Positions 1 to 29,762 of a stretch of DNA of 29,762 nt are shown here, piece after piece. The notes below the pieces were generated by a model that searched no databases, was not told the origin of the DNA, and saw nothing but the letters and a program-made list of their open reading frames with translations. The stretch lies in assembly GCA_029259185.1 (NCBI GenBank), contig JAPDJF010000016.1:1-29762 (forward strand), in the 5' to 3' direction. This DNA is from Hadesarchaea archaeon. GTDB taxonomy: Archaea > Hadarchaeota > Hadarchaeia > Hadarchaeales > WYZ-LMO6. Numbering within the stretch: the first letter of the stretch is position 1; every line of letters starts with the position of its first letter. Position numbers and translations under genes: made by a program.

Positions 1-599
1 CCAGCTTCCCTGACCCTGCTCGCGAGTGTTGGGTCGTTCGCTAGCCTTATACCATCGGTGTTGAGCTGGACGTGTCTTATCCCCTCTTCCTTGCATATCC
101 TAACTATGTGGATCAAGTCATCTCTCAGGCAGGGTTCTCCACCCGTGAGCTGTACTGCTTGACAAGGGATCGGACGCTCTCTCCGAGCTCTTCTAACCAT
201 ATGTCTTATCTGTTCGAGGGTGGGCTCGTACACATACCCTACCCGTTGGGCGTAGAAAAAGCAGTACCAACACCTCAGATCGCACCTGTTCGTTACCACG
301 ATGTTGGCTAAGGCGGTGTGGCTGAGGTGAAGTCCGCACAAACCACAGTCATACGGACATCTTGGTTTTTTCTTGCGAACATTGGGATTGGATATCCCCC
401 TTCCGTCCTTTGCGTATCGCTTGGCCCTCTCATACATCTCATAGGAGCTCCAATAAATCTCGGTGAACTCTCCATGCTTTCTACAGCGTTTACGCATCCA
501 GACTTTCCCTTCCCTGACAAAAATTTCTGCCGGGAGGAGTTCTAGGCACTCAGGACATAAACTCATGGTCCTGTCTATTACTTCAACTTTTTCGTTCAT
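1..599 (-). CDS. tes: Tetraether lipid synthase (Tes/GDGT-MAS, MJ0619-like radical SAM), 5' part; runs off the left edge
   Basis: Absent from the ORF track because there is no stop in the window. Manual minus-strand translation from ATG 599: MNEKVEVIDRTMSLCPECLELLPAEIFVREGKVWMRKRCRKHGEF...CPYDCGLCGLHLSHTALANIVVTNRCDLRCWYCFFYA...VQLTGGEPCLRDDL...VQLNTDG. This shows an N-terminal CxxC..CxxH metal site, a CPxDCGLC cluster motif and CX3CX2C, as in Tes. Confidence 0.88.
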   Translation of the reverse strand, partial: MNEKVEVIDRTMSLCPECLELLPAEIFVREGKVWMRKRCRKHGEFTEIYWSSYEMYERAKRYAKDGRGISNPNVRKKKPRCPYDCGLCGLHLSHTALANIVVTNRCDLRCWYCFFYAQRVGYVYEPTLEQIRHMVRRARRERPIPCQAVQLTGGEPCLRDDLIHIVRICKEEGIRHVQLNTDGIRLANDPTLASRVREA

Positions 600-706
600 T
601 CCTCTATTCGATTTAACACACATCTTGGCCCACCTACTGTAGCACTCTGCTCTTAACTATGTTGTGGGGTCTTTACCTTTATCCATCACCGAGTTAGTAA
701 CTAAGG

Positions 707-2866
707 ATGAGCGATATTCCAGAAGGTATGTATGGCGTGTCTTACGTAACGATAGCCCAGATATTCGCCTCTCTATCGGGAGCAGCTTTCTGGATCATTT
801 TTGCGATTATCGTCCATCCTCTAGCATACGGGCACTTGAGTTGGTTGGTATCGGTGGCCATGCTTATTTCCACTTTCTGTGTTTTTGGGATGGGAAAAGT
901 CATCGTATCTTACTATCCGAGAGAGAGGAACGAGGGACTCTTGAGCGAAGCGGTGTTGTTGGTGTTTGTCTCTAGCCTCTTCTTCGGGGGGTTAGTTTCT
1001 CTTTTTGTAGATATTTGGACTGGCCTGCTCGTAATCGGGTTTTCACTTTTCTCAATAGGGTTTCACATGAAATTAGCCAAGCGGGATTATGAGGGCTACA
1101 TGTGGGTTTGGGTAGGTGCACGCTCCCTCGCTTTCCTCCTACCCTTACTGGTCTATGAACTTCTAGGTCTTATCTCAGGTGTGGTGGTAGCACTCGCCGT
1201 CTCTTATTTCGTCTTCGGGTTATGGATTCTGAGATACATTACTAAGCCCAATTTCGGAAATCTAAAACCGAAAACGAAATTTGCGATGGGTGCGTGGTTG
1301 GCCGACTTGAGTGCGGTATCGATGAATTTCCTAGATAAGATCATCATAGGATTGCTCTTCGGCATGATGATGCTAGGTTTTTACCAGTTCGCGATCCGCA
1401 TTTTTCTTCTCTTCGCCGTTTTTCCTCAAATCATGTTTTTTTACCTCTTGCCTGAGAAATCCGCTGGGAGGAGAACCAAGCGGATCGAGGTAAATGCCAC
1501 GATCTTCTCGATCGGGCTAATGGGCATAATGCTCGTTTTCGCCTCTATCGTCATCCCCAGGTATTTTCCAAGTTTTAGTGATGGCGTTGAAGCCACTCAG
1601 ATCATGGGGTTCGCGCTGGTCCCTGCCACTATAGCCCAAATGAAGATCTCCGATCTCTACGCCAGAGGAAAGTCAAGTGTGGTTCTCGCTTCCTATGTCT
1701 CTGCATTAACGGTTGGGTTAACGGGAGTTGTCTCACTCGGTAAGCACTTCGGTCTCATTGGACTGGCCTCAAGCGTTTTCCTGACGCAATTGGCTCTAGC
1801 ACTTTCTGTATTCCTCTTCCCAAGGTTGACTGATGAGGACAAAAAACTAGCAGGGGGAACCCTCGGGGCGATAGTTCTGACAGCTTTAGTCATAAGTACC
1901 ATGAGTGTTCAGCCACTCACGATAGAGATCGTCGGCACCGAGGTGAAGGGTACGGGGCTTGCCATGGACACCACCGTCTCGATCATAGTGATAGATGAGA
2001 ATGTTGAGAAAGCTAAGGCCGCAATAAAGGCGGCCTACGATGAAATAAAAAGGATCGAAACGCTTATGTCAGCTGAAGATGAGGCGAGCGAGATATACCT
2101 GTTGAACCACAACGGGACCGCTTGGACCCAGCTTTCCTGTGAATCTATCTACATCTTAAAGAAAGCGATCGAGTACTCTGAGTTATCAGATGGTTACTTC
2201 GACCCAACGGTCAAACCCCTCGTGGATCTATGGATGAAGAAAACGAAGAAAACGGGGAGGATTCCCCGACCCGAAGAGCTCACCGAAGCCATGGAGCTAG
2301 TAGGGTGGAAAAACTTAGCAATAGACGAGAACAGGAAGATGGCGAGATTTCTTCAGGAGGGAATGCAAGTCACACTAGGGGCCATAGCTAAGGGATACGC
2401 TGTGGATCGAGGATACGAGATCCTAAAGGATTTTGGAGTTGAGTCTGGACTCGTGAACATAGGGGGCGACTTGAGGGGATTCGGTTCCCGTACGTGGAGA
2501 ATAGGGATCCAAGATCCTAGGGGAGAGGGGATATTGGAGGTGTTAGAACTTGAAAACTTCTCCATCGCGACTTCTGGTGACTACATGAGGATGTTCTTCA
2601 TAGGAAAACGGAGGATCCACCATCTCATAAACCCCAAAACGGGTGAACCAGCAACTGAGTGTATGAGTGTTACTGTCATCACCGAGAACTGTGTAGACGC
2701 GGATGCCCTCAGCACGGCTGTGTTCGTGATGGGTCCAACACGAGGGATAGAGCTACTAGATAACCTCTCTGATCGAGGAATGCTTAGTAAAGGGATGATC
2801 ATAGCCTCGGGAGGAGAGGTTCTGATTTCTCGATCTTGGAATTCCCTTCCCCACGTAGTGAACTAA
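707..2866 (+). CDS. apbE: Fusion of a Wzx/MOP-type (polysaccharide-flippase-like) multi-TM domain and a C-terminal FAD:protein FMN transferase (ApbE)
   Basis: aa ~1-375 contain about 12 hydrophobic helices with the Wzx-like DKIIIGLLFG...GFYQFA segment, then one further TM. ApbE motifs follow: AMDTTVSI, FDPTV, LGAIAKGYAVD, NIGGD, ATSGDY, HLINPKTG, ADALSTAVFVMG. Single 719-aa ORF. Confidence 0.88.
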   Translation: MSDIPEGMYGVSYVTIAQIFASLSGAAFWIIFAIIVHPLAYGHLSWLVSVAMLISTFCVFGMGKVIVSYYPRERNEGLLSEAVLLVFVSSLFFGGLVSLFVDIWTGLLVIGFSLFSIGFHMKLAKRDYEGYMWVWVGARSLAFLLPLLVYELLGLISGVVVALAVSYFVFGLWILRYITKPNFGNLKPKTKFAMGAWLADLSAVSMNFLDKIIIGLLFGMMMLGFYQFAIRIFLLFAVFPQIMFFYLLPEKSAGRRTKRIEVNATIFSIGLMGIMLVFASIVIPRYFPSFSDGVEATQIMGFALVPATIAQMKISDLYARGKSSVVLASYVSALTVGLTGVVSLGKHFGLIGLASSVFLTQLALALSVFLFPRLTDEDKKLAGGTLGAIVLTALVISTMSVQPLTIEIVGTEVKGTGLAMDTTVSIIVIDENVEKAKAAIKAAYDEIKRIETLMSAEDEASEIYLLNHNGTAWTQLSCESIYILKKAIEYSELSDGYFDPTVKPLVDLWMKKTKKTGRIPRPEELTEAMELVGWKNLAIDENRKMARFLQEGMQVTLGAIAKGYAVDRGYEILKDFGVESGLVNIGGDLRGFGSRTWRIGIQDPRGEGILEVLELENFSIATSGDYMRMFFIGKRRIHHLINPKTGEPATECMSVTVITENCVDADALSTAVFVMGPTRGIELLDNLSDRGMLSKGMIIASGGEVLISRSWNSLPHVVN

Positions 2867-3666
2867 GACGCGTGTGGAGTCGCTAGTGGCTTCGGAAACC
2901 TCAAAACCAAAACTTTACGTTTGCACGCTTCTACACACGCACCGCACGAGGTGCAAAGCGACTGGTCGATGACCGGGAGATTGTTTTCTATTTTTATCGC
3001 CCCCACCTGGCATGCTTTTTCACAGAGTTTGCAGGCGATGCATCCGTTTGGGCAGGCTGCCGCCACGACTTTTCCGGGTTCCGGTGAATTGCAACGGATT
3101 ATGACCTTTGCGTCCTTCGGAATCAACTTTATAACCCCTCTCGGACAAGCGTTCACACAGAGTCCACATCCGCGACATTTGTCCTCGTCAACCACAGGCG
3201 TGTTACCTCGAAGCTCGATGGCGCCGAAGGGGCATGCGCGCACGCAGTCTCCCAGCCCGATGCAGCCATACTTGCAAGCTAGGACTCCCTCACCCAAACT
3301 TGAAGCGGCAGAGCATGTCTTCTCTCCAACCCAATCGAATAACACTTTAGATCCACCAGCACATCTAACGTTGGCCACCATCCACCAGGTTTCTTTGACT
3401 TCAATCCCAAGCAATGCTCCAGCCCGCCTCCTTTCGTCTGCACCCATTAACCTGCAGTTCCCCAAGAGGGAAGGATCCTTTACTAGCGCCTCAGCGAAGT
3501 CGTCACACCCTCCGAATCCACACGCTCCACAGGAGGCGCCGGGAAGTAACTCTCTCACCCTTTCAACCCTCTCGTCCATCTGCACCGCGAACCTTTTGGA
3601 CATCACTACCAACAACGTGCTGAAAAAGAAACCAAGGGAGCCGAGTACTGCGATTTCTTCTATCAT
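2863..3666 (-). CDS. rnfB: Rnf complex subunit B (membrane-anchored polyferredoxin)
   Basis: Start MIEEIAVL at 3666 overlaps the rnfA stop (ATGA). N-terminal TM, LPGASCGACGFGGC and several CxxCxxCxxxC(P) motifs. Confidence 0.93.
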   Translation of the reverse strand: MIEEIAVLGSLGFFFSTLLVVMSKRFAVQMDERVERVRELLPGASCGACGFGGCDDFAEALVKDPSLLGNCRLMGADERRRAGALLGIEVKETWWMVANVRCAGGSKVLFDWVGEKTCSAASSLGEGVLACKYGCIGLGDCVRACPFGAIELRGNTPVVDEDKCRGCGLCVNACPRGVIKLIPKDAKVIIRCNSPEPGKVVAAACPNGCIACKLCEKACQVGAIKIENNLPVIDQSLCTSCGACVEACKRKVLVLRFPKPLATPHAS

Positions 3667-4244
3667 TCTACCATCCCGCTGAACCCTTGGAATGCGAGTG
3701 CTAGCAGGGACGCCGTGATGAAGGCTATGGGTAGACCCCGGAATGAAACCGGTTGCTCTGAGATCTCCAATCTTTCTCTCATCCCTGCCATCATAAATAG
3801 AGCCAGAGAGAAGCCCAAACCTGTGGCCAACCCGTTCACCGCTGAGGCCACGAAGGAATAGCTTTCGACCTCCACATTGATGAGGGTAACCCCCAGAATC
3901 GCACAATTCGTCGTGATGAGAGGGAGATAGATACCAAAGGCCCTGTATAAGTCGGGTAAGGTTTTTCGAATCACTATTTCCACTAACTGAACGAATGAGG
4001 CTATGACCAAGATGAAAGCCACGATTCGCATGTACTCTATTTCGAACGGAATAAGGAGGTACTCATAGATCAACCAAGTGAGAATAGAAGCGCAGCTCAT
4101 TACGAAGGTAACCGCTAGCCCCATCATCAACGCGTTCCTCACTCTCGTAGAAACTCCGAAGAATGGGCATAATCCAAGAAATTTGGTAAGCACGATGTTG
4201 TTGATGAACACCGCGGCTATCACTATACTCAGGAGATTTTCCAT
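3663..4244 (-). CDS. rnfA: Rnf complex subunit A
   Basis: NNIVLTKFLGLCPFFGVS and GIYLPLITTNCAILG motifs; about 6 TM. Confidence 0.96.
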   Translation of the reverse strand: MENLLSIVIAAVFINNIVLTKFLGLCPFFGVSTRVRNALMMGLAVTFVMSCASILTWLIYEYLLIPFEIEYMRIVAFILVIASFVQLVEIVIRKTLPDLYRAFGIYLPLITTNCAILGVTLINVEVESYSFVASAVNGLATGLGFSLALFMMAGMRERLEISEQPVSFRGLPIAFITASLLALAFQGFSGMVE

Positions 4245-4245
4245 C

Positions 4246-4839
4246 TCATACCACCCCCATCTTCTTCAACATCGCGAGTAGAATTCCCATAACTAGGAAA
4301 GCTCCGGGAGGCAGGATCATACCCGTCGCTGGTGAGGAAAGGATGAATGGAAGGAACTGATGGCCGAAGATCACTATTCCACCGGTTCCAAAGAACTCCC
4401 TTATCCCAGAGATGAGGACTATTATCAGCGCGAACCCAGCACTCATACCGGCGGTATCTAGGAGTGTTTCACCCAGTGGACGTTTAGAGGCAAAGGCTTC
4501 GGCTCTTCCCAAGATAATGCAGTTCACCGTGATGAGGGGGAGGAATATCCCAAGCTGTTCATACAGGGATGGTGAATACCCGTGGATGAATAGGTCTATT
4601 ATCGTTACGAAGCTGGCTATGATCACAATAAAAGTGGGGATCCTTACATCTTTTGGAATAAATCCCTTGATCGCAGAAATCAAGAGGTTAGAGAAAATGA
4701 GAACGAATGCGAAGCTGAAAGCCATACCTAGAGCGTTCTCAACTCTAGTGGTGATGGCGAGGGTAGGACATAGACCTAGTGCGAGTACGAGCACAGGGTT
4801 CTTTTTCACAAGACCCTTCGTGAACTCTTGCACCTTCAC
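4246..4839 (-). CDS. rnfE: Rnf complex subunit E
   Basis: NPVLVLALGLCPTLA, PLITVNCIILGRAEAFA and LPPGAF motifs. Confidence 0.96.
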   Translation of the reverse strand: MKVQEFTKGLVKKNPVLVLALGLCPTLAITTRVENALGMAFSFAFVLIFSNLLISAIKGFIPKDVRIPTFIVIIASFVTIIDLFIHGYSPSLYEQLGIFLPLITVNCIILGRAEAFASKRPLGETLLDTAGMSAGFALIIVLISGIREFFGTGGIVIFGHQFLPFILSSPATGMILPPGAFLVMGILLAMLKKMGVV

Positions 4840-5348
4840 AGACTAAACCTCCTAGCAAGTTCCTCCATTCCTTTGCGCACCGCTTCCACCACTGCACGGG
4901 AACTTATCGTTGCACCCGTGATGGCATCTATATCACCACCATCACTCTTCAGCCACACTCGTTCAAGTGTTTTTCCCTCGAACTGTTTAAGAAATTCGTC
5001 TTCTGCCACTCTTGATCCCAGTCCTGGGGTTTCGCTGTGAGAGACCACCCTCACCCCTCGGATCGTGTTGTCCACATAGATCCCCACTGCAACCTTCATT
5101 TTCCCCCCGTATCCAGCACCCTCAACTATCGCTGCGTACCCCACCAACTTTCCGTTTTCTATACACCTATAGTAGCCGTTCTCTTCCACGAAGCTTGCTG
5201 AGGGGAAGATCTCCGAAAGAACCTTATTTATCTCGGCCCGTTCGGCCTCCACTATCTTATCTTTTGTGAGTACATGCGTGATCCCTAAGAGTACACCCCA
5301 AACCAGACACGTGGCAGTCAATACGACCACGGGTTTAGCGCTCATCAC
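4836..5348 (-). CDS. rnfG: Rnf complex subunit G (FMN-binding)
   Basis: N-terminal TM, GYGG, ETPGLG and the flavinylation motif DAITGATISS. Confidence 0.95.
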   Translation of the reverse strand: MMSAKPVVVLTATCLVWGVLLGITHVLTKDKIVEAERAEINKVLSEIFPSASFVEENGYYRCIENGKLVGYAAIVEGAGYGGKMKVAVGIYVDNTIRGVRVVSHSETPGLGSRVAEDEFLKQFEGKTLERVWLKSDGGDIDAITGATISSRAVVEAVRKGMEELARRFSL

Positions 5349-6280
5349 TTCCCTCCCTCACGTTTCTTCATGACCCCATACACCTTAGGTCTCGTGAATC
5401 GGTCTATAAGCGGGGTAAATCCGTTCATTATCAAAATCGAGTAACACACGCCTTCAGGAAAACCACCATACATCCTTATCATCACCACGAGCAGGCCAGC
5501 ACCAACCCCGAAGACCACTCGCCCAGTTTTGGTTACCGGGCTCGTCACGTAATCCGTGGCCATGAAGAAAGCACCTAGGAAAAGTCCGCCGGCGAATATG
5601 TGGAAGAGGGGGGGCTCACCCAATAACCACATCAAAATTCCGACAGTCCCTATGTACGAGAGCGGGGTTCTCCAGTCGACGTACTTCATGGCTATTAGGA
5701 AAATGCCACCGATCAGGATAGCGAGCGCTGATGTTTCGCCTATACAACCAGCCACGTTTCCGAAGAAGAGGTTTTCCACCGGTGTATATCCATGTCCAGC
5801 ATGCCACTCTCCGAGAGGTGTGGCTGTGCTCACCCCATCGAAGGGTGAGACCCAAGTTGTCATTAAAGCAGGCCAAGATAAGGTTAAAAATGCCCTCCCC
5901 ACCAGAGCAGGATTAAAGATGTTCTGCCCTAACCCACCAAATGCGCACTTACCGATGAGGATGGCGAATGAGGATCCAACCACGGGCATCCAGATGGGGA
6001 CGGTCGGAGGAAGGCACAAAGCTAGGAGCAATCCTGTGATGACGGCACTTCCATCCATCGTAAACTTTTTGCCCATGGCTTTGTATCCGAGGAATTCTGA
6101 AATGACTGCTGAGGTAATGGAAGCCACCACAACGAGGAGGGCGTGTAGACCGAAGAGGTAAACCCCACTAGCAGTCGCGGGGATCAGGGCGATTACCACG
6201 GCTAGCATTATTCCTCTAACCGATACCTTATCCTTGATGTGGGGGGAAGTGGAGACTAATGGTTTGAATCCGGGGATCAT
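5345..6280 (-). CDS. rnfD: Rnf complex subunit D
   Basis: Start MIPGF at 6280 (ATGA overlap with rnfC). SPH, FGGLGQNIFNPALVGR, flavinylation motif DGVSTATPL, GCIGETS, FFMATDYVTSP. Confidence 0.95.
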   Translation of the reverse strand: MIPGFKPLVSTSPHIKDKVSVRGIMLAVVIALIPATASGVYLFGLHALLVVVASITSAVISEFLGYKAMGKKFTMDGSAVITGLLLALCLPPTVPIWMPVVGSSFAILIGKCAFGGLGQNIFNPALVGRAFLTLSWPALMTTWVSPFDGVSTATPLGEWHAGHGYTPVENLFFGNVAGCIGETSALAILIGGIFLIAMKYVDWRTPLSYIGTVGILMWLLGEPPLFHIFAGGLFLGAFFMATDYVTSPVTKTGRVVFGVGAGLLVVMIRMYGGFPEGVCYSILIMNGFTPLIDRFTRPKVYGVMKKREGGK

Positions 6281-7575
6281 TTCTTCAGCCTCCGCACAGC
6301 TTTTTTGCCTTCCCTTATCACGTGCACGATGGGGATCTTGGAAGGACAAACATAAGCACAGCAACCACATTCATCACAGCTCATTATGTTGTACTCAAGG
6401 CACATCTCCGGCTTTTTAGCTCGCGTGAATTTGACTAACATCGTCGGCATCAATCCCATAGGACAGACTTCGATGCATCTTCCACATCTTATACAAGGGG
6501 ATTCCTCTTCCTCTCTCACCCTTTCTTCACTGAAGACGAGGATGCAGTTGGTAGTTTTGACCACAGGGACATCCACATACTGGGCGAACCCCATCATCGG
6601 ACCCCCAGCTATAACTTTGCGCGTGTTTCCTACCGGTCCTCCGCATTCTTGGATGAGGGAAGAGAAAAGAGTCCCTATCCGAACAAGAAGGTTCTTCGAT
6701 TCCTTCACATCCCCAGTGATTGTGACTACCCTTTCCACCAAGGGGATGCCTTGGGTCACAGCTTCGTAGATGGCCTTTGTAGTACCCACGTTTTGGACAA
6801 CCACCCCTACATCGAATGGTAAGCCCCCCGCTGGTACCTCCCTTCCAAGGATGGCTTTGATTAGGTGTCTTTCATCGCCTTGGGGATATCTCGTCTTGAG
6901 CGGGACGACTCGGACGCTCTCCCCCCCTAGCCTATCCATATTGTCTATAGCATCCGGCTTATTGTCCTCGATCCCGATAAGGATGTTGTCCACCCCTAAA
7001 ATTTTGGCGATGATCTTAGCCCCCTCGATTATCTTCTCCCCTTCTTCTAGCATCAAACGATGGTCCGCCGTTATGTATGGCTCACATTCTGCACCGTTGA
7101 TGATAAGCGTGTCTATTCGTTTCTCTTTCGGAGGATTGAGTTTCACGTGGGTGGGAAATCCAGCCCCGCCCATACCCACGAGCCCACACTCTCTTATCTT
7201 TGATATCATTTCCTCCCTCGAGGCTTTCTCGGGATCCAGTCCTTTGGTTTCGATCCACTCGTCACCATCATCCGCTTCGATGACGATTGCGGGAACACGG
7301 TCCCCCGTCGGAAGGAGTTGAGTGGAAATCTCAGAAACCGTTCCGGAAATCGTGGAATGAACGGGAGCCGAGACGGCGGCTGGGGAGTCACCTATTTTTT
7401 GCCCTACTTTAACTTTGGCTCCCTTTTCCACTACAGGATCACAAGGGGCACCTATGTGTTGGCGAAGTGGAATGACCACTCGAGAAGGGAGTTTGGCTTT
7501 CTCTATTTTTTTGTCTGAGGTCAATTTGTTGGGGAGAGGATGTACTCCGCCTCTGAATCCTCTTTTCATTAACAT
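6277..7575 (-). CDS. rnfC: Rnf complex subunit C
   Basis: FRGGVHP, QHIGAP, GLVGMGGAGFPTHVK, NGAECEPYITAD, YPQGDE, GGPMMG and two CxxCxxCxxxCP clusters. Confidence 0.96.
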   Translation of the reverse strand: MLMKRGFRGGVHPLPNKLTSDKKIEKAKLPSRVVIPLRQHIGAPCDPVVEKGAKVKVGQKIGDSPAAVSAPVHSTISGTVSEISTQLLPTGDRVPAIVIEADDGDEWIETKGLDPEKASREEMISKIRECGLVGMGGAGFPTHVKLNPPKEKRIDTLIINGAECEPYITADHRLMLEEGEKIIEGAKIIAKILGVDNILIGIEDNKPDAIDNMDRLGGESVRVVPLKTRYPQGDERHLIKAILGREVPAGGLPFDVGVVVQNVGTTKAIYEAVTQGIPLVERVVTITGDVKESKNLLVRIGTLFSSLIQECGGPVGNTRKVIAGGPMMGFAQYVDVPVVKTTNCILVFSEERVREEEESPCIRCGRCIEVCPMGLMPTMLVKFTRAKKPEMCLEYNIMSCDECGCCAYVCPSKIPIVHVIREGKKAVRRLKK

Positions 7576-7596
7576 GTGAGAACCTCAGTCTTTTGG

Positions 7597-7630
7597 AACA
7601 ATAAATTTGCAAAATATTGTTTTTAAATTT
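7597..7630 (-). promoter_or_regulatory. Putative rnf operon promoter (TATA-like TTTAAAAA on the minus strand) with an adjacent inverted repeat
   Basis: AACAATA-N11-TATTGTT at 7597-7621, directly downstream (minus sense) of an AT-rich TATA-like box at about 7620-7627 and about 45 nt upstream of rnfC. Confidence 0.4.
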
Positions 7631-7682
7631 TGGTTTGCGGTTTCCTAAATCTGAGATACTTCTCACGAGCTCTGGGTATTGC

Positions 7683-9152
7683 TCATCTCCAACTACAAGC
7701 TCTCCTACCTTGAACCATCTCCCAATATCCCAAGTTGTGGAGGCATCCCGGATCTGCTCCTTGGATGTTTCCGAAGTATCCGTACGCTCTAGCCCTGCAG
7801 CCCCCGCATATGTAGACGTGCTCGCAGCTTCCGCACCCTTCGAACTTCTCCCTCTCCCTGAGTTTCTTCAGGACTTCTGAGTTACACCATATTTCTCGAA
7901 GGCTTTGTTCTTTTAGGTTTCCTATTTTAATGGGGAGAAACACACAGGGCTCAACGTCTCCGTTCGGTTCTAAACTCAAGTAGAGTCTCCCAGCTCCACA
8001 TCCGCCCAAAAATTCCGACAGTGCTTTTGTCTTTCCTCTCATCGCTTTGATCATACCCTCATTGGTGAAATGAGTCGCCACAGTGGGTCCATAAACTGCT
8101 TGATATGAAACAACGGCGTATTGGGGAGCTGTGGAATATGTTATGAGTTTTTTATCTTCACTGACCAAGTTCGAATAGAGATATCTGAGTAGGTCCCATC
8201 TCTCTTGAGGAGATAGATCCTCTTCCACGATTTCTTTCCCCTTCCCAACTGGTACATAATTGAACACTACCATTCGTTTGGCTCCGAGTTCATCGGCCAC
8301 AAAATCCATAAGACTTGGAAACTCGTAAAAATTGAGACGCGTGACGGTAACAGCTACGCCCGTGTCGATTCCCTCGGCAACGCAGTTCTTTATTCCCTCA
8401 CAGGTGCGTTTCCACGCACCGTTTACCCCTCTGAACTCATCGTGAGTGCTCTGGAACCCGTCTAGGGAAATCTCAACATAGTCAAAAACCTCCTTAATTT
8501 TTCTCGCCACCTCCTTGGAGATCAGGGTCCCATTGGTGGCGAGGGAGACGTAGAATCCTCTAGACTTAGCATGGGCGGCGATCTCATACACATCCTTTCT
8601 CATGAGGGGTTCTCCACCCGAAAAGGCTATGGCAACTACCCCCGCATCGGCTAGCTCATCCACCACAGCTCTCCTCTCCTCTGTACTCAACTCTTGGGAC
8701 ACGTCCACATCTGGGGATGCGCTCTCATAACAATGCTTACAGCGCAGATTACACAAGCGAGTGTAGTTCCACACTATGAGGAAGGGTGCCATCCCGACGA
8801 ATGGTCTCTTCACCCCGAAGTGTTCTATTCCTTCCAACACGTTTACGATACCTTTCCGGACTATTGGGTCTTTGATGGCTCTCATCATAACTTCTCGGCT
8901 CACACCGAACGATTCACTTCCTTTATCGATGAAAAACTTCACGATCGAAAAGGCGAGCTGGTCTCTCCAGCTCAGCTTACTGAAATCTCCTTCGCCAACA
9001 TAACAACGTAAAACTTTATCCAATCTGCTTTCTCCGTTCGATTTTCCGGTTACGAGTTTGAGCAATTTGCGTGAGAGGGGGTTTCCTAGCCACCTTTCGA
9101 CAGTCCCCACCACTGCTTCGTGTCTCTCGGCATCGCCCTCTCGAGCACCCAC
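7683..9152 (-). CDS. Radical SAM/SPASM-domain protein with long N-terminal extension; candidate GMGT synthase (Gms)-like lipid-modifying enzyme
   Basis: CNLRCKHC, FSGGEPL and TNG motifs. C-terminal SPASM: CGAG...PC...CGSCEHVYICGGCRARA...DPGC. The Gms call rests on family resemblance and lipid-gene context only. Confidence 0.8.
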   Translation of the reverse strand: MGAREGDAERHEAVVGTVERWLGNPLSRKLLKLVTGKSNGESRLDKVLRCYVGEGDFSKLSWRDQLAFSIVKFFIDKGSESFGVSREVMMRAIKDPIVRKGIVNVLEGIEHFGVKRPFVGMAPFLIVWNYTRLCNLRCKHCYESASPDVDVSQELSTEERRAVVDELADAGVVAIAFSGGEPLMRKDVYEIAAHAKSRGFYVSLATNGTLISKEVARKIKEVFDYVEISLDGFQSTHDEFRGVNGAWKRTCEGIKNCVAEGIDTGVAVTVTRLNFYEFPSLMDFVADELGAKRMVVFNYVPVGKGKEIVEEDLSPQERWDLLRYLYSNLVSEDKKLITYSTAPQYAVVSYQAVYGPTVATHFTNEGMIKAMRGKTKALSEFLGGCGAGRLYLSLEPNGDVEPCVFLPIKIGNLKEQSLREIWCNSEVLKKLREREKFEGCGSCEHVYICGGCRARAYGYFGNIQGADPGCLHNLGYWEMVQGRRACSWR

Positions 9153-9257
9153 GTTTTCATCTTCTTTCCAGTCAAGTTAAATTTTTTTCCGGGGGGACCG
9201 TTCGGTTAACTTATAAACCAGCTTGGGAACTTTAAGATGAAAGGTGTGAGGTCAGGG

Positions 9258-10421
9258 ATGAGAGAATTTGATGTGATAGTTGTCGGGGGAGGTCCTGCAG
9301 GATTGATGGCTGCTAGGAAAGCCGCTGAGAGAGGGGCTAAAACAATCCTTTTAGAGAGGGAGTATGCTCTTGGCACCAAAGCTTGTGGTGAGGCGATTTC
9401 GATCTCCACGATAAAGGATGCTGGGGTGAAGCCGAAGTCAAAGTTTTTGAGAAACCGTGTGGATGTGTTTCGGGTTCATGCACCGGATGAAGAGAAATAC
9501 ATAGACATCCACACGAAAAAACTGGGCTCCGCAGGGTATGTGATAGAAAAGGCCGTTTTCCTCAGGGAGCTGGCCCACCTCGCGAGCCGAGAGGGAGCCC
9601 GAATATCGATGGGCACTCCAGCCATCGATTTCGAGAAAAAAGCAAACGGATGGAAGGTGCTTGCGAAAGAGAGTGGAAAATCGCTCGTGTTGAGCGGAAA
9701 GATTTTAATAGGGTGTGACGGGGTGAACTCCTCCGTGGCGAAAAAATTTTTCAGGAGAGAAAGGTTTGCTGTCGTTTCCTGCTTTCAATACAGAATGGTG
9801 AATTGTAAGCTGCAGAACCCACACATGCTCGAGGCGTATTTGGGTCGGGAGGTTGCTCCTCTTGGTTACGCATGGATGTTCCCCAAAGATCTGGAAGAGG
9901 TGAATGTGGGGATAGGCACCCGCGGTGTTCCAGCGAGGTATTATCTTGACAGGTTCGTGAAATCTCATCCCGAGATATTCGAAGGGGCTAATGTGGTGGA
10001 AATTCAAGCAGCCCCCGTTCCCGTGGGTGGAGAAGTTAGAGAAGTTGTGGGGGATGGAATACTCCTATGCGGAGATGCAGCCGGACAGGTGATCCCCCTT
10101 ACCGGGGGGGGTATCCACTCCTCAATCGTGGCAGGAAAGATAGCCGGTGAGGTAGCAGGAGAGGCGATCGAGGAAGGGGTGGACTTGGATGAATACCCGA
10201 AGCGATATTCGAGCTGGAGTAAGCGTATCTCGAACAGCCTAAAAGCCCTTCGCCTCATCGAGAGGCTGAGCGACTCTGAACTCAACCAGTTAGCAGGAGT
10301 TCTGACGGGAGAAGATATAGTCGACCTAGCGAATGGGATGAACTTGAGGCGTGTAGGGAAAAAGCTGCTCAGGCATCCGCGTTTCGCCGTTCGCCTGGCT
10401 AGATCTCTTCTAAAGGGGTGA
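9258..10421 (+). CDS. Digeranylgeranylglycerophospholipid reductase (geranylgeranyl reductase family)
   Basis: DVIVVGGGPAG FAD motif, KACGEAIS, APLGYAWMFPK and GDAAGQVIPLTGGGI. Lies upstream of GGGP synthase and egsA. Alternative start at 9237. Confidence 0.9.
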   Translation: MREFDVIVVGGGPAGLMAARKAAERGAKTILLEREYALGTKACGEAISISTIKDAGVKPKSKFLRNRVDVFRVHAPDEEKYIDIHTKKLGSAGYVIEKAVFLRELAHLASREGARISMGTPAIDFEKKANGWKVLAKESGKSLVLSGKILIGCDGVNSSVAKKFFRRERFAVVSCFQYRMVNCKLQNPHMLEAYLGREVAPLGYAWMFPKDLEEVNVGIGTRGVPARYYLDRFVKSHPEIFEGANVVEIQAAPVPVGGEVREVVGDGILLCGDAAGQVIPLTGGGIHSSIVAGKIAGEVAGEAIEEGVDLDEYPKRYSSWSKRISNSLKALRLIERLSDSELNQLAGVLTGEDIVDLANGMNLRRVGKKLLRHPRFAVRLARSLLKG

Positions 10422-10425
10422 ATCA

Positions 10426-11178
10426 GTGGGCCAGGTGGAGGAGTACTTGTCTGAGAAACTCAAAAACGGGTCGATACACCTCACGTTGATCGACCCAGAA
10501 AAAACTGGGGGGGATGTAGCATCCACTATTTGCAAGTCAGCGGAGGAGGCCGGAACTTCGGCCATCCTCGTTGGGGGATCTACTTTGGTGGCATCAGAAC
10601 AACTGGATGACACCGTAAAAAATGTGAAGGCATCGGTGGGGATTCCGGTTATCTTGTTTCCGAATAACATTTCCGGTATAAGCAGGTTCGCCGATGCTAT
10701 TTTCTTCATGTCATTGCTGAATTCTTCGAGCACGTATTTTTTGATAGATGCCCAAGCGTTGGGTGCTCCCCTCGTCCGGAAATATGGTCTTGAGGCTATT
10801 CCTGTCGGATACCTCGTGTTGGGGGGTGGCACGACGGTAGGGTTCGTTGGGCAAGCAAGACCAATGCCATTGACCAAAGGAGAACTCGCGGGTGCATACG
10901 CGCTCGCCGCTCAGTACTTGGGAATGCATTTCATTTATCTCGAAGCTGGATCTGGAGCTCCAGAGCCGGTACCTCCAAAGACGATAGCAATCGTGAAAAA
11001 GCTGACGGATATTCCGATCATCGTTGGGGGGGGAATAAAAACGGGTGAAGACGCGAGGAGAGTGGTAAAAGCGGGAGCCGATGTTGTTGTAACGGGTACC
11101 GTGGTGGAAGAAGCCGAAAACGTAGGGGAAAAGATAGGTGAAATAGTGAGTGCTATTGAAGAAAGTTCTCAGAGGTAA
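10426..11178 (+). CDS. Geranylgeranylglyceryl phosphate synthase (PcrB-like family)
   Basis: HLTLIDPEK, ILVGGST, FMSLLNS, YLEAGSGA and IVGGGI motifs. Confidence 0.95.
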   Translation: MGQVEEYLSEKLKNGSIHLTLIDPEKTGGDVASTICKSAEEAGTSAILVGGSTLVASEQLDDTVKNVKASVGIPVILFPNNISGISRFADAIFFMSLLNSSSTYFLIDAQALGAPLVRKYGLEAIPVGYLVLGGGTTVGFVGQARPMPLTKGELAGAYALAAQYLGMHFIYLEAGSGAPEPVPPKTIAIVKKLTDIPIIVGGGIKTGEDARRVVKAGADVVVTGTVVEEAENVGEKIGEIVSAIEESSQR

Positions 11179-11184
11179 CCATAC

Positions 11185-12228
11185 TTGAATTCAGTTCACA
11201 CAATCGATCTTCCCACCAAAGTGATAGTTGGGGAAGGAGTACTCAAGCAAGTGGGAGATATATGTAGGGGGATGGGCTACCGACACAAGATTTTGGTCCT
11301 CTCCGGTCCCCACACCAGAACACTTGTGGCAGAAACTGTACTCGACTCACTCAGGGAAGCTAGCTTCGATACCACAGACATGACAGTCGAAGGTGCCCCT
11401 GCTGAACACGTGATGGATGAGATCAAAAGAATTAGTCCATCCCTAGTGGTTGGGGTTGGAGGCGGAAAGGTTATAGATGTCGCAAAATATGCCTCCTATA
11501 GGACTGGAGTTCCTTTCGTGAGTGTTCCCACGGCTGCATCCCACGATGGAATCGCGAGCCCAATGGCTTCTCTGAAATCGCTTGGACCGATCTCGATCAC
11601 AGCGAGAGCGCCTGTGGTAATTTTGGCTGATACGGAGGTGATAAGTCGTTCTCCATACCGGCTCACAGCCAGTGGATGCGGAGACCTAATAGCCAAGTTC
11701 ACAGCGGTTCGGGACTGGAAGCTTGCCTATCGTGAAAGGGGCGAATACTACGGAGACTATGCAGCGAACTTGGCCCTTATGAGTGCCGAGGTTATTGCTC
11801 GAAACTCAAAGGTCATCCGGGAGAATTCAGTCGAGGGAATCAGAACGGTCGTGGAAGCTCTGATCAGTAGTGGAGTAGCGATGTGTATAGCTGGTAGCTC
11901 AAGACCTTGTAGCGGATCTGAACACCTATTTGCGCATGCTTTAGACCTAATAGCCCCAGATCGCTCACTCCATGGGGAGAGGTGTGGAGTGGGAACGATT
12001 CTAATGGCATATCTCCATCGCATGAATTGGAGAAGGATAAAGAAAGTCCTTGAGGAGATAGGTGCCCCCACCACAGCCGACGAACTCCGCGTCGAGCCGG
12101 AGCATATCGTGGATGCTGTGGTTCGAGCGAGGAAGCTCAGACCAGATAGGTTCACTATTTTGGAAAAGAGGAAAATAACTGAAGAGAAAGCCCTAAGAAT
12201 AGCAAAAGCAACGGGAGTCATCCCATAA
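11185..12228 (+). CDS. egsA: sn-glycerol-1-phosphate dehydrogenase
   Basis: GVGGGKVIDVAK, PTAASHDGIAS, SRPCSGSEHLFAHALD and LHGERCG motifs. Confidence 0.96.
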   Translation: MNSVHTIDLPTKVIVGEGVLKQVGDICRGMGYRHKILVLSGPHTRTLVAETVLDSLREASFDTTDMTVEGAPAEHVMDEIKRISPSLVVGVGGGKVIDVAKYASYRTGVPFVSVPTAASHDGIASPMASLKSLGPISITARAPVVILADTEVISRSPYRLTASGCGDLIAKFTAVRDWKLAYRERGEYYGDYAANLALMSAEVIARNSKVIRENSVEGIRTVVEALISSGVAMCIAGSSRPCSGSEHLFAHALDLIAPDRSLHGERCGVGTILMAYLHRMNWRRIKKVLEEIGAPTTADELRVEPEHIVDAVVRARKLRPDRFTILEKRKITEEKALRIAKATGVIP

Positions 12229-12246
12229 GGAGCCTTGATCAAATTT

Positions 12247-12278
12247 GTTCTCAGGAGCTGGTTCAGCTTCTAGAGAAC
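12247..12278. terminator. Hairpin between the convergent egsA and hflX genes (possible bidirectional terminator or processing signal)
   Basis: GTTCTC-AGGAGCTG-GTT-CAGCTTCT-A-GAGAAC: 14-bp stem with one G-T pair and one bulged A. Confidence 0.35.
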
Positions 12279-12336
12279 AGCAGTAGCTCCACTCTTCATA
12301 CCCATCTCCACTTCCCAGAAAATGTGCTCGCGGATA

Positions 12337-13410
12337 TTACTGGCTACAAAGTGCTTGACTTCCAAAAACTTCTTGCCTGATTACTTCTAGCAATCCGCCG
12401 ATATTTATTTTCTCTTTCGCCGAGATCGGGATCACCGGACGAGAAATCTTACCTAGAATCTCCATTTTCCTCTCTAATTCCTCTGAGGGGATAACGTCTA
12501 TCTTGTTCAAGGCCACTACGATCCGCAAGTCATGATCTCTTAAGATGTCCAATGAGACCTTAAGTTTCCTCAGTATCTCCGGAAGTGTTTCTCTTCCGTC
12601 TACCACCAACACCACGAGATCTGCGAAATATATGTCTTCCAGCGTTGCTTTAAAAGCCTCGACTAGCCATGGAGGTAATCCATCAATGAACCCGACTGGG
12701 TCGGTCACTAGAATTTTTTCGCTTCCCTTTATGGCTCGGGTACGGGATGTGAGAGTGGTGAAGAACCTATCGTCCACTTCAACGCTGGAATCTGTCAACG
12801 TGTTTAAGAGAGTAGATTTACCGGCATTCGTGTATCCGGCTAGAGCAACGAGCTTAAATCCTCCACGGCGCCGTTTGACTCTCCGTTGATCTCTGACTTC
12901 TGCTAGTGACTCAAGCTTTTTTCTAAGGGTCGCCATCCTCCGCCGGATCATGTCAAAGTAGATGTCCACTTCATATTCTCCTCTGCCGCGCAAACCAGGT
13001 TGTTCAACTGACATTAGACTTCGAACTCTCTCTTTTACTCTCGGGAGTTCATAGCTCAGCCTGGCGTATTCCACTTGGAGCTTTGCTTCGGGAGAACCCG
13101 CTCTCTTCGCGAAAATCTCCAAAATGAGTTGGAACCTATCAATGACTTCCACCCCTATGGCCTTATACAAGTTAAAGGCTTGGGACGGTGTGAGCTGATT
13201 CGTGAAGATCACTCTCTCAGCTCGTGTTCTTTTCACGAGCTCTGCTACTTCAACGACTTTTCCTCTCCCTATATGGAATGCTGGATCGGGAACTCTTGAC
13301 TGAACGAGTTTTCCGACCACTTCGTAGTCTAACGTTTGAGCCAGCGCCTCCAGCTCATCCAGGTTTGACCTCTCTCCTGGGGTTATCCTCTCCACGAGCA
13401 CAACACGCAT
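12337..13410 (-). CDS. hflX: GTPase HflX
   Basis: Start MRVVLVE at 13410. IDRFQLILEIFAKRA, EAKLQVE, G1 AGYTNAGKST, F-TL switch, D-VGF and NKID. Confidence 0.95.
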   Translation of the reverse strand: MRVVLVERITPGERSNLDELEALAQTLDYEVVGKLVQSRVPDPAFHIGRGKVVEVAELVKRTRAERVIFTNQLTPSQAFNLYKAIGVEVIDRFQLILEIFAKRAGSPEAKLQVEYARLSYELPRVKERVRSLMSVEQPGLRGRGEYEVDIYFDMIRRRMATLRKKLESLAEVRDQRRVKRRRGGFKLVALAGYTNAGKSTLLNTLTDSSVEVDDRFFTTLTSRTRAIKGSEKILVTDPVGFIDGLPPWLVEAFKATLEDIYFADLVVLVVDGRETLPEILRKLKVSLDILRDHDLRIVVALNKIDVIPSEELERKMEILGKISRPVIPISAKEKINIGGLLEVIRQEVFGSQALCSQ

Positions 13411-13445
13411 TCGTATTAAAATAATTCCATCTAAAAAAAAGATTG

Positions 13446-15206
13446 ATGAAGAGATTGTTGATCCTCGTCTCTCTAACAATCTTGGCGAGTTTTGTTTCTA
13501 CACACTACCCGGTGAGAGGCTCTATCTTCACAGCCTCTTCTCCGTGTTATAAATCCGTAGAAGTAGAATTTCGAATGAATCAAGATCGAACTGTTTTAGT
13601 GGAGGAAAATTACATTCTATACCTCCCGAAACGGTTGGGGGGGCTCACCGTAGAGCATCTGATCCCTTCTGGAAGCGTAGAAAACATTGAGGTCAAAAGT
13701 GAGGCTGGAAAGGTGAGCTGGGAAAAGCGAGCCGAAAACGATGGCACATGTCTTTCAATAAAAATCGATTTTCCCTCTGGATATGTAGGGGATCTCAGGT
13801 ACTCTGTTTCCTATCTCGCTGGTGGACTCGTCTCGGGAAGTGGCCCACGCTATGAGGCGAGGCTCGGTGGTGTACAGTTGGGGGCTGAGAGCTACCCATA
13901 CGAAGAGTACACCGTGAGAGTTCAGGGGCCTCTTGGGTCGAGAGTTTTCTATTACGAGCCATCTGAGGTGGAGGTCAGCGATACCGAGCCTCCGACCCTT
14001 GAGTATCGAACTTCCCTGAATCCTTCCGAGAGTTTTGGTGGGGTCCTTGCGGCTTTCTACTACACACCAGCTTATTACAAACTCTCCCTAGTGGAGACGA
14101 TATGTAATAGGGAGGAGGAGCCGTCAGATCTTCTCTTGGATATTCTCCTGTTCAGTCACGGAGAGTCCCAGTTCGCAGCACTTGTGGATTCTGATCCCGA
14201 GTTGGGATCTATCCACCAAGATGAAGAGAACAACTGGTACGGGAGCTTAAAGCTCAAGCTCGGGCCACACGAGAATCGATCCATAACGTTAGAAATCGTC
14301 TGGATGTGTAACATCCATTCACCCGAGATTTCCGTAGAGAACGCTGGAAACATTGGGGAGATTCCACCCCAACTGTCTACCTATTTAGAGGAAACCAAGT
14401 GGTGGGAGGTCAAAGATCCGCGCATTCGATACGCGTCTGCTGAGATTTTGAGTGGAGAGAAAAATGTCTATCTAGTCGCCCGAAGGCTGGTGAGCGGAGT
14501 AGAAAAACTTGTGGAGTACACCCCCACACCCGAACGCCAAGGGGCACTGCAAACTCTCTTGAGAGGAAAGGGCGACTGTGACTGCTTCAGCGACCTCTTG
14601 ATCGCATTAGCTCGTGCCGCTGGCCTCCCCGCACGCCTCTCTTTTGGTTGGATTTATCAGGAGAACAAAGCTGGAAGCCACGCTTGGGCAGAACTGTATG
14701 TACCAACCGCTGGTTGGCAACCCGTAGACCCAACTTGGTGTGGAAACTCGGACAAATACCTTTTCAAGATCGACCCTATCCACATCCTCAGGTGCAGGCG
14801 AGGGCTGACTTCTTCTGACTCTTACATCACCAAGACCTACTATGGGGGAAATCCAAAAATTTTGGGGGAGAACGTGAACATATCTTACCTCTCCATTGAT
14901 GAAGCGGCTCATGAGTTCATCAAGGCTGCTGAGGTGACCTATCGGATAGCAGCGGCTTTGGCTGGGGAAGAAGTGATCGAGCTTTTACTGGCCAAGCGAA
15001 AATTAGATGAGGCCCGCTCGGCCCACGGAGAGGAAAGTATTGGTTTAGCCTTGGAGTCGATTCGATATTCAAATGAGATACTCATGGAGTACGGAGAACC
15101 ACTCAAGCTTCCGCCTAGAGTACCGTGGTGGGTACTCCCCCTCCTAGCTGTGGGGATAGTTGGTGCTGGAGCGATAATCTTGGCGAGCTTGCGCTCAAGA
15201 AGGTAG
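13446..15206 (+). CDS. Secreted, C-terminally membrane-anchored transglutaminase-like domain protein
   Basis: Signal peptide MKRLLILV...; Cys-His-Asp triad in GDCDCFSDLLIALARAAGLPAR...HAWAE...WQPVDPT; C-terminal TM with a basic tail (RSRR). Confidence 0.85.
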   Translation: MKRLLILVSLTILASFVSTHYPVRGSIFTASSPCYKSVEVEFRMNQDRTVLVEENYILYLPKRLGGLTVEHLIPSGSVENIEVKSEAGKVSWEKRAENDGTCLSIKIDFPSGYVGDLRYSVSYLAGGLVSGSGPRYEARLGGVQLGAESYPYEEYTVRVQGPLGSRVFYYEPSEVEVSDTEPPTLEYRTSLNPSESFGGVLAAFYYTPAYYKLSLVETICNREEEPSDLLLDILLFSHGESQFAALVDSDPELGSIHQDEENNWYGSLKLKLGPHENRSITLEIVWMCNIHSPEISVENAGNIGEIPPQLSTYLEETKWWEVKDPRIRYASAEILSGEKNVYLVARRLVSGVEKLVEYTPTPERQGALQTLLRGKGDCDCFSDLLIALARAAGLPARLSFGWIYQENKAGSHAWAELYVPTAGWQPVDPTWCGNSDKYLFKIDPIHILRCRRGLTSSDSYITKTYYGGNPKILGENVNISYLSIDEAAHEFIKAAEVTYRIAAALAGEEVIELLLAKRKLDEARSAHGEESIGLALESIRYSNEILMEYGEPLKLPPRVPWWVLPLLAVGIVGAGAIILASLRSRR

Positions 15207-15208
15207 AC

Positions 15209-16579
15209 TCACCGCCCTATTTTAGGGATGCCTTCTAGGGATTTCTTCACGAGTTCTTCAGGATATTCGTAGTCCTGTAGTTTTCCTTGGAGATACGAAT
15301 CGTAAGCTCCGAGGTCGAGTAACCCATGCCCACTGTTGTTGAAGAACAGAACCTTCTCTTCACCCTTCTCCTTGCACTTCAAGGCTTCATCTATCAAAGC
15401 TTTTAGGGCATGAGCGGTCTCCGGTGCTACGAGGAAACCTTCCGTTCTTGCAAATGTCAGAGCTGCCTTAAAAACTTCGGTCTGATCATACGCTACAGCT
15501 TCGATTATCCCTTCGTTCACGAGCTTACACAAGAGAGGTGCATCACCATGATATCGCAACCCCCCCGCGTGAATTGGTGGTGGTACAAAGGTGTGGCCTA
15601 GGGTATACATCTTTAGTAAAGGGGTTTGCTCTGCAGCATCCCCAAAATCATAAGTATAAGGACCTTTGGTCAAAGTCGGACAGACCTTCGGCTCACATGC
15701 GACCACCCGCAGATCGGGCTTCCTACCGCTGAGCTTGTCCATCAAGAACGGAAAACATGCTCCGGAAAAATTGCTTCCTCCCCCAACACAACCGAAGATA
15801 ACATCTGGGTACTCACCAATTGATTTGAATTGTTCCTTGGCCTCTAGCCCTATAACCGTTTGATGGAGTAAAACGTGATTCAGCACGCTTCCTAGCGAGT
15901 ATTTGGTGTCCTCGTGAGTCGCTGCATCCTCGATCGCTTCTGATATAGCTATCCCTAGGCTTCCCGGGCAGTTCGGGTCGTCTTGAAGGATTTTCTTGCC
16001 GAACTTCGTTTTGGTGCTTGGACTCGGTATACACTCCGCCCCCCAAGCCTCCATGAGAACTCTGCGATAAGGTTTCTGCTCGTAGCTTATCTTGACCATG
16101 TATATCGTGCATTTGAGTCCGAAAAGCATCGTGCCGAACGCTAGAGCACTCCCCCACTGTCCAGCTCCAGTCTCCGTGGTGAGTCTGCTTATTTCCTCCT
16201 CCCTGTTATAGTAAGCCTGAGCCACCGCCGTGTTCGGCTTGTGGCTACCGGGCGGGCTCACCCCCTCCCACTTATAGTATATCTTTGCCGGTGTTTTGAG
16301 GAACTTCTCAAGTCTAATAGCCCTGCACATCGGTGTGGGTCTCCACAACATGTAAACTTCACGGACTTCTTCGGGGATTTTGATCCATCTCTCTTGGCTC
16401 ACCTCCTGGGCGATCAGGGCCTTCGGGAATATGGGTTCTAGATCGTGGGGTTTAATGGGTTCACCTGTGGCCGGATTCAAAGGTGGGTCGAGAGGGGATG
16501 GTAAGTCAGCTTGGATGTTATACCATCTTTTTGGTATACGATCCTCGTCCAGCAATATCTTAGTTCTTTCGCCGGCCAT
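15209..16579 (-). CDS. trpB2: TrpB-like PLP enzyme (tryptophan synthase beta chain 2)
   Basis: [51 protein letters not shown] and SGHGLLDL. No trpA nearby. Confidence 0.95.
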
Positions 16580-16653
16580 AAGCCTGAGTAATTAATCTCC
16601 TTTTTTTTTAAGTTTTTGTACAAATATGACCTCTAACGATAAAAAGTGCGGGG

Positions 16654-17283
16654 TCACTTCCTTCCTAGGAGTGAGACGAGAAATTCGCGGGTGCGGGTTC
16701 CGAGGCCTAATGTCTCCGCTTTCAGAAGATCTCCCGCTTCATCCACGTCCACGCTGATAGTGGGGGAGCTGTAGACTTTGGGCCTAATACCTACCTTCAC
16801 GCTTTCGGCCACATGGAGTGGAAAGCTCTTGCCTCCGAATTTTAAGTCGATCAGATCGGGAGGGCGCAGAAACAGTGCGTTCGTCCCCCCAGTCCTAGAG
16901 GGAGCTATCACCACCTCTTTGTCCGAAGTGACCATTCCGAGCATGTTTTCCAAATCAACAGACTTAATGAAAGGCAAATCAGCTGGCAACATCAGGACTT
17001 CCCTTGCTCCCCTCTCCATGATGTTCTGAACCGCAAGCCTCATCGCATCGTTTAAGTCCAGACCCGGTTCTTTGAGGCCTTCGGCTCCGAACCTTGAAGC
17101 GAATTTTAAAACATCCTCGTCCGGAGAGACGACTACCGTGTTCATACCAAAATCTCGTAAGACAGTGAGTACATCGGCTAACATAGATAATACGAGCTCT
17201 TTTCTTTGATCAGGTGTCAAGATTTCCCGAAAACTCGATTTGGCTTCCTCCAGAGACTTTACCGGTATTACTGCCCAAACCAT
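16654..17283 (-). CDS. cofC: 2-phospho-L-lactate/phosphoenolpyruvate guanylyltransferase
   Basis: AVIPVK..AKS, LPADLP, GGTNALFL and DVDE motifs; sits in the F420 cluster. Confidence 0.93.
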   Translation of the reverse strand: MVWAVIPVKSLEEAKSSFREILTPDQRKELVLSMLADVLTVLRDFGMNTVVVSPDEDVLKFASRFGAEGLKEPGLDLNDAMRLAVQNIMERGAREVLMLPADLPFIKSVDLENMLGMVTSDKEVVIAPSRTGGTNALFLRPPDLIDLKFGGKSFPLHVAESVKVGIRPKVYSSPTISVDVDEAGDLLKAETLGLGTRTREFLVSLLGRK

Positions 17284-17324
17284 AGCCCACCATTCTTCTT
17301 AGGAATTTATCCGTTTTAATTGGA

Positions 17325-18461
17325 GTGCGGATAATAGATAAGGAAAGGACGACAAACTCTTGTGGTCAAATGTGTTGTGCTAGTCCGAGGCCCACACTCC
17401 GAACGATTACCTCCCGAAGCCGAGCACTAAAAGGAGGAGAGATTGAGAAGAAAGTGATTACCTACTCAACCAACGTCTTTCTTCCCATCACCAACTTATG
17501 TAGGAACCGGTGCTCCTATTGTGGGTTCAGAAAAGACCAAGATGAGGCGTGGTTTCTTTCGCCCGAGGAGATCGTACGTCTCGCGGAACTTGGAAAAGAA
17601 CTCGGGTGCTCCGAGGCGTTGATCACCTTGGGTGAAAAGCCGGAGGTTCACGAAGTGGCTAGGGAAAAACTGGAGGAGTTCGGGTATTCTTCCACAATTG
17701 AATACTTAGAAGATCTCTGTAAGCGCATCCTCGCGATTGGGTTGCTCCCCCATACGAACGCTGGGGTACTGGAAGAAAGAGAGTTGAAGAGGTTGCGCAG
17801 GTACAATGCGAGCATGGGACTGATGCTCGAATGTATAGCCGATCTTCCCGCTCACGCCTTAAGTCCTGGAAAGAGACCGCTCACACGCTTCCGGGTGATA
17901 GAAACGGCTGGGAAATTGAGGATACCGTTCACCACGGGAGTGCTGGTCGGGATAGGAGAAACCCCCCAGGCAAGGGTAGAGTCCATTCTCGCCATCAGAG
18001 ATATCCATCGGAAATATGGTCACATCCAAGAGATCATCATCCAACCTTTCGTTCCTCATCCTAGAACCCCTATGGAAAATTACCCCACTCCAGCTGAATC
18101 AGATTTTTTTTGGGTAGTCCAAAAGGCCAGAAGCATTGTACCCGAAATGAGCATTCAAGTGCCACCAAACCTCCTCACCCGCTGGGGCCCAATAGAAGAA
18201 GTCGTGAGAGAAGCCGTGTGGGCTGGGGCCAACGACTTCGGTGGGATTTCTCCTTTCACCCCAGATTTTATTAACCCCTCCCATCCTTGGCCATCGATGG
18301 AAGAACTCGAAAACGCGGTGCGAGCTTGTGGTTTTATCCTTCGAGAGAGATTACCGATTTATCCCGAATATGCAGTAGATCCGAGGTTTACTTCCCCAGA
18401 GGTAAGAGCCGTCCTCCGAGAGTTGGCTGATGAAGAGGGATATCGTGCTCGCCAAGCTTAA
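17325..18461 (+). CDS. cofG: FO synthase subunit CofG (radical SAM)
   Basis: ITYSTNVFLPITNLCRNRCSYCGFR, LLPHTNAG, SMGLMLE, PFTTGVLVGIGET, QVPPNL and DFINPSHPWP. Start uncertain (17325 or 17370). Confidence 0.94.
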   Translation: MRIIDKERTTNSCGQMCCASPRPTLRTITSRSRALKGGEIEKKVITYSTNVFLPITNLCRNRCSYCGFRKDQDEAWFLSPEEIVRLAELGKELGCSEALITLGEKPEVHEVAREKLEEFGYSSTIEYLEDLCKRILAIGLLPHTNAGVLEERELKRLRRYNASMGLMLECIADLPAHALSPGKRPLTRFRVIETAGKLRIPFTTGVLVGIGETPQARVESILAIRDIHRKYGHIQEIIIQPFVPHPRTPMENYPTPAESDFFWVVQKARSIVPEMSIQVPPNLLTRWGPIEEVVREAVWAGANDFGGISPFTPDFINPSHPWPSMEELENAVRACGFILRERLPIYPEYAVDPRFTSPEVRAVLRELADEEGYRARQA

Positions 18462-19545
18462 AACCGATACTTTGAAGATTCTCAAGCGTGCTCTCGAAGG
18501 AGAAGAGTTGAGTCTTACGGAGGTTGAGTACTTGTTGCGAGGAAAGGAAAACGAGCTACCGATCTTGGTAAGAGTCGCTGATGAGATAAGGAAAAGAAGA
18601 GTCGGTGATATCGTAACCTACGTAAAAAACAGGAACATCAACCACACAAATGTTTGCTCGAGCGCTTGCAAATTTTGTGCTTTCGGGAGAGGGGAGAAAA
18701 ACCCTGATGCGTATGTTCTCTCTCCTACCGAGATAAGGGCCAAGGTTCGGGAAGCCCTAGAATTCGGAGTTACGGAGATATGCATCCAAGGTGGACTACA
18801 TCCGGGGATCGGAATAGATGATTACATCTCGATCCTTAAGGCCGTAAGGGAAGAGAGCAAAAAGGTTCATATCCATGCATTTTCCCCGGCTGAACTTTTG
18901 CACGTGGCTAAGAGGGAAGGAGTGGAGGTCGAGGAAGTGATTCGGATCCTGAAAAAGGAGGGATTGAACTCCGTTCCAGGAACAGCTGCCGAGATATTGT
19001 CGGATAGGGTCAGGAGAATAATATGCCCGGAAAAGCCTACCAAGGAGGAGTGGATAAGAGCAGTGAAAACTTGTCATGAGTTGGGAGTGCCAACGACCGC
19101 CACCATGATGTACGGGCACTTAGAAACTCCCAAGGAAATGGCTGAACACCTCTTCACTATCCGTGAAATACAGATGGAAACTCGGGGGTTCACAGAGTTC
19201 GTTCTGCTACCATTTGTGCCATTCAACACTTCGCTCTGGCGTAGCGGACTCGTACCTTCTCCTCCAAGTACCCCTCAAAACCTACGTGTGCATGCGGTTT
19301 CGAGAATAGTGCTCGATGGATCGGTGAACAACATTCAAGCGTCTTGGGTGAAGCTTGGAAGGACGCGTGCTAAGCTCATGCTGGTTGCGGGTGCGAATGA
19401 CCTCGGGGGGACCCTTATGGAAGAAAACATAACGAGGGCAGCGGGAGGCAAACTGCAGATGATGACCCCGCAGGAGTTTCATCAGATGATTTTGGAGGTA
19501 GGAAGGATCCCTCGAGAACGCACTACAACCTACCACCTACTTTGA
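18430..19545 (+). CDS. cofH: FO synthase subunit CofH (radical SAM)
   Basis: VTYVKNRNINHTNVCSSACKFCAF, PGTAAEIL, TATMMYGH, NIQASWVKLG and DLGGTLMEENI. Confidence 0.94.
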   Translation: MKRDIVLAKLKTDTLKILKRALEGEELSLTEVEYLLRGKENELPILVRVADEIRKRRVGDIVTYVKNRNINHTNVCSSACKFCAFGRGEKNPDAYVLSPTEIRAKVREALEFGVTEICIQGGLHPGIGIDDYISILKAVREESKKVHIHAFSPAELLHVAKREGVEVEEVIRILKKEGLNSVPGTAAEILSDRVRRIICPEKPTKEEWIRAVKTCHELGVPTTATMMYGHLETPKEMAEHLFTIREIQMETRGFTEFVLLPFVPFNTSLWRSGLVPSPPSTPQNLRVHAVSRIVLDGSVNNIQASWVKLGRTRAKLMLVAGANDLGGTLMEENITRAAGGKLQMMTPQEFHQMILEVGRIPRERTTTYHLL

Positions 19546-20467
19546 ATCCAGCTAATCTCAATATGGTAGAGGCGAGCTTTATCCTAGATCTGAGGTCCGG
19601 AAGAAGCAGCTCCTCAAGGACGACTCTGATCCCCAGCTCCTCGATTCTTTCCCTGAATGTCCCATCGCTCGGGTGGATCAAGAGCGTGCCTATCACTTCA
19701 CGATAGACCTCAGCCACTCCTCGAGGGCTAACTTCATACCCAAGTGCACGCATAAGGGCCCCTGCCGGACCACTCACAGGAGAATTCCCTATTAGTGGGC
19801 TCACAGCGATAACCTTTGACTTTCGCTTAGATAGGGTTCGTTTTATCTTTTTTATGGCGAGGATAGGACCTATGCTCGTAATGGGATTGCTTGGGCCTAT
19901 AATGATGGCCTCGCTCTCGTTCAGTGCCTTTAGGACTCCAGGAGCTGGCTTGGCTTTTCCGGAACCCTTGAAAGATACCGCTTGGACTCGTATCGATCCC
20001 GCTCCCCGCACTAAATACTCCTGCAACCCGATCGGGGAAGAATCTGTATGAATCACCGTTTGCACAGGATCATCGGACATGGGCATGACCTTGGATCTCA
20101 CACCCATCGCGCGACATATCTCGGCTGTTGCCTCGGAGAGTGACTTTCCTTCGTCCAACATCATGGTTCGGATTATGTTCGTCGCCCTGTCTTTATCGCC
20201 TATCTTCAACAATTCTTTCCACCCCAAGCGCTTCATTGCTTTATAGGTCTCAAAAGTGTCTCCCTTTATCCCCCACCACGTACGTTCGTTAACGATTCCC
20301 GCTAAGGTATAGACCACCGTGTCTAAGTCCGGTGAGACGTGTAAACCCGAAACTTTCGTATCGTCTCCCGTGTTAACTATTACTGAAATTTCTTCAGAAG
20401 GCATCAGCCTCATCATCCCCTGGAGCAGTTTGGGTGTTCCAGTGCCACCCGAGAGCACGGCGATCAT
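19523..20467 (-). CDS. cofD: 2-phospho-L-lactate transferase
   Basis: LSGGTGTPKLL, VNTGDD, SPDLDTVVYTLAG, IGPSNPITSIGPIL and SGPA. Confidence 0.95.
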   Translation of the reverse strand: MIAVLSGGTGTPKLLQGMMRLMPSEEISVIVNTGDDTKVSGLHVSPDLDTVVYTLAGIVNERTWWGIKGDTFETYKAMKRLGWKELLKIGDKDRATNIIRTMMLDEGKSLSEATAEICRAMGVRSKVMPMSDDPVQTVIHTDSSPIGLQEYLVRGAGSIRVQAVSFKGSGKAKPAPGVLKALNESEAIIIGPSNPITSIGPILAIKKIKRTLSKRKSKVIAVSPLIGNSPVSGPAGALMRALGYEVSPRGVAEVYREVIGTLLIHPSDGTFRERIEELGIRVVLEELLLPDLRSRIKLASTILRLAGFKVGGRL

Positions 20468-20565
20468 TATCTATCAATTCTACTCCCCCCGTAGAATCTA
20501 AATTCATTTTAGTCGAAGGCGGGGATATCCAAAAGGATTATCCGAGACCTACATTAGTATTGTGG

Positions 20566-21210
20566 ATGGCTCAAGAGAGTGGGAGAGTAAATACCAAGAG
20601 AAGGATAAAGGCGGTGCTATTCGATCTAGATGGGGTTCTGATAGACTCCATTGATGCTTGGTACGTAGCCCTAAACGAAACTCTCCGAAAATTCGGGAAG
20701 AAAAAGATAGGGAAAGGAGAATATGTGAAGAAATGCTGGGGGTTTAGTCTTTCCCGCAATTTGAAAAGATTTGGACTCGGGAGGAAAGCTGTGGAGTACT
20801 GTCTCTCTAAGTATAAAGCCCACCTGGATGAGGTCAAGGTCATTCCGGGAGCACATGAGGTACTTGAGAGATTGAAAAGAAGGTTTAGGCTTGCAGTGGT
20901 CACGAATACTCCTTCCTCTGCAGTGAAACGTATCCTTGAGAGCTTTGGACTTGAAAAATACTTCGAGACGGTTATCACCGGAGACGACGTAAGGAAGACG
21001 AAACCCAACCCTGAGGCAGTACGAAAGGCATGCAGGAGGTTAGGAGTGCACCCTTTTGAGACCATACTCGTCGGAGATACGAAGAGTGATGTACTCGCAG
21101 GAAGAAACGCAAAGGGTGTGGTGATAGGAGTAGGAGTGGATGGAGATTTTAGAATCGAAAAATTATCTCAGCTACCCGAACTGTTGAATCGAATAAGCCG
21201 ATCCTATTGA
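20566..21210 (+). CDS. HAD-superfamily hydrolase (phosphoglycolate phosphatase/PpaX-like, C1 cap)
   Basis: FDLDGVLIDS, VVTN, KPNP and VGDTKSDVLAG motifs. Start taken at ATG 20566 because the longer ORF overlaps cofD. Confidence 0.9.
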   Translation: MAQESGRVNTKRRIKAVLFDLDGVLIDSIDAWYVALNETLRKFGKKKIGKGEYVKKCWGFSLSRNLKRFGLGRKAVEYCLSKYKAHLDEVKVIPGAHEVLERLKRRFRLAVVTNTPSSAVKRILESFGLEKYFETVITGDDVRKTKPNPEAVRKACRRLGVHPFETILVGDTKSDVLAGRNAKGVVIGVGVDGDFRIEKLSQLPELLNRISRSY

Positions 21211-21965
21211 CCAAAGAGATCTTGTTCTCTTGGTCTCACCAATTGTTTGGCTTCTCCTACCCCTCTCTCGTATGGGGCTTCCTTTATTACCACGACAGGT
21301 GTACTCTCATTTGCCTCCCCCATCACCAAAACGGCCGCCGCTGCTAGCGCATCTGCCGAGGCGATCACGGTGCTCTCAAGCCTCTTATTGTACAAATCTT
21401 TTCTCCCCTGTAAGTTCAAAAGTGGACGCATCCCCGCCACTCCTATGGCTACCCCCACACACCCAACCCTGAAGGCCCTCCCTTGCGTATCCGAAATGAT
21501 CACCGCCACATCCACTCCCAGCAACTCTTTGATCCGTCTTCTGATCCTTCGGGCACTCGAATCTGGATCTGCTGGTAGTAAAGTCACCCGTCCACGCCCC
21601 ACGTTAGAGCGATCGATCCCCGCATTGGCGCATATGAATCCGTGGGTTGTCCGGGTTATCAATACGTGAGATGCTCTGAGTATCTCGCTGGATTCTCTGA
21701 GGATAACCTCTACCACCCGTGCATCCTTCCCAGAAGCCCGAGCCAACCTCTTGGCTAGTGTGGACGGTTTGATCTCTTTGAGTTCTACGACCCTTCCCTC
21801 AGCTTTGGAAACAATAGTCTGGGCCACCACCACTACATCCCCGTGTTGGAGGGAAACTCTGTTGCGCTTCAGGGCCTCCACCACGAGTTCACCGATATCA
21901 TCTCCCTCTCTTACGAGTGGGATACCACGAAGAGGTACTAACTTCATCCAGCGAACTCTCCCCAA
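21204..21965 (-). CDS. cofE: Coenzyme F420-0:L-glutamate ligase (canonical type)
   Basis: IPLVREGDD, VSKAEGR, CANAGIDRSN, LLPADPD, SDTQGRAFR and MGEANESTP. Start may be 21947. Confidence 0.92.
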   Translation of the reverse strand: MGRVRWMKLVPLRGIPLVREGDDIGELVVEALKRNRVSLQHGDVVVVAQTIVSKAEGRVVELKEIKPSTLAKRLARASGKDARVVEVILRESSEILRASHVLITRTTHGFICANAGIDRSNVGRGRVTLLPADPDSSARRIRRRIKELLGVDVAVIISDTQGRAFRVGCVGVAIGVAGMRPLLNLQGRKDLYNKRLESTVIASADALAAAAVLVMGEANESTPVVVIKEAPYERGVGEAKQLVRPREQDLFGQ

Positions 21966-22033
21966 ATCGAATTAAACCTTATCGATCCAAGTCGTTCTAT
22001 GTTCATAAATAATGAAAAACTTATCTCTAAATC

Positions 22034-22798
22034 GTGGCGAACAGGGTTATGCTTATAGGGGTCAGAACCCCCCTGATAAAGCCGGGTGACGATTTACCCA
22101 AGACAATACTCCGAGCAACGAAGCGCGTAGGAGGGTTGAGGGATGGGGATGTGTTGGTTATCGCTTCCAAAGTCGTGGCGGTGGCTCAGGGGAGGATCGT
22201 TAAACTCTCTAGAATCAAAGTCTCCAGATCAGCGAGGAAGTTATCCAAAGAATCTGAGTTGGATCCCACTTTGGTGGAACTCGTTCTTCGAGAGTCAGAT
22301 GATATCGTAAGCGTTTCAAAGCACGCTATCCTCACTGTGGTGAGGGGTGTTCCTTTCGTGAACGCTGGGATAGACCTTTCCAATGCCCCGAAAGGACATG
22401 CTATCTTGCTACCTTCAAGACCCAACGAGGTTGCGGAAGAGCTTCGCGAATCGATCTCAAATAAAGGAAAGAAGATAGGGGTAATCATAGCAGACAGCAC
22501 GGTAAGGCCACTCAGGCTAGGGACGGTAGGTCAAGCCATAGGGATAGCGGGGTTAACGTCCGTTATCGACCTACGTGGAAAAAAAGATTTGTTTGGTAAT
22601 CCCCTCAGAGTAACTAGGAGGTGTGTGGCCGATCAAATAGCTACCTCTGCTGAACTTTTGATGGGGGAGGCTGGTGAGAAGAGTCCTGTAGTCATCGTCA
22701 GGGGTCTCAAAGATATTTTGGGAAAACCCACATTAGAACCAAAAGTAAAACCTAGAGACTGTGTTTATTTCAAAGTATTTTACCAAAAAGATCAATAA
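22034..22798 (+). CDS. Second, divergent CofE-family gamma-glutamyl ligase
   Basis: TPLIKPGDDL, NAGIDLSN, ADSTVRPLRLGTVG, DLFGNPL and LMGEAGEKSPVVIVRG. Motifs differ from the neighbouring cofE. Confidence 0.85.
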   Translation: MANRVMLIGVRTPLIKPGDDLPKTILRATKRVGGLRDGDVLVIASKVVAVAQGRIVKLSRIKVSRSARKLSKESELDPTLVELVLRESDDIVSVSKHAILTVVRGVPFVNAGIDLSNAPKGHAILLPSRPNEVAEELRESISNKGKKIGVIIADSTVRPLRLGTVGQAIGIAGLTSVIDLRGKKDLFGNPLRVTRRCVADQIATSAELLMGEAGEKSPVVIVRGLKDILGKPTLEPKVKPRDCVYFKVFYQKDQ

Positions 22799-22803
22799 CG
22801 ATT

Positions 22804-23577
22804 TCATGCCTTTATTTTCAGTTCAACTCCTTCTTTTTTAAGCTCTATCTCAAAAATCTCTTTTTCAGGGATTACTCCCCTCACCTCTTCGCAAACCAAC
22901 AAATTCCTTCTCCCACCGTCCCCGCTTTTCTGGAAAGAAAGTAGTCCATCCGCTTTGGACATGATCATCGTCTCTAAGCTCGGATCTAAAGCCCCAGAGG
23001 TCAAGACCGCTAGGATGGTGAAGTCCCATAACCTGCAGGCTTCCCGCAGACTTTCCAAAAAGGCCAACAACTCAAGTGTTTCTTCCTTCTTGAAGAACAA
23101 CGCGAGGTCATTTAGAGTAAATAGGACTATCATACTGTTTGGTGCTTCTCGTTCCAAAAACTTGGAGAGACTGGAGATTATCTCCTCTCTCATTTTTTTC
23201 ACAGAGTCCCCATTTGCCTTACTTATCCAGCTTCCCAAATCACCCAGTGAAGTTGGTGGTTCCCAGAAAACTCTGAAGAGGGCTCTCTTTGAAAATTCTT
23301 TGTAAAAATTCTCAGAGAATTTCCCTTTGATATCTCGTAACACGCTTTCTTTACTTTTCGCTAGTGCTACATACCAAATGGTATCTGGTAAGATCACGTT
23401 TTCAGGGAGTTCTGCGAGTCTTCTCTTCAATTCGGCTTGTCTCACCGTCATTGTGTACAAGAACTCACTCTTCTTAGTTCCCGGGGGTCCATCCAGAATG
23501 ATGAATGACCCTAATGGGAGACCTCCAGAAAACATCTTATCAAAGAGAGCGAAACCGGTTGGAAGTTTGAGAGACAT
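22804..23577 (-). CDS. RAD55/KaiC-like RecA-superfamily ATPase domain protein, probably catalytically degenerate
   Basis: LPTGFALFDKMFSGGLPLGSFIILDGPPGTKKS N-terminus typical of RAD55/KaiC; ADGLLSF near the C-terminus. Confidence 0.75.
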   Translation of the reverse strand: MSLKLPTGFALFDKMFSGGLPLGSFIILDGPPGTKKSEFLYTMTVRQAELKRRLAELPENVILPDTIWYVALAKSKESVLRDIKGKFSENFYKEFSKRALFRVFWEPPTSLGDLGSWISKANGDSVKKMREEIISSLSKFLEREAPNSMIVLFTLNDLALFFKKEETLELLAFLESLREACRLWDFTILAVLTSGALDPSLETMIMSKADGLLSFQKSGDGGRRNLLVCEEVRGVIPEKEIFEIELKKEGVELKIKA

Positions 23578-23650
23578 CTTTTATCTATTAACAACTGACT
23601 CAATAAATATGTTTATTGTATATTTTCGGCATTGGGACAAAATTCAATGA

Positions 23651-23808
23651 TCACCTCTTCAGGATGATCACGTAGGCCCTTCGACCCCTGTATTTTCTGG
23701 GCGCGTCAACTTTTGCACTATTTCCGAAAGGCGTGATTCTCTTTTCGTATACCAGTTCGACCTCGTCAGTCAGAACCACTTTTTTGCGGTGGTCTCGATC
23801 TTTCTCAA
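23651..23808 (-). pseudogene. DUF2080-like transposase-associated small protein (probably frameshifted)
   Basis: Manual translation: (MRKIETTAKK)/VVLTDEVELVYEKRITPFGNSAKVDAPRKYRGRRAYVIILKR*. The frameshift falls in an A-run near 23780; alternatively a GTG start at 23779. Confidence 0.75.
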
Positions 23809-23817
23809 TTGTTTGTG

Positions 23818-24527
23818 ATGCGCATCATAACACCGAAACTTGCTAGACAGCTGATTGAGGTCTTGGACGAGCTGAGGGGGGAGTTGTTTCAGAAGGAGAA
23901 TACCAGTTATCCCTTTAGCGAGTGGGAGAGGAAAAGGGGACTCGTTAAGCGGGGGCTCAGGGAGCTGCTCGAGTTCGCCAAGAAGGCGGCGGAGGGCCGA
24001 TCTGGTACAACGCACCATGCTGTTCCTCTTCACGAGACTAATGAACAAAAGCAACCGGGACATCAGAGGTCCTCGTCCCCTTCGAGCCGCTGTTCGGTTT
24101 CGAGGTCAGCTACAAGAGCGTGGAGCGACTGCACTCCGACGAGGCAGGCGACGGAACTGGTTACCATCAAGCGATGGGATGCTCGCGAGAACGGGAATCA
24201 AAATGAAAGAGATCTCGATGGACAAATACTACAGTTCGAGGGAGGTTCTCAGACTTTTCGGGGAGAGAACTTCCGTCTACATCGTCCCCAAAAAGACCTC
24301 TCAAGAGTGGGTTTGGAGTGGGTCCCGGTCATCGGGAGGATAGCAGAGGATCCCATGGAGCTCCTCAAGAAGTACTTCATGAGAAATTTGAGCGAAGCCG
24401 CGACATCCGCGGGCGAGAGACGGTTCGGCTGGACGATAAAGCAACGAAGGGAGGAAAGGCGAGAGATGGCGATGTTCTCCGTAGCGCTGCTTACAACGTC
24501 TTTGCCACAAGAGTGGTTATGGGGTAA
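23818..24527 (+). pseudogene. DDE transposase pseudogene (multiple frameshifts and deletions)
   Basis: Transposase-like segments are spread over three frames: MRIITPKLARQ...; LFTRLMNKSNRD; EPLFGFEVSYKSVERL; ISMDKYYSS; YFMRNLSEAA...RRFGWTIKQRRE. The final stop at 24527 overlaps the right TIR. Confidence 0.8.
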
Positions 24528-24645
24528 TTTTGTCCCAAAGCCTATATTTATCAATGAGCTTAAAAGGGGAATTCTTAATTCCCGTATCGAGTGGCTTCGC
24601 ACGAAGAGCGAAAAAGTACAAATCTGGATCCATTTAATTTATTGC

Positions 24646-24734
24646 GGGCCCGTAGTCCAGCGGTCAAGAAGTGAAACTTGACAAACGCCACCCTTACAAG
24701 GTGGAGATCGAGGGTTCGAATCCCTCCGGGCCCA
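24646..24734 (+). tRNA. tRNA-Val(TAC) with a 16-nt intron (24669-24684) in the D-arm
   Basis: Acceptor stem GGGCCCG/CGGGCCC-A; anticodon arm CCACC-CTTACAA-GGTGG; T arm GAGGG-TTCGAAT-CCCTC. Removing AAGTGAAACTTGACAA restores the D-stem GTC/GAC. CCA is not encoded. Confidence 0.95.
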
Positions 24735-24985
24735 CTTCTTGGTTCAGAACTTTTCGGGGAACAAAGTGCTTGGTGACAAAGGGAAGCATATACCCCTTGG
24801 AAAACGTGGTATGAGATCGGGGCATGGTGGATACACGTTTGCGCAGGCTGGGAACTTCCGTGAGGCTCAGGGTTGGCCCCCAGGGTGCTCACCCGGCCTA
24901 GGAGTCACTCTCCTCGGAAGAAACGGTTCAAGCTTCAGGTGCTGGCTAAACTTAAACGCTGGCGGACGGAAGTAGGAGGGGGAAG

Positions 24986-25735
24986 GTGGGGAGAAGAACT
25001 CTCGTCCTGATCTCGGTCGCTCTCGCGATCGGCCTCCTCGCTTGCCTGTTCGTGAGGGTAACGCTTGCCTCGGGTCCCAGGTGGAGGGTGGCTCGCGCTC
25101 CCATCCTCGGCGGGGGTTTCTTCCAGTGCCTCCAGGCTCTGGGTCCGGATAGCGTATTCTTCGCGGGTCCCGATTCCGCCGGGAGGGAAGCTCTCTGGAT
25201 GTGGGACGGGAGGGAGTTCGTGCGCTTGGCCGAGATGCCATGTGTGTCCTCCCCATATGGTTTCTACATGGTCTCCCCCACGGAGGGGTGGGTCGGTAAC
25301 TGCGAGTCCCTCTGGAGGTGGGACGGAGAGGGGTGGACCGAGTTCGAGAACCCGTTGGGAATTTACAAGGAGAACTACGATTGCGGTCCCATCGTGTGGA
25401 TCCAGATGCTCTCCTCGAGCGAGGGGTGGGCGATAGCTAGGCTCTGGGCCGCGAGGTGGCCTATGGAGGAGTGGGTGGGGGGCGCGTTCCTCCGCTGGAA
25501 CGGTTCCTCCTGGGAGGTGGCTCAGATGACGGAGGAGAAGTGCTGGTGGGGGGACATGCTTTCGTCCGAGGATGGATGGGCGGTGGGAGACAATGGAACC
25601 ATCCTGCACTGGGACGGAAGGGAGTGGTCCGTGGTCCCTTCCCCAGTCGACTGCTGGCTCTGGTCCGTCGACATGCTCTCCCCCACGGAGGGATGGGCGG
25701 TTTCCTTCGGAAGGGGGGTGTTGAGATACGGGTGA
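24986..25735 (+). CDS. Exported or membrane-anchored Trp-rich repeat (beta-propeller-like, WD40/YVTN/BNR-like) protein 1
   Basis: GTG start after GGAGGGGG; N-terminal hydrophobic helix; repeats of DMLSxxEGWAVG...LxWDGxxW. Confidence 0.75.
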   Translation: MGRRTLVLISVALAIGLLACLFVRVTLASGPRWRVARAPILGGGFFQCLQALGPDSVFFAGPDSAGREALWMWDGREFVRLAEMPCVSSPYGFYMVSPTEGWVGNCESLWRWDGEGWTEFENPLGIYKENYDCGPIVWIQMLSSSEGWAIARLWAARWPMEEWVGGAFLRWNGSSWEVAQMTEEKCWWGDMLSSEDGWAVGDNGTILHWDGREWSVVPSPVDCWLWSVDMLSPTEGWAVSFGRGVLRYG

Positions 25736-25739
25736 GGGC

Positions 25740-26831
25740 ATGAGGGGGCTTGTGGCTCTCCCGGTGCTCGTGCTCGTGCTGGGGTCGGCGCTGCCCGTGG
25801 CGGCCTCCGGAGGGCAAAGGCGAGAGCTGATGGGGAAAATCGTCGTGTTGCTCGTTGTCGCCGTTGCGGTTGGTTCGGCTGGATATTTTGTTTTGGTTTC
25901 AACCCAAACGCACCCCTGCTGGAGGAGGGTGGATGCCCCATTCGAACCTTGGACCCCGGTGCGCCCTTCGGTCTGGGTCTTATCCCCTAACGAGGTTTGG
26001 ATATTCGGAAAAACGTATATGGAGAACACCTCGTCGGAGGGTATATGGAAGTTCGATGGGCGAGAGTTTTCCTTCGTGGTCGGCTTACCGGGTTGGGTCT
26101 CTGCTTCTTACATATGCTCTGAAAATGAGATGTGGTTAGGGTGCTGTGACCTTCATTCTCGTGAACTGTTTTTATGTCGTTGGGATGGAGAAACATGGAC
26201 AAAATACATACCAACTCTTCCAAAAAAAGACAATATCTGTGGTCTAATTTTTGGGATCGACATGCTTTCTTCCGATGAGGGTTGGGCAGTAATTACCTAT
26301 TTCCGATACACAAAAGACCGTTACCCTCCTGTTCAGCTAGGAGGAAGCGATTTTTTACACTGGGACGGGGAAAAGTGGCTCGTTGTTCCCAGTCCAATAG
26401 AAGGATCGCTGCGCTGGGTTGACATGCTTTCGCCGGAGGAAGGTTGGGCGGTGGGAGACAATATCCTGTACTGGGACGGAAGGGAGTGGTCCGTGGTCCC
26501 TTGTCCAAGCTCAGGCATTCTCTCACACATCGACATGCTCTCTTCTGATGAGGGTTGGGTAGTCGGAGACAATATCCTGTACTGGGACGGGGAAAAGTGG
26601 TCCGTTGTTCCCAGTCCAATAGAAGGATCGCTACGCTGGGTTGACATGCTTTCGCCGGAGGATGGATGGGCGGTGGGAGACAATGGAACCATCCTCCACT
26701 GGGACGGGGAGAGGTGGTCCGTTGTTCCCTGTCCGATGCATGTAGACCTGGCGTATATCGATATGGTATCCTCGAAGGAGGGCTGGGCAGTCAGCGACTC
26801 TGAAATCCTTAAATACGGTGAGGGTTCTTGA
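25740..26831 (+). CDS. Exported or membrane-anchored Trp-rich repeat (beta-propeller-like) protein 2
   Basis: Same repeat family, with about 37-aa units in the C-terminal half. Two tandem signal-like segments; the true start may be ATG 25830. Confidence 0.78.
   Translation: MRGLVALPVLVLVLGSALPVAASGGQRRELMGKIVVLLVVAVAVGSAGYFVLVSTQTHPCWRRVDAPFEPWTPVRPSVWVLSPNEVWIFGKTYMENTSSEGIWKFDGREFSFVVGLPGWVSASYICSENEMWLGCCDLHSRELFLCRWDGETWTKYIPTLPKKDNICGLIFGIDMLSSDEGWAVITYFRYTKDRYPPVQLGGSDFLHWDGEKWLVVPSPIEGSLRWVDMLSPEEGWAVGDNILYWDGREWSVVPCPSSGILSHIDMLSSDEGWVVGDNILYWDGEKWSVVPSPIEGSLRWVDMLSPEDGWAVGDNGTILHWDGERWSVVPCPMHVDLAYIDMVSSKEGWAVSDSEILKYGEGS
26360..26735 (+). repeat. Intragenic tandem repeats, about 111-bp unit (222-bp higher-order period)
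   Basis: CTGGGACGGGGAAAAGTGG..GTTGTTCCCAGTCCAATAGAAGGATCGCT.CGCTGGGTTGACATGCTTTCGCCGGAGGA occurs at 26360 and 26582. Related units start at 26471 and about 26699. Confidence 0.85.
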
Positions 26832-27147
26832 GAAGGGCTGGAATTACTTCTTACTTATGAGGGGATTGAGGAAAGTTGTCCCGGATGTTCTTTTTCCTAA
26901 GGCACAACATTCTTGAGGCCAGACTTGCGGGAAGAAGGGGGTGAGAAATTCAAAATCAAGAAGGATGGAACAAGAGCCATAGATGTAATCGGTAGAACTC
27001 TATCTCCTTTCCCCCATCTTCTTCCTCGGGTCCATCAGAAGGTGTCACCATGGGTGGAGACCCAACTAGGAGCTTATCGTGAAAAAAGTTGTTTTCAGTC
27101 TTCTCCATTAGGTTAAAAAAGGGGTGAGCATTTAAAATGATGAGAGG

Positions 27148-27717
27148 ATGGGCAAAGCGTTAGTATTTCTTGCTCCCGGATTCGAAGAGATAGAGGCACT
27201 AACGGTTGTGGATATTTTAAGACGGTGTGGGGTCGAAGTAACAACGGTTGGGTTAACCTCTGGGATAGTTGAGGGTGCGCATGGGGTTAAGGTGGTTCCA
27301 GACACGAACATAAACGAGGTAAAAGCTGAAGATTTTGATGCGATCATTTGTCCGGGGGGATCTCCTGGGTATGAGAATCTAAGGAAGAGTGAGAAGGTGC
27401 TTCAGCTCGTGAGAGAGGCTGCTGGAGCTGGTAAGCTCGTTGCAGCGATATGTGGTGCGCCCTCTGTACTTGCGGATGCTGGAGTGTTGAGAGGGAAGAA
27501 GTGCACGATATATCCTGGCCTAGAAGAGGAACTCAAGAGAGGAGGAGGAAAACCGAAGGGTAAGCTCGTGGTTACGGATGGGAACTTCATTACGAGTATG
27601 GGTCCGGGCACAGCATTGGCGTTCGCATTTGAATTGGCCAAACGTCTTGCTGGAAAAAAGAAAGCGGAAGAAGTGAAAAAAGCCACCCTAGCAGCTAGGG
27701 GTGCAAAGTTCAAGTAG
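27148..27717 (+). CDS. DJ-1/PfpI (YajL/ThiJ-like) glyoxalase/deglycase
   Basis: GFEEIEA..VDILRR, PGG, AAICGAP nucleophile elbow and TSMGPGTA. Confidence 0.92.
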   Translation: MGKALVFLAPGFEEIEALTVVDILRRCGVEVTTVGLTSGIVEGAHGVKVVPDTNINEVKAEDFDAIICPGGSPGYENLRKSEKVLQLVREAAGAGKLVAAICGAPSVLADAGVLRGKKCTIYPGLEEELKRGGGKPKGKLVVTDGNFITSMGPGTALAFAFELAKRLAGKKKAEEVKKATLAARGAKFK

Positions 27718-27749
27718 TTTTCACGTCTCCCGAATACACGGGTGGATGA

Positions 27750-28178
27750 ATGGCATATTTGCTAGTATTTCTGTTAGGGATCTTGTTAGGGGTAGTGCTT
27801 GGGTATTCGTTTTTGAAAAAGACTTTTTTGTCTAGATTCGAGCGGTGGAAGAAAGAGTTCCAAGAGGTTTTCAGACGAGAAATATTGGAGCGAAGCAGGT
27901 CGATTTTGAAGGGAAAAATAGGGGAGCAAATGGCTCCACTCCTCCCTATGTTCAAATACGAGCCTGCAGATGCTAGGTTCATAGGTTCTCCAGTAGACTA
28001 CATAGTCTTTGAGGGATATGCAGAGGGGAATCCCCGCTCTATCGTGATGGTTGAAGTCAAGACGGGAAAAGGTAAAACGTTAAGCTCGATTGAGCGGAGG
28101 ATAAAAGAATTGGTGGAGGATGGAAAAGTCAAGTGGGAGGTAGTTTATCTGGAGGAGATAGGAGCTGGAGAGAATTAG
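27750..28178 (+). CDS. Holliday junction resolvase-like endonuclease family protein with an N-terminal TM helix
   Basis: RSRSILKGKIGEQMAP, DARFIGSPVDYIVFEG and EVKTG (PD-(D/E)xK). Confidence 0.85.
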   Translation: MAYLLVFLLGILLGVVLGYSFLKKTFLSRFERWKKEFQEVFRREILERSRSILKGKIGEQMAPLLPMFKYEPADARFIGSPVDYIVFEGYAEGNPRSIVMVEVKTGKGKTLSSIERRIKELVEDGKVKWEVVYLEEIGAGEN

Positions 28179-28183
28179 ACAAT

Positions 28184-29119
28184 TTAGCGTTTTCTTGGTT
28201 TTAAGCCGAGGATCCGTCTGGCTTCATCTGGAGTTGCGATTTCCCTCCCTAGTTCTGTAGCTATTCGGACGATCTTGGCTACGAGCTCAGCGTTGCTTTT
28301 GGCTAAAACTCCTTTCTCCACATATATGTTGTCTTCCATCCCCACACGCACATGACCTCCTATCATTATGGCTAAGGCACCCATCTGCATTTCGAATTTG
28401 CCTGGGGCACAGACGGACCATGTCCAGCTCGGAGGGAGGTTGTTGACGCAGTAGAGCAGGGTCTCGGGTGTTGGTGACATGCAGGATAATCCCCCAAACA
28501 TGACGAATTGAACATGTAGTGGCTCCTTCAACTTCCCTTCTCGGGCGAGTGCTTTCGCCGTGTTGATATGTCCCGTGTCATAAATCTCTAACTCCGGTTT
28601 GACCCCATTCTTGTACATGTAACTCGCCCACAGTTCGATTCTGGACAGAGGGTTCGCGAAGATTTGACTTCTGAGCGCTTGGATTCCCATGTCTTCCCAG
28701 ATGTTTATAGATCCCATGTTAAGTGAACTCATCTCCTGTCCGAAGGTTGCTCGCTCTTCCATTACCTTGTCTATCATTTGCTCGTATTCTTCTTGTGTCA
28801 TCTTTTGTTCGATACCCAGCATTTCTGCGATCTCCTTGGAAAGTGGCCTCCCGCCTCCAGTCGTGATATTAATGATGATATCCGATGCTTCGCTCTCCCT
28901 TATCCGCTCGATGTACTCCGGAAATATTGAATTTGGATCCGGGTGGGGCAGGCCGGTGTTTGGATCTTTTGCATGCAGATGAACGATCGAAGCTCCTGCC
29001 TTCCTACATTTAACGACTTCTTCGACTATTTCGTCAATGGTGGAAGGGACGTATGGAGTGAGCATTTTAGAAACGAACTCTCCGCCAGTGGGGGCGACGG
29101 TTATGATGAGTTTCTCCAT
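28184..29119 (-). CDS. 3-keto-5-aminohexanoate cleavage enzyme family (Kce/BKACE, DUF849)
   Basis: IITVAPTG, HLHAKD, TTGG, SLNMGS, KPELEIYD and RVGMEDN. Substrate not assignable. Confidence 0.9.
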   Translation of the reverse strand: MEKLIITVAPTGGEFVSKMLTPYVPSTIDEIVEEVVKCRKAGASIVHLHAKDPNTGLPHPDPNSIFPEYIERIRESEASDIIINITTGGGRPLSKEIAEMLGIEQKMTQEEYEQMIDKVMEERATFGQEMSSLNMGSINIWEDMGIQALRSQIFANPLSRIELWASYMYKNGVKPELEIYDTGHINTAKALAREGKLKEPLHVQFVMFGGLSCMSPTPETLLYCVNNLPPSWTWSVCAPGKFEMQMGALAIMIGGHVRVGMEDNIYVEKGVLAKSNAELVAKIVRIATELGREIATPDEARRILGLKPRKR

Positions 29120-29213
29120 TCACCCAGACTTGAAGTTCCAGGTTAAATCTTTTCCCTCCCTAAACTCGCAAACCAAAAAAAAATTAATTCAAATTGAGGA
29201 GAAACTGAACAAA

Positions 29214-29762
29214 ATGGAGATCTTAGAAGAGGGGAAAGGAAAGCTTTTGGGATGGTGTGATCCAGAGGAACACAGAAAATGGGTTCGTGAAAACAAATCA
29301 ACAGTGTTAAGAGACAAGAGAGTGGATGTTAAGGAAGCAGTTTCTAGATTCATATCGGATGGGTGCTTTATCGCGTTTGGTGGGTTCGGGCACGTGAGGG
29401 TATCGATGGCGCTGATCTATGAGCTGATCAGGCAGGGAAGAAAAAATCTGAAGGTCGCTGGTAAAACAGCAGTGCACGATTTGGATTGTCTGATCGCCGG
29501 TGGATGTGTGAGTGAAGTGGAGGTAGCCTACTCCTTTGGACATGAACTCCGCGGGCTCTCTCCGGCTTCAAGGAGGGCAGTCGAGAGTAGAAGGGTCAAA
29601 GTAGTTGCAGAACTGAGCAATGCTGCGTACCAGTGGAGGTTCAAAGCCGCCGCCGCAGGCTTGCCGTTCATACCAGCTTATGTGATGTTGGGTACGGATA
29701 CCTTCAAGTACAGCTCTGCGAAGGCAGTTCGTGACCCGTTCACGGGGAGACCGATATGTTTA
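29214..29762 (+). CDS. CoA-transferase subunit A (glutaconate CoA-transferase-like), 5' part; runs off the right edge
   Basis: Manual translation from ATG 29214: MEILEEGKG...KEAVSRFISDGCFIAFGGFGHVRVSMALIYELIRQG...ELSNAAYQWRFKAAAAGLPFIP..MLGTD...DPFTG. Confidence 0.85.
   Translation, partial: MEILEEGKGKLLGWCDPEEHRKWVRENKSTVLRDKRVDVKEAVSRFISDGCFIAFGGFGHVRVSMALIYELIRQGRKNLKVAGKTAVHDLDCLIAGGCVSEVEVAYSFGHELRGLSPASRRAVESRRVKVVAELSNAAYQWRFKAAAAGLPFIPAYVMLGTDTFKYSSAKAVRDPFTGRPICL

Follow-up and report, generated by a model that had tools for sequence, protein, structure and literature searches.

In a Hadarchaeota archaeon, one gene joins a predicted 12-helix transporter of the MOP superfamily, a 13th transmembrane (TM) helix and an ApbE FAD:protein FMN transferase, and this fusion of transporter and ApbE is real and recurrent. 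Its best explanation is that it encodes this archaeon's maturation enzyme for Rnf, built in an unusual form from two parts. Our main reading, to which we give a probability of about 0.45, is that the N-terminal domain has not lost its transport activity and now serves a new purpose, the export of cytoplasmic FAD. ApbE acts outside the cytoplasm yet needs cytoplasmic FAD, and to our knowledge the route of FAD to the outside is known only for Shewanella (the MATE transporter Bfe) and for Listeria-type ECF systems. Among genomic hints of a shared pathway, few are stronger than a conserved gene fusion.

The fusion gene and its integrity

Positions refer to the window, by which we mean the whole stretch of DNA analysed (29,762 nucleotides). 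The fusion gene is composed as follows.

707..2866, + strand: whole fusion gene for MOP-type transporter, TM13 and ApbE, 719 amino acids (open reading frame list and translation)
707..1840, + strand: predicted 12-TM MOP-superfamily core, residues 1-378, of a compact "oligosaccharide flippase-like" family (AF2 model, VIA-align, Foldseek)
1835..1903, + strand: 13th TM helix, residues 377-399, putative outward tether (DSSP helix 377-399, pLDDT 49-69)
1964..2767, + strand: ApbE FAD:protein FMN transferase domain, residues 420-687 (Pfam PF02424)

The earlier note had claimed one uninterrupted reading frame, and had named an assembly error at the junction or two unlinked genes in relatives as findings that would speak against it. 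The open reading frame list and the translation both give a single frame, contigs from other samples bridge the junction, and relatives carry the fused gene and not a separate pair. That the long frame is an artefact of assembly or frameshift joining two genes has a virtually negligible probability. Some database entries of 457-600 amino acids (P0023-P0026) do resemble separate N-terminal genes, but 21 homologues of 695-757 amino acids each cover at least 94% of the 719-residue protein, and 15 of 41 related genomes hold the fusion in a single frame. When assembled contigs were compared, a 28.7-kb contig from another sample covered positions 600-3000 free of indels and differed by a single substitution, and a contig from another study covers positions 1782-1951, i.e. 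TM12, TM13 and the linker, ending just short of the ApbE domain. P0025 and P0026 were rejected as stand-alone N-terminal domains: each continues through TM13 into the beginning of ApbE before its sequence departs from the fusion, as a frameshifted copy would, and these two fusion entries with divergent tails therefore provide no evidence of split genes. A search of titles and the beginnings of abstracts in the openly accessible literature found no published description of a transporter-ApbE fusion, and the accessible parts of PMC12052999, PMC8238504 and PMC11334425 do not mention a fusion of ApbE with a transporter or flippase.

The ApbE domain and the Rnf operon

The ApbE domain is intact, as the earlier note had said, and its match to PF02424 is nearly complete, at 284.7 bits where the cut-off is 25.6 (E 9.8e-85; 1-258 of the 266 profile positions). 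With the NCBIfam equivalog PRK10461 it scores 109.5 bits, the threshold being 498, which sets it apart from that E. coli-type equivalog. In fold, the C-terminal 300 residues agree with ApbE, Ftp and FmnB (1VRM, 6NXI and 7ESA; TM scores 0.78-0.86); in Foldseek, the domain matches T. maritima TM1553 (1vrm; 34% identity) with E 1.1e-17, a TM score (target) of 0.86 and an rmsd of 3.0, and FmnB, Ftp and V. cholerae ApbE with TM scores of 0.78-0.83. The catalytic Ser, His and Asp of known ApbEs are also retained: S623, H639 and D666 align, against 6nxi, to V. cholerae Ser241, His257 and Asp285, which are conserved active-site residues according to the review PMC12052999, and all three are invariant across 22 homologues. 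The His column was fixed by comparing 6nxi with the H257G mutant 6nxj. The fused ApbE domains group as one clade, and the fusion is the sole ApbE match in its genome, which is 94.9% complete. Sub-threshold ApbE matches of 17-24 bits were seen separately, in frames of 254-280 amino acids, in eight other Hadarchaeota genomes.

The neighbouring genes are as follows.

3-623, - strand: radical-SAM protein with an HMPTM-type zinc ribbon, divergent upstream gene (domain matches)
2863..3666, - strand: rnfB, convergent with the fusion gene (Fer4 and FeS Pfam matches)
3663-4244, - strand: rnfA (PF02508, E 1e-61)
4246-4839, - strand: rnfE (PF02508, E 1e-61)
4836..5348, - strand: rnfG, with an N-terminal TM helix (PF04205)
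5345..6370, - strand: rnfD (PF03116, E 1e-118)
6277..7575, - strand: rnfC (RnfC_N, Complex1_51K, SLBB and Fer4 matches)

The fusion gene lies tail to tail with rnfB, its stop codon (2864-2866, +) overlapping that of rnfB (2863-2865, -), and the gene order on the minus strand beyond the fusion is rnfB-A-E-G-D-C. The listed frame of rnfB extends to 3906, but translation probably begins at Met81 (3666), immediately after rnfA ends; for the RnfB of relatives, matches begin at query residues 80-88. RnfG, the sole FMN_bind protein found in the genome, carries the flavinylation motif DAITGAT (residues 141-147, nucleotides 4908-4928), and RnfD carries GVSTATP (residues 179-185, nucleotides 5816-5836), likewise of the D-x-x-[ST]-G-A-[ST] type of known ApbE targets. 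The earlier note was thus right about the convergence on rnfB and about the flavinylation motifs in RnfG and in RnfD (STAT). The divergent neighbour that it took for the thioesterase gene tes encodes the radical-SAM protein instead, and its lipid-flippase alternative therefore loses the one argument given for it. The only Rfam match in the window is one tRNA. The EetB-type FAD exporter (PF07456) has no match at E up to 0.01 in the same genome (94.9% complete).

The proposal that a 13th TM helix puts ApbE outside agrees with two results: the model has a helix at residues 377-399, and in 22 homologues the predicted cytoplasmic loops carry on average 21.2 Lys and Arg residues (16-25) and the outside loops 2.7 (1-7), a charge bias from which we infer an external ApbE. 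The enzyme, predicted to be extracytoplasmic like the ApbE, Ftp and FmnB enzymes, very probably works on the outer side of the membrane, where the Thr residues of the RnfG DAITGAT motif and of the RnfD STAT motif receive FMN from FAD. TM13 and the linker have a low pLDDT (49-69), and the model therefore predicts no fixed position of ApbE above the transporter opening. ApbEs labelled as ANME-1 or Methanosarcinales have a single N-terminal TM helix and then the same mature start as the ApbE of the fusion; judging from the sequences, TM13 corresponds to the lone N-terminal anchor of these unfused sisters. ApbEs described so far are lipoproteins, signal-anchored or cytosolic proteins, according to the review PMC12052999, whereas the anchor here is the 13th helix of what is predicted to be a complete 12-TM transporter.

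Co-occurrence of the fusion with rnf, which the earlier note had put forward as a check, is evident in genomes that are related and are not independent samples: in a sample of the Hadarchaeota order the fusion was present in 15 of 16 RnfD-positive and 0 of 25 RnfD-negative genomes, and in a Dehalococcoidia-labelled sample it was found in 7 of 61 genomes, which are the 7 with RnfD (0 of 54 without). In the Hadarchaeota sample, one RnfD-positive genome (G011, 85% complete) gave only a 17-bit match to residues 5-50 and lacked an ApbE match. All five bacterial-labelled carriers tested had RnfD/NqrB matches. The linkage of the fusion to rnf takes three different forms: it is convergent on rnfB in 10 of 11 loci of relatives, upstream of rnfG in locus L013, and, in a Synergistaceae-labelled MAG, co-oriented with rnfCDGEA and downstream of it. 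Such co-occurrence is expected of any ApbE, and says nothing specific on the transporter half.

Fold, family and role of the transporter domain

The AlphaFold model of the N-terminal part has a pLDDT of 86.9 and a pTM of 0.86. In VIA-align, model residues 1-378 cover whole chains of MOP transporters, namely the MATE protein VcmN (6idp; Z 31.6, 375 residues aligned, rmsd 3.7), WzxE (9g95; Z 30.2, 371 residues aligned) and MurJ (6cc4; Z 19.7), and the best unrelated fold after them reaches Z 8.3. The model contains two six-helix lobes superposable on solved members, i.e. a 12-TM MOP core, in line with the MOP-type domain of about 12 helices that had been proposed. In fold, the modelled domain is as similar to MATE as to Wzx; in sequence, it belongs with the flippase-like proteins and not with the MATE family. 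A profile search with the domain found more than 100 stand-alone proteins of 375-395 amino acids. The Polysacc_synt match of the fusion protein is itself weak (residues 10-98, 24.3 bits against a cut-off of 28.2; 25.9 bits in the genome-wide search, or 30.8 when neighbouring matches in the same frame are added), while stand-alone relatives score 31.6-45.5 bits and homologues have precomputed PF01943 and PF13440 matches. MatE (PF01554) does not match the fusion protein at E up to 1, and the sole MatE match of the genome is a different gene, on contig C4.

A rival reading is that the domain still does what its family does and flips a lipid-linked oligosaccharide or another lipid-pyrophosphate in the manner of Wzx, the fusion having no flavin meaning. 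Polysacc_synt and Polysacc_synt_3 are its top sequence-family matches, WzxE ranks first in Foldseek (E 3e-8), and in the ESM Atlas its closest clusters bear the names oligosaccharide flippase or LPS biosynthesis protein. A locus search with a 6-row alignment of stand-alone relatives gave 10 metagenome loci, the 40-kb contig of P0179 not being among them. Five loci (L103-L107) belong to more distant relatives with 28-33% identity, and the four scanned (L103, L104, L105 and L107) lie among genes for UDP-sugar dehydrogenase, epimerase, glycosyltransferase or sulfotransferase; from these glycan clusters we infer that the ancestral function of the domain was probably the flipping of lipid-linked glycans. 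For the fused protein of today we nevertheless consider this role quite unlikely. The domain was found in RnfD-positive genomes only, the 25 RnfD-negative Hadarchaeota relatives having no homologue of it and the 54 RnfD-negative Dehalococcoidia-labelled genomes no fusion, and a housekeeping glycan flippase should not track Rnf. Sugar-nucleotide and glycosyltransferase genes are absent next to the fusion, both in the window and in those loci of relatives that were scanned, the supposed tes neighbour is absent, and the genome has a separate canonical flippase-like gene of 508 amino acids that matches Polysacc_synt and MatE. The fused clade shares some residues with the wider family and has others of its own, as seen at two sites.

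1334..1339, + strand: D210-K211 in TM7, candidate transport-cycle motif, invariant in the fused clade and the wider stand-alone family
1397..1399, + strand: R231 in TM8, Arg throughout the fused clade, Gln in the wider family

D210-K211 is present in 15 of 15 fused sequences, and among 42 sequences of the general family D occurs in 42 and K in 38. Position 231 is R in 15 of 15 fused sequences, Q in 41 of the 42 general ones and Q in both close stand-alone proteins. When positions conserved at 90% or more in the fused clade were sorted as shared or clade-specific, intermediate positions being left out, 24 of the resulting 32, including D210-K211, were common to the wider stand-alone family. The other eight are clade-specific residues, including Q231R, W46, W135, F245 and H37, and clade-specific changes in TM1, TM2, TM5 and TM8 also argue against an unchanged flippase. 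The motifs D-K (TM7), YQ (TM8), YLLPE and FP are common to the fused clade and the compact flippase family.

A somewhat unlikely alternative is that the MOP domain has lost transport and serves only as a polytopic membrane anchor or scaffold, FAD leaving the cell by another route; ApbE may then be held beside the Rnf complex during assembly. The sister ApbEs differ in the kind of anchor only, and in the model TM13 and the linker are of low confidence and no geometry from channel to active site is visible. Rnf-bearing relatives without the domain do exist: five genomes with unfused sister ApbEs, labelled as ANME-1 or Methanosarcinales, have no homologue of the N-terminal domain apart from one 22.7-bit match, and these lineages combine Rnf with a plain anchored ApbE, so that the transporter domain is not generally required. 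On the other hand, an anchor of 380 residues and 12 helices is costly where one helix suffices, and the domain has retained 24 positions conserved across the family, the invariant pair D210-K211 and the YLLPE region included. The identity of the domain remains 36-48% across archaeal and bacterial-labelled carriers, and the fusion stayed whole in what look like transfers to three bacterial phyla.

Active export of FAD, our main reading, is favoured by circumstantial evidence of three kinds. For active transport, the whole 12-TM core appears to be retained in the model, as do the family-wide motifs including the putative transport-cycle pair D210-K211, and one TM anchor suffices in the sister ApbEs. 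For a changed substrate, the eight clade-specific residues with their Arg and Trp gains are suggestive, and the separate 508-residue flippase-like gene and the lack of a domain homologue in the RnfD-negative relatives point the same way, as does a close unfused relative (L100), whose gene is divergent from one for an FMN_bind protein that is anchored in the membrane and contains GITGAT. A precedent is given by Bfe and YeeO, flavin exporters of the MATE family. The FMN_bind context is a single case, as L101 and L102 represent the same gene as L100 without the upstream part, and another close relative (L098) has no FMN_bind neighbour. Against FAD export stand the position of the domain outside the MATE family in sequence and the glycan clusters of the distant relatives. 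MOP transporters are chemically versatile, and the domain might move another small molecule linked to Rnf, such as riboflavin, FMN, the AMP product or an ion. This reading, which we regard as very unlikely, draws on that versatility, on the about equal scores of MATE and Wzx against the model, and on Mrp antiporter genes that adjoin the fusion in two Dehalococcoidia-labelled contigs; no result, however, points to another ligand. According to the review PMC12052999, ApbE takes its flavin from FAD, so that no other substrate would explain the strict fusion to ApbE.

A candidate export-and-flavinylation machine

FAD is a pyrophosphate-linked dinucleotide. In the mechanism we propose, an N-terminal domain descended from compact oligosaccharide-flippase-like proteins would carry cytoplasmic FAD across the membrane, possibly driven, as a guess, by H+ or Na+ antiport like other MOP transporters, and would release it beside the tethered ApbE, so that it is not lost through the S-layer. 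TM13 would act as a flexible tether, having once been the signal anchor of a stand-alone ApbE.

Several known systems can be compared with this proposal. Bfe (SO_0702), a MATE transporter, exports FAD in Shewanella (PMC3551548), and Bfe and YeeO have been proposed as FAD suppliers of ApbE in Vibrio (PMC5655446). Bfe of S. oneidensis and YeeO of E. coli are 12-TM proteins of the MOP superfamily like the modelled domain, which reaches Z 31 against MATE structures, and Bfe delivers FAD to the compartment where ApbE acts, the same task as we propose here; they are, however, separate MATE proteins, whereas our domain is fused to ApbE and of a compact Polysacc_synt-like kind, a distinction drawn from profile matches. 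Closest in sequence family are the Wzx/PST flippases (WzxE, 9G95) and the archaeal flippase proteins of about 380 amino acids, from which the fused clade differs in lying outside glycan clusters, in tracking Rnf, and in having Q231R, extra Trp, Phe and His residues, TM13 and ApbE. The ECF-type FAD exporter EetB-FmnA-EcfA/A' of Listeria monocytogenes, whose genes often adjoin apbE (PMC9973259), shares the proposed task of supplying FAD to an extracytoplasmic ApbE-like enzyme, but as an ECF ATPase system it is unrelated to the MOP domain in fold and energy source. The ApbE-fumarate reductase fusion of trypanosomatids is intracellular, with the flavinylation target as the partner (PMC12052999); it likewise has ApbE and a functional partner in one chain, whereas here the partner is a transporter-type domain and ApbE is predicted to be outside.

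The wider view, that a flippase-type MOP transporter has become a dedicated FAD exporter joined to its own transferase, forming a new family whose module was transferred as a unit, is held tentatively and at less than even odds. If the transporter half is an anchor only, the finding reduces to an unusual way of tethering ApbE. If the wider view is true, the protein would be the first single-polypeptide machine that exports and flavinylates, and a new family of prokaryotic flavin exporters would be established with it; the unfused members of that family (of the P0034-P0036 type, about 385 amino acids) would have their role in other systems of flavinylation outside the cytoplasm, and the module would have passed as a unit from Hadarchaeota-like archaea to Synergistota, Chloroflexota and Bipolaricaulota. 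Through the fusion, one compact family of proteins becomes a candidate for flavin export in archaea and in several phyla of bacteria; the fusion also provides a construct for the joint study of export and flavinylation, and may show how FAD reaches ApbE.

The fused gene and its surroundings

The frame at 707-2866, which the earlier note had read as one uninterrupted transporter-ApbE gene, is real and not an artefact. Our check of the junction rests on independent assembled contigs: a 28.7-kb contig from another sample covers 600-3000 with one substitution and zero indels, and a contig piece from another study (1782-1951) takes in TM12, TM13 and the linker and stops shortly before the ApbE domain. 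When 5.8 billion protein clusters were searched, 26 proteins, the query included, were obtained at E up to 0.001; P0002-P0022 among these homologues are 695-757 aa long with at least 94% query coverage and 45-65% identity, and relatives therefore carry the fused gene and not two unlinked ones. Of the four shorter entries, the two other than P0025 and P0026 are cut; P0025 and P0026, considered as separate N-domains, were rejected because they extend into TM13 and the ApbE start before diverging, resembling frameshifted copies. The fusion copy at locus L003 (G034:C51:3627-5750) has a single in-frame TGA, which may point to a sequencing error, to recoding or to a pseudogene.

The source genome consists of 54 contigs (1.27 Mb, 94.9% complete), and the record titles of the closest loci are Hadarchaeota.

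Features of the window
3-623, minus strand, running off the window end: radical-SAM protein with HMPTM N-terminal zinc ribbon (PF23545, PF04055), divergent from the fusion
707-2866, plus strand: fusion gene, a single 719-codon frame
Beyond the fusion, minus strand: rnfB, A, E, G, D and C in that order (Pfam scan)
2863-3906, minus strand: rnfB ORF as listed, overlapping rnfA by 244 nt, start far upstream
5345-6370, minus strand: rnfD ORF as listed, overlapping rnfC by 94 nt, start far upstream
7683-9152, minus strand: radical-SAM/SPASM protein, 489 aa, immediately preceding rnfC in the same orientation
21204-21965, minus strand, and 22034-22798, plus strand: adjoining divergent CofE paralogues (F420-0:gamma-glutamyl ligase, PF01996), both inside a cofC/G/H/D cluster
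24662-24734: tRNA, opening a plus-strand region (24662-26831)
24986-25735 and 25740-26831: tandem genes for signal-anchored proteins of ~37-residue 'WDG..W..VPSP....VDMLS..EGWAVGD' repeats

The stop codon of the fusion overlaps that of rnfB on the opposite strand, so that the two genes converge as had been described, and the thioesterase gene ('tes') formerly supposed upstream is replaced by the radical-SAM gene. The true rnfB start is likely Met81 at nt 3666, because matches of relatives begin at residues 80-88, and rnfD probably starts at an internal Met also. The tandem genes, whose repeat period is 111 nt (TRF), cause a local G+C spike of 63%, and their proteins have weak PSII_BNR and DUF2510 matches only. 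The remaining genes of the window are for archaeal lipids (GGR, GGGP synthase, G1P-dehydrogenase-like) and F420 biosynthesis.

Fold, topology and the ApbE half

Pfam gives the transporter half a sub-threshold Polysacc_synt match (aa 10-98). The AlphaFold model of the whole fusion, built from 22 homologues, has a mean pLDDT of 83.7; modelled by itself, aa 1-405 reaches pLDDT 86.9 and pTM 0.86, and its helices span aa 6-35, 38-59, 76-100, 103-124, 128-153, 156-177, 187-218, 220-252, 258-286, 291-319, 323-348, 350-374 and 377-399. The aa 1-405 model was compared with 48,161 PDB representatives by a structure search other than Foldseek, and entire 12-TM MOP transporters superpose on residues 1-378, with Z scores of 31.6 for the MATE VcmN, 25-31 for other MATEs, 30.2 for the lipid III flippase WzxE and 19-20 for MurJ; the top unrelated fold scores 8.3. 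Foldseek ranks WzxE first (E 3e-8); structurally, MATE and Wzx are tied. On this superposition, aa 1-378 form a complete MOP core, to which helix 377-399 adds a 13th TM, in agreement with the earlier note.

Because both the N- and C-ends of MOP cores lie in the cytoplasm, TM13 is predicted to carry the chain outward. The charge bias among the 22 homologues agrees with this exit: Lys+Arg number 21.2 on average (range 16-25) in predicted inside loops versus 2.7 (range 1-7) in outside loops, and thus the proposed placement of ApbE outside is upheld by prediction. The nearest unfused ApbEs, labelled ANME-1, Methanosarcinales and 'Halobacteria' and 50-53% identical to aa 413-711, have a single N-terminal TM helix, after which their mature part begins as it does in the fusion, so that TM13 corresponds to the ordinary ApbE signal anchor.

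The ApbE domain (aa 420-687; Pfam, 284.7 bits) is intact, as had been claimed. It resembles T. maritima ApbE 1VRM (Foldseek TM 0.86; phmmer E 4e-54), and alignments to V. cholerae ApbE and its H257G mutant identify H639 with the catalytic His257. S623 and D666 align with Ser241 and Asp285 of the V. cholerae enzyme, which passages of a 2025 review name as conserved ApbE residues (PMC12052999), and S623, H639 and D666 are invariant across the 22 homologues. The flavinylation motifs noticed before are present as DAITGAT in RnfG, which has an N-terminal TM, and GVSTATP in RnfD. In whole-genome searches, the fusion is the sole ApbE match and RnfG the sole FMN_bind protein. That the ApbE half flavinylates RnfG and RnfD outside the membrane is a well-supported prediction.

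Distribution, linkage to Rnf and origin

Among 41 Hadarchaeota genomes of the same order, the source genome counted in, the fusion is present in 15, two copies being cut by contig ends and one having the in-frame TGA. RnfD is found in these 15 and in G011, a genome with only a 17-bit fragment of the fusion; the fusion thus occurs in 15/16 RnfD-positive versus 0/25 RnfD-negative genomes, which are kin and not independent samples. All ApbE matches above 80 bits in the 41 genomes fall in the fusion frame. The gene converges on rnfB in 10 of 11 relatives' loci; the exception is L013, where rnfG immediately follows it in the same orientation.

The fusion occurs also in MAGs labelled Dehalococcoidia, Synergistaceae/Synergistales, Acetothermia and Micrarchaeota. 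In a Synergistaceae-labelled contig, rnfCDGEA precede it in the same orientation; in Dehalococcoidia-labelled contigs its neighbours are FabF, Mrp antiporter genes and an acyl-CoA-ligase-like gene. In two Dehalococcoidia-labelled genomes, RnfC-/RnfD-like genes are located 3.6 kb upstream of it:
L115 (G067), 3583-5912
L116 (G063), 2488-4775
No rnfG, rnfE or rnfA match was found in the 11-13 kb examined at these loci, which may represent a partial Rnf/Nqr-like system of the type listed in PMC8238504. All five bacterial-labelled carrier genomes tested have RnfD/NqrB matches, and among 61 relatives of one Dehalococcoidia carrier (again non-independent kin) the fusion is present in 7 and RnfD in exactly the same 7. 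Any ApbE is expected to track its targets, and these counts link the whole gene to Rnf-type complexes; alone, they do not link the transporter half to flavin.

A quick maximum-likelihood tree, rooted by midpoint only, was made of 44 ApbE domains, 20 fused and 24 single-domain; the latter were chosen from ~58 loci, with most near-duplicate gammaproteobacterial rows and contig-cut loci omitted. All fused domains lie on one side of a branch (SH-aLRT 98), next to four ANME-1/Methanosarcinales-type ApbEs with weak support (81), and in this midpoint-rooted tree bacterial-labelled fused sequences nest among Hadarchaeota ones. This pattern fits a single origin of the fusion, with the module later passed on intact, in one direction or the other.

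Ancestry and candidate function of the transporter half

A profile search of 1.84 billion representatives with the N-domain gave 2184 proteins at E up to 0.001, of which 258 reach E 1e-30 or better. A few proteins of fusion size (685-796 aa) head the list, followed by three close stand-alone proteins, P0034, P0035 and P0036 (354-421 bits), and then by more than 100 stand-alone proteins of 375-395 aa (175-265 bits); stand-alone proteins cover profile positions 3-370, the 12-TM core without TM13. Stand-alone members match Polysacc_synt and Polysacc_synt_3, and source names are 'O-antigen/teichoic acid export' and 'lipopolysaccharide biosynthesis', one being from an Odinarchaeia MAG. The nearest clusters in the ESM Atlas consist of compact 'oligosaccharide flippase family' proteins, and those with a known taxon are archaeal. 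Four relatives with long extra regions, P0080 (922 aa), P0090 (911 aa), P0103 (629 aa) and P0157 (1292 aa), are putative further fusions of this compact MOP family, and no Pfam match was found in those regions at E up to 0.001.

Of ten metagenome loci of relatives, neighbours were scanned in seven (L098, L100, L101, L103, L104, L105, L107). The distant L103, L104, L105 and L107 (28-33% identity) lie among UDP-glucose dehydrogenase, epimerase, glycosyltransferase or sulfotransferase genes. The close relative at L098 has no informative neighbour among the genes scanned. At L100, a close unfused relative is divergent from a 187-aa membrane-anchored FMN_bind protein with GITGAT, accompanied by a 237-aa multi-TM protein without Pfam match (147-1482, minus strand, RecO downstream); this pair may make up a small bacterial cluster for electron transfer that depends on flavinylation. 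On family matches, names and glycan loci, the N-domain descends from a glycan-flippase-looking family, in which a tie to flavoproteins is seen for the fused clade alone, or perhaps also for the unfused proteins closest to it. Persistence as a flippase of lipid-linked glycans would accord with an N-domain that is flippase-like by sequence and not MATE, and we regard it as improbable. Besides the fusion, the genome carries a canonical flippase-like gene (508 aa, Polysacc_synt and MatE matches), which bears on the substrate question.

Residues were compared between 15 fused and 42 wider-family sequences, and we listed 32 positions with at least 90% conservation among fused proteins that are clearly either shared or clade-specific, intermediate positions being left out. 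Twenty-four are common to at least 70% of the wider family, for example D210-K211 (TM7), Y226, the Y246-L248-P249 stretch, F287-P288 and P306. The other eight set the fused clade apart (Q18, H37, A40, W46, W135, L175, R231, F245), R231 being Gln in 41/42 wider-family sequences. A role of the MOP domain as an anchor or scaffold is suggested by sister lineages that run Rnf without it, and by TM13 and the linker, which have low pLDDT (49-69) with no docking of ApbE on the transporter predicted; however, the family-wide residues kept in the fused clade argue against decay into a plain anchor, and we consider this role unlikely, if the strongest of the alternatives. The gained Arg and aromatics would fit a ligand that, like FAD, is anionic and aromatic, and transport of another small substrate seems less probable still than glycan flipping.

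Our preferred reading, to which we give a probability of about 0.45, is that the MOP domain exports FAD to the tethered ApbE for flavinylation of RnfG and RnfD. To the architecture, predicted topology, intact ApbE and Rnf linkage shown by the analysis, this reading adds transport, substrate and coupling ion by inference. Cytoplasmic FAD would enter the inward-open cavity, the domain would switch outward, presumably driven by H+ or Na+, and FAD released at the outer face would be bound by the ApbE domain on its TM13 tether, which would transfer FMN to RnfG and RnfD while AMP stays outside; the tether would curb FAD loss in a cell bounded by an S-layer alone. A precedent is Bfe of Shewanella, a MATE transporter without which extracellular flavins disappear (PMC3551548); Bfe and YeeO are suggested to supply ApbE in Vibrio (PMC5655446). 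The N-domain shares the MOP superfamily with this FAD exporter, but is flippase-like by sequence. No EetB homologue was found in the source genome (94.9% complete). Against FAD export stand the sister lineages that run Rnf without the domain, the low-confidence TM13 and linker, the flippase-like sequence, and a supportive unfused context that amounts to one locus, L100.

In the open literature, searched through titles and the beginnings of abstracts, we found no published description of a flippase-type transporter-ApbE fusion. The consulted portions of the ApbE review PMC12052999 have no 'flippase', 'export' or 'fusion' passage, both 'fused' passages there concerning fumarate reductase, and those of the mSystems paper PMC11334425 contain no 'fused', 'fusion' or 'export'. 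The enzyme is known and the transporter fold is known; within the literature searched, their combination is undescribed, and it is informative.
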